A stretch of DNA of 63,778 nt, the filler included, from Reticulomyxa filosa (taxonomy: Eukaryota; Protista; Foraminifera), in the NCBI GenBank assembly GCA_000512085.1. It is 27 parts of 27 records of this genome, joined end to end, with 100 filler letters (N's around TTAATTAATTAA, not from the genome) between each part and the next. Parts side by side here need not be neighbours in the genome. Positions count along the whole stretch, not along the records: positions 52,781 to 54,941 come from ASPP01023189.1; 26 more parts are not named here. The stretch is one strand, 5' to 3'. The notes beneath the pieces are model-generated. The model saw only the letters and a list, made by a program, of their open reading frames with translations, had not been told where the DNA came from and did no database searches. The translations under genes and the position numbers were made by a program. Shown one piece after another: positions 1 to 63,778 of the stretch; the first letter of the stretch is position 1; the number at the start of each line of letters is the position of its first letter.

Positions 1-872
1 AAAAATGTTTTGTTCAATTTGCTCTTTATCATCAACTTGGCATTTTCTGCAGCATTTTTTGTGAAATATAACATACTTCAACTAATACAGCCAACATTGT
101 AAGAAAATTTCTCAATTAAAAAAAATTGTCTATAAAGCAGTTTACTGTAGTATCTAGCAATAAATAGATGAATTACTTCTTTTTTGAAAATTGCTACGTT
201 AACATTTTGAGAAATGCTTGCCAGAACCTTATATCAATATATTCCTTGATTTGTTAAACTCTTTTCAACTGTATCTAGTCAATTGAATGGATTAGATAAT
301 GAGCAAGCGACCATCGCGAATTTAATTACACAAAAATCATTAACCAGTGATCATGTTTTATGAAGTATATTAAAAGATAACATAGATCAAACAAGTGCTC
401 GCAGTAGCGAAAGGGAATTGCTCCCCAAGAAATAAGCAACAAATAGAAAAACAAACAAAAATCAAACAAGATGGAAAAAACATGACGATTTATCTGGTTT
501 GGTTTCATATATCAACAAACAGTCAAAGACCATCCAAAAAAAAAATATATGCGATAACAATAATGAAAATGAAACAACACACGCATACAAATTCATGTAC
601 AAATGTTTTTTCCTCCTTTTTTACTGTCAGAGGCAATGAGCACTGGGGGAGCCACATTAAACACTCGTAACAAAAGAAAATGATGTTACATAGTGAGCGC
701 AATGGTTATTGCTTTTTGATCTCTTGAGCTGTCGTGAAAAGGGAAGCTTGTGTCACACGACTGGTCCCCTCTAATGTGATGCGTGAAATCGTTAAAATGC
801 AAAAAAAAAAAGTCTTGAAACAGTGACAAAAAAAAAGGAGAAGAAAAAGTGGCAAAGAAAAAAATAAGTAAA

Positions 873-1537
873 TTAACTAAATAGCTTGTTTGCTTGCTTG
901 ATGCTGTTTGATTGAGGAGAAGTGTGCGATGGTAACAAATCCTCTCCAACGTCGATTGTAGAACTGCCTCCCGTTTTTAGTTTGGAGTGAAGCAATTGTT
1001 GAGGAATTTGAATGACCGGCGCAGTGGTGGCTTTTTGCTGAGCCATCTGTTCAAAGTCGGTTGGCCACTCATACTTATGCTCCTCATCCAAACGACTCCA
1101 ATCGACGACACATCGAAAATACTCAGTCGATTCCAAAAAGTCGTATAGATTTCTTTCCAAATATCCATGCACTATACGTTGAATTCCGTCGAACATTGAC
1201 TGCGATGTCTCCTTTGAATTTAATATACGCTTTATTTCCTCTCCTTGCTCTCTTTTTTTATTTTAAAACATATTTGGCAAAGGTTTCTCTGTATCGATTG
1301 ATTCACTTCAAAAACATAATATATACATAAAAACAGATAAAAATCAAATCCAATAACAACAATAAAGTAACCTTCTGATTTCGCTTAAACCACGAGTGGC
1401 TCCATCTTTGATATATTTGGAGTATATATCCTCCGCTACCTGGTGTCGTTTGCTTGGCGTTTTTTTGTGCCATGTTGTTGAAAAGGTGTGCCATTCGTGC
1501 CAAAAATACCAAAACTCGTCACAATGTTTCGATTGCT
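873..1537 (-). CDS. RGS (regulator of G-protein signalling) domain protein, 3' exons, 5'-partial
   Basis: Exons ~1373-1537 (HCDEFWYFWHEW...VAEDIYSKYIKDGATRGL) and ~873-1250 (EEIKRIL...SMFDGIQRIVHGYLERNLYDFLESTEY) match the RGS pattern FW...A..IY..yI..ga...FD..q..v...le...y..Fl.S..Y. Confidence 0.75.
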
Positions 1538-1876
1538 TATTTTTTTTTTTTTTGTGGTTCGTTGTTTGTTTTGTATTTTTTCAGCTTCATCTCTTTTTTG
1601 CTCTTCTCTTCTTTCCCGTCCCACTCTACTTTTTTTCCCACTCTCTTTTTTAAATGTACATATACATAAATATAAAGGAGTTGAGAAACAAACGGAACAA
1701 TTTTAGTCTCACCAAAAATTTCAAATAAGCTAATGTTCGCATTGTCATTATTAGTATTTCGGAAGTTGTTGTTTTTTTTTTTTGACATAGACGCATGCGC
1801 CCACAATACAGTTAAGCAATAAGCATAGACCACAATATGCAGCATTTACACATACAAAATATTGAATATGATTGAC

Positions 1877-1918
<42 letters not shown>

Positions 1919-2018
1919 NNNNNNNNNNNNNNNNNNNNNNNNNNNNNNNNNNNNNNNNNNNNTTAATTAATTAANNNNNNNNNNNNNNNNNNNNNNNNNN
2001 NNNNNNNNNNNNNNNNNN
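1919..2018. other. Artificial contig-joining spacer (first of 26 identical spacers)
   Basis: N44-TTAATTAATTAA-N44, which has stops in all six frames, recurs identically (e.g. 6068, 7511, 11512 ... 62635). Confidence 0.98.
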
Positions 2019-3529
2019 CGTTCTATCCTTTTGAGATCAGTTGTTATTGTTGTAGGAAATTTATTTTTTTATTGTCACCTTTTTTTTTTGTACGCTTTTT
2101 TTATGATTACGCACGTTGATGTGTAATTTTTCGTGTTTGCATTGTCGTACGTTTTTCACTATTTTGTTATTTTCTTTCTCCCCCTTGCTTGTTGACACGA
2201 ATGCTTTCGAATAGAAAATGGTGTGGACATTCTCCATATAGCAACCTATTTCGTTTTTCTCAAAATATGCTGTAATTCGTTTATATTGAAAATTTTTGCT
2301 TTTAATTGAAAACAATTATGTGTACCACGGCGCTCAGCTTTTGACTTTTACTCGAGTAACTCGCAAAGCACTTATCTTTGCACTAGTAGACCAAAGAAAA
2401 AAAAAGATTAGCACAACATAATGCTCGGTATTCGTTTTTTCATTTATCATATGATTCTGCACACCTTTTTGAACGTTGATGGTCTTCAAACAATTGTTTT
2501 CAACTTTAAAAATATTTCATAGCCTTCATTCACAAAGATTATGCTTGGCTAGACAAACGAATTTTTGTTTATAGACTTACATTATCAAAAGAATATTACT
2601 CCATTTTAAAACAACTCGCCTTGACGTTTCTACAAAATAATTTTAACCGAGGCTGTAATAACCAAGCCGTGTAGAATAGCACCCAACTGTTACTCTGATT
2701 TTTGGGCAAAATTAAATAAGAAGCAATATGCTTTGTCGATACATAATTGTTTCGACGTGGTGTGCCAGTCTTCTATAGTATAAATTTGTAATAAAGTACA
2801 TGAATATCCATGCATATAAGAAAAAATTTTATTCGCAAGTATCAAAGCCCAAAATGGCATATTGAGTTATGAAGAACAACATAAGTTGTTGATTTCTTTT
2901 AAAATTGTAGTCAAACTACAAATATGCGATAACTTGCATTGATAATTGCTGAATTGTTCTACCAAGGATGTTCAATTTCAAAAATCCAATTGTAAACCAA
3001 CTGGTGGCAAAAAAAATAATGAACCCCATATGTACAAACGTTTTAGACAAAAACGAAAAAAGGATACAAAAAGTCAGTAAATAAAAATAAGAATGGATAA
3101 TCTTTATTAAAATAGCTTTGAGTATTACTCATTTTAATACCATTGTAGAACAATCTCAGCTCAGACAGTCACTCTGAAATTCTGTCTTAAAAATGTTAGT
3201 AGTTCATTTTAGGGGGAGAAGAAACTGTACGTATTTTATAAAATTCCCATTCGCATTTTTGCAAAAAAAAACGAGTTCGGTATGAAATTGTACTGAAGTC
3301 CTTTGATAACCAAAGGCCAACACAAAAGGTAATTAAAAAAAAAGGCAGTTAGAAAGTCCAGAGAAGAAAAATTGTAAAACACCCTGACTGAAGAAGAAAC
3401 AAATCACATTCGTTGCTTCCCTTGTTTTGCGGGCATTCAAACAAGCCGCTCCTCATAGCTGATAGTTATCTTGAAAAAAGATTTAAAAACATCAAAACAA
3501 CTTTGTTCAAAAAGGTCTTTTCGTGGTTC

Positions 3530-4194
<665 letters not shown>

Positions 4195-4737
4195 TTTAAT
4201 TTAAATACTTTCAAATTATGTTGCTTACTCAAAATACAAATACAAAGTTCGAACAATAACAACCAGTTGAGAAAAGATTTTGAATAAACAAACTAAAGGA
4301 GTTAGTTTTTTTGGAGTTGAGAAAAGTCACCACAAAAAGCTTTGGCATTTTTTCCAAAATGTCCCTGATCTTACTGCTTTTCTGTTTTTTATTTTAAAAA
4401 GGTATTTATTTGCTATTTTAAGTCCGCTTTATAAGATGCTTGTATGTTGTAAGTATTCTTTAACCTTTTCAAATTGTCTTAGTCTCTTTTGTTTTAAATT
4501 CAAAGGCTTATTGAAAAAAAAATAGATTAGTAAGAATGTTGTTTTGATTGAGCGTGTGGAACACCAGTGGAATTCAACCCACCAAAAAAAAAAATTTGGG
4601 AAAATAGATCATAGTGTTGCCAAAGCGTATATTTTAGGCATAATAAAGCTGTCAAGAGTCAGAAGAGAATTGAATAGGCTTGCATTGAAAAATTTGTTTT
4701 GTAAACAAAAGACAATGCCAAAATTGTTTTTGTCAGT

Positions 4738-5942
4738 TTAATCTCTTTCGAATATTCCTGCTGCTCCCATTCCAGAACCAATACACATTGAAACAATCTA
4801 TTGAAAGTGCACAAAGACAAGGGAGAGAAAGAACGAATGTTCGGTCCGTATTGAAATTTTGTTTAATTTCTTCCCCCCCTCCTTAAAGAGGAGTTGGTCA
4901 AAGAGTGTCATGGGAATTAAAAAAGGAATATATTTAAAAAAAAAGAATTTAACTCCTCGTTTGGCACCAATTCGTTCCAATTCTTTCAACAATGTAACAG
5001 TCATTCTGGTTCCCGTCATTCCCAAGGGATGTCCGAAAGCAATGGCACCTCCATTGACATTAACTTTGTCCCAAGATAAGCCCAATTTTTTGACACAATA
5101 GGCGCATTGACTAGCAAAAGCCTCATTGATTTCAAACAGATCAATATCATTCAAAGTCAATCCGGCCATTTCGACGACTTTGGGAATGGCATACGCAGGT
5201 CCAATTCCCATGAGAGCAGGATCGACACCGCTGACCGCATAATGAGTGAATTTCCCCAAGATTTTCAAGCCCAGTTTGTTGGCCAAAGATCGTTTCATTA
5301 GCAAAACTGCGCTCGCGCCATCACTCACTTGACTGCTATTTCCAGCTGTCGTTGATCCTGTTTTCTTGAACACTGGCTTCAGTTTTTGCAATCCTTCCAA
5401 AGTGGTATCTCCACGGACACCATCTCATCTCGCACCACTATCGTTTTCTTTTTTCCTTCGCAGAAAGGGGGGGGGAGGGGGGAAAAAAAAAAGTTCCAAA
5501 TACAATTAAAGTTAAAAAAGTAATATACATTTTTTAAAAAAAAGATTGAGCTTGTATTGGCCCCCTCTCCTCCTCCTCCTCCCTTCTTTCCAACTCGAAT
5601 CTTGCACACAAAAGAGAAGAAGTTGATAACAATAAATAAATTATTCGAAAAAAAAAAAAAAAAAATTAAACCAGTTTTTTCATCGGTGACAGTAGTAGTA
5701 ATGGGCAGAATTTCTTGTCGAAACTTCTCTTTAGCAGCGGCGGCTCGCTGATGAGACATCACAGCGATACGGTCTTGCTCCTCACGGGTGATGCCATGCT
5801 CAGACGCGACATTTTCACTCGTAATACCCATTGGCAGGAAGCAATTCAATGCATCTTCATTTTGCTTCACTTCCTCAGTGACCGAAGGGGCTGCTGCCGA
5901 CATTGAATCAATTGACATTGATTCCAAGCCAGCTGCCACACC
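4738..5942 (-). CDS. 3-ketoacyl-CoA thiolase (peroxisomal type), 5'-partial, with a 1-nt frameshift near 5425
   Basis: Motifs TAGNSSQVSDGA, EINEAFASQ, VNVNGGAIAFGHPLG and last exon IVSMCIGSGMGAAGIFERD*. The frame changes within IVVRD-x-DGVR. Confidence 0.92.
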
Positions 5943-6035
5943 TATGGTTTATTTTTTACACCCCCACATTTTTTTAATTATTTATAAAAAAAAAAAAAAA
6001 AAAAGGTGCCAATCACAGATCCTTCCTTTCTTCCC

Positions 6036-6067
<32 letters not shown>

Positions 6068-6206
6068 NNNNNNNNNNNNNNNNNNNNNNNNNNNNNNNNN
6101 NNNNNNNNNNNTTAATTAATTAANNNNNNNNNNNNNNNNNNNNNNNNNNNNNNNNNNNNNNNNNNNNAAAAAAAAAAAAAAAAAAAAACATTTTTAAAAA
6201 ACTTTG

Positions 6207-6674
6207 TTAACTACCTGTTGAACCCCTGTTCTTCGCATCAAATATTAACACAGATACAAATGATCCTGCAAATAACGTCAGAAATACAGGGATGACTTTG
6301 TCAAAGTAATAGACTGGCAGACACAAGTGCGTGTCATTTTGAGCGAGACGGGCTCTGCGAGTGTAAAACAAATATAAGAAATACTTCCCTAAACAGTAAA
6401 ATATTTCGATTAACACCGGACCTTGTTCACACACTATTACACTCGGGAAGGCAATCCATTGAAGTGCGCTCAATATGCAACAAATGTTGAAACATACATA
6501 CACTCCATACAGAATTATCATCATCACCGTTGCTTGTTTCCATTCTTCATTGTGACTATCTGGCACTTTCCAATACTTCTTGTATGACACATATTGCATC
6601 ACGGGCACTGATAAACAGAGTAGAGTAAACCCTAGCCCTAGTAAAAATCCAACATTATGACTTATACCACCCAT
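6207..6674 (-). CDS. Multi-pass membrane protein (possibly 7TM/GPCR-like), 3'-partial
   Basis: Four hydrophobic segments in ~155 aa. The ORF ends at a probable GT donor near the contig edge. Confidence 0.55.
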   Translation of the reverse strand: MGGISHNVGFLLGLGFTLLCLSVPVMQYVSYKKYWKVPDSHNEEWKQATVMMIILYGVYVCFNICCILSALQWIAFPSVIVCEQGPVLIEIFYCLGKYFLYLFYTRRARLAQNDTHLCLPVYYFDKVIPVFLTLFAGSFVSVLIFDAKNRGSTGS

Positions 6675-6981
6675 CACGTTCAAGGAGAAAATTTTTAGCT
6701 TCCATGGCTTCTATCAAAACTAAAAAAAATTAAAAAATAACAGAGTTGCATTGTATGTACTGGCATTTGTTGTTTCAAGCCAAAAGAAGAAAATTTAAAA
6801 ATTGTACCAGTTCAGAAGAACTACCCACTTTGTTGTGACTGTTTTGCTTATCTTGGCCCATATATTAAGCTATTCATAAATGTTTACATACGTTTTAAAC
6901 ATCTAAACAAAACGTAGTGAAAAAGACAGGGAAAGGCACGGGAAAAAAAAATTGCAGTAAGAAAGAAAGCATATCACTCCG

Positions 6982-7467
6982 ATGACAGCCACACCAAAGA
7001 AGACATCAGCACCGATATTAGGTGTAAAGTCAACGATGAATGACGAATGGCAGATGAATCTGCGGCGATTATTTGAAAGAGGTGTAATTTGTCAGCCTAC
7101 AAGTGAGTTGGTGACAAAGACGTCAATCGGTTATCATCGTATGACATTCAAGAAAATGCAGCAAAGAGCAACCCAAATTGCATCAGCATTAGCAACCGAA
7201 CTGAACATCAAACCTGGAGACCGAATAGGTACGTTGATGTGGAACAACGGTCGCCACATGATTTTGTATTATGCCGTGCCATGCATGGGGGCAGTGCTAC
7301 ATGCATTGAACATGCGCTTGCACCCTACCGAATTGACCTACATCATCCAACACGCGAAAGATCAAGTTATATTTGTCGATGCAAACCTATTGCCGATTTT
7401 GGAACAACTTCCACAAGAAGCGCTTCGATTTGTCAGAAAAATTATTGTTTGTGGACCCAACGAAGCA
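6982..7467 (+). CDS. Fatty-acyl-CoA synthetase (AMP-binding; bacterial FadD/AlkK/DmdB-like), N-terminal exon
   Basis: IKPGDRIGTLMWNNGRHMILYYAVPCMGAVLHALNMRLHPTELTYIIQHAKDQVIFVD. Ends at a GT followed by a poly-T tract. Confidence 0.85.
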
Positions 7468-7610
7468 GTTTTGGTTTTTTGTTTTTTTTTTTTTTTTTTT
7501 TTGGGAGACCNNNNNNNNNNNNNNNNNNNNNNNNNNNNNNNNNNNNNNNNNNNNTTAATTAATTAANNNNNNNNNNNNNNNNNNNNNNNNNNNNNNNNNN
7601 NNNNNNNNNN

Positions 7611-7651
<41 letters not shown>

Positions 7652-7681
7652 TTTCTTATCCTTACCAATTTTTCAAAACAG

Positions 7682-7816
7682 CACCTGGGAACAGTCATCG
7701 GTCCAAACTTGTACGATTTGTTGACTATTCAAAGTCCAATGAAGGCTATGACGTTTCAAAATAAATTAACATCGTTCACCAAAATTGGTATTGAGTGGAG
7801 AATGCAGGTGAAATGA
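7682..7816 (+). CDS. Probable last exon of a RhoGAP-domain protein
   Basis: After a cag acceptor: HLGTVIGPNLYDLLTIQSPMKAMTFQNKLTSFTKIGIEWRMQVK*, resembling the RhoGAP C-terminal NLa.vfgPNl motif. Missed by the ORF track. Confidence 0.5.
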   Translation, partial: HLGTVIGPNLYDLLTIQSPMKAMTFQNKLTSFTKIGIEWRMQVK

Positions 7817-8388
7817 ACAAACAGTATCTTCAATCTCAATTCTTCAAACTTCATACCTGACGACAAATACAATTTTGAATGTATATTGGAGTTATGTGGT
7901 TTCAAGTTATATTATTTTTTTTTTCTTCCCATGTTTTTGGGTCTTCTGTCAAATGTTTTTTTTTTTTTTTGGATCAATTTTTTGTGGTGATTTTTAAACA
8001 CGTAATAACACTAATTCGTGAAGATAATAACGAAAGAAAATATTGCAACTCTTTTCAATCACATCATTTTGTGGCTGTACAGATTATTCATGAAAGCAAT
8101 TTTTACTTATTTCAATGTTTGTACTAAATAAACATATATTTTTATGCAAGACTCAGCAGTATTTTTAAGCTGTTCTCTTTGTGCTTGCAAAGGCTTGAAT
8201 AGAAAATTTCATGTTTCTCATCTGAAGTAAATGGCTGATTTTACGTTGCTTGATGATTCAACGAACCCCTTGAAACGTTCAAAGAAAGAGGAGAAACTAA
8301 AAAAAAAAGTAAGTGAATTTTTAGTTGTAATTAGGTTATAACAAATTTCATTTCTTTCATTTTCAGTTCGATTCCATTTGATTGAACA

Positions 8389-9084
8389 ATGTCTTATCAA
8401 AACGTAAGTATTTACGGTGTTTTGTTGTTGTTTAAAAAGAAAATCAGTTGTTTTGTTATCTTTTGTGTTAGTACGTGGTTGCAGCGCAAAAATTAGGTTT
8501 CTCCAAAGTTACAATTATTGACCGATCGACCTATACCCCTGTTGGTTATACGGCAACCACCGATATTGCCACCGCATGGATGGATGGTGAAACACAGGTG
8601 AGGACAGACCAAAAAACGTAAATTTTTTTTTTATACGTATTTTTTTTGACAAGTCTCCCAAAAAAAATTGTAGGTGAACGAAAACCAAGAATTGTTGGAA
8701 TGGGGACAAAAAGATGGCAAACCAAAAACCACCTTTTGCTTTTATGGCAAACGATTTAACATCTTGCAAAGATTAGAAGATGGCAAAGCAATAGTGTGCC
8801 TAAAAGGAGTTAAGTGAATGAAAATGTTGGAAAACTGTTAATTGTTGCACATTTTTTAAAAAATTGATTTGATTTACCTTAAAATTGGATTGAATGGAAT
8901 ACAGAAAGATATTTTTATTGGCTACCAATTCAAAGCTGTATGGTTCTTGGCTTATGGTGAGGTTGCGTCCCGAAGTGTTGACAAATCTAACCAAGAACAA
9001 GCCGCAGGTTTCAAATCAGCCCCTGATGCCTTCAGTTCCATCATGAAGAATGTCTTTGAATCATTGGACGAAGCTGGCTTGTAA
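8389..9084 (+). CDS. Divergent profilin (151 aa, 4 exons)
   Basis: Exons 8389-8403, 8472-8597, 8674-8808 and 8905-9084, all GT-AG phase 0: MSYQNYVVAAQ...WMDGETQVNENQELL...FCFYGKRFNILQR...VFESLDEAGL*. N-terminus, GxK/RF motif, C-terminal helix and size fit profilin. Confidence 0.75.
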
Positions 9085-10265
9085 TTCAAACAAGTTACCA
9101 CCTTTTCTCGACCACCTAATTGTCCCTTATTCCCCCGCTATCCCATAATTTAAAAGACTTTCACATTTGAGGCTCTTTTTTGTTTTTTTCTTTCGGGTTG
9201 GTCCGGTTGTCAGTGTGCCTTTTGTTGCCGCTTTTTTTTGTTGTGCTTTTTTTTTTGTTTACCCCCGGCCAATCGCGTCATGTTTATGGTGGTGGAAATT
9301 TTTGTTTTATGGGATGTGGTACTGGTTTTGTTGTTGGGGACTTGGATGGTTTTTGAGTTGGTAAATTTTGGATCATGAAAATTCTTTTTCTTTCGTATAC
9401 GTAATGGGACCTGTTGTGCAGCGAATTTTAGGGCAAAAGTATCCCTTTTTTTTTAAATTTCGCTGGTAGTATTAACAATACAATTTTTGAAAATTTAATA
9501 AATTTTTTGAGAGAAAATTAGTGAATAAAGTCTAATTTATTGTTATTTGATTTTTGCAAATAATACTTTTGATATTAAACAACGTCTTTTTAAGATAAAT
9601 TGGCTGAAATAAATTTTCACAAAATCTTGCAAGTGATCCAAATTTTGTTTTGATTTTCACACGAAGATCGGTTTGAAGACAGTGGGTGCTTTCGTTAGCA
9701 AAGTTTTGCAAACACTTTAAACTGTAACTTTAAAAAACGGTGAAATGAATCTTTTCCTTAAAAAAAAATTAATTGTTGTTTTGGTCATTTTCATTGAATG
9801 TTTCCTTGAAAGACGTTATAAACAAAAATTAACAAAAGAGTTATGTCATAATTAAACTTCTGAAAACGAAAATGGAAAAAATATTGGATTTCTAAAAGTT
9901 ATTTGTTGTGTTGTTAGAGTTTGAGTTGTGACAATGATAGTTGTAATAGTTAGTATTGCTTGAAGAATTTGAAGAATTTACATTACGATGTTCAAGTATA
10001 AAAACGGTCCTTCTTAAAAAAAAAACAAAAAAATCTAAATAAATAAATAAAATATACATCATTAACTTGTTAATGGAACAACTAGCAAGATTAAACCAAA
10101 AAATACTTATAACACCATAACACATATCACTACAAATGTGTTATACTTGTCAAAATATATTATAAAGTAAACAAACTACACTTAAACTTTGACTACGATT
10201 AGTCCTCAATACGGACAGCAATTTACACGCTGACATATGGAGATCAGTTCATTTAAGTAAATCTT

Positions 10266-10484
10266 TGTGGGGAGTCTACAGTGAAGAGCTTTACTAAATG
10301 TAATACGAAAGAGTGTTACTCTCAACGAGAGTGACTTTCAGGAAAAAAAAGTAAAGAATAAATCAAAGACAAAATGAGTAAGAGATAAAACAAGTAAGAG
10401 GTAGTTTGTTGAGGATGTTTAACCCAAAGGGAGCTCCTCAGTTCCATAGGCGTTCAGCCATGTGTGATAAGGGCTTGCCCTACA
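10266..10484. mobile_element. Solo LTR (219 bp) with a 4-bp target-site duplication TCTT
   Basis: TGTGGG...CCCTACA ends flanked by TCTT on both sides. Homologous to 38580-38799 (inverted) and 42488-42615. Confidence 0.75.
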
Positions 10485-12269
10485 TCTTGAGTTATCTTTT
10501 TCTTTCTTGCATCATCTAATTAAAAAAATAAGTGGAAATTTATTTAAAAAATGAATTTTTTGAACTTAAAAAAATTGTCATTATTGAAAATATTTCTTTT
10601 GTTTTATTAAAATTTTCTATGATATAATAATTAATTTACTTTTAAAGTAACTAAAAATAATATTTAAAAAATGATCATTGACTATATACATTTATGACAA
10701 AAGTATTGATGAAAAATAATCATTTCTTTCACAATATTTTGAAAATATATAAAATTTTTTTGTTAATTACATGATTGTTTCAAATATAAATTTGATAATT
10801 TTAATATCATATTTATAAAGTTTTATCTTATGAATTTAATTATTGGAATCAAAAATTTCATTTATTTTCATTTAACAATAAAATTGAGAGATAAAGTTTA
10901 AGGAAATAAAACTCTTTTCCTTAACTTCACCGAAAAATATATTTTCAATAGCACTCAGATCGAAAGAAAAGTTTTTGTGTTATGTCATCCAAAGCCAAAT
11001 TGAATAAAAAAATCGCATTTTAAATGAAGAATAACTTTTCAATACAATGCAACACAAAATCTGTTTTATTCCAATTACACAAACCACTTTCTTTAGCTGA
11101 AAAGTTCAGGGTATTGTAATACCAAGAAAATATTTACTAGTTATAAATCGCATTATACGTACTAATCGTCGTCTATAATGCGAAAAATTGGAGTAACGCC
11201 TGCTTTTTTTTTTGCACAACAAGCACAAAAAGAGAACAGATCCACAATTTGTTCTTTAGAGAAATTAGAACTGATATAATATGGTGCACTTTTTTGATGG
11301 TAACAACAATTGAATTAATCGTAACTTTGGACTTATATTATTCATAAACACGATAATTTTTCACCGAATAAAATCATTTATTAAAAATAATTTTTGTTCT
11401 GTTGGAGTATCTTGTTAAAATAGAGAATATTATAATATTTTTAATTGTTCACGTTGATATTTTCATCATCCATTTACGAGCATAAAATTCATAAAACCAA
11501 TAACACAACAANNNNNNNNNNNNNNNNNNNNNNNNNNNNNNNNNNNNNNNNNNNNTTAATTAATTAANNNNNNNNNNNNNNNNNNNNNNNNNNNNNNNNN
11601 NNNNNNNNNNNTCATTAGTTGAACTTATTGAATTGGAAAATGTTTTGTACTTTTGTAGATCTCGTAAATCTAAAAAAAAGGAAAGGAAGACAAAAGCAAA
11701 AAGAAGATATTAAATTGGGCGGCGCCATGATGTTCCTGAGGCGCCGCTTTGTTCCCTTTATTTACTTTGCAAGAACTTTTTTTTATTTGATATTTTATTA
11801 GCACGTGAAAGTTTTACTTTTTTTTTTTGTTGTTTTAACTTTATATTTAGTTTTTTATTTTATTTGATATATTATTCTTAAATATTTCCTTATTAAAGAA
11901 AATTTTTTTTAATATCAAAACATAGCATTGTATACTTTTTTTTAATTTTTTTTTTTTTTTCTTTTTTTTTTGTTTGAGCTGTTTTATTGTAAACTTTCCT
12001 GACGTTGTCGAAAAAACTTTATTTGTCAATTTTTTTAATTTTGTACATTATCACATATTCAGTCTGTTATTTTATATGTTTTGTTTTTTTTCAATCATAT
12101 ATACAATTAAAATAATCACGCAATTCATGCACTTTTCCTTCATTGCTTTCAGTTTGTTTATTTTCTTTGAATCTTTGCAACAAAGTTTCATCCATTAACT
12201 TTTTTTTTTCAAAAATAATAACTCAGTTATAGTGACATATATTCATTTTTTAAAGTATTATTTCCATTT

Positions 12270-12491
12270 ACATTGATGCAACAATCACTTTTCAAAACAT
12301 CACTTGGATATTCACAGATAAACTTGTACTCATTTTCAAAATTATGACAAGAATAACATACTCTTTGACAATAACATCCACCGAGGAGTTCGTGTTTGTA
12401 TAGCACACATTGAACTGTTTAAGTATAGTGTGCAATTCCTTCAAACTTTGAAAGGGACAAGTTTGAAAAGAGTTTTGTTTTGATACTCATG
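12270..12491 (-). pseudogene. Truncated, frameshifted copy of the Kelch-like family seen at 19917
   Basis: FQSLKEL..QCVLYKHELL..GG...CYSCH..ENEYKFICEYPSDV with frameshifts, then decays. Confidence 0.75.
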
Positions 12492-14824
12492 CTGTTAATG
12501 TCTGAACTATGAAGAAGTTTAAAAAAGGTTTGAGATGATCCCTTTGAATGATCTTAAAAAAAAAAAGGGATTTAATCTTGTTTTTAAAAATGAGCTGTAA
12601 ATCATTTTTAAAAGGATAAATTAAAATCTAAATTAAAATTAAGGTTGTGACGCAACAAACCCAAATAATTTCATCAATGTTTTTTTTTAAGATCTATTTG
12701 TTATAAAATAAAGAATTGGAGTAGACTTTCTTTGGTTCTTCAAACATAAAAAAAAATTCTATGTCACACTCCAGTTTTTTTGTAAATCCCTTTTTCAGAG
12801 GAATTGATTTCGAATACGTTATTATGTGCATGTACAATGCTAAACTGTCAATTTTTTTATTTTTTCGTCGTGTGAAAATCAACAAATCTGAGCTGTCTTA
12901 AAAGTTGATCAACTCAGAACAAGTTCAATAAAAACAACTGTCTAATAAATGAACAAAGTATAACTCAAACCTAAAAAGACCATATTTACTACTTCTTTTT
13001 GCTTTTGTTTCTCTATTAATACATTTATTCTTTCACTAAAAATCATTTGTAGTTTAAGCTTCAATGTTTGAGTTTGGCTTTGTCTCTTTTTGAAAAAATT
13101 TTTAAAACAAAATTCTCTTTTTTTCCTCCTTCCCCTGTCTCGATAGTCAATTCCTTTTTCTTTCGGCATAACGAAATAATTAGTCTTTTACCAATACTTT
13201 TACCGTTGTAATTTTGTTTAGCAAGAAAGAAAGAAAGAATCCAAAAAAGATTCAATAGCTTATGAAAAACAGTAGATAAACATTTTTTAGCGATGGAATA
13301 ACCAACAAATCTGCAAATCATTATTCACTTAATGAAATAAGATTTGAAGAAATGAATTTTAAAACAATTTCAAAATTATGATTATTTGTTGAANNNNNNN
13401 NNNNNNNNNNNNNNNNNNNNNNNNNNNNNNNNNNNNNTTAATTAATTAANNNNNNNNNNNNNNNNNNNNNNNNNNNNNNNNNNNNNNNNNNNNTTCATGG
13501 AGAAACACAATTATCTCTATAAGGTGGCATTTTAGGTTTAAACTTTCTTTTTTATCCTAATGTAGTAAATTACACATAAAAGCTTCTTTTAAACAAAAGT
13601 GTAAACGTTTGTTAAATAGATTATTTTTTCTTTGCAGTTTGATATAGATTTAATTAAAAAAATTGTTACAAAAAAAAAGTCATACTGTAAAAGTCAGATA
13701 AAAAAATTGAGTGTATAACTTTTCAAATAAATGCAAGAGATAATATTACAACATAGATGAAAGATAGTCTGTTGTTTGTTCTATGTATCTACAAAATTAT
13801 TTTTACTTTAGCTCTTTTCAATAAAGATATACAAGTCAAATACTAAAAAAGGTCCCTTTTTTTGGTTGTACTGTTTTTTTTGCAAACTACTGTAATAGAA
13901 ATTTATCGTTGATTGCCGATTCAAAAAAAACCGGATACTGTTTTAAAAATTAGTACTAAATGTTTGTTTTTCATTTAAAATTAATTACCTTCTAGTCGCA
14001 TAATAGTGTTCTTTTTTTTCAAACTATGTCAACCAGGTACTTAGTAAATTTTATGAAAATTTTCCTTTTAAGGACATAAAAAAAGTTCAGTTCATAGTTT
14101 AAAAAATCATCCTAAAAAAGAAACCAAGTTATAAAGCACAGCAAAACGAAAAGATTCAATAATCGTGTCAACAAATTAATTGAAATATGAACAACCGACC
14201 AAAAAAGTTTCACCAAAATTACACTAATAAACTTGCGAATGTTTATGTAGATTCGCTTTAGAAAATTTGTTTTAGATCGATCGTATTTTATTGAATACAA
14301 ACATGAAATTATGACGTAAGAGTTTCGAAAAGGAGCTTAGTTCCAGATTTTTAACTTTTTTATCTGTCATCATTTGTGTTAAATCCTTTTTTCAAGTTTA
14401 CTTTAAAATTTTTTTAACTGCTATGTTGCTGGAGAAGTTGCTTGCACAAGAATAGTTGAAAACTTTTATGATACTATATTATAACTTTTTTTTCCAACAA
14501 AAAAGTTGTTTTATTTGTTTGTCGATGTCTAAGCTATGATTTTTCGGCAACTGACACTTCTAGTAAGTCAGACTATACAATTTTTCATTTTGATTTATTA
14601 ATTTTGATTTTTTTGCTGAAATATTAATTCAAATCAACACTTATAAGATCTGTGATGTTGTCCCAAAATTCAAAAAACTGAAAGATGTTCAAAAGTGAGA
14701 AAGCATTCTTTCTTAAATTTAAAAAGAAATTGATTATAAATGAAAAATTATTTGTCATATTTTGTTACTTATTTTTGAGGATCAGTGGAATTATTCAAGC
14801 CAAAAAAAGGTAATATATAAAGCC

Positions 14825-15379
14825 CTAATTTTCTTTCACTTTGAGATTTGCTTCTGTTTTTGCAAATTGCTTTGATGAAGCATTGGCAGTTTGTGGTGCT
14901 AAAGCAAGTTGATATTCATACGCCAAAAACTTTAGCAGTGCTCCTAATAATGACACATTTCTCAAAATGCTGATTAACTGCTGTTCTTTATTTACCTCTG
15001 TCATACTTTTATTGGGATCAGCGAAGTCGCTCGCTCCTCTCATTTCTTCTTCTAATTGAGATTTTGTATTATCATTAGGGAGTTTGTCCACAACATACAC
15101 TAGCCATATATATGGAAGCACATGCATCACTATTGTTACTGGAACTAAAAAAATTACCAAACAAACATAGCCAAGCCAACGAAAAAAACCACTGATAATC
15201 AAAACTGACCCAATAATGACTAACCCAATCGCGGCCATCAACGCCAGCGGAGCAAATTCTTCCGGAAAACCAGACAACACCATCATGTCAACGGACGCGT
15301 CAAAGTTTTTCAGCAGAGTGATCCCAGAGAGGAAAAAAATAGAAATAAACAAGAAATTGAAGATTAGTCCTGTAAACAT
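14825..15379 (-). CDS. DoxX/SURF4-like 4-TM membrane protein with a C-terminal KxKxx motif
   Basis: FFLSGI..L.NF...V..M...G.P, FLVPVTIVMH and LRNVSLLGALL are DoxX-like. Ends KVKEN. Confidence 0.75.
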   Translation of the reverse strand: MFTGLIFNFLFISIFFLSGITLLKNFDASVDMMVLSGFPEEFAPLALMAAIGLVIIGSVLIISGFFRWLGYVCLVIFLVPVTIVMHVLPYIWLVYVVDKLPNDNTKSQLEEEMRGASDFADPNKSMTEVNKEQQLISILRNVSLLGALLKFLAYEYQLALAPQTANASSKQFAKTEANLKVKEN

Positions 15380-15989
15380 TCGATGCCCACTTTGTATTAA
15401 TTATATACCAGTTAATTGGAATATTAGTGAACATTTTTTTACGTGTTTCCCTCGTTCAGTTTACAGGTTTTGTGTCTCGACATAAATCCTGTTTTCAATA
15501 GCTCTGTAATGCTTGTGTCTTGTATTTTGTCGGAAATACAACACAAAAATTTATTATATGATAAAAAACAGAAATGAATACGGTTCAATTTTGTTTGCTT
15601 ATTTTAAGGGGATAAGTGAAACTATATTTTCGATAGATTTTGAGTAGAGCATCTCAAAATCTGGGATATATGAGTGAATAGTTTACAGAGAAATTAAATT
15701 TGGGTATTTTTTATTCAAATTAACAGAATAAGAAATTTTCAAAAGCGCAAAGAAACCCTTCCCAGTCGAACCAAAAGAAAGCATAAACGACGTTCTATGC
15801 ACACCATCTTGAAAAAAGAAAAAACTAGAAACAACAACAAATCATAAACTGAGCTTCCTTGCTTTTTTTTTATTGTTGTTGTGTTTCCATCAAAATACAA
15901 AAAAAAAAAAAGTACTCTTTAATTAATAGTTCCGCATCTATTTTCGTATTTATAAGCTGAAGAAAGGATTCAGAAGAATATTAACGATT

Positions 15990-17412
15990 CATGTGCTGAT
16001 ACATGACGGTAATGCAGCCTAAATTGAGGATCAGCACAGCCAAGTACAAATACAAGAAATCGACAAATTTCCATCCCCAAGAAAACTGCTGAAGGAGAAT
16101 TAGTATGATAATAGCCAAAACGGAAAGAGCCGCTCGTCCGATGTGTTCAAGGAACAAGCCTATACCAAGCACAAACATGCAAAAAAAAAAAAAAATTGTT
16201 TTCATTTTATTTGTTGTATTCACACAAATGCATACATATATGCATATATTCTGTTAACGGCCTCACCTTTCCGAAAGACAACGGTTCGAGGTAAAAACCT
16301 TAAGCCGATGCACGCCAACAGTAAATAGCTACTGCTGATAATTCCAACGACACCAAATCGGAGAGTCATCTGAAAGCGATTGAGCCCAAAAACTTCTTTT
16401 TTCACGCAAAAGTTATAGCACATGAACATTTCATACACGCCAAGGAGAGCAGCGCAAGCAAAAAAGATCATAAAGCTGAAAATGCCACTTTCCAAAGAAA
16501 CGACGATGAGCAAGTACGGAGTTACACGAACAAATAAGTCAGTGCATAAGAACATGTACAAAATGACGTACACATAAGGTTGGAATTGCGAGGGGATATA
16601 TCCGATGTTTTCACAGTTTCATCCGTGGCATCTTTGGTTTCCTCCCCAAGAGCATTTCCCACATGTCCATGTTGATCGCTTTGGCCGACCGCAATACTGT
16701 TTGGATTTTTGCTGTCCAAAGCAGTATTGTTCGGATCATTGCCACCATTCGCAGCATTGTTATTATTCCCATTGTTACCGTTGTTGTTGGCATTCGTTAC
16801 AGCGGTCTCTGCCGAAGTGGCTGTTTTATTTTTCTCATGTTCGCTATCTGCATTAGCGGAAGCGCCGGTAGCAGCGCCAGGAGTAGTTGAGACTGAAGCA
16901 GCAGCAGCGGCAGTAGCAGTAGTGGTAGTAGTAGTAGTAGTAGTAGTAATAGTCGCAGTCGTACCAGAAGCTGCAGGCATCTCGAGTAGCGATTGTTTAT
17001 AAGGCTCATTTCTGGAAGTGCTTGGCTTTCGTGAACCAGGACGGTTTTCGACAGCTCCCAGAGCATTGCTGTCGAGAGTGAATGCCTTGTGTGGATCTCC
17101 AGAGCCACCGGCCATAGGTGACTTGCCTGCGCTGATTTGCTTTATTGACGTCGGCTTTTTGCGAATCACGTTACGTTCGTCCAACGCCGCAAAGAAGTTA
17201 AACTCGTTTTCGTCCGAAGAGTCCTCATCTTGAAATTCGCTTTCGTTAAATGTTTCAAACTTTTTTTGCAGCTCTCTCACTCGCGTGCCTGTCACTTTTC
17301 GTTTTGTCTTACCTGTCGTCGCTGCGGGTTTCTTCTTTGCACCACTGCTCACGTCGTCACTGCCAGCACCGCCGCTACCACCATTATCATTGCCATTACC
17401 ATTACCATTACC
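15990..17412 (-). CDS. Multi-exon membrane protein with a long low-complexity N-terminus, function unknown
   Basis: Long ORF with poly-T/A/N tracts followed by hydrophobic exons (~16235-16520, ~16010-16150). Confidence 0.55.
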
Positions 17413-19121
17413 NNNNNNNNNNNNNNNNNNNNNNNNNNNNNNNNNNNNNNNNNNNNTTAATTAATTAANNNNNNNNNNNNNNNNNNNNNNNNNNNNNNNN
17501 NNNNNNNNNNNNGGAGTTGATTCGAGACTTGAAAGAGCAACAGTTGGGCAAGTGCAAGAGTGTTTTAATTTTGCATTGCTGACGAGGGTATGGAAAAAGA
17601 AAAGATTTTTTATTTATTTGAATTTTTTAAAAAAAAGTTGTGAACTAATTGACACAAGAAACAATCGCGAAACGACAAAGAAAGCAACTCAATCGAAGTA
17701 AAACTACATGACAAAATACTAAACTTGGGCATTGCTCGTTTTATTGCTCCAGAATTGTTGTTTGATTGGATTGGAGGTATAGTGGAATCCACTATTGTGT
17801 ACTTGACAGTATTGCCAAAGCCGACTTGTACAGTTTGACCGCTTGGGCTGGGGGGATTTCAACAAACGCGGATTACCAGAGCAGAGTACAATGACAAAAA
17901 AAAGATTCTTCTGATATTGAAAAAAATGGAACAATTTGAAAGGGATACATGTGGGCACAGTTTTTGGTTGTTATGGTTGAGATATTGCAAAATGTGCGTT
18001 TCTGTGTCACATACAAAAAAATAAAACTAATCTCTTACTTCCCCATATTTTGTTTTTAATGACGAAACTATTCGTTAATCGTTGATTCCAGCAAAGCAAA
18101 TGAAAAAAGAAAAATATTTTGTTGACTACACTTAAGAAAATTATGACTTCTTTTACAAGATAATTATCATTGAATTTTACCACCTAAAGAAAAATTGGAT
18201 AAAGATTCAAACTTTTGAAAAATTTCGAAGATAACAAAAAGGACAAAGTATTGAAAGGTTTTATTTCATTGAGTTTCAATAAGTTTCGGCCAACATTGGG
18301 TCCGTTGTTTAATCATTAATTCATTTTGTATCGCAATAACATTGTTTAATAACAACTGTAGATAACATTTTCTGAGCAGTTTTGAATAAAAAAGAGTGTG
18401 ATGCATGAAAATTTATATAGGGTAAGGGAGCAGGACAAGAATATGGTTTTTAACTACCTCGACTGGTAGAGATCAGATACTCTAACAAGCTATCACCCAA
18501 GCATTTACTGTAAATGCAAGGATCTTTTTTTTGACGATATACACGAAAGAAAAAAACTTTATCAATGAAATTGCTGTATTAACAATTAACAGATGATTGA
18601 ATGTTGCACGAAAATTTCGAAATGCATTTTGTAATTGCAAATATTTCAAACATATTTGAAACGATTAAAAAACAAGGTATTACCCAACGAAGTCAAAGAA
18701 ACTCTGGAAGACTGTATCGACATTAATGAATGCTAAACATAACCAACAAAACACCGATTTGGAAAGCACAAAGCATTACATGGAATGGTTCTCTAGAATG
18801 CCTTCGAACAAGTATTCAGAAGATAGCACAGATCTGACGCTTGCCTTTGATATATTAAATGCATATAACTATGTGATAATTGATTTTAAAGAAAAGGTTT
18901 TGGAAATTATTGCAACACAAATCCTACGCAACCACCAGGTTTCATGCAATAAGCATGGTGTAAGCCACACTATTAACTTATAGTTTACTTTATTTTTTAC
19001 ATTTACTAGACCTTATTCTTCTGATTTATTACTAATTCTTTAAAAATTTTAGTTACCATTCATCAAATTTTGATTTTAAAATTGTGATATTTGTGGAAAA
19101 CGTAGAGAAAAAAAAAAATAC

Positions 19122-19520
19122 CATTTAAGCAAATTCGACCGAGTTTATCCACGTTTGGGCTGTACAACACAATTTTATGTAAGTTGAAAGTATTGTTTCT
19201 TTTCAGCATGGGTAAGAAGTAAGATTGAAAAGTACTCAACTGATAAATTTTAGTGATAAACCTGCATTTGGAAGAGCTTTCATGTGATACTTTTGGTCCA
19301 AAATATTTTAAGTTCAAATAAGCCTTCCTCATAAGGAGAATCTTTTGGGCCTTGTATCTTGATGTGAAAGTATCTGTAGTTGTATTCGTCTCAATTCCAT
19401 GTGCTATAAAGAAAGAAAAAAAACTCAAAATCGCAAACACATTTTTATAGTTATATCACAAACAACTTACGTATGTCTTTTTCATCTTTCAATTTTCTTT
19501 TGTACACGTTTATGTAATTT
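19122..19520 (-). pseudogene. Degenerate UBC13/UBE2N-like E2 pseudogene
   Basis: Pieces YNYRYFHIKIQGPKDSPYEEGLFELK, KCRFITKIY and PNVDKLGRICL lie in different frames, with stops. Confidence 0.75.
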
Positions 19521-19916
19521 CTAATCCAATCAATTTAGTGGCCAAACCTCTTGTGCTTTCACAAGCCCAAATCTTTCGACAAAATGTGTAATAAGTGAAA
19601 CAATATACTCTGGTTACAACGTATTAGAGCAGAACAAAGTTTTGATAATCCTCTTCCCCCAAATGAACTTTAAAACGAGGCTGTTGGTGCAACTGAATTA
19701 CTTATTAAATTTGAAACATTTTTTTGTGTCTCTTTGCTGTCTTGTCAGAAAAAAAATAAATTCATTTAATTCATTTTAATCTAAAGCTTTACAAAACTGC
19801 CTTCATTATTAAACCTAATTGTTTTTTTTTTGAGTGGCAAGAGAGTCCAAAAAAAACTAGTTTTTGTGAAAGTACCTTTTTTTAGAAAGTTCGGAAGATC
19901 AAAACACGAAGGTGTG

Positions 19917-22227
19917 ATGGAATCAAATGATACTAAAACGAAAGAAAATTTAAACACATCTCTCTTTGAGACATTGGCTTGTTTACCTTCTCCTCTTTAT
20001 GGGGGTCAATGCGTAGTGCACAAACACGAAATCCTCATTTGTGGTGGTAATAGTAATAAGGATTGTTATTCTTATCATACAATCAAAGATCAATATAAAT
20101 ATATCTGCTCTTATCCAAAAGATGTTACATTATGGGGACACTGTATAGTGAAATATTTAAATGACAATAATAATAATAATAATAATAATAATACAAATAT
20201 TATCACACTATTGTCATTTGGTGGATCTAAGGACACAAAAAGACATGTATTAATGATGAAATATGTAAGTGTTTGGAATGACAATGAAAAAGATGATATT
20301 GGTTTCAACAAGTGGATTCCTTTGCTTAACAAGTCAAACAATCCAATTTACATTGGAAAAGAAGAAGATAATTTTGAAGGAGCGCGTACAATAATTGGTG
20401 GAAATAACAATAATTTATTGTTTATTACCTATCGTCCAAACTGTATTGGAGTATTTGATTTGAATACTTTTCAATGCATCAAACATGATAATTTACCAAT
20501 TGATAATTATATATGGTGTCATTGTTTTGTATCAAAAAAAGATAATGAGTTATCAACAGCAAGTGAAAATGAAATGTTATTATTTTGTGAACATGCGGGA
20601 TTATCAATCAATTACAATGAAAAAACAAATGCATTTCAATATCAAAAATTACAAGTTTGTACAACACTCAGACCGTTATTTGGTTATGCGTGTGTACGAG
20701 TTGATGATGCTATTTTATTTTTTGGTGGATATAATATAAATATTTCCTCAAAAGATGTGCACAAATATTTGATAAAAAAAGATAAATGGATTAAATTTGA
20801 AAATACATTGCCTATTCCATGTGGTTTTAGTTGTGGAATATTGAATGAGGACAATACTTATATATATATTCTGGGAGGATATATTGAAGGATTTATTCAA
20901 GAAAATAGATTATCTACACTTATAAAAACGAGTGTAGAAAAATGGACAAAAAAAGATAAAACAAAAGTAGAAAAACAATGGGTTGCAGAAGAAAGAGAAA
21001 AAAGAGATTTGGAGATTATTAAAGAAGATATTAAAGGATTGAATTGAAGATTTTACTTTAAACAAACTAAAAGTTTCTTTGCTGTTTTGTTTTGTTTGTT
21101 TTGTTTTTTTATTTTTACTCAAAGTTTTTAATATTTTTAATTTGTATAACAGAAAAAAAAGGATATTGAATTAATAAATGAACATTGGCTCCGTTCCTTT
21201 TCTGTCAGAATTGGATGGATTGATGAATTTAATATTATTATCTTACGCTATATAATAGTATTTTGCATCTTGTCTTGCTTTTTTTAAAAAAAAAAAGGTA
21301 TTAAATAAATTAATATATATGTATATATAATGTATATATATGTACATATATGTAATACAGACGAAATATTTTAAACCATTTAAAACTCTGATACCTTCGT
21401 TCCGTGTGCTCAATGTAAGAATTTCACCGGATGGAACTAATGTTATTTTATTTGCATGGAATAAACTTTCAATCTGGGATGTAAAAACAGGAATGGAAAT
21501 TGCTATATTGAAATTACAAGCAAATTCGTGTGATGATGTACAATTTTTACCTGATGGTAAAATTATGTCATTTGCTAGCGTATTTCAATTGTGGGATGCA
21601 AAGTCAGGGATAGAGCTTAAAAGAATAAAGTTAGATATAGGTTCTTTCTCAAATAGAGTTTCCATAGATGGAGACAGAATCATTTGTTGTGAATGGGATG
21701 ACACTGTCCGAATTATGGATATAAATTCTGGACAGGAAATAAAAAATATGTATATACCTTCCTGTACAAAATATATACGCTTTTCACCTGATGGTCAATA
21801 TATTGTAGCTCCACTTTATGATTCTACAATTGAAATATGGGATTGGATATTAGGTGAAAAAGTAAAAGTGTTAAAAGGTCATTTACGTTGTGTTCGTAAA
21901 GCAATATTTTCTCCTGATGGACAATTGATAGCCTCTTATTCAGAAGATCGAACAATTCGAGTATGGGATGTCATGTCAGAAACTCAAATTAAAAAATTTG
22001 AAGTATTGCATAGTGAAGTAAGTCGTCTATACTTTCTTTTTGATGGTAAAACCCTTGCATCTTTGTCTCAGGATGGAACAATACAAATATGGGACATAAG
22101 ACTTGGAGTAGAAATACAAAATTTCAAAAGAAGGGATAGCATAAATGGAATGGATATTGCACAAAATGCAAATATAATTGTAACACATTCTTACAGTCAA
22201 TCGGTTCAACTTTGGGAACCTTTATGA
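19917..22227 (+). CDS. Kelch-like propeller + linker + WD40 repeat fusion protein, with a 1-nt frameshift near 21045
   Basis: Exon 1 (GG/W Kelch-like repeats) to ~21072; exon 21153-21257 (HWLRSFSVRIGWIDEFNIIILRY); exon 21361-22227 with FSPDG...WD repeats. Confidence 0.85.
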
Positions 22228-22647
22228 AAGCAAATAATTATTGTGTGTTTGTACGTATCAAAACATCTTTTCTTTTTTTTTTTATTTAGATATTTTTCTA
22301 TCTGGAGATTATCATATATCTAAAAAATAAAACCATTCCTTCGTTAAATGTAGCCATATGTGCTGATTTGATACAAGGATAATTATTGTCATAGTCAAAC
22401 GCTATTTGTACCCTTTACTGAATGTTTGCAATTTTTTAAAATATTGACAATATTGAATTGTGTGACTCCCCGAAAACACTTGTGCGATTTCTGTTACTTT
22501 ATCATTATGGTTTATTTGTTGTCTGAGAGCGACTAAATCGGGAATTATTGTGAAAACTGGAACAAAAAAGTGCTAAAAGGATTGTGAAAGTTCTTGCAAC
22601 AATATCGAACGATAAAAAAAACAAAAAAATATATATACACCCACACA

Positions 22648-23457
22648 ATGTCACGATGTAATATCCCTTTCAAATTGTTTAAGGTGAGAATATAGATGTA
22701 TACTTCAAAAGGACGTTATTAGCCTTCTCTTGGAAGGGGGGGGGGAGAAAAACAAAACAAAAAAAACAGGCGCCTTTCTATTTTTTCCTCTCAAACAGAA
22801 CATGGACTCTCTGCGGATCAGAAACACAATAGCCAACGCTTATAATCCTCAGCGTACATCAGTACGTTGGCTTGCAACGAGCGACACGTCGAAGAGGGAT
22901 TACTACGGACTACTAGGCGTCAGCAAAGACGCTTCCGACCAGGATATAAAAAAAGCATTTTATAAAGTTTGTTTTGGTATTCTCTGTCGTTGTATCTGTG
23001 CAATTGTGTTTACCCCTTTTATCTTTGTTTGTGTTCCTTTCCCATTGTTAACTCACTTCCATTATGCCTAGAAATTTCCAGAAATTTCTATCTTTTTATT
23101 ATTATTAAAAAAAGTGTAAAGTGTTGAAAAGCATATAAAACAATATTTGGTTTTTTTTTTTCCAAAAAAAAAAAAAAGATGGCTAAACAATGGCATCCAG
23201 ATGCAAACAAGTCCCCCGAAGCCAAAGACAAGTTTTCCGAGATAAACGAAGCATATCAAGTGTTGTCGAATAAGGAAAAAAGAGCACAGTACGACCAGTT
23301 TGGGTTTGCATCGAATCAACAGTTTGGCGCCGCGGATTACAGAGACTTTGCTGATATGAATTTGAACGACATTTTTAGCAAACTGTTTTCCCAATTTGGC
23401 CGAGGCATGACAATGGAAGATGCCAAATCTGGTCCGGAAAGAGGTCAAGACCTGCAA
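22648..23457 (+). CDS. DnaJ/Hsp40 co-chaperone, probably mitochondrial, 3'-partial
   Basis: Basic presequence-like N-terminus, J-domain RDYYGLLGV...WHPD...[18 protein letters not shown] region and RGQDLQ. Three exons. Confidence 0.9.
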
Positions 23458-25011
23458 GTTATGGGTGTTTTTGAATTTTTCTTATTTCCAACAAAAGTGA
23501 GCCCCTCCCCCTTTTGCACCGCCTCCAACCCCTTTTNNNNNNNNNNNNNNNNNNNNNNNNNNNNNNNNNNNNNNNNNNNNTTAATTAATTAANNNNNNNN
23601 NNNNNNNNNNNNNNNNNNNNNNNNNNNNNNNNNNNNTGCAAAATTAATGAATATTGTATTCAAATATCAAAATAAATTGCAAAGTATTTTAAGTATTGCG
23701 TTTTCTTCAACACTAATTTTTTTTAATTGTTTTTTTTAATGTCTATTTGATATTGTTTTTTGTATAGTGTCGAACAATCAAAACAGGATAAAATAAAAAG
23801 GACAAGATATGAATGATCAATAATTCAAAAGAATGCAATCAGATAAAAGATCCTTTTTATCTCAGGAATAGTTCATTTTAAAATAGCTCTATCTAAAGTG
23901 AATATATTCTTCATAATATCATATTCTATATCCATTTACATCACTCTGGAAACAAAGATGTTGAAAAAATGTTATATTCAATCCTTACGTTTTTGATAAC
24001 ATGATATTTTCAATGAATGGAAAAAAAAAAATAAAGCAAAAAACTTTATTCACGTATTTTCATTCCAAACATAAATTGGATTGAACTATCATTATTTGAT
24101 TTATTTTCATTATTTCATTATCTGATTTTGATACTGGAATATACTATTAAATTATTCAAAAAATATTTTTTTTTTTTTTTTGCAAACTAATTGAAGCAAT
24201 TGTTTTGATCAAGATATTTCTTCATATAATTTTATCAATGTTTTCATTTCTGTTTTGCATTTTCTTGATTCTGGTTCATTTTGCATTACATCTTCAGTCT
24301 AATTCAATTATATGTTAAGTTTTCAAAATATATGTCCAAAGAGAAAATGTAATTTTATTTAAACTTTGATGGCATTGTTGTTTCTCCAAAGATCATTTAT
24401 CACGCATGCATATGAATTGAAAATAGTTTTTTTTTAGGAAAAAAAAAGAAATACGCAAATGCATAATTATGTATTTTCTCTTTTCTCCTTGTATCACCCC
24501 TTGAATTCTTTTTGTGTGCTTTGCACTTATATCAATATGATTTATTTTCCAATTTTTTCAAAAAACAGTGGTAAGTTTGGATTTATTTTTTTTTTTTTAC
24601 ATTAACTTAATTAAATATTTAAATATCCATCTCTATTACTGTTTACTGTTTTGCATTTGCAAATAAAGAAAATGAAGATTATTTAAAAAATAAAAATAAT
24701 AATACATTATCATTTATGATTGTAATTATTATAATTATTTGTTTATTTTATTTTTATTTAATAAATACAAGTATAATTATGGTTAATTATAATTCTTCAT
24801 GTCATTGTAAGAAATGATAAAAATGTATCAAATGCTAGAATTATCAATTGATATCAACACTTTTCAATTTAATTAACGACAATTCTATTATTATTATTCA
24901 ATGATATTATTNNNNNNNNNNNNNNNNNNNNNNNNNNNNNNNNNNNNNNNNNNNNTTAATTAATTAANNNNNNNNNNNNNNNNNNNNNNNNNNNNNNNNN
25001 NNNNNNNNNNN

Positions 25012-25121
25012 TGTGCTCCTTTATCCGTCGTGGCCCCTTTATCAGTCATGCACCCCTTTATCTGTCGCGGCCCCTTTATCAGTCATGTACCACTTTATCT
25101 GTCATGTGCCCCTTTATCCAT
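25012..25121. repeat. Minisatellite, 6 copies of an 18/19-bp unit (core CCCTTTATCWGTC)
   Basis: CTTTATC recurs at 25019, 25037, 25056, 25074, 25093 and 25112. Confidence 0.9.
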
Positions 25122-25129
25122 TGAACACC

Positions 25130-26460
25130 AAAATGATCATTTCCTCGCGTTTGCTAACTCCAATGAATGTTATCTCACTACATTTTTCCACGAATCATTT
25201 TCACTTTGTCGTCGACTTTGCAAGCTTGGACGAACTGGAAGCGGTGCTGGACTCCGTCGTACTGACCCAAATACAATCAGCAAAACCCACTCAAATCGTC
25301 CGATCCGTCTTGGCAATATGAACGGACAGAAATTCTTTAAATGGTCTGACACTCGTCCAACTAAGTGGAATGGCAATTTGATCTTTGGAATAGGCTTTTC
25401 CAAAGAAACAAATGGTTCCAATTGCATAGCCTCTGTCGAACATGGTCTCATATTAAAGGCATCCGGGTCAATCGTCCGTGTGCAGAATACAATGGTATTT
25501 TCCAGTAAATAATGTTACATTTTCTCCTTCATTACCAAGCGTTTTTTTTCTTTCTTTTTGTTACAGGTTCGTCTTCCATCGCTGTTTTTTTTGCAAGTAT
25601 TCGATCGTCTTTACCACTCGACCATTGAAGTTCGTCATGCTGCAAGCTTTCAATTTCGATGGTGCCCTTTTTTATTTGGATCAATGCATTTGAGATTGAA
25701 TTTCTTTGTGCAAAATACTCAAGTACATATGATACACTAAACAACATTGTTTCGCATATGCTTACATCCAACGAATAATAGTCTTGGCCACAAAAACAAA
25801 TTAATTATAAATAATAATGATTATCATATAAACATATAATATATATATATTTATTTGTTGTTTATTATTACAAACAGAAGTAACACAAAACTAAATGCCA
25901 ACAATTTCATTATTGCCAGTTGCTTTCTGTGGTTCCAATGAAACCAATTTTGGACGTAAACACTGAATTTTATCTCCAATTTGAAATGAAGCGAATCGTC
26001 TTGATATTATGCTTCGTCATCTGGCTAAGCGATTTCTTGTGTTGACTATTGCAGATCCCAAGTTTTAGACTATGTTGGATATTGAAGTGAAATAACAATG
26101 TCTAAACATAAAATCAAAATAAGGAACTCCATTGATACTACTGTCGATTGCATGGGACTCCATAGGTCCAACTTGACTACAGTCAACACATATTGAAAAG
26201 TCCAAGGGTCCAGTGAAACGAATAACACTTGCTGTTCGCACTTGCGACCACTAATTTCCGGAATCACATATAACGATTTTGTGATCTTTTTCTAACCTTG
26301 ACTCATCACAACGGAAATGCTTTTTGGTCGAACAAAGAATCAGCGACCTTGGCACTGCAACAATAGGTACTTTACTGCCGTAGCCGTGTTTATTGCAATA
26401 TCAATGTCGTTTCATTGTCGAGAACGACATAATATCTTTCTTTGAACACTGCGCTCATGC
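25130..26460 (-). pseudogene. Probable decayed gene of unknown family
   Basis: Coding-like composition blocks separated by AT-rich intron-like DNA, but every frame is interrupted by stops. Confidence 0.3.
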
Positions 26461-26770
26461 GCATATCACCATTTTTTTTCCCCATTTTTACTACTTTTTT
26501 TCTCTTTTTCCTTTTTTTCTTTTTTTTTTTCTTTTTTCTTTTTTTCTTCTTTTTTCTTTTTTTTTTCTTTTTTTTTTCTTTTTTTTTTCTTTTTTTTTCA
26601 ATGATATCATTTATTTTTTTTCTTTTTTTTTCAATAATATCATTTATTCTTTTTCTTTTCCCAACNNNNNNNNNNNNNNNNNNNNNNNNNNNNNNNNNNN
26701 NNNNNNNNNTTAATTAATTAANNNNNNNNNNNNNNNNNNNNNNNNNNNNNNNNNNNNNNNNNNNNCCTCC

Positions 26771-27864
26771 TTGGCTCTGCTCTTCTCCCTTTCCAACTCA
26801 CCATTCAATCAATCAACAAAAAAAGGTCGTCTTCAGTACTATCACTTACAATTCACACGCGAACGCGCATTAACGACAAATGAGGAAATAGTGTCGGCCG
26901 TGAAAGAACGCAAAGTATCGAACCCGCCGCCGAGATTGGACGAACACTTTTCTCGAAAGAGTCTGACCAACAAAAAAAAAAATCGCCCTTTGCCAAAGAA
27001 GCCGATGAAATATATTATTGATATTACCAAACGTCCTCTCGGGTTTCAGCTTCGACCCTCCTCTTCCATCGACCGCTCTCCTGCTGTCAAAACTTATCCC
27101 GTATCCTCCTCTTCCACCACCTCGTCTTCGTCTTTTTCGTCCTTCTCTTTTGTCACGGGCGAGGACAACCGTCCCACGAGCACCACGAGCGTCAGCAGCA
27201 GTGTCTTCACTGCCGTCACAAACGAACCGACCGACATGCAAGGTAGAGTGCTGGCCGACATTGGCGTTGATGCTACAAGCATAAGCGCAATTACAAGTAC
27301 AATTACAAATACAAATGCCAATGCCAATGCAAATGCAAACACAAATACAAACACAAATACAAATGCAAATGCAAATGAAATTGAAACGGAAGCGGACCCG
27401 GAAACAACTACAAACACAAATGCCGAATCGAAGTGAATTTGGATACTTGTGTGAATGCCTATGTGTACAACGTGGACCCCAATATACCCTTTGAGATTCT
27501 CGAGGGCTCCATGGTCGTTTCCATCAATAACAAAGATGTCGTTGGCACGTTGTTTCAAGACATATTGACCATTCTTGAAAATGAACCGTTGCCCATTCGC
27601 TTTGAATTAGCCAAAGTTTGTATTCATTACATACTATTACATATAAACATATACATACATATATGTATATATGTACACACACGTATACAACAGCCGCTGA
27701 AGGTACAAGACAATTCGCCAAGGACTGGCCATAGCTTTTCCGTGTCAACTGCTCATTCTAGTACTGACCAAATCGCAGACGATTTGTGGATGTCAAGAGA
27801 CGACGCGAGATCCTCCAAATCACAAAGAAAATCCTTTTGGTCAAACGTCTTTACGCGAAGATAA
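26771..27864 (+). CDS. PDZ-domain protein, 3' part
   Basis: YIIDITKRPLGFQL ... AYVYNVDP...ILEGSMVVSINNKDV..TLFQDILTILENEPLPIRFEL. A GT-AG intron at 27243-27433 restores the frame. Confidence 0.75.
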
Positions 27865-28289
27865 CTCCACTTGTCTTTTTTGTCATTGATAAAAAGATCA
27901 AAACAAAAAACAGAAAGATGATGGAGAGTGTTCGGATGGTATCTGCAAGTAAATTCCTCTTGATGTGTTTTGCTTTTTTGAATATTTCGATATTCACTCT
28001 AAAATTCTCACCTTTTTGTCCATGTCTCCGAAATATCACGTGAGAATATTATACCATCGATTTGCTTTTATTCTCATTTATATCTTCTTTTTGTTTGTTT
28101 TGTTTTGCTTTTTTTTTTTCTCTTGTGTGTTATTCTTTTTTCTTGTTTCTTTTTTTTTTTTTTTNNNNNNNNNNNNNNNNNNNNNNNNNNNNNNNNNNNN
28201 NNNNNNNNTTAATTAATTAANNNNNNNNNNNNNNNNNNNNNNNNNNNNNNNNNNNNNNNNNNNNAAAAAAAAAAAAAAAAAAAAAGAAA

Positions 28290-29739
28290 AACTTTGTCCA
28301 TCAAAATCCGTGGGATAGATGGGTGGGGAAGCACGAGGACGGCCAGACGAACCTGCAGAGGAACTCTGTACCATCGAATGGAAGGTTATAAATTCGTCTG
28401 GAGTTTGCGAAGACGAATTGCTGTTCAATTGATACAGTAAATCTGTTGATTGATGAATCACTTGCTCGCTTTCTTTCATTTGACCCAGTAACTTGGTCGT
28501 CAAATCAAGTGCTCTTTTGTGAGAGGATATCACACACACACACATAACAAATGCCTTTTTAAAAAGGTTATGTTAAAAAAAATTGAGGGAGATTGAGTTA
28601 CATAAAATTAATGAGGCTAACAAAAAAAAACAAACAAACAAACAAACAAACAGAAAACTGGTCGAGAACACCAATCGCACGAAGATACCACTGGAAGAAA
28701 AACTGGATAATTCCCAATTCAGGCACTTTACACTTGAATTGCGAAAAAGGAATTAAAATGCCACTGTTTTTGTTGAATCGGGTTTGAAAGTATTCCACAA
28801 GTTCTAAGCGTCCGTCATGCCCGTCTTTGATTGGCTGGAAACATTCAATCCCCAAATAAAACTCTTCTGTGGGTTTTTGCTCTTTGTCCAATCGCCCAAT
28901 ATATCTATTCGTCAGTCAAACATAGCAACTAAATATAAATACAAAGAAATGATAAATAATGACAATGATTGTCATTGTTGTTATCAATCATTTCACTATT
29001 ACTTATGTTATATTAAAAAAAAAAAAGAAAGAAAAAGGGTGCCACTTTAATGTATACGTAGTCTCTTCCTCTTTTTGGAAGTTAAAAAAAACAATGGAAA
29101 AGAAAGGAGAAGGGGAACAAGCCAACCTTAATAACCCAATATAATCACCAGCAATGATAATGTCTCCATAACGAAAGGAAATGGTTTCTTGTTTGTGTGT
29201 GTTTCCGTATTCGTAAGTAATGGTCATTTGCTCCCTTCCTCCGTCAGATCGGTACACAGATACAATTCGGCCTCGCTTGGAAGGTTTGAATAGCTCTTCT
29301 ATGTTTTTGGCCAAGTCTCTGGGAAGGGATTGTCGTTTCTTTACGATTTGGATTTCCCAATATATACATACATATATGTATATATATATATATTTTTTTT
29401 TTTTTTTAGACAATTGCGTTGATTTTTCGCATGTGTTTATATATAATTTTTTTTTTTAAAAAATACCAAGGCTTGGAACGTGTCTTCGGAATGTTGTCGA
29501 AAGAGCTTATTTTTGGCCAAAAGTTGTCGTAAATCCGTCCCAAAAGTTCGGAGGGAGGAAAAAGGAGAGATTTCTTGCTGCGATTGTGATTGCGACTGCT
29601 TGGCCTTTTGATACACTCCATGTCCAGTGAACCCTTCGAATGGCCTTGCAGTGGACGAAGTGTCCTCAATGGATTGCAGAGTGTTGTAAATGGACGTTTT
29701 CGCGGCGGTGTTGTTATAATTTGCATTGCTTTTTTTCAT
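28290..29739 (-). CDS. CAP-Gly domain protein, multi-exon, partial
   Basis: GDYIGLLR|YIGRL...FYLGIECFQPIKDGHDGRLELVEYFQT...SGILIP matches the CAP-Gly pattern, with GKNDG replaced by DGHDG. Confidence 0.65.
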
Positions 29740-29950
29740 TTGATTCGAACTCGAATTTGAATTTGAATTTGNNNNNNNNNNNNNNNNNNNNNNNNNNNNN
29801 NNNNNNNNNNNNNNNTTAATTAATTAANNNNNNNNNNNNNNNNNNNNNNNNNNNNNNNNNNNNNNNNNNNNTATATATTTTTAAAGCGACTTCTGTCTCT
29901 CTCTTTCTCTCTTTCTGAAAAACAAGACAAAACAAAACCAAAAAAAAGGA

Positions 29951-30495
29951 TTGACAATGGCATCCCTAAGTGCGACAGTAGTGCAATTGAATATAATCCA
30001 TTGGATGTTGAGACAATCATCAAAGACGACCCACTTGCTAATGCGAGACTTCCAAAAAAATTATGGCTTTGAGGTTTTGGAAGGACTGTTGATGGCCATG
30101 TCGTCTGTTGGTGATGACCGACATGATCAAAGGATGGACGAGGTATTTTATACATATCCATATACATACTATATGTGTATATGCATGTGTGGATATATCA
30201 TCCCTCTGTTTTCACTTCAAACTCCTTTTCAAATAGAAATGTGTGTTGACAAACACAGATGCACATTCGTGTCGAGATCAATGATTTTGGAGTGTCATAT
30301 CCTTCACACTTGATGGGGTTGAAAACAGAGGTATTGCGAATCGTGTATGATTTGGTGTTTATCAATGACGGTCTCAGCAACGATGGTGACAGCGAGATGA
30401 AAAGTGGTAACAGGGATGGTCGCTTTGATATGAAGACAGCAACAATGGATGACGAAGACAATAACATCAATAATAATAATAATAACAATAATAAC

Positions 30496-30532
<37 letters not shown>

Positions 30533-31573
30533 GTGAACGCCACAGCTTGGAAAGTCTAGCCAAGGGCAGCACTCGTTGCAAAAGAGCGATCAAGAGCAAA
30601 GCGGCATTGGAAGTGCTGGAAAATTTGTACATGAACACGTGGAGCAAATGGACGCGTATGGCGATATTGACCTGCATCACTGACATTCTGCATGAATGTA
30701 GTAATCTATCTTTTCTCTTAGATTTGCATCTCATCAAAAAGCTGCTCTTACAAATGCCAACGGTGGAGTCAGAGGAACGGAAAAAAATACTCGCCATGCT
30801 GGAGTTTGCCATCCAACATGTAGACGTACACATCATGCCCTCTGCCGAATTGGGCGCACTCAAGCTACTGTTGCAACAGGCCACGGACACCGATATGATC
30901 AAAATGATCTTGCAAACTTTTAATAAAATTGTTGTCACAAAACCAGCTTACAAGTTATATATATGCATATATGTATATATAATAATTGAGGAAAAAAAAA
31001 AAAAAAAAAAAAATGTTATTTTGTTTAAATAAATGAAGACACGCTGGAGTGGTGGAAGTATTGATGGATCGCATGATCGCGTTCTCTCAATATTTGATCA
31101 GTGCAAGGACGTCTGCATTGAACAAAGTCGCACTGAATGAGCTGCCATTGGTTGAAGTGAGGCTATGGGAAATCAAAGACGTGATGGAATGGTTTCGAAC
31201 CATTGATAACGGACGGTTCGGCAGTCAGTTTGACCACGTTATTGAAACATTGAAAATCAATGGCAAAGCGCTGTTGGACCAAAAGTATCAGTGGTGGCAG
31301 CACACGTTGCAATTGCAAGACGAACAGCACGCAATTGTGGTGGATCATTTGAACCAATTGAAACAAGTTTTTTTTTTTTTTTATATATAAAAAAAAGAAA
31401 TAATTTGTTATTACAAACTCATCTTTTTTTTTTTTTTGCAATAAGCAAGCTGCAACGACAACGTTTAATGATCATGACTTGTACGTATTGGTAATGGACA
31501 CATTGTTGAATCTAATGAAAGATGACGACACCAACTGCAAAGTTTAGGCATAACAAACACTTTTTGTATGCAT

Positions 31574-31609
<36 letters not shown>

Positions 31610-33154
31610 GTATACATATATGTATAACAACAAAGATTGGTATTTATTGTGTTAAATTCTAACAACACTCGTTGCAGCTGTTTCGTGAAAAACGCTGCAA
31701 TTACGCCGTGTTCGCATTGCTGAAGTCGCACGACCATGTCGATGCGGCAATAAAGATGATCCGCCATCAAATGGACGAAAGCTCGGTGACAGACTTGCTA
31801 TCTTCGCTAAGTCGTGAAAAAGAGTCGTACGAATACCGCATTCACATGTTGGAGGCACTGCGACAAATGATCCAAGGCTCCGATGCGGCCGTCGTGAACA
31901 TCAAGAACAGTTGGCACAAACTGGGCGGATTCACCACATTGCTAAGCTTATTTGCGACGCTCGATTCGCTATGGCCGACTTGTAGCGCGTCCATTTCGCA
32001 GTTGGCCATTGGATTGATGGAAAAAACCTTTGTCATTATCATTTCCATCATCATGGCCCATCCAAGAAACAGAGCCTACTTTTGGAACTCGCGCTGGGAC
32101 ACCTTTGCCGACGCCATTCTGTCCACCGGAGTGTTGCAGTCCTCGCATGGTCCAACCATCTTCCAATTGCTCTTCGACTTGGCCATGGAAGAAATGACGG
32201 ACACGACCAGTCTTCCACTCCATCCTGGGGGCAATGAAAGACCCCGTTTCCTCAAAAATCCGGAGGCCGTCCTGATCCTTTTGAAATTTGCCACTTTTTG
32301 TTCCGAGTCGGTTCAAGTGCAAATTGTCCAGCAATTGCTGTCCATGGCCAATCTATATGTGATGGACACTTTTGGAGCCAAGCAATATTTGCTAAGGAAT
32401 AAGCAATTATTAGTCGACGTAAGTCATTACATAAACATATATATATATATATATATATGTATATGTATATATGTTTATGTAATAATATTATCCAGACCAT
32501 ACATATCAATGAAAATGAATACAGGTTGGGACAGTTCAACATGTACATGAAATGTACTTCAACGTGTTAAACTCGTCCACTCCATCGCCCTTGCAAAAAC
32601 TCTTGCGTCAGCTGATAGTCGAGCTTGGCACACACCGTTTGTCGCCGGTGGAATTGAACACCATCTTTCGCTGGGCTCGCGAGCGGAATGACCGGTTTCA
32701 TCACGTGATGGAATTGCTGAGCGGTGAGCCCAAGTTCCCCTTTTTCGAGTTGGAGTGCTTCAGCCGAGGCGTGGCGTGCATCAAAATGGGAGGGCAATCA
32801 CATATCAATATCCAGCCGGAAAAGGGTCTGTCTATTGCATTTTGGCTGAACCTGCAAAGCAGTAGTAGCGTGACTCCAGAGTTTTCTTTGTGCACGCTGT
32901 CCAAGGGTCACTCGTCGTTGAACCTCTTGGAAATGAAGTACCACTCCAGATATGGCCGAATGGTGTTGAAATTGAGCGATGAGAAGACACACTGTCATTT
33001 GGTCTACGACCATGTCAAGCTCGAGTACCGTCATTGGTATCACATATGCGTGACCTTTCAAACCACCGAAGGAGATGGTTTTGCATCTTTGTCAAAGCAA
33101 CAGCAACAACATCAACAGCAGCAGCAGCAACAACAACAACAACAACAACAACAA
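29951..33154 (+). CDS. N-terminal part of a BEACH-family (WDFY3/LvsA/SPIRRIG-like) protein: ARM-like repeats, SAM-like insert, ConA-like domain
   Basis: WHKLGGFTTLLSL, HPRNRAYFW, FLKNPEAVLILL and GLSIAFWL...RHWYHICVT. The BEACH domain itself is not in the contig. Confidence 0.65.
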
Positions 33155-34387
33155 NNNNNNNNNNNNNNNNNNNNNNNNNNNNNNNNNNNNNNNNNNNNTT
33201 AATTAATTAANNNNNNNNNNNNNNNNNNNNNNNNNNNNNNNNNNNNNNNNNNNNAAAAAAAAATAATTTATGCTAAGCATTTTGCTGCTTTTGTAAAAGT
33301 TAGAAAATTAGCAATAAAGTTCACATCAAGCGCCAACTAAAAAAAACATTATTCTTCTAAACAACGAAGCACAACTCAAAAGATCTTTGCAATGAAACCA
33401 TCTTGTTTTTTCTACAAGAAAAATCTGTTAAAGAGAAGTGAAGTCTTATCTTCTAAAGCGTTGTCTCCACTTTTGGTACACACTTACTTTTTTTTTGAAT
33501 CAATCAAATAAAACTCACGCTGTCAATTGCACGCATGTGTTAATTTTACTGCAATCGACTTGTCTTATCTTGCTGTAGTCCATTAACATAGCTTTACTAT
33601 TATTTTTCTTTTATTATTGGACCATTACCACTGATCAAACATAAATACAATTGCAACAACGAAAGAGACGCCTGTTGCGAAACCAAAGTATCTTGAGTTG
33701 CCAACTTAGAAAAATGCAATGTGATTTGACTACAAGATTACAACATTCCGCCTTTTTTGGTCGATTCCATTAATTTGGGCTTTGTATAAAATAAAATGAT
33801 CGTTTTTTCACACAATTTTTAATTTTCAAAACATCATACCAAAAAGACCTTATTCAACTTTTTAACAAATCTCTATGCAAAAAGTGATGGCAACAAAAAT
33901 TTAAAAGTGAAACGATTGGCTATCCATCGAAAAGAATATCCGTTGAATTATTTATTTATTTGTTTTACATTTAAGTATTCGTCATCATGCATCACCATCA
34001 AGTATTAAACTACAATCCATGCAGATAAACCCACTTGTTCGATACTGCTATCAAATGGCAATTTGATAAAATTGAGATACATATGTGGATGTATAAGTCT
34101 CCTTTTTTCCCTCATTCTGTTTAAAAATGCCATCTGAGATATTGTGTATCAATGTTAACGAATCGCTTTTGTTGACTATCAAGTACAGAATGAATATACG
34201 CTGCGAGCACTTATTGAGTGACGAAACAGAAAAAATTTAAAACAACAATCCTCGTTCACTCTAGTGATTATTTGTAAAGCAATCTAANNNNNNNNNNNNN
34301 NNNNNNNNNNNNNNNNNNNNNNNNNNNNNNNTTAATTAATTAANNNNNNNNNNNNNNNNNNNNNNNNNNNNNNNNNNNNNNNNNNNN

Positions 34388-34956
34388 ATCAAGGATGTAT
34401 TTTACATTTTCATCCTTCTATGAGACGAGCAGGTGGAATATTAAGTTGTGATGTATCATGGATATCTCCATATAAACATGAACGAGAAATTTTATTTTCT
34501 AGATCTAATACAAGCAATATTGAAGATAGACATAAAGAATATTTTGCATGGAATGCAAAAATAGAGAAAGAAGATAAAAATACACAAATGATATTATTAA
34601 CATGGGGAAGATATGATCAATATATTCAACAAACTATGTATATTAGTAAAATATGGAATCATTTCATTGATTTAAATCTTATTTATATAATTTTATTATT
34701 TGCTGAAGGAGATATAATTTTAAGTATTGAATATTTTATTAAATTTGAAAAATGGAAAATACAAGAAAATAATAAAAGAAAATATGAAGAAATAAAGAAT
34801 GAATTTATTAAAAGACGTTGTTATAATGATTATATTAATTTATTTTCTATTTTTGCTGTAAAAATAAAAAATATAAGATATACACCCATTGAATTTACAA
34901 CAAAGCATACTATAATGATTGGCTTACCATTTGTTGAAAAAGATAAAGAAAAATGA
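34388..34956 (+). CDS. Protein with an ADP-ribosyltransferase-like C-terminal motif, 5'-partial
   Basis: QGCILHFHPSMRR...CDVSWISPYKHEREILF resembles the DiS.iS.f..ExEvL motif of R-S-E clade ARTs. The R and STS motifs are outside the contig. Confidence 0.55.
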
Positions 34957-34975
34957 ATTTTTTTTTAATTATCCG

Positions 34976-35712
34976 TTTTATCCCAATAACATTATATAAT
35001 TTGATTACCATCTGGTGAAATATCTATACTTTTTATTCGACTAATATGTCCTTCTAATTTTTGTATTTGTTTTCCTGATATTCTGAACATGAAACAATAG
35101 TTTGACCATCTGGAAAATATTTTATATCATTTACATAATGTAAATGTCTTTGTAATTTTTTAATTTCTTTTCATATTCGAATAGAACAAGATACAATACA
35201 TTTACCATTTGGTGAAAATTTTATATTTATTACAGATTTTGAATGACCTATTCATTTTTTTAATATTTCACCTGATTTTATTTATATTCCATAAATAAAT
35301 TGTTTTATCTACAGATGATGATGCAATTATTTTATTATCAGATGAAAATTGTACACTTAATATACCAGCTGAATGACCAATTAATATTTTAATCTCTTTT
35401 TTAGATTTTATATCCCAAAATTTAATTGTTTTATCTGTTGATCCAGAAGCTATTAATTGTTTATCAGGTGAAAATTCAGCAATTCTAAATCGATGAAAAT
35501 ATTCTTTAAAAATATGAAGTTGTTGTCCAGATTTAATATCCCATATTCGAACTGTTTTATCATTTGATGATGAAATAATTTTTTGACCACTGATGAAAAT
35601 CTTACACTATTTATTCCAGCATCATGTCCTTTTAAAATTTTCAATAATTGAAAACATCTAGCCTATATTTGATAACATTAAAATAAATATTACAGTATGT
35701 TGCAAAGAAAAC
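34976..35712 (-). pseudogene. WD40-repeat pseudogene
   Basis: LKGHDAGINSVRFSS, FSPDKQLIASGSTDKTIKFWDIKS and further repeats, with several frameshifts. Confidence 0.85.
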
Positions 35713-38579
35713 NNNNNNNNNNNNNNNNNNNNNNNNNNNNNNNNNNNNNNNNNNNNTTAATTAATTAANNNNNNNNNNNNNNNNNNNNNNNNNNNNNNNN
35801 NNNNNNNNNNNNAAACCTTTTAGGTTTCGAGTGAAAAAAAAAATAAAGAGGAAAAAGAAGAAACGTAGATTAAAAAGAAGAAAAATATCAATCAAACACA
35901 TGAATTATGTCAAGACATACAACAAGTGCTCATGAATCGTGCAAGATGAACCTATCGAAAGAAGCAAATGGACAGTGTAAACAAAGACGATTGACACAAT
36001 CAATTCCTAAAAGATGTTGACATATGTCACCAAAATTATGAGTTATTATGGATGACAATAAATGTTATGTGTTTTACAATCGCAAACAACATCCAGCTTA
36101 ATATACACTAAACTCATCATATACATAATTAATCAAATACCCATCGTTATCATTCATATATATTTGCGATTATGTATATGTGGCTCCCGATGGCGACACA
36201 CCAAAAATGCATGAAGACATTTCCGATATAGAATTGGTATGATCTTCGTGTTCATTTGGTGGAAGATATCAAAGCTTTGGTATGTTGCAATTGGATGACA
36301 AAAGAGCATTGGCATTATCGTCAAGGGATATTGGAAGGAAATGATTGAATGTGATAATATTTCATTTTGTTGTCATAATACCTTTGAAAGGAGATTGAAG
36401 TTAAAACAACATTGGTTATTTTTTTCCATCTTTCAAAACAGTTTAAATTAAGTTGTTGTTTGTTGTTTTTTGTGTTTACAACAACTAGGATATGCTAAGG
36501 CGTATGTAATGGAGAAGAAGAAGGATATTCCGCATGAAACAATGACAATTACCTGCCCAAGACAAAGCGACGACGACTCAATACATTGAACAATGACCAA
36601 GTCATTGTTGAATAAAAATAAGGCCACAAATCCTGCCTTCCAATCGATTGATATTTCTGTTGGCCTTGTTTCGTTGCTATTATCGTAATTGGGAACTTGA
36701 GATGGCGTTGATACAATGGTGTAATTTTGGGATCATAGTTGTATCAACTATCTCATCTATCTTCTTCTTCGCTGATCGTATTGCTTGCTGCCAAAGACAC
36801 ATTCGATCACATTACTGTCGTTATCATTGAGCAAAGCAAGACTTATCACAGCATCGAAGTGCATACAAGACAAAAATGAAAACAATATTGCCACAATATA
36901 TATATTTTGGCAATATTGTGTGCACAATCTCTTCGATGATATGGCAAATCAACACATTGATTTGTTTTTTGTTTTGTTTTGTTCTGTTTCTTTTAATACA
37001 ATTTGTTTCATTGTGTGATTTGTTATCGTCAAGTGTTGTACTCTAATAATTGTCGTTGTTTTTCAAATGTAGTTGCGTTGAAAATATCTTTTGTCTCCAA
37101 ATGTTTCCTCATTGAAGAGTTTGTTTGTGTATCCATTTTCCTATTTCACCAAATTTTTGCAACGAATGATGTTTTTGAAAAAAAAAAAGACAGCATCCTT
37201 TTCTTTTTTTGGAAATAATTAAAGTAAAAAGATAGCTCTTTTTAGATAATCAAATTAATTCAAAAACATTGGGGAAAAAAGAATATGACGTATCGCACTT
37301 CACAACAAGTTAGCATATTTCAACTAACGTTCATAAAATATGCAAAGTACACTATAAAAAATCACCTAGAATATATGCATACAAGACCACAACTAATCCA
37401 AAAAAAAAAAGGGGGAGGGGGGTAAGCAAGGACAAAAGTAGTAACAGTTTGTGATGTGGTTTTAGTGCCACTAAATTAAATCAGAAACTAATTAGATAGC
37501 AAGTCATGTGTTCTTGTGGAATGAGATCGTAACCGAACATTATTTGATATATTGTTCTAAATGCTACGAATGAGTGACTTCCCGTATTCACAAGATGGTA
37601 ATCATATCACCTTGGATTTACGTATACTTGATGATTGGGGAAGTATTTACTCTATCCGAAAATGCGTGATATATGCACGACCGGAATAAAGCTCCAAAAA
37701 ACCTAAATAAATTGGTTGTGCTCCAACATAATGTGCTGATGTCATAAGGATAAGTCACTATGTTATTATGGAACACTACACGATATGTGAGTGTGGCCAT
37801 GCTCGTAATTCTTTCAGTTCGTTCTCTATTAACAACCCCTTGTCGTGAGCATCCATGTTGTGTAGGTTTGTTGGCAATGTCACACAGTTTTGCACTTGAT
37901 TGCACCCAATGCAAGGACAATCTGACGGACATGTACTCACGTCACCAGTCGTTACCAGTATCGTCCACACAACCAAAATGCTACACCATAACGCNNNNNN
38001 NNNNNNNNNNNNNNNNNNNNNNNNNNNNNNNNNNNNNNTTAATTAATTAANNNNNNNNNNNNNNNNNNNNNNNNNNNNNNNNNNNNNNNNNNNNTGTCAG
38101 TCGGTTCAATGGTCACAATATTGTGTTGTATACAAGATTTGAAATCAAGACAAATGCTCATTTTTGAAATAAGTCTAATGTATTGGTAAATTGTCGACAT
38201 ATATAGTGGTTGTATCAATTAAGCTGAGGCCAGAGTGCCGACAGTTGAACCAGATTCACACACAATCCCAAATATTCAACCGATACAAGTTGCAATGATG
38301 CCACAATCCACTTCATCATTGATATTAACTTTGTTAAAAAAAGTTGTATTTTGAAGAAGAAAACGTTTGAAGCTTCAACATCATTCGTAGCCTAAGTGGG
38401 TTTTGAATATATATTATTTTTGTTTATGTTTTGTGGACGATTCGTAATTATATTTGATGTCTTTCTTTGATATTTCTCACATGACTGTTTTGGTCCATGT
38501 ACTTTAACGTGCTTTGTTTCACTTTCGGGGGATAGTGGTAGGTGGTAAGGTGGATAACGAAGCAATGAGTAATGGACGC

Positions 38580-38799
38580 TGTAGGGTAAGTCACTATTAT
38601 GCAATATCAACTACTAGAGGAACGGTAGGATCCCCGGTGGGTTAAACCCTATTCACAACACAACTCACTTTTCGTGTCTTTTACTTTTTTTCTTTATTGT
38701 GTTGAATTATTTGTTCTAAATTTACTTTATTTTACTGAAATTGGTTTCTTGGAACTAAGTTTCTTTCGTATTACACTTAGTATCCTCAATATTCCTACA
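38580..38799. mobile_element. Solo LTR (220 bp), same family as 10266-10484
   Basis: TGTAGG...CCTACA ends; flanks ACGC/ATGC (a 4-bp TSD with one transition); shares GGGTTAAAC and CTTTCGTATTACA blocks. Confidence 0.7.
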
Positions 38800-40686
38800 A
38801 TGCATTCAATCTCCCGCGCAAAAGCTTTCAAAAACATTGTATTAATTTTTTGACGACATGCTTCTACCCTTTTTTCAATTGGAAAGAATGTTAATTAATA
38901 TAATGCAAAAGAAAGTTGATATCTAAAACGACAACTTATAGAGATGATTGATTTTCTTAATAAAGAAACAATATTAAATTTTTTAAAAATATCTATGAAT
39001 CTTGTAGTTTTTAAATATGATTTTGATTTTAGTTTTTTAAATCTTTACTAACTGTTTCAAAAATTTGAATATTTTATTGATTTTTCAAAATTTTGGAGAA
39101 AAGTTCAATCGTGATTGTATCGCAACATGAACGAAAATTTGTTAAAAAATGCGTTAAAAATAACCATTAAGAGTTAAAAAAAACGAAGTAAGTAATTTTA
39201 TGTTAAGAATAAATACAATCAGAAAAATATGATCTTTGGATGTTATATAAATAATCATTCAATCCAACCTTGTCAGTGACCAACAGATAGACGATCTTAC
39301 AAGCAGATTTTGTCATTTTTGTTTTGATCCATAATGCTTTGCAAGTCGTTGTTCATGATATTTCTTTTGCTCAATTTTGTCGTATTGCAGATAATTGTCT
39401 TTATGGCTTGCACAAACATTGTTTTGCGAGCGATTGTTCGCGCCACCATATATNNNNNNNNNNNNNNNNNNNNNNNNNNNNNNNNNNNNNNNNNNNNTTA
39501 ATTAATTAANNNNNNNNNNNNNNNNNNNNNNNNNNNNNNNNNNNNNNNNNNNNGTATTGCGGTTTTTTTTGCAATCTACTGTATTGGTGAATTATACATC
39601 ATTTCCAAGCGAAACAAGAAGAAATTTACAAACAAATACGAAAGGGACTAATAGTTTGAAGTCTTATGTAATGCCAAAATTAATTGTTGAATCATCTGTA
39701 GATTCATTATTGTCATTGCCAAAGGCACCAATAATCTTTGGCTGAGCACTGTTTAACCTTCCCCCACAATCAGCATGTTGCCAGGAAAAGAGTTACTATC
39801 TCAATTACCATGAACTTGTAAATCTGTACTCTTAAAGCAACTAATGTCAATACGCTGTAATTTTAAACAAGTACTCCCATCTCTCACAGTTACATACCAC
39901 ACTAGATGCTGAACCGACGACGAAGCCACTCAAAAATAAATTGTAATAAAAACGTTGCCAAAAAGAATAACAAAAGTGAAAATTTACAATCACTTAACAA
40001 TATCTCAACCACTATAAAAAATCTTTCTAGTTAAAAAAATTTGTTTTCTCTTGCTTTCTTTCTTGACTTCTTTGCGTTGTTCAGGTACTTTTCTTTGCAT
40101 ACTTGGTCAGAATCTTGAAGAAAATTCTTGCTTGTATCTCAATGATTTTTTTCAAATAAAACCTTCAAAACTTGAAGTATGTTGAAGTATCTTGCTACTT
40201 TCAACTTAAATCTCTTTCAAAATACATTTTTTCAGTATTAATGATGAAGTGTGTTAATATTAATTTTTTTTTTCATTAGCAAATGTAATATTATTTCTTT
40301 ATTGTTATTTTATTGTGTTAAATTTTCATGTTTTTTTATATGTAAAACATTTGTTTTTTTATATTTGTTTTCATCATTTGTTGTCTTGATGCAAAGTAAT
40401 GAAATGGCATCTGAGTTGGTAAAGTATTACGTTTAATGCATTTCAATGTATTAAAAAAAAGTAACAAAAGAAAATCAAAACTGCACAACGAAAGAAAAAT
40501 TGAAGCAATATTGCCAATCACAAGATAAGTTTGTTCCATTATTTGATAATCCTGGATAATGTGTTGATTCAATTGGCTCTTTTGATCCAAAAATAAAAAT
40601 AAAAAAGAATAACAAACTAGCCTAAATATTTAATTGCTAGCGATTGTATTCTAAATTTTTTGAAAAGGTGCCTACGAGAGGGAAAA

Positions 40687-41676
40687 ATGGCGGTCGGTAT
40701 TGCTCGTTCATGTGCCAAAAATCGATTTCGATTTTCGCTATTGTTATGCCTCGCTTTCATAGGAGGTTTAATATTGGCAATTCTTTCTTTGATGCAAATG
40801 ACCGGTCAAGGAAAGACGTCAAACGGAAAGAAATGGTCAGAACGGTGCAACGAAGAAGAGACATTGCAATTCGTGACTCCTTTTCGAGCGCAGTTGCAAG
40901 ATGGTTCGTATATAAGCTGCCCTTGGCCAATGATGGATACGATATTTCGCACCACGCTGAGTTTTTCCGTCCCTGTGTTAGTAGTGACATTGCTGGTGAC
41001 ATTGCGAAAGCTATACTGGACAGCATCATGGATTTTGTGTCGTTACGCAATGTTAGTGTGCAGTGGCAGTGCATTTGCAGTATTTGTCTTGGACTGCGAG
41101 CACCTGCGAACAGGATTTACACTTTGTAATAAAAATTTCAAAATTGATGGTACCCAAGTTACGTTTCAAACAAAAAAAAGGGGGGAGATGATAAAATGCA
41201 TAGTACGCATAGTTGGAACATTGGAATGTACCATATTGTGCATATATGCATATGTATATGTATATATGTGTATGTATGCATAGATAATCCAAACCAATTC
41301 GAAAATCGAAAAATGTTGGCTGACACCACATATATGGACGATATTCGTGGACATAATATTGTTCTTTTTGCTGACGTGGACATATCTGACGATGCAGTTT
41401 TATCCTTACTTTGGGGTGACAAGTGACTACAAGAGTAAAAAAGATTTGGAGAGGGTGCCGGATCATGAACCACATGATGATAAGACACAGGCACAAAAGA
41501 CACGCAGCAAAAGCTCCTTCAATGGTGCCCCAATCAAATCCTCTGAGGATGAAGAAGAGGAGGACAAAAATGTTGATAAAACTTTGCTTACTGCCCAAGG
41601 CGGACAACAAAGCGATGAGACCGAACCTGAACATTGGAAATTCTCCAATGCACAGCCAGGAGCATATGATCATTGA
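40687..41676 (+). CDS. Four-TM membrane protein with Cys-containing loops, 2 exons
   Basis: Exon 1 to ~41157 (3 TM); exon 2 from ~41284 (KCWLTPHIWTIFVDIILFFLLTW...) with a charged tail. Confidence 0.7.
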
Positions 41677-42487
41677 ACATGCTTCTACTTGCATAATATA
41701 ATAATATCCGTAATTTTAAAATACATTTATATACGTTACTATCATCACTAAGGGAAAAAAGGTTCAACTAAAAATCTTTAGATGATAAACACCAACCATT
41801 TTGTTTTCAAACAGTTTTACAATTATTCAAAGAGTATAGAGATTGTGTTATATTTATCTATCTATTTTGGTTTATTTTAACTTATACAAAGTGTATCGTA
41901 CAGCCCACTTAAGGTACCAATACTATGCTGAGCGAAGCACTCAGCATCTGGATCCTCTTTTTTTGCTTTACACTCAAAGGTATCTGCTTTACTGTAGTCA
42001 GGGCAATACAACACATAAATGCGTAGCATAGTCATATTTTTTCTATATTACTTTTTTTCAAAAGATTCCGAACAGCGTGCAGACAAGCCTACATACTGAC
42101 GAAGTTCTTTTCTCGAAAACTTTCTTCAATTTTTCTTTTTTTTCTGTTCTTTTTTGATTATTTTTGTTGATATTGAAATTTGCTCAAAAGAGCAAAGATA
42201 TTAGTATCACACATTTCTGCTACAACACTTCCAACTGAAAAGTACACTCAACCGGAGAGGATGCTAGTTGAAGAAAAGAATGAATTAATATCAAATAAGA
42301 TTTACTAAGCTCTTGTTTGCCGAAAAAGAGTTTTTATTAATGTTAAATTTATATGAAACTACAATAACCTGACATCCCTCATTGAGTAAAAATAATTACG
42401 AAGTCGAAACTTCGAACATGCAATTTGTTAAAGAAAATCTGAATGGCCACATCAGAAAAATAAAAAATTAGAAATAAGTATACAACT

Positions 42488-42615
42488 TTGGGACATCTGC
42501 TGTTGATAAGAGATTACACTAAATGTAATACGAAAAGTTTTACTCAAAAAGAGATATGTTTTCGATAAAACAAAAGTAAATGAAAGATGAACAACACAAT
42601 AAAAGATTACAAAAA
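42488..42615. mobile_element. Truncated copy of the same LTR family
   Basis: ACTAAATGTAATACGAAA, TTACTC, AAAGTAAA and CAACACAATAAA blocks are colinear with the other copies. Confidence 0.55.
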
Positions 42616-42775
42616 AAGAATTAATGATACAATAGTCCAAATGAAAAAAATACAATTAACAGACAGTAAGTTGTTGAAAAATGAGTTGACAAGGTGTCAA
42701 AACAACTTAGGGAAAAAAGCTTCCAAATTCTGTTGTGACTGTTGACAATACAACAAGTCAAAAGAAAAAGCATCA

Positions 42776-45700
42776 ATGAGCACTCATCATGATTCCAGTA
42801 GTGATAATGCGCCAAAGCATGCTAATGTAAGTTCCTTTGAATATCGGAATCAGTTGTTCTTAGCCTCGGAATACGTGCGTTCGCAACTTGGAAGTGCGTC
42901 TATTGCCATAGTATTGGGAAGTGGACTGGGAGGATTTGAAGACCAGTTACAAAATAGGAAAGAGTTGCCTTACGAGCAAATTCCATATTTGCCATTGCCA
43001 ACGGTGAAAGGGCATAGTGGCAAGATTATCATTGGAGACGTTGTGTCAAAGGATGGCAAAAAATCGCGTCGAATCTTGTGTTTTTCAGGAAGGTCACACG
43101 CGTATGAAGTTTTGAACCAATTTGCCTTTGTTTTCTTCCTTTTCTCAGTTTTCTGTCTTTTTTATCCCATTGCGATTTTTTTTAAAAAAGGGTTGTCCGA
43201 TGCATCAAGTGGTATTTTGCACGAGATTGGCATACTTGGTCGGATGCCACACGTTGATATTAACGAACAGCAGTGGAGGATGTATCCCGCATCAAAGGCC
43301 AGGGAGCGTGGTGATAGTAACGGATTACATTCGTAATGTGCAGTACAAAGTGTTACAGCATTCTGCAAGCGATGGGACTTTGGAGTACGACATCCCCGAG
43401 GAGATCGGTTGTTGGACCCCACGCTTATCTCTTTGATGGGCAAAGTGGCCGAAGAGGTGAAATTCCCTTACTACTTTGGAAACTACTTCTGGAGCCCTGG
43501 TCCTGTTTATGAGTCAGCCGCACAAGTACGGTTCGCTATGGCGTGTGGCGCAGCTGCCGTTGGTACAACAAATATGAATACATACACAAACCATACAAAA
43601 AAACATTAAGAAAGAAAAAATGAATAAATAAATAAAAATAAATTTATTTATTTATTTTTATTTATTCATTCATTTTTTCTTTCTTAATGTTAATGCATAC
43701 GTACATAAGCTAACACTTAGTTAGTTAATTATTAAAAAAAGTGAATGAGATGTACATACATCTACAAATGTAATATATTTGCGACGGTACACCCCAAATT
43801 GTTTGTGTGTGTGATGTAAATGAAACCAATAACAAAGGGATGTCAACAGTGCCAGAGATCTTGGCGTCGGCCAATCTTGGCATGCGCACAGCGGCCTTGG
43901 CATTGTGCACGAATGTGGCAGCAGGCTTAGCAGACGAAGAGTTGAGCCACGAAGTGGTGGTAGCGAATGCCAAGTTGGTGTCGAAGGCGTTTGGCCAGTT
44001 TGTGTCAGAAAGCTTGTTGCGTATTGAAGACCCCAAAGAAGACTTTGTCCATCCCTTGCGTCGATCGTGGCACAATGTTCTTACCAAAGAGTTTGTGCAA
44101 ATGGCACCCTTACTCCATTCCTCTAAATTCAAAAAGAAAAGAGCTCATAAATACTTTTATCCAGTTCGTGTTTGATCTACTTTGTCTGTTATTTGTTTGT
44201 TGCTATTGTGTATTGTAGCAATGTTTGAAATAAACACGTACATTGCATTTCTTTGTGTTGGAATATATATATATACCCAGTTGAGTCATGATTTAATGGA
44301 CTGGTCTGGCGAAGTGTATATACGACACAATTTGCTCGTATACCGCGACTTGTTTAAAGACATTGAATACCTTGGCCTGCTGACGAAACAGCTGTTGAAC
44401 ACGTCTGAGTTGACCAACCGCAATGGCCCAATCCCAATCTGGACCATCCACGAACCTTTCCGATTTGACGTCGGAAAATGGTTCGACTGTCCGTTGTCTT
44501 TCCCCTTACTGAAACTTCCAGGTTTCGGAACCATTGCCTCCAGCACCAGCTCAAAGCGTGCTGCTTTGACCTTTGGACTTTATCAAGATGCTTTAGTCAT
44601 TTTGTTGACTGATTTGCATGTTATTATTATATCTTTTTATTCATTTATTTGTTTATATATATCCTTTTTTTTTAATCCAGTTACAATGTGGTTGTGTCAC
44701 AGTTGGATGGGCTAAGCTTCGACGAATACAATTATTTAATCAATTTATTGCATGGTGTGATTGGACACCAAAATTTGCACTTTTTGAACTTATTTATGGC
44801 GTTTAACGCTAGTCACATCTATGACACTGCCGAGTCGGCGAAAAAAGACCAAAAGAAGAGCAAAGAGGAACAAAAGGAAGAAAAACAAGACACGAAAAAG
44901 AAAGTGTCGGCACATGTATTTGCAGCTGTGAATGATTATGTAGACTTTCAGGGAGGCATCCCACGCTTTCCATTTCCTTTGTTCCCACCCAAAGGCACCA
45001 GCGGCGCTGATCATGAAGAGAAAAAAGACTCAAAGACACCAGAGTTGCATTTCTCTTTTGCCTTAGGAGCTAGTGAGTCCAAAACATCATCCAATTTGGC
45101 CAGTTTTATTCTCTTCTTGCTGACATCGTTGAGAGTCTATCTATGTTTCATCTTTTTTTTCCCCCTCTTTCTTCGTTTTCATTTTTCATATTTGTGTGTT
45201 TGGATTTGCGATAAATCAAATGCAATATCATCGAAATGAAAAGAACGGAGGCAAGGCAGATGCTGTTGGATATGCCTGGTGGGCAGGCCCTCAATTGCCA
45301 TCCAAGACCGAAGTGGCGATCAGTGAGAAGGCATTTTGTGAACTGATAGGAGTGACCAATCCCGAGTTGCCAACATTGGCCCGACAGCTTGGACATCACG
45401 GCTACAACATTGCATTTATTGCGGATAGCGAGGACTTGGAACATATTTCCTCTGTCGAAATGATGCAAGAGTCTTCACATGACCTTTACGACGCTTCTTT
45501 GTTCGTCAATCAACTGTCCCTCAGCATCGTGGAAAAGTTTGCCACCACGAAAAATGATTCTTCTATTGTCAAATCTCAAGACTTGCAAGTTCTCAAAGAT
45601 TTGACCTTCCCGTCTAATATCCCAGCCTATCAAGTTTATGCAAGATTATATTTTATTTTCGATCATATACATATACATGTATATATATGTATATATTGTG

Positions 45701-46975
45701 TACATATGTGTACAATGCATCTTTTTTTTTTTGATTCATGACCATAGACAATATTTGAGGTGGACGCGGAATGGGAGGCTATCAGTCATGCTTCCGAGTG
45801 GATCCGGAAACAGTGGGACTTTGATGACAAATCCAAAAAGATTGAGAGTGTGTTGGTGTCACACTTTGCGCATCCGTTCTTGTACCACAAAGAAAACAAC
45901 AGCACTGAAGAGTTGTCAATCAATATGGCGCAAATTCCTGGGTTTTTGGATCACCGTTGTGGTGGTGTTGCGTACACATATTTCCATTATCACAACGACA
46001 ACCCATTGGAGTGGACGCTCAAATTCTATAAAAACCATCAAGATACAAGCAAATACTATGCTGTCATTGCTCCTTATTGGCTTGTGAAACATGATCAAGA
46101 CGCCTTGAAACAGTTTGGGCTTCTTTTTCTCTTATCCCTGTTTTATGTGTTTGTATGGGTATATGGAATGTCTACGAAGGGTACGCATATTCGATAAATT
46201 TTTTTATAAAAAAAAAGTCAATTATATGGTAAAGACTTTGCATCAACAACAAAGAAGGCAAATTCTTATGACCAGGCGCTGCACAACTTTTACAAGTATG
46301 CACCATCGTTATGGAACTTACACTTTTTCATCCGAGTCCTGTGGAAATGTGGAATCCGAAATGTGGTGTTTTTAGCCCAATTGTTTGGAACTGACAATGA
46401 AAAATTCAAATTGCCATCTGAAAATGGAGTAGTTTTGGTTTCCAATTATGTCGATGTTTCCCGCTGGAATTCTTTGACTGGTCCAAATGATGACCGCATG
46501 GGTCCGAGATTCGTCCCAATCACAGAACCTATGGATGGAAACAATGCGTTAAGTGAAATTGCCAAACGAAAGAAATTCGGATCAATTACGTTGCCACAAG
46601 TTGAAGTCGTCCAAACTCCATCTCAAGGCATAATCTCTCCGTTGACCAAAAAATTTCATGCATCTTTGGGACTTCAAGTTACTGTTTGCATTTTGATTTT
46701 TATGTGATGTGGATTCAGCTTAATTTGTTCGAAATTTCTTGTTTATTAAAAAAATCATTGCGACGAATGCACGCTCTATGTGCTTGGTGCTTTTGTGAAA
46801 ATAGACCGTTGTCAGTGGTTTAGTCCCGTCCATCGAAATTGCTCAACACGTTGGGTTGAAAAAAGCTATTATTGGTGTTGTTGACCACCAGCCACTTGCA
46901 CCTCTTGCTCTTGTGAAGTCCTTTGAGAACGTTTTGCAAATTATTGAAACTTCTTTTGCAGAATTCACCAAATGA
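42776..46975 (+). CDS. PNP: Triple-domain purine nucleoside phosphorylase (one intact + two degenerate PNP domains), 9 exons, ~1,060 aa
   Basis: Exons 42776-43108, 43191-43562, 43838-44163, 44281-44619, 44703-45134, 45244-45633, 45748-46112, 46218-46677 and 46805-46975 are all GT-AG and phase-compatible. One base is missing at the G-run 43374-43376. Domain 1 has GSGLG, GH, GRSHAYEG, TNSSGG, GPVYES, GMSTVPE and TNVAAG. Confidence 0.85.
43602..43691. repeat. Near-perfect inverted repeat (~42-bp arms) in PNP intron 2
   Basis: AACATTAAGAAAGAAAAAATGAAT... pairs with ...ATTCATTTTTTCTTTCTTAATGTT, one mismatch. Confidence 0.85.
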
Positions 46976-48126
46976 GATGCAAAGGACAATATATGATAAA
47001 ACAAAATACAACATTTGTTGATTTGTTTATAAATTTACGACATTTAAAATGACGTTTGTGAATTAGTACTTTTTTTACAAATGATTTTTTCGGTGGCATC
47101 TTCGTACATTATATTAGTAAAAAGATCAGTAGTTATTTTTTTTTCTTGTTCATACTTTTAAAAATAAACGCAGTCATAAAATATTTAATTATGTTATACG
47201 TGAAAAATAAAAGGTATTTAGAATATAATAGAAATCCAATAGATACTAATTTTCACTTGCAAGAATTCATATTGTTATTATTTCGTTGTCTATACGAATG
47301 CAAGATGAATACGATAAATATGAATACGTGTACACATATTTTTTAAATACTTTTTTATTTAGTTGGCCTAAAATGAAAAGAACATTTTGTGTGTCAATAT
47401 GGCAGACAAAATACACATCATTAAAGTAATAATATATATTTCTTTTTCAAATCATTGATATTTTTTTTTATTAAGAAAATTTATAATGTTTGTTTGTAGA
47501 TGTTTTTTAGCATTTAAGTGTTTTTTTTTTCATTTATGGTGACGTCAATATGTCACCAAGAAACAACGACATATTTAAGTTATATTTACTTCTATTTTCA
47601 TTATTTATTTTTTACTTGATACTATTCATTTGTGTCAACGAAGAAAGCAAAGATAGCAATAACAAAATAAAAAACCTTTTTGAATTAGATTCATGTAATC
47701 TTTTTTAGAAGAATGTTTTCCTGATTTTACATAAAAGGAAACAAGTTATTATTGCAAGTTGCTCAAACAATCATATAGTCAGGATTTATTACTAGTATAA
47801 GTAAAGGTAGTATTGATTATATATGTTTGAAATATTATTTGAAGATATATAAGATATATTATAATATATAAAAATATGCATACAGTATGTTGCAAAGAAA
47901 ACTGAACGCCTAAAACATATCTTATGATGATAATTGATTTTATCAATGAAAAATCAACATTTATACCTAATTTTTTTTTTATAAGTCTTGTAGTTTTTAA
48001 ATATGATATTGATTTTTAATAACTTTNNNNNNNNNNNNNNNNNNNNNNNNNNNNNNNNNNNNNNNNNNNNTTAATTAATTAANNNNNNNNNNNNNNNNNN
48101 NNNNNNNNNNNNNNNNNNNNNNNNNN

Positions 48127-48161
<35 letters not shown>

Positions 48162-48165
48162 GATG

Positions 48166-48462
48166 AAAACTCGTTGGCTGTTTGGAGGGTAGAAGTGTGG
48201 GCTTTTTTGTTGGTAGACCAGTTGGACGAAAGGTAGGAGGAGTACTTGGAGAGCGTGTTGGTGGTGTGGTAGGCTGGGTTGGGAACTTGGTCGGCTGGTG
48301 TGTTGGAGGTGTCGTTGGACGTTTTGTGGGCTTGCTTGTGGGCGAATATGTGGGTGACTTTGTTGGATGGTACGTTGGGGCGGACGTTGGGTGTTTGGCT
48401 AAATGTTGTCGTTCATTTGTAACAAACAATTTAAACAAGTTTATATACATATATATATATAA

Positions 48463-48494
<32 letters not shown>

Positions 48495-48926
48495 GTATAT
48501 AAATACATTCAATAAAAGAAAATAAAAACATAACAAGGCACTTCGGATGGAGAAGATGTCGGACTGGATGTTGGATATTTCGTAGGATTTTTTGAAGGGG
48601 CTAACAGACAATAGAAATACAATACACCAAAAAAAAAAAAAACCATTACGTATTTGCATGACAATAGGGACTGCGTATATTTACACGGCTGGTCACTAGC
48701 TTGTCAAAGCAGACACAGCTTTACACACAACACGAAATAACACAAAACGTAGCAACATTGTTTTTTGTTACCAGAGGTCGGAGATGGTGTTGGGCTTGAT
48801 GTGTGGGCATGTATTGCGATTTGAGTCATATCAAAGCTTAATAATTCCGCCAATGCTTGTTGAAATATTGACCTTGTGTGGTTAAGTGTCTCATACGTCA
48901 GGTTTGTTTGGATCTCAAATTGAACC
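48166..48926 (-). CDS. Pro/Thr-rich (PTxxPT repeat) mucin-like protein, partial
   Basis: HPTSAPTYHPTKSPTYSPTSKPTKRPTTPPT..., with similar repeats in upstream exons (~48540-48600, ~48775-48900). Confidence 0.7.
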
Positions 48927-49546
48927 GCTTTTTTTTTTTTTTTTTAGTGATTTGAATTGATTTTTTTTTTTGGATTAGATATGCTTTCCAAGAACTTCTT
49001 CAATCATAATATTTTGAAACACCTTTTTTTTGCAAAAACAAAAAAAAAAAACCAACTGGAGTAAACTTGGCCTTCAAAACACCATGCAGTTTTAATCAAC
49101 AACCCAGTAATCAACAATAATGGCAAGGTCTGGCAAATCCATGATGAAACTGAAGAAAACATGTACCTGAGTCAGATCTATTATCAGAATTTACTCCTTG
49201 ATTTCTCTAACGATCTCTAATGCCCCTTTTTTAAAACGGAACCAGTCTCTTTCATAAAAACTCGTTTAATCAAATTAAAAAAAGGTTGACAAATTCCATA
49301 AGCATTGATAAATACAGCTGTCAACGTTTTTAAATGAATAAAATTAATAAGCGGTAAATACCGAACATAAAATTATATTGCTTGAAAATATTGATTTTGA
49401 TTAAATGTTGATTTTCACAAATATCAACATTAAAAATATATTGTGCAAGTACAATAATAGTATTTAAAGAGATTTTATTTCTTATTGAATTCAGACATGT
49501 ACATTAAAAAGGTATTTTGTAAATGACAAAGAATGAAAAAGCGTAA

Positions 49547-49927
49547 TTAAAATTTTTGGCTTTGATGTTCAATTGGTAGTTCCCAAATTGGATGGGTCAT
49601 TCCACACTTTTGAAAAATTTGAAATGCCTCAGGTAAAGTCCATTTTTTCCAATCAGGATCCAAATGTTTGCCATACCATACTTTGGCAAGATTGTAGATG
49701 TCTTCAACTTTTACAAAATGTCCAGTGGTCGAATCATATCCATGTCTTACACACCATTGTGATTTCTGCTCTTCATTTTCAAATACAACACTCGTGCCAC
49801 AAAAGTGATGAACATTGTCCCAAGCTTTTTTTATTGGAATTGCAAAGTGTCCATACAATTGAGTGGATCCACTTTATGTGTATGTGCATGTTCGAATACT
49901 TTCTCCAGACAGTTTTTTTTTTCAATG

Positions 49928-49962
<35 letters not shown>

Positions 49963-50042
49963 TACTTTTGTTTATTGATACAAACCTAGTATTTCGAATA
50001 ATTTTGTCATCTTTCACAAATATTTTTACTTGTTTCAATTTT
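49547..50042 (-). CDS. Alkylmercury lyase (MerB)-like family protein, C-terminal part, intron-containing
   Basis: HFAIPIKKAWDNVHHFCGTSVVFENEE...WCVRHG...LAKVWYGKHLDPDWKKWTLPEAFQIFQKCGMTHPIWEL resembles bacterial MerB-like proteins. GT-AG intron at 49872-49985. Confidence 0.7.
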
Positions 50043-50142
50043 NNNNNNNNNNNNNNNNNNNNNNNNNNNNNNNNNNNNNNNNNNNNTTAATTAATTAANN
50101 NNNNNNNNNNNNNNNNNNNNNNNNNNNNNNNNNNNNNNNNNN

Positions 50143-50793
50143 TAATTGATCTATTGAATCTATATCTAATTTACCAAATAGTTCTTCTGTATCACTTAAT
50201 GAATGTTTTAATAATTCATTTTTAATATCTAATTTTCCTAATAATGTTGTAGCGTCGTCCAATAATTTTAATTCTTCATTTACATTTAATTGAAGTTCTG
50301 ATTTTTGTGATTGTAAAGAATCAATACATAATTTACTTAATAGTTCCTATTTATCATTTAATTTTTCTTTTGGTGATGATGATTTTGGTGATAATGATTT
50401 TGGTGATGATTGTTTTATTGATGAAGATTTTGGTGATAATGATTTTGGTGATGATGATTTTGTTGGAATAAGAACTTCTTTTGATTGTTGAAGTTCTTTA
50501 AAATCATCAAATAATTCTTTTTGAGAATCTTCTTTAGATTCTACTATTATTTCTTCTTTAGATTCTAAAGAATCTTCTACATATTCTTCTACAGATTCTT
50601 CTAAAGAATCTTCTACAGATTCTTCAGAAGTAACTAAATCAATTTTTCTTGGAGCACATAGAGGACGTCTAACAGTACCTCGTCCTCTTGTTGCTATTTT
50701 TTTTTTTAAAATAAATTTTTTTCTTAAATAAAACATTAAGTAATTGTACTTACTAGTATTTCTCACAGGTGCGCTTAATCTTCTGAAATGCAT
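50143..50793 (-). CDS. Low-complexity protein (acidic SxEE and SSSPK repeats, then coiled-coil), with an in-frame TAG at 50347-50349
   Basis: GTAAGT-AG intron ~50695-50753. After the TAG the same frame stays open for 68 codons to the contig edge. Confidence 0.55.
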
Positions 50794-51454
50794 TTTGTTT
50801 ATTTTTTTTTTATTTTAAAAGATAAAGAAGATGATGACGATGATGATGAACTTAAAACTTTTTTTTTTTGAAAAACGAAAAATGCCCCTTGATTCTGTCA
50901 AATGTGAAGATGAAAAAATTAACATTAATTAATGTTTATTAATAATTTTATTATTTAATGTAGAAGGATTCTGAATTTGAATTAATTATGTAATTATCAA
51001 CAATTATCTTTTATTTTATTTGTGTTATGTTCAAAGTTAAGATTTTATAAATTAAAACTTAGAAATTGTAAATTAAATTTTGAGATTGATAAACAAATGT
51101 TTTATTTCAATTTTGTATCAAACAATTTATTTTTTAAAAACGTCTTTCATTCAGCATAATTATCTGCTTCAAGTGATCTAAACACTCAAAAAAAAACCAT
51201 ATGATCAAAGACCAGTATTAAAAACTGGATCATCATAAACACATACCACACAAAAAGTGCATGTGTAGTTTAAAAAAAAAAAAGAATCAAATAAATGAAT
51301 ATATTGGAAATTCTTGTAAGAGAGTTGACGTTGACTAATTTTATAATTTAAACANNNNNNNNNNNNNNNNNNNNNNNNNNNNNNNNNNNNNNNNNNNNTT
51401 AATTAATTAANNNNNNNNNNNNNNNNNNNNNNNNNNNNNNNNNNNNNNNNNNNN

Positions 51455-51486
<32 letters not shown>

Positions 51487-52191
51487 GAGGAAAATAAACT
51501 GTCCGAGTTTTTATCTTCTTTTTTGTTTTCATCAGCAGACATAGAATTATTGTTGGCCATGTCAGAATGCTTTTCTATATCTTCCATTTTTTCTTTGAGG
51601 GTGCCAATGGTATTTTTCAGCAAATGGTTTTCTTTGTCCAAAGCACGATACTTGCGTTTCCATTCTTCTAGTTCTTTTTCCTTTTCCTTTTCTTTTTCTT
51701 TTTCTTTTTCTTTTTCTTTTTGCTCTTTCGTGTCTTCTTCTTCTTTTTCTTGCTTTTGTTTCTGTTTCTGTGTTTGTTCCTCTTGCAGACGGAAACTGTC
51801 AGTGGGTTTGGTCGAACCATTTCTCGACGCGAGACTATTGATTCGCTCTTGTGTCGCGGGAATGGCGTGGAGAGGGGCAGAGACCGGCTCGGTGGTGCGC
51901 TTTGACCTTGACGTGGGATCCACGGAAAGCGACCGCGTATCATTACCCGCGGTATCGCGAGTGAACATCGACGACATCGATTGACTGAGTGAGTGTTTCA
52001 GACTGGGAAGAGGACCGCTACTCTTTTGTTGCGCTTTCATCCAATGGCGTTTTAAATTGTCCAAGTTGGACTTCTTCTTGTCATCTTGCAGTTGAGACTG
52101 AGGCTTTGGATTAGGCTGTTGTGAAGGCAGCAACACTGCATCCGAGGACTTGCGTTTATCCGAGAGTGAAATGACTGAATTATTATTATTA

Positions 52192-52244
<53 letters not shown>

Positions 52245-52640
52245 GTAATTGACAGTCAATTGCAACTTGCTAGTTGAGTCGTGCGAGGGAACAGATAAAA
52301 GAACAGATTTGGCCTTTTGTATTCTCTCGGGCACGAACATTTGTGTAGTGCGTGCACTCGATGAAGGCGTGGACATGATGTCGCTCATGACCTTGCTGTC
52401 GCGACCATTTGGACTGGGATCCGTCTGCGGCGCGCCTGCACTTTGCGCAGAGTCCCGCTTCGTCCATAAGCGATCCAACACCTTCTTTCCTTCTTTCTTG
52501 CGCTTGAAGGACATGGCACGTTGCGTTCTCATTGTCTGCGTGTTGTTCACTGTTGGTTCCGTCTCTTCCGTCGCTTGTTTTTTACGTACAAATTGGCGGT
52601 GCTTTAGACGTTTAATGCCCTTCACTACAAATTGTTTTTG
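51455..52640 (-). CDS. Low-complexity/coiled-coil protein exon (poly-N, EK repeats)
   Basis: ~390-codon ORF with no recognisable domain. Confidence 0.7.
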
Positions 52641-52780
52641 ATTTTGGTTTTGGTTTTGATTTTGATTTTGATTTTGATTTNNNNNNNNNNNNNNNNNNNN
52701 NNNNNNNNNNNNNNNNNNNNNNNNTTAATTAATTAANNNNNNNNNNNNNNNNNNNNNNNNNNNNNNNNNNNNNNNNNNNN

Positions 52781-52962
52781 AAATGTAAAACTCTTTACAC
52801 TTGATCTTCTAACAAAAGAGACACCATGTTGACTGCAACTCGTCTATGACTACATGTTTAACTGTATTCTATTGTAGCAACTACTCTTTTTCTTATATAC
52901 TGCCACTATCTTGTCTCTGAAGACTGTGAGTAAAGGACTTTGAGAAAAAGAGTCTTACATTT
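52781..52962. mobile_element. 182-bp element with 16-bp terminal inverted repeats (MITE or solo-LTR-like)
   Basis: AAATGTAAAACTCTTT ... AAAGAGTCTTACATTT (15/16 complementary). The left flank is missing, so the TSD cannot be tested. Confidence 0.55.
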
Positions 52963-53285
52963 GACGTTTGGAAAGTACGCGTAGTTATCAGTTATCATCG
53001 TTGCAGTCTACAAATTGCAATGTGATCATAAAACTTTGTCAAAAAAAAAGAAATACCAAAAAGACAATACCAAAAAACTTTTTCACAAAAAAGTCTATCA
53101 ATAAAAGAACATCAGTTTTGAAAATGTTCTTTGAAATTTTTTTTTTGCCGAAAAATTTAATAGTCAAGAGAAAAATGATATTTTCTGCTTGACAAATCAT
53201 CAATAATATTCGTAAGTTCACATAAAAAAAAGTCTGTTATGGGGGGTCACATTCTACCAAAGTTTAAAAATATATAGTACTCCAG

Positions 53286-53403
53286 AGGTTCCGTAATATG
53301 CAGTTTTACCTTTGGGATGGCAGTGTGACTCTAGCATCAGCTGACAGACCCACCATTTGGGGGTAAGTGCGCGTAGCACCCGCACCGGAGCCTATTTTTT
53401 TTT
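53286..53403 (+). ncRNA. Candidate ~108-nt structured small RNA with a Pol III-like T9 terminator, family unassigned
   Basis: GC-rich island; terminal helix AGGUUCCG/CGGAGCCU; long G-U-rich helix 53306-53320/53353-53366; hairpin GUGC-GCGUA-GCAC; T9 directly after. Confidence 0.55.
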
Positions 53404-53848
53404 GCTGGAACATGAAATATATTTGAATTGTGATATCTAATTATTTATTGCGAAAAATGTCATGCAGAATTATATGCTTAAACATATTTGCTTGAGTCAA
53501 AAAATTTTAAAGAATTGACTTATATATTCGTTCTTATGTTAAATGAAAAAATGTAGTGTTTAAAAAGTTTGTCTACATGCGATTGAGAATATCACAGACG
53601 CCAAACAAATGACTAAAAAGACAAAGCAAAGCTTTTTAATTCTCAAGGAACAGAGTTAAATCCGACACCATTCAAACCAAAGAACAATTCTTTCGTTTTT
53701 GAATTGGGTATCATCACCACAATTGCATTGCACGCACAAAATCAAAACAAAAAAAGGTGGTTTAACATTCATGCAAACATTTTTTTTTCTTTTAATCGTG
53801 TGGTTCTTCTTGATTACATTTTGTTTGAACATTTGTGTAACATTTTTT

Positions 53849-53952
53849 TCCCATAACCGGCTGTTAAATGGCAGCGTATCAATCAAAATTTGTAATGTAT
53901 GTGTAATTCCTTTGATTGATTCAACTGTCGATTCGTCTAACAGCCGGCGGGA
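53849..53952 (-). promoter_or_regulatory. Long stem-loop immediately 3' of an in-frame UGA (candidate recoding element)
   Basis: Nested perfect 10-bp helices 53857-53866/53938-53947 and 53878-53887/53911-53920, with a UCCC/GGGA base. Confidence 0.55.
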
Positions 53953-54454
53953 CCTCAGGCCGAACGAGGGGCAGCCTGTGGCAGGTCACTGATAGTTCGA
54001 ACTCGCAAGGGCCTATTCCGGTTTCCTCCATCCCCCGGTCTCTTACCGGAGCTCCCTCCATTGGCTTGGCTCCGTTTGTCATTCACATACATAAATATGC
54101 TTCCAAGTAGCAATACTATAAAGGCTGTAAATCCATAGCGCCAATCCCAGTATGCTGATCACACGTTTTGTGTTTATGTTGCATCTTATATTTTACCGTA
54201 CTTCCATTTGTAAGTTGATCCAAAGATAAATAAATTAAAAAATAACAAGCACAAAAAATCACTGTCACTCAACTGAGACCACTACATAAGCAGACCAACA
54301 AGTAAAGCACTATTGCTTTCTTTGAACACAACGTGTCTTTGCTACACCATGAAGGCTTCTTACAGTTCGAAGAACAGCGAAAAGTTCTTTCAGTTCCCAA
54401 AGGATTGTAGCCTTTGGAATCTTGTTGAATCACTCCATTCAAAATGCGCGGCAT
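53937..54454 (-). CDS. Small membrane protein, candidate selenoprotein (SelK/FAM241-like layout), 132 aa if the UGA is decoded
   Basis: Exons 54454-54274 and 54154-53937 (GT-AG, phase 1): MPRILNGVIQQDS...AIVLYLLVCLCSGLTYWDWRYGFTAFIVLLLGSIFMYVNDKRSQANGGSSGKRPGDGGNRNRPLRVRTISDLPQAAPRSA-TGA-GPAGC-TAG. Confidence 0.7.
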
Positions 54455-55194
54455 TTTTTTTTGGCTCTGATGAACTTTTTTAAATTTTTTTTTGAAACAC
54501 TTTTTGGTTAGTTTTAAACCAACAATAATTTTTAACCGCATGTTTATTTAATGCGTACATTTTGCAATCCTTATTTTAATACGTGTCCAAAAAAAAAGAG
54601 TTGTTTTTTAAATAGACATTATTTGCATGATAATGATGCAACACAAAAGTAATACACAAATTTTAGAAATTCTCCAAGATACTCAATAAGACGAGCGACC
54701 GACGTTATGAGGAGATCTGCAACCAAATCAAACAAAGCAAAACGAAATAAAAAATATCAGCAGCAAATTTTCCACATGTTAAAAGTTAGTCGTGAAGCAC
54801 GTGGTTTGCTCTTGCATATTTTTTTAAAAAGGCAAAACAATTCGAACATTTTCAAGTGTCACAGATAAAAATTTTGCAATTTTCACCAGATAGTGAAAAT
54901 AGTAAGTGTTGTCAATTGCATTTCTTATGAACCAGAGTAGGNNNNNNNNNNNNNNNNNNNNNNNNNNNNNNNNNNNNNNNNNNNNTTAATTAATTAANNN
55001 NNNNNNNNNNNNNNNNNNNNNNNNNNNNNNNNNNNNNNNNNGATAAAATATAGTTTTTTAACAATAATTTGAAAAAACGCTTCTACGTTTGAATTTCTGT
55101 TCTGTAACAAAGATTACAAATTGAAAACTGTGTTGTGACGCTAAATCAAGGTTTTGAAAAAGGAGAACAAGATAGTAAACTTTTTCAATATAAC

Positions 55195-55915
55195 ATGTCA
55201 TCTCCCGTAATACTTTTTTTTTTTGTAATTGTAAATGAGTTTAAAATACAAGTGAGATAGGCTCTCAAAGCAAGCAGGAGACAATAATACATGTTACTCC
55301 AACAGAATTTTCCTCAGATTGAAAAAGAAATTATTTTACAAGCATGGAACTGTTGTGACGAAGATATCGACGGAACGAATGAAATATTGCACTGTATCAA
55401 TGATAACAGGCTGATTACTAAATCTACATGTCCAATTATCTTTTTTTCTGAAGTGTATCAACGTTGCTCTTTCAATAAATAGAATATTTCACAATGACCA
55501 AAAGCACTCTCTCTTACTATTGGAAGATTTTGGTAATCGAGTGAACAAAACAGAGATTTTAAATCTACGGAAACAATTTGATCAAATTTCTTATGGAACA
55601 AAATCCAAATTGGAAAAAATTTGCTTTTCTCGTGACATCAATAGGTTTAACACATAATGATTACTTATTTATTTCTTTTCATCAAAGGAAATGAAGAAGT
55701 TTTACAATGCAATAAATGAGAGATCGAAAGAAAGAGAAGAGCTGATGATTGTCAGATCAATATATCTTTGTATATTATGGAATCCAAAAGTAATTAAATA
55801 TCGTCAAATTAGCTATCATAACTTATATAAAAATTTGAGACCCAAATGTAATCAACTATGCGTGAATTTTGTTGAAACTTTGGATGACATAAACGATGAA
55901 TGTGAAGAAAGATAA
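55195..55915 (+). pseudogene. Degenerate gene with CUE-like and PUB-like segments
   Basis: LQQNFPQIEKEIILQAW..CDEDIDGT.EIL (CUE-like) and ILWNPKVIKYRQI (PUB-like); frames interrupted. Confidence 0.4.
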
Positions 55916-56297
55916 AAATTATCAGATTATTGCTCTGTTAATGCAATCAAATACTTATCTCTTTTGTAATTTCCATTTCAATTGCGCTTCTTTTCGATAC
56001 AATGAAAAATGTGTTTTGTTATTGTTGATATGGATAGGAATTTAATTCGTTTAATGTAATGTAGAAAGACATGTTAAAACAATCAAATAAAGGATCACTC
56101 AATCCTTNNNNNNNNNNNNNNNNNNNNNNNNNNNNNNNNNNNNNNNNNNNNTTAATTAATTAANNNNNNNNNNNNNNNNNNNNNNNNNNNNNNNNNNNNN
56201 NNNNNNNTTTTTAAGAAAAAAAAAAGGAAAAACCCCTTTCAAAAAAAAAAAGTAATGTTGTACGTATTTTATAAACTTTTTTTTTAATAAAAAAAAG

Positions 56298-56450
56298 GTG
56301 TTTATTGGAACGAAATATGATTTGTTTGATGGACTTCCAGATATGTATAAACAACAATCTCGAAAATTTGCTCAAAAAATACATGCTCCATTGGTGTATT
56401 GCTCGTCTGTTAAATCAATAAATGTTGATATAATTTTTCAAATAATTAAA
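56298..56450 (+). pseudogene. Spg1/Tem1-type small GTPase C-terminal exon, probably degenerate
   Basis: VFIGTKYDLF...SRKFAQKIHAPLVYCSSVKSINVDIIFQII matches the Spg1/Tem1 G4/G5 region, with a short deletion and a lost C-terminus. Confidence 0.65.
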
Positions 56451-57119
56451 GTTGAAGAGATCTATTTTAAAATACAATCCTCAAGTGGTATTAATTTTTT
56501 TAAGAAATATTTGTTTACAAGAATTGAAATTGTCTTGTCAAAAAACATCTTTTTTTTTGAAAAGGAAAATTTTGTTTGTTGATCACTCAAAATAATCCAA
56601 CAGCACAGCACATTGCTACGCTTCGCTTTACGAAGAAGAAGGTATTCTGATAAAATATTTTTTGGCTAGATTAAACTTGTAGTTTCACATCCATTTTTAT
56701 TTTATTGTTTAAACCAAGTTAGTATTTCTTGTGCAACTTTTTTTATAGGGTTTTGATTTCCCTCTGGTTACTGTTTGTGTTTGGTAAAGCCTCCATTGTT
56801 TGTCGGAATTAAATAACCGACAGATAATTTTAATCGATAAATCTTCATGAAGTGTAAACTTGTAAACATTATGTGTTAGATGCATTTCAAATCGATGTGA
56901 TTCCGTTTTTTCCTCAAATTAAAATAAGGTAACAGAATATTAAAACATTTTTAACAATCATGACAACTTTGTTAGCTTCAGCAAATGAAAACCTTTAAAA
57001 CGTTTTAAAACCTGTGGCCAAGCCTTTCGAATTGACGGTTATATAACAACACCATCAGCAGTAATGTTTCGAAAAGTTGCGAGGTGAAAAGTCGTAATTC
57101 AAAAATAATTTTTTAAAAA

Positions 57120-57879
57120 ATGACACAAAAACCAGATTCATCAACGGATTCGCATCTCATCTGGCCAGGTGTCTGGCAAATTCGCGGCCAGGGCCACCAG
57201 AATGGGAACTATATCAACGTGGTAGAGGAAGAAGGAAAGTTTGTTGTGACTGACGCGGACTCAAACAAACATTTGGGTAATTTGATATTGAGTGGAGTAG
57301 ATCCAAAACGTGTAATTTTTTTAAACTTAAGAAATGTGAATGAATACGGAATATTGCAAGGTCCACCTTTCAATCGAGTTGTGCAAAAAAAAAAAAAAAG
57401 TATTACATTGTATAAGGCAAAAGAAAGAGCGTGCAAAAGAGGAATAGTTCTAATGTATACGTACATATATAATTTTGAAATGATGTTTGAAACAGGTATC
57501 GTGGACAGATGAAAACAGCCGTCGAAAAAATGAATGGTACAAGATTGATTCAAGAGAGCAACATTCGATAAATAATAACAAAGTGTTGAGACTATCAAAG
57601 ATCGAAAATATGTGGGGAGTGCAGCCACGAACGAATAAAAAAAAACCAAGAAAAGGACCACTCTTGTACGTACCTAAGCAAATGGCACCTCCCGCTCCAA
57701 CGTTAGCTCCAGTGTACACCCCAGCTAAAGTTGAGAGTGTCTTAGAGAAGAGCCACATAAATCAAGAGTCGTTGAACGACGTACCCATTTCGATACACGT
57801 TTCCGCACAACCTGTTCAATCTCAAAACCGCAGCAATCGTCACTCACCCCTTCTCAAAACGTCGTTCCAGTGCCTGTAA
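57120..57879 (+). CDS. Hypothetical protein, beta-rich N-terminal domain then a Pro/Ser-rich region, 3'-partial
   Basis: ATG ORF spliced at ~57378-57495 into VSWTDENSRRKNEWYKI. Confidence 0.6.
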
Positions 57880-58061
57880 CGCTACTCTTCCGTTGTGTTT
57901 CCAACCTTTTTTTTTTTTTTTTTTTNNNNNNNNNNNNNNNNNNNNNNNNNNNNNNNNNNNNNNNNNNNNTTAATTAATTAANNNNNNNNNNNNNNNNNNN
58001 NNNNNNNNNNNNNNNNNNNNNNNNNTATTATGTATATACAAAAATTTCAACATCATCACTA

Positions 58062-59056
58062 TCATTCACACTTTGTCAAACCTTCAGTATTGATAATTTT
58101 TTTAAGTTCAGCAGGAGTAGCTTTCAATCCCCCCGTCGGCACAATGCGATTCAAATCGTAAATGGCTTGCACTTCCGTTTCCTTCAATCCCAAAGCGCGA
58201 TACGATGTGACCCGTCCCAATTCATTTGCAAACGCTTCCACCAAATCATGTAGGCTTTGCAAGGATGTGGGTATCGTGTCTTGGCCTATGATCCACTTGG
58301 TCACAAACTCAAAGAAGCATTTCCAGCGAGTGCAAATCCCCGGCCACATCAATGCATCCAACACACTTTTGAAGATATCTTTCCCATCGTTTTCCCAATC
58401 CTTTTTTTTTTCTTTCCATTCCGATGAATAGCGTGCGTACGCTTGCATTAGTTCCTCAGCTTCTTTTGTGCCTTTTTTTTTTTTTTTTTTTACGTATAAT
58501 TATACTTTCATATTGCATGCACGTGTATATGTACATATATACACGTGCATATGTATATATGGGGACATATTTTTTTTTAGGAAGAGTGGAAAAAACCTAA
58601 GTCGATTTCGAGTTGTTTCAAATCAAACGCCATGTTTCTTTGTGCAAATATCCATAATAATTCGCATTTTTTGATCTTGTTTTTATTTGCGTGTTTGGCT
58701 TCGTCCGCTATTTTCGTTTCCTCATTACTGTCAGTTGTTGCATTGAATTCTTCTACGGCCATTGTGTCCAAGTCCTGGTTTTCTTCGGCTTGACTTTTGT
58801 GCCACCTTTCCTTAGCCTCATTCACTCGCTCCAAATCCAAAAATATCGGAGGAGGCTTTTTGGATTGTTCCAGCTTGTGCTTCTTCCACACTTCGACCCG
58901 GTACTGCTTTTGTGTCGAGTCGTAACGAACCACCGTCCCGGAATGCCCGGTTTCCAATGTCACCGTCTTGCCGAGAAACGTTGTTGGATCAACAGCCGTC
59001 CATTTCTCCTCGTTTTCCTGTTCAGTGGGGATCTGTTTTGTATTTAATTCCGACAT
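58062..59056 (-). CDS. Hypothetical protein, multi-exon
   Basis: Two coding-like ORFs separated by a (TA/CA)-rich intron; no recognised domain. Confidence 0.55.
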
Positions 59057-59188
59057 TTCGTTTTTTTTTTTTTTTATTTTTAATAAAANNNNNNNNNNNN
59101 NNNNNNNNNNNNNNNNNNNNNNNNNNNNNNNNTTAATTAATTAANNNNNNNNNNNNNNNNNNNNNNNNNNNNNNNNNNNNNNNNNNNN

Positions 59189-59520
59189 CCGGGCCTCGGC
59201 GAGTTGGCGATGCCATACCGGTTGCTGTTGGTTAGCCAGTACTCGGTTTCTGCCACCCGGGCAGAGATGGGCCCCCTATCCCCGACCTCTGCAGGAAGGG
59301 CAAAAGAAAAGGCGAACTTTCCGTCGCCGATGCCGGCAGCCGCCAGATCCGAACGAAAGGCATCGGCGCGGACAACACCGACAGGAATGCCACCGGCATA
59401 GACTTCAACGGAGAGCCGTTCGCGGGGACGGCTGGCGTCTTGCGCCCAACCATGGACGCGCCCATCGCTCAACGCGTCGAGAGTCCCGCGATATCGAGAT
59501 CGGCGAAAAAATCCGAACAT
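59189..59520 (-). CDS. Bacterial hypothetical protein (Ig-like module often fused to glycosyltransferases), 3'-partial
   Basis: GTLD...VHGWAQD...VEVYAGG..VGVVRADAFRSDLAAAGIGDGKFAFSF; high-GC codon usage. Confidence 0.65.
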
Positions 59521-59741
59521 TCACACCCAAATGGTCTGCCCCCGGTCGCGATACCAGTCCGTGAGCCGGAGTCCGGCCGCTCTGGCGGCTCCCAAAGGCT
59601 GATCGTAGCGTAGGCCAGCACCCGGGCTGGCGACAAGGCGGCGGCGCCGGTGTGGCGCTCGAACCTCCTTGCAGCGAAGCACAACCAGCTCCCCGGCGAT
59701 CCCGGCCTGGTCAAAGCCAGGATCCGGCTGGCGACGGGCCT

Positions 59742-60189
59742 CTAGCCCTTCGGGCGCTTGTCGAGGACGCGGCGGGCCTTGCCGATCGACCGTTCGATCC
59801 CGCGGTGCCGCGATCTCCACGTCGGCCGTCAGGCCGCACATGCCCTTGAGCCGCTGCGTCAGAGCCGTAGCCGAACGGGCGGTTGCATCACTCTCCTGAA
59901 GGGTCCGCGCCTCGACCCGCACCAGAAGATCGTCGAGCGCTCCTGTCCGCGTCAGTTCGATGATGTAGTGACCGCTCAGCGCCGGGTCGCGCAGGATCTG
60001 TTCCTCGACCTGGCTCGGGAAGAGATTGACGCCGCGCACGATCAGCATGTCGTCGCTGCGGCCTGTGATCTTGGCCATGCGCCTCATCGCCGTGACAGAG
60101 CCCGGCATCAGCCGCGTGAGATCGCGCGTCCGGTACCGTACGACGGGCATCGCTTCCTTGGTCAGCGTGGTGAACACCAGTTCGCCCGG
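59742..60189 (-). CDS. paaK: Bacterial phenylacetate-CoA ligase, C-terminal part, with a frameshift near 59803
   Basis: GELVFTTLTKEAMPVVRYRTRDLT...ITGRSDDMLIVRGVNLFPSQVE; the true end GIERSIGKARRVLDKRPKG* is in a shifted frame. Confidence 0.92.
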
Positions 60190-60699
60190 NNNNNNNNNNN
60201 NNNNNNNNNNNNNNNNNNNNNNNNNNNNNNNNNTTAATTAATTAANNNNNNNNNNNNNNNNNNNNNNNNNNNNNNNNNNNNNNNNNNNNAAAAAACTTTT
60301 TTAAGCAATAGACCCAAACACAATTACAACGACAGGTAACAGGAACTTGGGACAGGTACACATAAATGATCAACAAAAAATGTGTGGAAAAGGAGATGGA
60401 GGGGACTAGACCGTTGACATAACATGTTGTTCATGTATCCATCCAGCAGGAGCCCAGCGCCACCAACACATTGCCAATATCCACAATTTTTTTCTTGATT
60501 CGCTAAATAATGGAGTGACTTTCGAATGATCAATCCAATTATCGACTGACACGATCGATGTGGTTACTTTTTGTAACAAATGTGCAATAGCATTAGCTTT
60601 TCATTGCACACCAAATTAAATCGTGGAATAAAGCAGCGGTACCCAAATATGTTGGCGAGCACAATACCAGTTCAATGGATTAAAATAATTGACAAAAAA

Positions 60700-62634
60700 G
60701 TAAAACTGGACCGTGTTTCGCTGTTACCATCATGAAGTATCACTGGCTCTGCGTTTGACATCGCTACACCCATCAAGAGGCTTCAATTGAGGATGCACTA
60801 TGCGAAAGTAGTCCATGAAATAGGAGTAGCGCAAAGCCGCCACTCGTGGATGTGAAGAGCCATTTTGTAACGAAAGTAAAATTGACATAATGTCTTTTTT
60901 ACTTTTTAAAGCAAATCCAACGCAGCATCTTCAAAATCTTCTTTTTATTCTTCATCATCCCCTTCCTCCTATCTTCATTCTCTTGTTTGCTTGTGATATT
61001 GACTTGGAGTTTCGCAACAATTGCGATATTATCATGTCCTTTTTTTTTTCCTTTCTTCTTGACGAACTTGCCTTCGTAGTTGGACAGCGCCAAGATCCAG
61101 ATCGTCGGTGATTAAACTATGAGAATTTTTGTTCAACGATTCCAATGGCATACAAATTCATTCGTTCACGTCGCCCTTTGATAGGAGACATGCTTTGACC
61201 TTGGATAATGATTGTTGTTGGAAATTTCGCATATCTATCCAACAATTTTTGGATTGACGATACGATGAGAGAATGTACCATTTGTATTTTCTTTTCTTAC
61301 TTTTGACGTATTTTTTTTTATTATTGTTTCTTGAGTGCCATCTAACACGTCGTCGATCCTGGAGGAAGTTCATTAAAGATAGCCTTGTCCACAAACAATA
61401 CAATGAGCTCTCTCTTTCTATCTATTCACAAATTATCAATGATCAATGCCACCTTCGAGCTTACTATTCCTCCCATTAGCATATATATGATTCAAAACCC
61501 AAAATTTGCGCATGTGCGCACGCACGCACAGCTAGTTTTGCTTGTTGTCGTGAGTTTATAAAATTAGGTTGCCATTTCCATTACGATAAATTTTCCATTG
61601 ATTCGTTGGCGCCAATAGATTGCATTTCGACGCAATCTTTGCGGATAATTGTTAGCGTAGCACAGCATCAGAGACTTGTGTCTGTTTACGTTGATGGTAA
61701 ATACATTCATTACATTACTTTGGACTACCACTCCCATATTCGTTCAACACTATCCACTGGGGCGCACTATGTGAAATTGCTCTATGATCGCGAGTGGCGA
61801 TTTTGCGTGTTTCGAGACGTAAAAGAGCAAGTCAATGACCAAGTTCAATAAAGCCGGCCAACTGATTTTTTTTTTTCCTCCTTTAAACAAATCCAACAAG
61901 ATACAGACTTAACATTACTTTTCTTCTCTTCATTATCCTCATCCTATTCCTCTTCTTTCTTGCCGTTGTCTTGGAGCTTCATCACAACTAAATTGAACCA
62001 CTCTTATATGAGACGCTTCTCCCGATGTAGTGGTTGCTCGATGGCAATGTCAATTATTTTCTGACCACGTTCACGTTCTTTTCTTCATCGTCTTCCACTT
62101 ATTGCTTTCTTGATTGCTACCCAACACGTCGTCCGTAGTTCATCGTTGATCCCGGAGGCAGCTCGGCAAAGATAACAGGCATTTTTTCGACAAATGCAAG
62201 GCATACAACTCTTGCAGCGATTGACTCGGAAATGCGATTAGCTCTCTCTATCTTTTTTCACCAATCAACAATGTCCAATACTTCTACCACCAGTATACGT
62301 ACAATTTAAAATTTAAATTTGCGAATGTGCGTGTACACACGACCAGTTTCGGAATGAGTGCTCCATCTCTGCGTTAACAAAAATTGGCAAAGTTTCCATA
62401 ACGACCAAGTGCTCCTTGTTCATTGGCTCCGATAGATCGCAGCTTGACATCTTCTTTGATGCTGTGCCGCGCCAACAATTATCCGCAGAAATTTTTTGTG
62501 CGCTTGTGTTGATGGAAAACGTTCTTTCAAATGCTCCGGGGTGCCACACTTGTCCAGAATTTTCCTTTGGGGTGCGATATGTGAAGTTACCCACGCCCGC
62601 AAGTGGCGACTTTGCGCGTTTCCAGGGACGAAAA
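60700..62634. repeat. Diverged tandem duplication (~0.8-1 kb period, 2-3 copies) of a decayed coding-like unit
   Basis: Shared blocks ACACGTCGTC, AGCTCTCTCT, ATTTGCG.ATGTGCG, TTTCCAT.ACGA and GGG.GC..TATGTGAA.T...AGTGGCGA.TTTGCG recur at ~61345-61810 and ~62125-62620, and more weakly at ~60790. Confidence 0.65.
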
Positions 62635-62786
62635 NNNNNNNNNNNNNNNNNNNNNNNNNNNNNNNNNNNNNNNNNNNNTTAATTAATTAANNNNNNNNNN
62701 NNNNNNNNNNNNNNNNNNNNNNNNNNNNNNNNNNGGGGGAAGAGCATTTGTATACGTATTGGGTAATGTATGAAAGAAAAAAAGTA

Positions 62787-63561
62787 TCAGGGAGAACAAC
62801 ATAACAATCGCGTGGCCCTGACTTCAGACTCGACTTCTGAAGACAAAGGTTTAGTGGATGGAATGATCGAGTCGTAGTCGATATTGTCCAAGTTCGTCTC
62901 CCAAGTTTTAACAGGGCCGGGCATTCGTGATATGTAACCCATCAGCATATGTGTAATACCTGTGAAGCAAATCGGTGGATTATTGCATGCTAACGGACAT
63001 AACACACACACACATGAACACGTATACACACAAAACTGTCTTTGGACAGATATTCAATCATTTTCCAGTTAATTTGCGGTTCATTGAGTTCGAGGAACGA
63101 CTCGAGCAACTGCATCCGTTCCGAGTCGGTTCCGTCTTCATCGTCTTCCTCGTTGTCTTCATTGCTGAGGAGATGATCACCACCGTCGTGTTCACTTTCG
63201 TCGTCAGAGCCGACTTTGTTGGAAACGAGGTCGTTGTCATGATCACTTTCGTTGCCGTGGTCTACAGGAGACAATGGATCACTTGTATTGGTATTGGGAG
63301 CAGTAGCAGTAGCAGTAGCATTAGCAGTGGTAGTGGATCCCAATAGCTTGTTGACAATCAACTCCTCTTTTTCTTTTTCTTTTTCCTTTTGTTTTTCCGG
63401 AGCAGATGGAGACTCGTTTCCATTCTGTTGACTCACCTTGCTGTAGTCGTCTTCGATATCGGAATCGTCTGATCCTTGCTCGTCTTCGCTTCCGTGACCC
63501 AGTTTCTTCGCATCTCCATCTCCCGTCAGACTTAGTCCGATTTGAGCCTCTTGTCTGTCAT
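62787..63561 (-). CDS. Hypothetical protein with an acidic low-complexity region, weak SAPS/PP6R-like helical segment
   Basis: RMQLLESFLELNEPQINWKMIEYLSKD|GITHMLMGYISR; multi-exon, partial. Confidence 0.45.
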
Positions 63562-63614
63562 CCAATAAATTTATTCATCAATCTTTTTTTTTTTTTTTTT
63601 TTGCAAAAAGGGAA

Positions 63615-63648
<34 letters not shown>

Positions 63649-63778
63649 AGTGACAAGTTGGCGTACATTTCAGGCATATCGAGTAATCCATTGATAAAGT
63701 CATGAGAATCATTACCACCTCCAATACTAATCGCGTTTCGACTTTTTTTTTTTTAAGGCCGTTCGTTGCGTCGGCGTC

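Follow-up and report, generated by a model that had tools for sequence, protein, structure and literature searches.

The gene described here lies on the plus strand at positions 42776-46975 of the window, by which we mean the whole stretch of 63,778 nucleotides that was analysed. It has nine exons and eight GT..AG introns, and spans about 1,060 codons (Table 1). GTT starts seven of the eight intron donors, and the exon 2/exon 3 junction is in phase 1 (g/gg, where the slash marks the splice site). The contig L001 is broken after HAYE, as exon 1 is (ORF 1154-1450, next ORF from 1594). To judge from its sequence, this is a gene for a single long protein with three purine nucleoside phosphorylase (PNP) folds, of which only the first has kept its catalytic residues. 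The window exons were searched individually, while the full-length searches and the folds used natural orthologues.

Table 1. Exons of the gene at 42776-46975 and its third intron, with evidence for each
Feature	Position	Strand	Content	Match or support
Exon 1	42776..43108	+	domain 1, N-terminal part; ATG 42776	PRK08202 E 5.8e-19, profile 8-88
Exon 2	43191..43562	+	domain 1, middle	halves match PNP profile 91-143 and 150-211, in different frames
Exon 3	43838..44163	+	domain 1, C-terminal part, then linker	PRK08202 E 2.1e-12, profile 212-271
Intron 3	44164..44280	+	117 nt, gttcgt...acccag	phase 0 on both sides, length a multiple of 3
Exon 4	44281..44619	+	domain 2, N-terminal part	aligns with every orthologue's domain 2
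Exon 5	44703..45127	+	domain 2, middle	DNA alignment with R. filosa, donor conserved
Exon 6	45244..45633	+	domain 2, C-terminal part, then linker	MTAP E 0.0098; best PDB match 6tk9
Exon 7	45748..46112	+	domain 3, N-terminal part	aligns with orthologue domain 3; phase-2 donor 46113
Exon 8	46218..46677	+	domain 3, middle	TIGR01700 E 5.7e-8; solved PNPs E 1.5e-5
Exon 9	46805..46975	+	domain 3, C-terminal part; stop TGA 46973-46975	aligns with orthologue C-termini

The four exon pieces of domain 1 match the NCBIfam profile PRK08202 in order (8-88, 91-143, 150-211 and 212-271; E 6e-19 to 2e-7), and PF01048 matches the same four pieces. A single piece is too short for the cut-off of a whole-protein PNP family; the full-length orthologue P0020 reaches 250 bits where the cut-off of the trimeric-type PNP family profile is 197. 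We took the list of PNP active-site residues from PMC9916683. Exon 1 carries GSGLGG (42917-42934, the Ser33 site), VKGHSG (His64) and GRSHAYE (43088-43108; Arg84, His86, Tyr88 and Glu89). Exon 2 carries TNSSGG (43263-43280), FGVRH (43379-43393) and GPVYES (43499-43516), and exon 3 carries GMSTVPE, CTNVAAG (Thr242/Asn243) and LSHEVV (His257). The phosphate, ribose and base residues are all present (Ser33, Arg84, His86, Tyr88, Glu201, Met219, Ser220, Asn243 and His257); in the window copy Ala116 and Ala117 are replaced by Ser and Phe200 by Tyr, with Glu201 retained. A model of an orthologue's domain 1 superposes on human PNP over 274 residues with Z 29 and rmsd 2.5 A. These data support a catalytically complete domain with Glu201 and Asn243 equivalents as in the 6-oxopurine enzymes, which is how the preliminary description had read it. 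Having kept its phosphate, ribose and 6-oxopurine residues, domain 1 should cleave inosine and guanosine with phosphate, and their phosphorolysis is the activity that we predict for it. One feature of PNPs is missing: in place of the Phe159 loop (NPL.GPN...G.RF) the window has KVLQHSAS..DFGVRH, where His takes the place of Phe159.

Domain 2 has lost its catalytic residues. Exon 4 encodes an N-terminal helix, IHEPFRFD in place of the PNP GSGLG, and LTDLH at its end; on its own it matched no family. Exon 5 follows with LDGLSFDE, MAFNAS in place of TNAAGG, a Lys/Glu-rich insert, VNDYVDF and GGIPRFPFP. Exon 6 adds WWAGPQLPSKTE (Phe200 to Leu, Glu201 to Pro), IGVTNPE (Met219/Ser220 lost) and FIADSE (Thr242/Asn243 lost). 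The catalytic positions of the domain read HEPFRF, MAFNAS, GPQLPS, GVTNP for GMST and IAD for ITN, and neither Arg84 nor His86 is found. In the window itself, the sequence likeness of this domain to PNP is marginal. The exon 6 matches are weak but colinear, with PNP 6tk9 as the top PDB match at E 0.44. For a profile of orthologous domains 2, all 35 matches in the PDB are PNPs (best E 6.2e-4). We tested the fold on residues 346-725 of the orthologue P0026, for which AlphaFold2 gave a model with pLDDT 73.8 and pTM 0.79. The 50 best listed Foldseek matches of this model are all trimeric-type PNPs at E of about 1e-12 (best 7.5e-13, TM 0.65 to PNP). When the model was compared by VIA-align with 48,161 chains in an unbiased scan, PNP 4uc0 came first (Z 17.3, rmsd 3.2 A, 233 of 247 residues), followed at ranks 2-20 by further enzymes of the NP-I family. 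Matches by hhalign to domains 1 and 3 are weak (E 0.2 and 0.07, respectively) and fall at equivalent positions. The modelled fold supports the view that domain 2 is a pseudoenzyme of NP-I type.

Domain 3 is likewise degenerate. Exon 7 encodes a helix, VSHFAHP in place of GSGLG, and then DHRCGG; exon 8 has FYKYAP in place of H.YEG and AQLFGT in place of TNAAGG; exon 9 has VVSGLVPS in place of VGMST and GVVDHQ in place of TN. The catalytic positions thus read SHFAHP, FYKYAP, AQLFGT, SGLVPS for GMST and VVD for ITN, and Glu201 is lost. The Phe159 loop, however, is intact, as NSLTGPNDDRMGPRF at 46468-46512 of exon 8. The orthologue profile of this domain matches only PNP and xanthosine phosphorylase in the PDB (E 4.4e-9), and hhalign aligns it with domain 1 over 147 columns (E 1.5e-4). 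From this homology, and from the order of secondary structures in the full-length model, we infer a pseudoenzyme with the NP-I fold. An ESM Atlas feature search with domains 2 and 3 returned solely sub-threshold PNP-like bacterial clusters (score 0.83). Every motif quoted for the three repeats in the preliminary description is present and colinear, and its view of repeats 2 and 3 as pseudoenzymes is borne out by the lost motifs, together with the domain 2 model and the domain 3 profile. Its expectation of three PF01048 matches is correct for the pieces of domain 1 only: Pfam finds nothing in domains 2 and 3, whether in the window exons or in full-length foraminiferal orthologues, although all three domains are detected in Acanthamoeba.

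The nine exons had also been described as phase-compatible and as coding for about 1,060 amino acids. The exons and their GT..AG introns stand, but simple phase compatibility does not. The exons total 3,181 nt where a closed frame would be 3,183 nt (1,060 codons and a stop), and the frame closes only with one base added in 43371-43378 (exon 2, domain 1) and one in 45108-45112 (exon 5, domain 2). At the first break, a tblastn alignment with P0063 changes frame between 43373 and 43379, leaving 5 nt for 2 residues. The orthologues are uninterrupted there, reading HSANDQMFGVRH, and the window is one base short of every one of them. A 26-nt GT..AG intron at 43333-43358 would mend this frame; we ruled it out because RNVQYKVLQ, which it would remove, matches the PNP profile and is conserved across all orthologues (DYIRDV.Y.VL.HS). 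At the second break, alignment with R. filosa DNA leaves a gap of 1 nt in the window, ahead of the conserved donor GACATC/GTTGAG. This break may disappear if splicing instead runs from an in-frame donor at 45073 to an acceptor at 45251.

Are these breaks genuine? If so, the family would be real and the window copy dead, with a protein truncated inside domain 1. Both breaks are there in the given sequence, and the orthologues pass straight through both. That said, once they are bridged there are no stop codons in some 1,060 codons and GT..AG is intact in all eight introns. Each break is one missing base beside short single-base runs, the usual type of error in long-read assemblies, and the alternative splice sites, if used, would abolish the second. 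Divergence from R. filosa also shows strong constraint: over the 697 codons of domains 2 and 3, pN is 0.23 and pS 0.71 (dN/dS about 0.13), and by this measure both domains are under purifying selection. We therefore consider a dead copy rather unlikely, and assembly errors the more likely origin of the two gaps.

In mammals PNP has to be a trimer to be active, as each active site is stiffened by the neighbouring subunits, which are required as a scaffold for both stability and activity (PMC9916683). Phe159 is the only residue that a neighbour contributes. In the proteins studied here, the Phe159 position holds His, Tyr, Arg, Gln or Lys in every domain 1 examined, and Phe in every domain 3 examined, within an invariant GPND.R.GPRF. 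The loss of this loop from domain 1 and its strict retention in domain 3 suggest a closed intramolecular pseudo-trimer. The three domains would pack together as PNP subunits do in the trimer. Domains 2 and 3, though dead, would serve as the scaffold that the active site requires, and the site in domain 1 would borrow the intact Phe159 loop of domain 3. This reasoning from the loop pattern is weakened by the human Phe159Ala enzyme, which is reported to show no significant change in activity (PMC9916683); for the same reason, the earlier statement that a neighbouring subunit completes the active sites of this class goes further than the literature does. A simple donor model also has no need for the aromatic or hydrophobic residue that domain 2 retains after the Arg.

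We give even odds to the full proposal, that an ancient protein of at least two eukaryotic supergroups, Amoebozoa and Rhizaria, is a natural single-chain PNP trimer in which one site survives, the dead domains are an obligatory scaffold and domain 3 supplies the Phe159 loop to domain 1. A single chain could also exist with no intramolecular pseudo-trimer, either as three chains stacked into homotrimers of like domains or as independent beads with other roles. Canonical PNP domains do form homotrimers, several orthologues have long low-complexity linkers between their domains, and the full-length AlphaFold2 model has no confident inter-domain packing (pLDDT 61, pTM 0.44, too weak to judge how the domains pack). 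Trimers of like with like, however, would predict the opposite Phe159 pattern from the one observed, in which domain 1 has lost the neighbour-lent residue in every lineage examined and the loop of the dead domain 3 is invariant. We consider stacked homotrimers or beads improbable.

In the relatives the three domains are translated as a single chain, and from sequence the same can be inferred for the window. The full-length peptides of these relatives have 1,049-1,184 aa; they include three-domain proteins from Ammonia sp. MMETSP1384 (1,184 aa) and Bolivina argentea (EukProt, 1,156 aa), and there are three more. In L001 an ORF of 2,883 nt runs from domain 1 to domain 3 without interruption, and uninterrupted ORFs, several of them on environmental contigs, cover the step from domain 1 to 2 (P0061, P0062 and P0063) or from domain 2 to 3 (P0059, P0060, P0022 and P0002). 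The proposal of one chain with three PNP-fold domains is thereby supported in relatives across both domain junctions, and Acanthamoeba castellanii shows this architecture as well. In the window a single chain would require that intron 3 is spliced out, as its retention would end the protein after domain 1 at an in-frame TGA (44173-44175). The relatives have no stop at the equivalent site, and the nucleotides conserved in R. filosa begin right at the acceptor, AG/TTGAGTCA, 15 nt 5' of the exon 4 ATG. The idea of three separate genes, namely a working PNP that ends at the TGA and one or two decayed tandem duplicates, appeals to this stop lying 10 nt beyond the proposed donor and to the ATG at 44296 being the Met where the R. 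filosa model RFI_23488 starts, but it is hardly credible, since the R. filosa contig breaks off 117 nt before that Met, conservation begins at the acceptor and ahead of the ATG, purifying selection acts on domains 2 and 3, and the junction-spanning ORFs and full-length peptides of the relatives already contradict it at the family level.

The repeats had been attributed to a tandem triplication. This was not a recent event. Pairwise BLASTP among ten exon pieces found no significant similarity between the repeats, and in a tree of foraminiferal and Acanthamoeba domains these cluster by position, not by organism; the triplication is therefore old. It takes PNP profiles, orthologue profiles and folds to recognise the three repeats. 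The foraminiferal profiles of domains 1, 2 and 3 each match the corresponding domain in Acanthamoeba, which has three PF01048 stretches. On this sequence evidence, the three-domain architecture extends beyond Rhizaria.

On balance, we think it probable, if by no means certain, that the window gene belongs to a conserved family of protist proteins of about 1,000-1,200 aa, with three NP-I trimeric-type PNP domains per chain, the first active and the other two pseudoenzymes, all packed like trimer subunits, and that its frame gaps are likelier to be assembly errors. Our literature search found no description of a multi-domain PNP. Inter-subunit communication in PNP has long been debated, and a natural asymmetric PNP with one site per molecule would suit its study. 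A natural chain of three PNP folds, two of them dead, would separate the catalytic from the scaffolding part of a subunit. If the interpretation is true, the protein is a fossil of an obligate homo-oligomer that was fused and then made asymmetric, and it joins the few cases in which internal duplication of an oligomeric enzyme gave rise to pseudoenzyme domains. Two practical results are a corrected gene model for R. filosa and the finding that, in foraminiferal proteins, Pfam is blind to all but the first domain.

Among named proteins, the one most closely related to domains 2 and 3 is R. filosa RFI_23488 (ETO13881.1, 705 aa), which is 69% identical to exon 8 of the window and has mostly the same exon boundaries, although R. 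filosa lacks the window intron at 46113-46217. The RFI_23488 model is truncated, as its contig stops shortly before domain 2; in addition, the model leaves out part of exon 4 and reads into the last intron. Exon 9 is conserved in R. filosa DNA, yet is omitted from the model.

The Acanthamoeba castellanii protein (ELR17270.1/XP_004339283.1, 853 aa; 955 aa in a fuller Logan version) has the domain order of the window protein, with a live domain 1 and dead domains 2 and 3. Like the foraminiferal proteins, it retains the Phe159 loop in domain 3 only, and it has the FLPRKH linker motif after domain 1 in common with them. Its cluster representative, P0027, is about 37% identical to the Ammonia query over about 25% of that query, roughly domain 1. 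Degeneration has gone less far in domains 2 and 3 of the Acanthamoeba protein than in the foraminiferal ones, which Pfam misses. It is annotated only by name, 'purine nucleoside phosphorylase', and we found no paper on its architecture.

The best-known comparison is with trimeric PNP (human and calf; PF01048, TIGR01697/TIGR01700). Domain 1 is like these enzymes in fold and in active-site residues, with equivalents of Ser33, His64, Arg84, His86, Tyr88, Glu89, Asn115, Glu201, Met219, Ser220, Thr242, Asn243 and His257. It differs from them in having neither Phe159 nor the NPL.GPN loop. Domains 2 and 3 share the fold of trimeric PNP, and there are as many domains in the chain as subunits in the trimer. 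However, trimeric PNP is made of three chains of about 290 aa, whereas the window protein would be one chain of about 1,060 aa with one intact site out of three, and the domains of its family, unlike PNP subunits, are joined by conserved linkers (FPRK...LY.DI and SPA.MNR...PQY).

The piece at 39554-48026 (35% G+C) holds a plus-strand gene with three purine nucleoside phosphorylase (PNP) domains, running from an ATG at 42776 to a TGA at 46973-46975. Its eight introns (82-275 nt) are all GT..AG, and seven of the donors start GTT. The preliminary description had given nine phase-compatible exons and ~1,060 aa; our exon placement yields the same count and size, and every motif quoted there is found in the window. 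The exon set therefore stands, but the uninterrupted frame does not.

Exons of the three-domain PNP gene
Exon	Position in the window	Strand
1	42776-43108	+
2	43191-43562	+
3	43838-44163	+
4	44281-44619	+
5	44703-45127	+
6	45244-45633	+
7	45748-46112	+
8	46218-46677	+
9	46805-46975	+

The exons total 3,181 nt, and a closed frame of 3,183 nt (1,060 codons and a stop) requires an extra base in each of exons 2 and 5, two breaks that had gone unreported. In exon 2, ...KVLQHSAS(D) and (W)DFGVRH... sit in different frames, the two halves match successive stretches of a PNP profile, and tblastn with an orthologue switches frame between 43373 and 43379, which leaves 5 nt for two residues; all orthologues read HSANDQMFGVRH continuously here. 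A 26-nt GT..AG intron (43333-43358) was rejected as a fix because a conserved stretch would be lost. In exon 5 the frame changes between ...NLASF and LLADI. LLADI directly precedes a donor shared with Reticulomyxa filosa, GACAT[C/T]|GTT[G/A]AGA, and in the DNA alignment with R. filosa the window has a 1-nt gap at the break; alternatively, this frame could be fixed by an in-frame donor at 45073 and an acceptor at 45251. The two breaks are either assembly indels or real.

Two further features lie nearby. Intron 2 contains a near-perfect hairpin (43602-43691; two A/T-rich 42-nt arms, 98% complementary, 6-nt spacing) that may represent a small palindromic insertion or else a foldback element. The two plus-strand ORFs that precede the PNP gene (40684-41172 and 41347-41676), neither with a Pfam match, are probably a single two-exon gene; the N-terminal part of the product is hydrophobic and the tail acidic and Ser/Glu-rich.

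Window exons were searched singly, while full-length analyses used natural orthologues. Domain 1, in four pieces, gives ordered matches to PRK08202, TIGR01697 and PF01048 (E 6e-19 to 2e-7) and is, judged by its sequence, a normal trimeric-type PNP. It retains GSGLGG, VKGHSG, GRSHAYE, TNSSGG, GPVYES, GMSTVPE, CTNVAAG and LSHEVV, the equivalents of Ser33, His64, Arg84, His86, Tyr88, Glu89, Asn115, Glu201, Met219, Ser220, Thr242, Asn243 and His257. Glu201 and Asn243 are the 6-oxopurine signature, and the residues bear out the earlier assignment of repeat 1 to a catalytic, 6-oxopurine type. The active-site list used for this comparison is from PMC9916683.

Domains 2 and 3 are predicted to be PNP folds that lack the catalytic chemistry. 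For domain 3, exon 8 alone matches TIGR01700 (5.7e-8) and solved PNPs (1.5e-5), and the orthologue profile matches PNP and xanthosine phosphorylase chains only (best 4.4e-9, ~175 positions); against the domain-1 profile E is 1.5e-4. By sequence, domain 2 matches PNP less strongly than domain 3 does: its orthologue profile finds PNPs in 35 of 35 PDB matches, the best at 6.2e-4 and over the last third only. We therefore folded domain 2 of the orthologue P0026 (17-row alignment; pLDDT 73.8, pTM 0.79). Trimeric-type PNPs fill all 50 of the best Foldseek matches listed (E 7.5e-13, TM ~0.65), and an unbiased scan of 48,161 chains places PNP 4uc0 on top (Z 17.3, rmsd 3.2 Å, 233/247 residues), with other NP-I family enzymes at ranks 2-20. 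The NP-I fold proposed for the degenerate repeats is thus upheld, by model for domain 2 and by profiles for domain 3. In an alignment bridged through less degenerate relatives, the GSG serine, Arg84, His86, the TNAAGG turn, Glu201, Met219/Ser220 and Asn243 are lost from both domains in every lineage aligned. Neither domain is decaying, since 697 codons compared with R. filosa give pN 0.23 against a saturated pS of 0.71 (dN/dS ~0.13 or less).

In relatives, one live site and two conserved dead NP-I domains share one chain. PNP requires neighbouring subunits as a scaffold (PMC9916683), and Phe159, with its loop, is the only residue that a subunit lends its neighbour. The NPL.GPN...G.RF loop is missing from domain 1, which in every case examined carries His, Tyr, Arg, Gln or Lys in place of Phe159 (His in the window copy), whereas in every domain 3 examined the loop is invariant (GPND.R.GPRF). 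Because of the scaffold requirement and this loss and retention of the loop, we infer that the three domains assemble like the PNP trimer. In such a ring domain 3 would cover the live site of domain 1, and the loop of domain 1 would face a dead site; the loop pattern agrees with this. Against the loop argument, human Phe159Ala keeps its activity without significant change (PMC9916683), and against the ring, domain 2 likewise retains a hydrophobic residue at this position. The full-length model (pLDDT 61, pTM 0.44) is uninformative on domain packing, and a like-with-like homotrimer of chains is a possible alternative to the intramolecular ring.

An in-frame TGA lies 10 nt beyond the proposed donor at the end of domain 1, so the fused reading depends on splicing out 44164-44280, and domain 1 could instead end there, with domains 2 and 3 encoded apart. 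For the family, however, separate genes are contradicted by full-length peptides, ORFs and the R. filosa comparison. Ammonia and Bolivina peptides (EukProt, MMETSP/species entries) have a start Met and then all three domains. A metagenome contig carries most of domain 1, then domains 2 and 3, in a continuous 2,883-nt ORF, preceded by a separate ORF for the domain-1 N-terminus that ends after HAYE like window exon 1. Continuous ORFs also run from domain 1 to 2 (homologues P0061, P0062, P0063) and from 2 to 3 (P0059, P0060, P0022, P0002). Exon-level conservation with R. filosa DNA starts exactly at AG|TTGAGTCA (44281), 15 nt before the exon's first ATG, with nothing alignable upstream, and the R. 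filosa model RFI_23488 begins at the exon-4 ATG solely because the contig stops 117 nt before that point. The single chain of the preliminary description thus holds for the family, on its relatives' peptides and ORFs; in this organism it rests on the predicted splicing.

Exon 8 retrieved only 19 proteins (8 strong) from 1.84 billion representatives, the named ones being RFI_23488 (69% identity) and an Ammonia sp. MMETSP1384 peptide (1,184 aa). A Bolivina argentea EukProt peptide (1,156 aa) came from a second search, together with three full-length proteins of environmental origin (1,049-1,168 aa). The window's ten exon pieces align in the same order along the full-length relatives. The public RFI_23488 model (1-2720 of ASPP01020340.1) is incomplete: it skips the exon-4 part coding ...LTFGL...LL..L, reads through the last intron and leaves the conserved final exon unused. 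Intron 46113-46217 (105 nt) is missing from this contig, which reads straight across, and the alignment indicates a gain or loss between relatives.

Three PF01048 stretches occur in a long Acanthamoeba castellanii protein annotated as 'purine nucleoside phosphorylase', and two further proteins have two each. The foraminiferal domain 1, 2 and 3 profiles match the corresponding Acanthamoeba domains. In a tree with several long branches, domains group by position and not by organism (two label changes, the minimum, reached in 0 of 200 shuffles), with SH-aLRT of 97 for domain 1, 97 for foraminiferal plus Acanthamoeba domain 2 and only 68 for domain 3. On these matches and this tree the triplication is placed as old and as extending beyond Rhizaria. 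Among Logan contigs, P0050 (840 aa) and P0052 (935 aa) are further three-domain PNP-like proteins; their divergence exceeds that of the Acanthamoeba protein, and their domain 3 once more retains G.RFPD.

Other long proteins (P0028-P0047, P0049, P0051, P0053-P0058) carry many other PNP fusions by precomputed Pfam labels only, the partners including phosphopentomutase (660 aa, Clostridia), a CNT nucleoside transporter, a GTPase and isoleucyl-tRNA synthetase. Full-text literature searches turned up no account of a PNP with several domains or of a pseudo-trimeric one, and within the literature searched neither the three-domain architecture nor its interpretation seems to have been described. The sequences are not new, since the proteins are already in public databases, one of them named PNP. 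Compared with canonical PNP, domain 1 shares the active-site residues and differs in missing the Phe159 loop.

What the first reader, a model, noticed from the sequence alone, without database searches (positions are those of the whole stretch)
53937..54454. Hidden candidate selenoprotein with an inverted C-terminal U-x4-C motif
Seen: splicing 54454-54274 to 54154-53937 gives two hydrophobic segments, a Gly/Arg/Pro-rich tail, then TGA (53955-53957), GPAGC and TAG. The GC-rich coding-like composition continues through the TGA and drops after the TAG. The ORF track shows none of this. Established: SelK/SelS-type selenoproteins are small membrane proteins with a Gly/Pro/Arg tail and Sec within a few residues of the C-terminus, some with a Cys five residues upstream. 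Inference: here Sec would come first and Cys last (U-GPAG-C), and the TM hairpin and MxRILxNG start look closer to FAM241 than to SelK. This may be an undescribed selenoprotein family.
Basis: partly seen in the sequence, partly recalled or inferred. Interest (0 to 1): 0.9.

Follow-up and report, generated by a model that had tools for sequence, protein, structure and literature searches.

The report
Mis-annotated SelK-like selenoprotein candidate, Reticulomyxa
This small membrane-protein gene of the foraminiferan Reticulomyxa filosa is most likely a mis-annotated member of the widespread selenoprotein K family, probably with a selenocysteine codon near its end, not a new selenoprotein family.

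Summary
On the minus strand, ATG 54454 opens a frame. Then come TGA (53957-53955), GPAGC and TAG (53939-53937). GC stays at 61-67% through the TGA and drops to 28% right after the TAG.

The piece is Reticulomyxa filosa contig ASPP01023189.1. The locus is already annotated as hypothetical protein RFI_26645. That model puts an "intron" over the tail, the TGA and the TAG, a typical mis-call of a selenoprotein gene.

The only Pfam match of either exon is SelK_SelG (exon 2, E=0.0045, 18 bits, below the 23.3 cut-off). No FAM241 or SelS match appeared. The family reading is therefore SelK, not a new family.

A custom scan found one form-2 SECIS-like hairpin on either strand (GUGA 53717-53714, AA 53698-53697, GA 53662-53661). 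It lies 220 nt past the TAG on the gene's strand. Rfam's SECIS models do not match it, and it has no clear helix I.

I could obtain no orthologue, no RNA reads and no test of Sec machinery. A second same-phase donor (GTAAGA, 54363) would remove the first hydrophobic segment.

Odds: SelK family about 0.8; TGA read as Sec about 0.55.

The parts
54274..54454 (-). It starts at ATG 54454 (MPRILNGV...), runs through a Cys-rich linker, and ends in the first hydrophobic segment (54319-54275).
   Evidence: GC is 0.42 in 54454-54364 and 0.41 in 54363-54274, against 0.23 just upstream and 0.29 in the intron.
54358..54363 (-). If used, exon 1 is only 54454-54364 (30 codons plus 1 base) and the first hydrophobic segment becomes intronic.
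   Evidence: enumeration of frame-compatible GT/AG pairs. No RNA data are available to choose between the donors.
54155..54273 (-).
   Evidence: The exon-2 frame is closed by a TGA at 54161-54159, so the AG at 54156-54155 is the only acceptor that keeps the whole second hydrophobic segment.
53958..54154 (-). Exon 2 up to the TGA. It holds the hydrophobic segment (54137-54084) and a 42-aa Gly/Arg/Pro/Ser/Asn-rich tail.
   Evidence: Pfam SelK_SelG: E=0.0045, 18 bits, residues 5-47 aligned to profile positions 25-70 of 86.
53955..53957 (-). In-frame TGA, the candidate selenocysteine codon.
   Evidence: It lies 18 residues past the end of the Pfam alignment, where 16 profile positions remain. That places it near the profile's C-terminal end, where SelK carries Sec (the last point is from memory of the family).
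53937..53954 (-). GGT CCC GCC GGC TGT TAG: the codons for GPAGC plus the stop. GC is 13 of 18, and GC drops to 0.28 immediately afterwards.
53661..53717 (-). SECIS-like form-2 hairpin. From 5' to 3': GUGA 53717-53714; a helix of 6+6 bp with a 2-nt bulge; unpaired AA at 53698-53697; a mini-helix of 2+6 bp; a 3-nt loop; and GA at 53662-53661 followed by U.
   Evidence: It is the only hit of the custom scan on either strand. Any hit appeared in 12 of 400 (497-nt UTR) and 24 of 400 (1156 nt) dinucleotide shuffles. dG is -17 kcal/mol and z is -2.41. There is no Rfam SECIS match and no clear helix I.
53635..53640 (-). ATTAAA, a possible poly(A) signal about 20 nt after the hairpin.
   Evidence: Read directly. 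This is inference only.

Best explanation
This is a gene of Reticulomyxa filosa for a small membrane protein of the selenoprotein K (SelK/SelG) family. The public record mis-models it as hypothetical protein RFI_26645.

Translation starts at ATG 54454. One intron is removed, with its acceptor at 54155 and its donor at either 54273 or 54363. The second exon encodes the SelK-type membrane anchor and a disordered Gly/Arg/Pro-rich tail.

The TGA at 53957-53955 is most likely decoded as selenocysteine, directed by a SECIS-like hairpin in the 3'UTR (53717-53661). The protein would then end in U-G-P-A-G-C.

By analogy with SelK and SelS, the tail would face the cytosol from the ER membrane. Its Sec could form a selenylsulfide with the terminal Cys. 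This redox pairing and the topology are inferred, not shown.
For: - Identity of the contig and the existing model.
- The annotated model puts an 'intron' over 54046-53937, which covers the tail, the TGA and the TAG. It then runs into an AT-rich 3'UTR ORF. That model matches no SelK profile.
- Reading exon 2 contiguously gives the only Pfam hit, SelK_SelG, at E=0.0045.
- The Pfam alignment runs 12 residues past the annotated donor, which argues that the tail is coding.
- GC stays at 0.61-0.67 through the TGA to the TAG, then falls to 0.28.
- There is a single SECIS-like hairpin, on the correct strand, 220 nt after the TAG.
- SelK occurs in nearly all Sec-using eukaryotes (PMC2375036).
- The rhizarian Bigelowiella natans has 23 selenoprotein genes (PMC7539508).
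Against: - The Pfam score (18 bits) is below the gathering cut-off (23.3) and rests on exon 2 alone.
- No orthologue was found anywhere, so there is no TGA/Cys column to inspect.
- Rfam SECIS models give no match, even on a 111-nt slice.
- The hairpin has GUGA rather than AUGA, a 2-nt bulge, AA 16 nt after the UGA, and no convincing helix I.
- My scan criteria were loosened after I had seen the candidate, so the shuffle counts are optimistic.
- Sec machinery in R. filosa could not be checked, and the literature in reach is silent on it.
- No RNA run was listed.
- Sec would be sixth from the end. In SelK and SelS it is the second or third from the end.
Confidence: 0.55

Rival explanations
1. 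This is a SelK-family homologue without selenocysteine. The TGA is the real stop and the protein ends ...AAPRSA. The GC-rich GPAGC stretch and the hairpin are either coincidental or relics of a lost Sec codon.
For: - No Rfam SECIS match.
- No helix I.
- Five open codons after a stop are expected by chance in GC-rich sequence.
- The Sec trait has been lost many times in eukaryotes (PMC2375036).
- Sec machinery in R. filosa was not shown here.
Against: - The GC fall comes after the TAG, not after the TGA (13 of 18 GC, p about 3e-4 at UTR composition).
- A SECIS-like hairpin, the only one on either strand, sits in the 3'UTR.
- According to PMC2375036, Sec-less SelK homologues carry Cys at the Sec position. 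A stop codon there is not the reported pattern.
Confidence: 0.25
2. One reading: this is an undescribed selenoprotein family with a two-helix hairpin, related to FAM241 rather than SelK, and defined by an inverted U-x4-C motif.
For: - With the donor at 54273 there are two hydrophobic segments.
- The middle part of exon 1 has exon-like GC of 0.41.
- The SelK match is below the Pfam cut-off.
- Sec-x4-Cys at the very end is not the SelK or SelS arrangement.
Against: - SelK_SelG is the only Pfam family matched.
- No FAM241 or other family is reported at E<=10 for either exon.
- The membrane anchor plus G/R/P tail plus near-terminal TGA is the SelK layout.
- No relatives exist that could define a family.
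Confidence: 0.07
3. The public model RFI_26645 is essentially right, with an intron at 54046-53937 and a C-terminus in the AT-rich ORF. Alternatively, the locus is a decayed pseudogene or not a gene at all.
For: - GTAAGA at 54046 and AG at 53938-53937 are formally usable splice sites.
- There is no expression evidence for any model.
Against: - That 'intron' would be about 60% GC, while the other intron and the flanks here are 23-30%.
- It removes the part that matches SelK.
- The downstream ORF has UTR-like composition and no family match.
Confidence: 0.1

Closest known systems
Selenoprotein K (SELENOK / SelK; Drosophila SelG/G-rich); Pfam PF10961 SelK_SelG
   Same: - A small protein.
- An N-terminal M-x-x-I-x-N-G start (as I remember it for human SelK).
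- A membrane anchor followed by a disordered Gly/Pro/Arg-rich tail.
- An in-frame TGA close to the C-terminus.
- A Pfam match over the anchor and the first half of the tail.
   Different: - Sec would be followed by five residues ending in Cys (U-GPAG-C). SelK has about two residues after Sec and no nearby Cys.
- There may be an extra Cys-rich linker and a second hydrophobic segment, if the donor at 54273 is used.
- The Pfam score is below the gathering cut-off.
- The SECIS candidate is atypical.
Selenoprotein S (SELENOS / VIMP)
   Same: - A single-pass ER membrane protein with a disordered tail and penultimate Sec.
- Its Sec188 is proposed to pair with Cys174 in a selenylsulfide (PMC3628699 abstract). 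This is the functional analogy for a Sec/Cys pair in the tail.
   Different: - No Pfam SelS match was found.
- SelS is about twice as long and has a coiled coil.
- In SelS the Cys is upstream of Sec by 14 residues. Here it is downstream by 5.
FAM241
   Same: A small protein with hydrophobic segments.
   Different: No Pfam match other than SelK_SelG was found for either exon at E<=10. FAM241 proteins are not known to be selenoproteins.

Membership tests
SelK_SelG (PF10961) | Profile match above Pfam's gathering score | tested here: inconclusive
Exon 2 alone scores 18 bits against a cut-off of 23.3, at E=0.0045, covering profile positions 25-70 of 86. Exon 1 pieces gave no hit.
SelK_SelG (PF10961) | Small protein (about 90-130 aa) with one membrane anchor near the N-terminus | tested here: inconclusive
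   With donor 54363 the protein is 102 aa with one anchor. With donor 54273 it is 132 aa with two hydrophobic segments. No RNA evidence is available.
SelK_SelG (PF10961) | Gly/Pro/Arg-rich, low-complexity C-terminal tail | tested here: met
   The 42-aa tail is 62% G/R/P/S/N.
SelK_SelG (PF10961) | Sec (UGA) or Cys two to three residues from the C-terminus | tested here: not met
   The TGA is sixth from the end, followed by GPAGC and the stop. It sits near the expected position along the profile, but the tail after it is longer than in the SelK I remember.
Eukaryotic selenoprotein gene | [quoted passage not shown] AA ... GA kink-turn core, helix II, helix I | tested here: inconclusive
   The core, helix II, the unpaired AA and a form-2 mini-helix are present at 53717-53661. 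There is no Rfam SECIS hit and no helix I.
Eukaryotic selenoprotein gene | The organism has tRNA-Sec, SepSecS, PSTK, SPS2, eEFSec and SBP2 | not testable with these tools
   Only this 2161-nt contig of R. filosa is available. Literature and supplements were searched without result.
Eukaryotic selenoprotein gene | Orthologues with Sec or Cys aligned at the TGA and conservation after it | tested here: inconclusive
   No relatives were found beyond the locus's own annotated protein. Short truncated ORFs are easily missed by gene callers, so this blank is weak evidence.
FAM241 | Sequence similarity to the family profile | tested here: not met
   No such Pfam hit for either exon at E<=10, nor for the annotated protein at E<=1.

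The most novel reading that the evidence does not exclude
This would be the first documented selenoprotein of a foraminiferan. It would be a SelK-family member that has gained a second membrane segment with a Cys-rich linker and a C-terminal Sec-x4-Cys redox pair (Sec first, Cys last). Its Sec would be inserted through an atypical GUGA form-2 SECIS that current covariance models miss.
Probability: 0.3. Interest if true: 0.5.

Novelty: new member of a known kind. Interest (0 to 1): 0.35.

Why it matters
If confirmed, this would show that Foraminifera use selenocysteine. It would also correct a mis-annotated Reticulomyxa gene and add a SelK variant whose tail carries its own resolving cysteine. 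That variant bears on the open question of what chemistry the SelK/SelS tails perform. A working SECIS that Rfam models miss would be a useful test case for selenoprotein finders in AT-rich protist genomes. Even so, SelK is the most widespread eukaryotic selenoprotein, so finding one here is expected rather than surprising.

Tried and rejected
- **RNA evidence.** The look-up of sequencing runs listed no run.
- **Homologue searches.** All were blank apart from the locus's own annotated protein:
  - word-index search of exon 2 and of exon 1;
  - exhaustive phmmer of exon 2 against 1.84 billion representatives, which returned only P0002 and one 1675-aa hit with no aligned stretch, which I did not inspect;
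  - JGI metagenome scan.
- **PDB sequence search.** Only a chance Gly-rich match.
- **ESM Atlas features.** Only generic membrane fragments.
- **Rfam.** No SECIS on the piece, on the 3'UTR or on a 111-nt slice. The weak C/D snoRNA look-alikes come from the GUGAUGA string. Where box D would fall, the sequence reads CUGU, not the CUGA that I recall as the box D consensus, so I rejected that reading.
- **tRNA scan.** None found.
- **Other SECIS registers.** AUGA at 53714 with GA at 53673, and ATGA at 53772 and 53463, were inspected by hand. I rejected them because helix II was broken or missing.
- **Literature and supplements.** Searches for Sec in Reticulomyxa or Foraminifera found nothing.

Full report
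**What is in the sequence**

Read on the minus strand, ATG 54454 opens a frame that translates to a 60-aa peptide beginning MPRILNGV and ending ...CLCSGL. This is followed by GT at 54273. An AG at 54156-54155 precedes a second coding stretch.

Read from 54152, that stretch gives YWDWRYGFTAFIVLLLGSIFMYV, then a 42-residue tail. After the tail come TGA (53957-53955), GPAGC and TAG (53939-53937).

Both hydrophobic segments are real, with Kyte-Doolittle 15-aa means of 2.15 and 2.33. The tail is 62% G/R/P/S/N.

GC content by segment:

| Segment | GC |
|---|---|
| Upstream of the ATG | 0.23 |
| Exon 1 | 0.41-0.42 |
| Tail | 0.61 |
| TGA to TAG | 0.67 |
| Next 60 nt | 0.28 |

Thirteen of the 18 bases after the TGA are G or C. 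The binomial probability is 2.7e-4 at UTR composition. Only 12 of 1608 18-nt windows outside the gene reach this level, and all 12 lie in one other GC-rich patch.

Five open codons after a stop mean nothing alone. The position of the composition break is what is informative.

**Where it comes from and what is already annotated**

An exhaustive phmmer search of exon 2 returned one aligned hit, P0002. Its other hit, 1675 aa long, had no aligned stretch. P0002 is ETO10732.1, hypothetical protein RFI_26645 of Reticulomyxa filosa, encoded on contig ASPP01023189.1. That contig is 2161 nt long and is this piece.

- It starts at an upstream ATG (54541) in 23%-GC sequence.
- It places an "intron" from GTAAGA at 54046 to the AG of the TAG stop, skipping the tail, the TGA and the TAG.
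- It continues in an AT-rich ORF in what I take to be the 3'UTR.

A 60%-GC intron among 23-30%-GC non-coding DNA is implausible. A gene caller stepping around an in-frame stop is the classic failure on selenoprotein genes. The annotated protein matches no SelK profile.

**Family**

Pfam reports exactly one family at E<=10 for either exon. It is SelK_SelG (PF10961) on exon 2, with E=0.0045 and 18 bits against a cut-off of 23.3. Residues 5-47 align to profile positions 25-70 of 86.

The alignment extends 12 residues beyond the annotated donor, which supports the tail as coding. After the aligned part, 18 residues remain before the TGA, against 16 remaining profile positions. The TGA therefore falls about where the profile ends. 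As I remember the family, that is where SelK carries Sec. The M-x-x-I-x-N-G start also matches my memory of human SelK (MVYISNGQV). Neither point was tested here.

No FAM241 or SelS match appeared. [quoted passage not shown] SelK is therefore the first selenoprotein to expect in a new lineage. I conclude this is a SelK-family gene, not a new family. The score is sub-threshold on a partial query, so I put membership at about 0.8.

**Exon structure**

Enumerating frame-compatible GT/AG pairs shows a second donor in the same phase. It is GTAAGA at 54363, and it looks more canonical than GTTGAG at 54273.
- With 54363, the protein would be 102 aa with a single anchor, the textbook SelK layout.
- With 54273, it would be 132 aa with a Cys-rich linker and an extra hydrophobic segment.

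The segment between the two donors has exon-like GC (0.41, against 0.29 in the intron). The public model also chose 54273.

The acceptor at 54155 is well constrained. The frame is closed just upstream by a TGA at 54161-54159, and later acceptors truncate the anchor.

**Is the TGA a Sec codon?**

Evidence for:
- the family context;
- the composition break after the TAG;
- a SECIS-like hairpin.

Rfam found no SECIS on the piece, on the 3'UTR or on a 111-nt slice.

I wrote my own scan. It required [A/G]UGA, then an abutting single hairpin with at least 9 pairs, then an unpaired AA 9-16 nt in, and a closing GA. It found one hit on either strand of the whole piece. The hit has these parts:
- GUGA at 53717-53714;
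- a U-G closing pair;
- helix II of 6+6 bp with a 2-nt bulge;
- unpaired AA(A) at 53698-53697;
- a 2+6 bp mini-helix with a 3-nt loop;
- GA at 53662-53661, followed by U. This allows the U-U, G-A, A-G quartet.

This is the form-2 SECIS layout. It starts 220 nt after the TAG, on the gene's strand, and an ATTAAA lies about 20 nt downstream of it.

Any hit appeared in 12 of 400 dinucleotide shuffles of the 497-nt UTR, and in 24 of 400 shuffles of 1156 nt. One or none of those hits was as stable as the real one. The hairpin folds at -17 kcal/mol with z=-2.41.

Caveats:
- I relaxed the criteria after seeing the candidate.
- G replaces the usual A before UGA.
- Helix II is at the long end of the usual range.
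- No helix I is predicted.
- The covariance models do not match it.

I treat the hairpin as suggestive, not as proof.

**What could not be tested**
- No sequencing run was listed.
- No orthologue was found in protein collections or JGI metagenomes.
- The rest of the R. filosa genome is out of reach, so tRNA-Sec, SepSecS, eEFSec, SBP2 and SPS2 remain unchecked.
- Literature and supplement searches found nothing on Sec in Reticulomyxa or Foraminifera.
- The nearest indirect support is 23 selenoprotein genes in the rhizarian Bigelowiella natans (PMC7539508).

**Mechanism (inferred)**

By analogy with SelK and SelS, this would be an ER-membrane protein whose disordered tail faces the cytosol and carries Sec near its end. 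Here a Cys five residues after Sec could act as a resolving residue and form an intramolecular selenylsulfide. This resembles the Cys174-Sec188 pair proposed for SelS (PMC3628699 abstract), but in the opposite order. As I recall, mammalian SelK has no such Cys. None of this chemistry is shown here.

**Verdict**

Probabilities:

| Reading | Probability |
|---|---|
| SelK-family gene with Sec | about 0.55 |
| SelK-like gene ending at the TGA | about 0.25 |
| Annotated model correct, or a pseudogene | about 0.10 |
| New family | about 0.07 |

It is a new member of a known kind, with a possibly variant C-terminus and topology. Interest is modest at 0.35.

Noticed in passing
window 53306-53413 (-): This is the only other GC-rich patch of the contig (GC about 0.5). 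It holds an ATG-started 35-codon open frame (MFQQKKIGSGAGATRTY...) that ends at a GTAAAA donor-like site. It may be the first exon of a downstream gene on the same strand. If so, the SelK-like 3'UTR would be limited to about 500 nt. There is no Pfam hit.
   Followed up: partly
window 53711-53722 (-): The SECIS-like core reads GGUGAUGA, which matches what I recall as the box C consensus of C/D snoRNAs. It draws weak Rfam snoRNA hits (snR47 at 18.9 bits, SNORD53/92 at 12.2 bits). Where box D would fall, the sequence reads CUGU, not CUGA as I recall the consensus.
   Followed up: yes
window 54619-54735 (-): A short open frame follows a TTGCAG acceptor-like site (…DLLITSVARLIEYLGEFLKF…), with slightly raised GC of 0.36-0.37. 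It may be the last exon of an upstream gene. There is no Pfam hit.
   Followed up: partly
window 53937-54541 (-), public model ETO10732.1: The public R. filosa annotation avoids the in-frame stops by calling a 60%-GC 'intron' over the coding tail. Other selenoprotein genes of this assembly may be hidden in the same way.
   Followed up: partly

Follow-up and report, generated by a model that had tools for sequence, protein, structure and literature searches.

The minus strand of contig ASPP01023189.1 from the foraminiferan Reticulomyxa filosa (assembly GCA_000512085.1) carries a SelK-like gene with an in-frame UGA shortly before its end, together with a 104-nt hairpin that starts 2 nt 3' of this codon and a candidate SECIS element further downstream. 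Our best explanation, which we hold tentatively and would place somewhat short of an even chance, is that the gene has been mis-annotated, that the UGA most likely encodes selenocysteine (Sec), that the SECIS at 53726-53650 gives the specificity, and that the 104-nt hairpin is an accessory UGA-proximal stem. The folded structure of the hairpin, its exceptional stability, its position, its lack of a G.A quartet and the SECIS-like element are observed directly; we infer both the decoding of the UGA as Sec and any effect of the hairpin on that decoding. If the gene model is right, the locus would give Foraminifera, a group for which the searchable literature holds no report of selenoproteins or SECIS elements, a selenoprotein gene equipped with a SECIS, and the GenBank protein of the locus would be a mis-splice around the Sec codon.

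The SelK-like gene and its deposited model

The window analysed is a stretch of 63,778 nucleotides, in which the entire contig (2161 bp) occupies positions 52781-54941; all of the relevant features of the contig lie on the minus strand. On translation, the SelK-like gene consists of two exons with about 102 codons and specifies a single-pass membrane protein. The coding part of exon 1 (54364-54454, minus strand), defined from the sequence and the list of open reading frames, starts with an ATG at 54454 and comprises 30 codons plus one base before a GTAAGA donor at 54363, with a second in-frame ATG upstream at 54541 as an alternative possible start. The proposed intron 1 (54155-54363, minus strand) is a GT...AG intron of 209 nt with 34% G+C that is inferred from splice signals and frame only, and its CAG acceptor at 54155 joins exon 1 to exon 2 in frame. 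The coding part of exon 2 up to the UGA (53958-54154, minus strand) specifies, after a WDW motif, a single hydrophobic transmembrane segment and a tail rich in Gly, Pro and Arg, and runs into an in-frame TGA at 53955-53957, the putative Sec codon, six codons before the end. The codons for G, P, A, G and C and the stop TAG (53939-53937) complete the frame at 53937-53954, giving a predicted C-terminal end of ...PRSA-UGA-GPAGC-UAG.

When exon 2 alone was used as the query, the sole Pfam match was SelK_SelG (PF10961), which is sub-threshold (E 0.0045, 18 bits against a cut-off of 23.3 bits) and aligns residues 5-47 with profile positions 25-70 of 86. The two-exon translation fits the architecture of the SelK family, which comprises about 100 residues, a single transmembrane helix, a tail rich in Gly and Pro, and Sec a few residues before the C-terminus. 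The UGA also falls at the position where SelK proteins have Sec followed by Gly. The G+C-rich coding block (55-67% G+C) extends across the TGA to about 53940, close to the TAG, after which G+C content falls to 30%; the G+C richness directly after the UGA could, however, stem from the hairpin instead of from coding. An AATAAA at 53444-53449 on the same strand is a possible poly(A) signal judged from sequence, and may set a 3' UTR of roughly 500 nt with both the UGA-proximal hairpin and the SECIS candidate inside it.

A word-index protein search with exon 2 gave no match, and phmmer against 1.84 billion representatives returned only the deposited model of the locus itself and a spurious repeat protein. 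Likewise, no relative was detected when metagenomes were scanned with exon 2, and a metagenome scan for the outer arms of the hairpin produced only eight unrelated G+C-rich chance palindromes. A feature search of the ESM Atlas was uninformative, returning ABC-membrane-like clusters, and ARAGORN detected no tRNA on the contig.

The product deposited for this locus is ETO10732.1 (hypothetical protein RFI_26645, X6MB83_RETFI), a protein of 205 aa placed at 53656-54541 on the minus strand. In this model intron 1 is kept as coding sequence, and a splice that joins 54046 to 53937 skips the TGA and leads into an A+T-rich open frame. Were it correct, the intron at 54046-53937 would remove the UGA and the hairpin would lie within the final coding exon, which we regard as very improbable. 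The existence of the entry speaks for it, as do the signals of the intron, with GTAAGA as donor (54046) and AG at its end (53938-53937), and a frame that stays open to 53659. However, this intron would be the most G+C-rich stretch of the contig (62%, versus 34% for intron 1), the 93-residue tail that results has no Pfam match, the SelK_SelG match is lost, and the frame that is open across the 3' UTR (109 codons) is at chance level, the median longest stop-free run in shuffles being 99 codons. Furthermore, splicing around Sec-UGA codons is a routine error of gene predictors. Given the G+C content of the intron, the tail that belongs to no family and the chance-level open frame, we take ETO10732.1 to be the usual kind of erroneous prediction at a Sec codon; misannotation of selenoprotein genes has been noted before (PMC3753652).

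Several further features of the contig can be recorded here. Spanning the start codon and exon 1, the minus-strand segment 54382-54491 (-24.8 kcal/mol, z about -4) ranks second among the structural outliers of the contig and contains a UUCCAAAGG/CCUUUGGGA stem of 9 bp. On the same strand, 53309-53413 forms a G+C-rich island in A+T-rich sequence, with an ATG-initiated frame of 35 codons that ends at a GTAAAA donor-like site. No Pfam, tRNA or Rfam match was found for this island, which may represent the opening exon of another gene further downstream and would then bound the 3' UTR of the SelK-like gene. At the contig end, 52781-53012 holds a cluster of inverted repeats of 16, 13 and 11 nt with 94%, 92% and 100% complementarity, respectively.

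The hairpin next to the UGA

Folding of the minus strand from 53960 to 53849 with RNAfold gave a single stem-loop of 35 bp with a free energy of -36.5 kcal/mol. The hairpin itself, which occupies 53849-53952 (minus strand, 104 nt), was found by RNAfold, by the inverted-repeat search, by a sliding scan and in a 421-nt context fold. None of 200 dinucleotide shuffles was equally stable (z-score -4.66), and in a 110-nt sliding scan of both contig strands the hairpin was the top outlier, with a z of -6.7 against about -4.0 for the next independent window. In addition, the structure is retained in both the minimum free energy (MFE) and the centroid fold of the 421-nt context, and the repeat search identified two perfect 10-nt inverted repeats within it, 53857-53866 with 53938-53947 and 53878-53887 with 53911-53920. 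A sequence-only reading of this DNA had described UCCC/GGGA and two further pairs of arms stacking into a stem-loop of about 100 nt that starts 2 nt after the UGA and encloses the real stop, and the repeat search and RNAfold recover just such a structure, starting 2 nt 3' of the TGA (53957-53955) and holding the TAG (53939-53937) in its 5' arm.

From its base upward, as folded by RNAfold on the minus strand, the hairpin is composed of a 4-bp UCCC/GGGA foot (53952-53949/53852-53849), a 3-nt bulge, a G+C-rich main stem of 13 bp that contains the TAG (53948-53936/53868-53856), an internal loop, a middle portion of 5 bp (53927-53924/53875-53872 plus G53922-C53876), an A.A mismatch, an A/U-rich upper stem of 11 bp (53920-53910/53888-53878) and an apical loop of 21 nt (53909-53889). 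Evaluated in full, this structure has an energy of -36.3 kcal/mol; without the foot the energy is -31.0 kcal/mol, and once the main stem has melted it is -12.4 kcal/mol. The main stem begins 6 nt 3' of the UGA, the intervening nucleotides being GGUCCC. Immediately upstream, folding gave a small hairpin at 53956-53978 on the minus strand (7 bp, 9-nt loop, -9.6 kcal/mol), whose 3' arm takes in the U and G of the UGA as its last two bases. Since this small hairpin ends at the UGA and the 104-nt hairpin starts 2 nt after it, the UGA sits in a short gap between two stems. We considered whether the larger hairpin might be a MITE and dropped this idea, as it has no target-site duplication.

On its 5' side the hairpin has UUGA (53924-53921), 12 nt and then AA (53908-53907), which is unpaired in the MFE structure and so resembles the unpaired AA that lies about 10-13 nt from the core of a eukaryotic SECIS. 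The sequence-only reading had pointed out this motif and had remarked that the tandem G.A quartet was lacking, and it was right on both counts. By MFE and by manual pairing, the 3' strand opposite the UUGA reads A-C-G and contains no GA, so that the tandem G.A/A.G quartet is absent; shifting the register destroys helix 2, and none of the shifted registers gives both the tandem G.A/A.G and helix 2. In the consensus of the SECIS core, UGAN forms the 5' strand and KGAW the 3' strand (PMC3753652). As there is no quartet, there is no kink-turn for an SBP2-type protein either. The position of the hairpin is also too close to the UGA, given that a eukaryotic SECIS needs at least 51-111 nt from the UGA as determined experimentally (PMC3753652, PMC8659212), whereas the hairpin starts 2 nt after the codon and its UUGA lies about 32 nt after it. 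Because it has no G.A/A.G quartet, the 104-nt hairpin is not a SECIS.

The downstream SECIS candidate

In the likely 3' UTR, on the same strand as the gene and 241 nt 3' of the UGA, a hairpin at 53650-53726 is probably a SECIS of form 2, as judged by unconstrained MFE folding, a descriptor scan, shuffles and the 421-nt fold. Its cores, a 5' G-UGA-U at 53717-53713 and a 3' G-GA-U at 53663-53660, fit UGAN/KGAW (with a GUGA core), and in the unconstrained MFE of 53730-53650 the UGA (53716-53714) faces GAU (53662-53660) as a non-Watson-Crick internal loop. Above this core loop lies a helix 2 of 13 bp (7 bp, a CA bulge and 6 bp), approximately one turn, followed by an unpaired AA bulge (53698-53697) that belongs to a stretch of five A, a helix 3 of 2+6 bp, and a small UUG loop at 53687-53685. 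The candidate thus shares with form-2 SECIS elements the UGAN/KGAW core, the helix 2 of about 13 bp, the unpaired AA, the extra helix 3 and a location in the 3' UTR more than 111 nt from the UGA. It is unlike a typical form-2 SECIS in having G before the UGA, 15 nt before the unpaired AA in the MFE register (one to two nt longer than the 11-14 nt of the classical pattern), no Rfam match, and a weak helix 1 made up of two 3-bp segments of A-U and G.U pairs with a duplex energy of about -1 kcal/mol. Of these departures, G in place of A before the SECIS UGA is a known variant (PMC8659212).

Crude scans gave weak candidates, after which a cleaner scan picked out 53717-53661. With a descriptor built from the UGAN/KGAW consensus, whose AA window was widened after the candidate had been seen, 53726-53650 is the sole strong match on either strand of the contig. 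The inner hairpin has an energy of -17.0 kcal/mol, compared with dinucleotide shuffles of the 3' UTR of which 0 of 400 reach -15 and 4 of 400 reach -10 kcal/mol, while the folding z-score of the candidate hairpin alone is -1.67; the candidate is retained in the 421-nt fold. Searches of the 2161-nt contig and of a 536-nt 3' UTR against the Rfam SECIS families gave no match at E<=10, only chance-level matches being seen down to about 12 bits. Even with a broad model, scores fall below 10-15 bits for approximately 9-15% of genuine SECIS elements, and those of lineage-specific forms are lower (PMC3753652). The sequence-only reading had found no convincing SECIS downstream of the UGA, a statement that did not survive the finding at 53726-53650 of a UGAN/KGAW core that is unique on the contig and matched by none of 400 shuffles. 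One half of what it had named as telling against its own proposal was a canonical SECIS downstream, and on that half a SECIS-like form-2 hairpin has now been found.

Other pairings of core motifs were tried as SECIS elements and rejected. For the AUGA at 53772 the strand facing it is paired throughout; a core made of UUGA at 53675 and GA at 53592 requires seven G.U pairs and a branched top of 54 nt; and AUGA at 53714 combined with GA at 53672 has a bulge of 6 nt and reaches only -0.3 kcal/mol. At the contig end, one of the inverted-repeat pairs in 52781-53012 is flanked by ATGA...GA motifs (53012-52827), where the interior of 160 nt is too long for a SECIS. Separately, the 5' core of the candidate (53711-53717, minus strand) reads GUGAUGA, which is the C-box consensus of C/D snoRNAs (RUGAUGA); a D box (CUGA) to partner it is missing, and no snoRNA family was matched at this position.

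Competing readings and known systems

A role of the 104-nt hairpin in decoding the UGA is plausible on this analysis, because it is a real, non-random structure that is placed like SRE-type or readthrough-stimulating stems, with a 13-bp stem 6 nt after the UGA. A spacing of 5-9 nt is that of frameshift and readthrough stimulators, and the spacing of the SelN SRE is also 5-9 nt. In the mechanism that we propose, the element at 53726-53650, as a 3'-UTR SECIS of conventional type (form 2, GUGA core), would confer Sec specificity and recruit the Sec-delivery complex, and any action of the proximal hairpin would be on the ribosome. When the UGA occupies the A site, the next 6 nt (GGUCCC) would fill the mRNA channel, and the intact 13-bp stem (-31 kcal/mol including everything above it) would stand at the channel entrance, where it may cause the ribosome to pause and so favour slow Sec-tRNA delivery over release-factor binding. 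The ribosome would also have to unwind this stem before it could reach the true UAG.

Alternatively, the hairpin could be neutral or unrelated to decoding, either the relic of a small inverted duplication or an element for 3'-UTR stability or localisation, with Sec insertion depending on the downstream SECIS only. The two perfect 10-nt arms and the residual complementarity between them fit an inverted duplication, and the proximal stem-loop of SelS, which can be replaced by other stems or by unstructured sequence, has no active role, in that its deletion raised recoding via a spacing effect and it serves as a passive spacer for the SPUR element (PMC6844570). Because that stem-loop was found to be passive, a neutral hairpin keeps substantial weight as a possibility, although we do not think it probable given that the R. 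filosa hairpin is the most extreme structure on the contig, that it has the classical 6-nt spacing from the recoded codon, and that its 3' arm has to track a 5' arm that is coding. It is unlikely, on balance, that the UGA is a plain stop, whether the protein is SelK-like but lacks Sec or is a small, unrelated membrane protein, in which case the hairpin would be ordinary 3'-UTR structure and the SECIS-like hairpin a coincidence. Such a view draws on the sub-threshold SelK_SelG match, the lack of a match among the Rfam SECIS families, an extension of five codons before the next stop, which chance would produce, and the Sec machinery of R. filosa, which is undocumented in the searchable literature. 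However, this view would have to set aside a SECIS-like element that lies at a normal distance on the correct strand, has no second on the contig and is equalled in 0 of 400 shuffles, together with a UGA followed by Gly at the Sec position of SelK, and a G+C-rich composition that continues to the UAG. Another rhizarian, Bigelowiella natans, has 23 selenoprotein genes (PMC7539508).

Stronger roles for the hairpin appear less probable still. That the UGA is decoded as a C-terminal Sec by means of a lineage-specific, very large redefinition hairpin around the true stop, which would hold the ribosome and hide the UAG, and which at the extreme would work without a conventional SECIS, we consider improbable. 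We give even less credence to the proposal of the sequence-only reading that the hairpin is itself a non-canonical UGA-proximal Sec-insertion or readthrough signal in place of a 3'-UTR SECIS. It has on its side the UUGA, 12 nt and AA, the 11-bp upper stem with a loop that starts GGAA, the extreme stability, and the fact that the downstream SECIS is only a candidate; against it are the lack of a G.A/A.G quartet in any register built, and with it of an SBP2-type kink-turn, a would-be core some 32 nt from the UGA and hence under the minimum of 51-111 nt (PMC3753652), and the better SECIS candidate downstream. What stands of that proposal is a real, non-random structure with an SRE-like placement; what does not is its use as a substitute for a missing SECIS, there being a candidate downstream. 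Because a fairly ordinary-looking SECIS-like signal follows 241 nt further on, it is more likely that the hairpin is accessory or neutral than that it represents a novel type of recoding signal. If the gene model is right, the hairpin would extend the UGA-proximal stems of C-terminal-Sec mRNAs, so far described in mammals, to a distant protist, and with its unusual size it would lend itself as a natural test of whether such stems are active in decoding or passive.

Among known systems, the bacterial SECIS also forms a hairpin directly after the UGA that overlaps coding sequence, but it is bound by SelB and is roughly 40 nt in size, whereas here the gene is a spliced eukaryotic one and the hairpin is far larger. 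The closest known elements are the SelN SRE and the proximal stem-loops of SelS, SelK and SelO. As in those elements, the R. filosa hairpin is a stable stem-loop a few nucleotides 3' of a putative Sec-UGA and is distinct from the SECIS. The SelN SRE stimulates recoding, and also the readthrough of other stop codons, as summarized in PMC6844570 from Howard 2005 and 2007. It resembles the hairpin in being a stem-loop directly 3' of the Sec-UGA (here with the main stem 6 nt after it) and separate from the 3'-UTR SECIS. Unlike the hairpin, however, the SRE is wholly coding, far from the stop and phylogenetically conserved, and the hairpin, at 104 nt and 35 bp, exceeds it considerably in length, holds the genuine stop within it and extends into the 3' UTR. 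In mammalian C-terminal-Sec mRNAs, a proximal stem-loop has been described in SelS and predicted in six of the seven others, including SelK and SelO (PMC6844570). These stem-loops share with the hairpin a place at the start of the 3' UTR and a Sec near the C-terminus, and the SelK family is among them (PMC6844570). That of mammalian SelK has an 8-bp stem and a 6-nt loop, and that of SelS a 14-bp stem and a 6-nt loop at nt 3-36 of the 3' UTR (PMC6844570), compared with which the R. filosa hairpin has three times the size and starts ahead of the stop. The analysis as a whole does not support a SECIS-less non-canonical insertion signal, and partly supports the view that the hairpin is a known kind of UGA-proximal stem, unusually large and in a new lineage.
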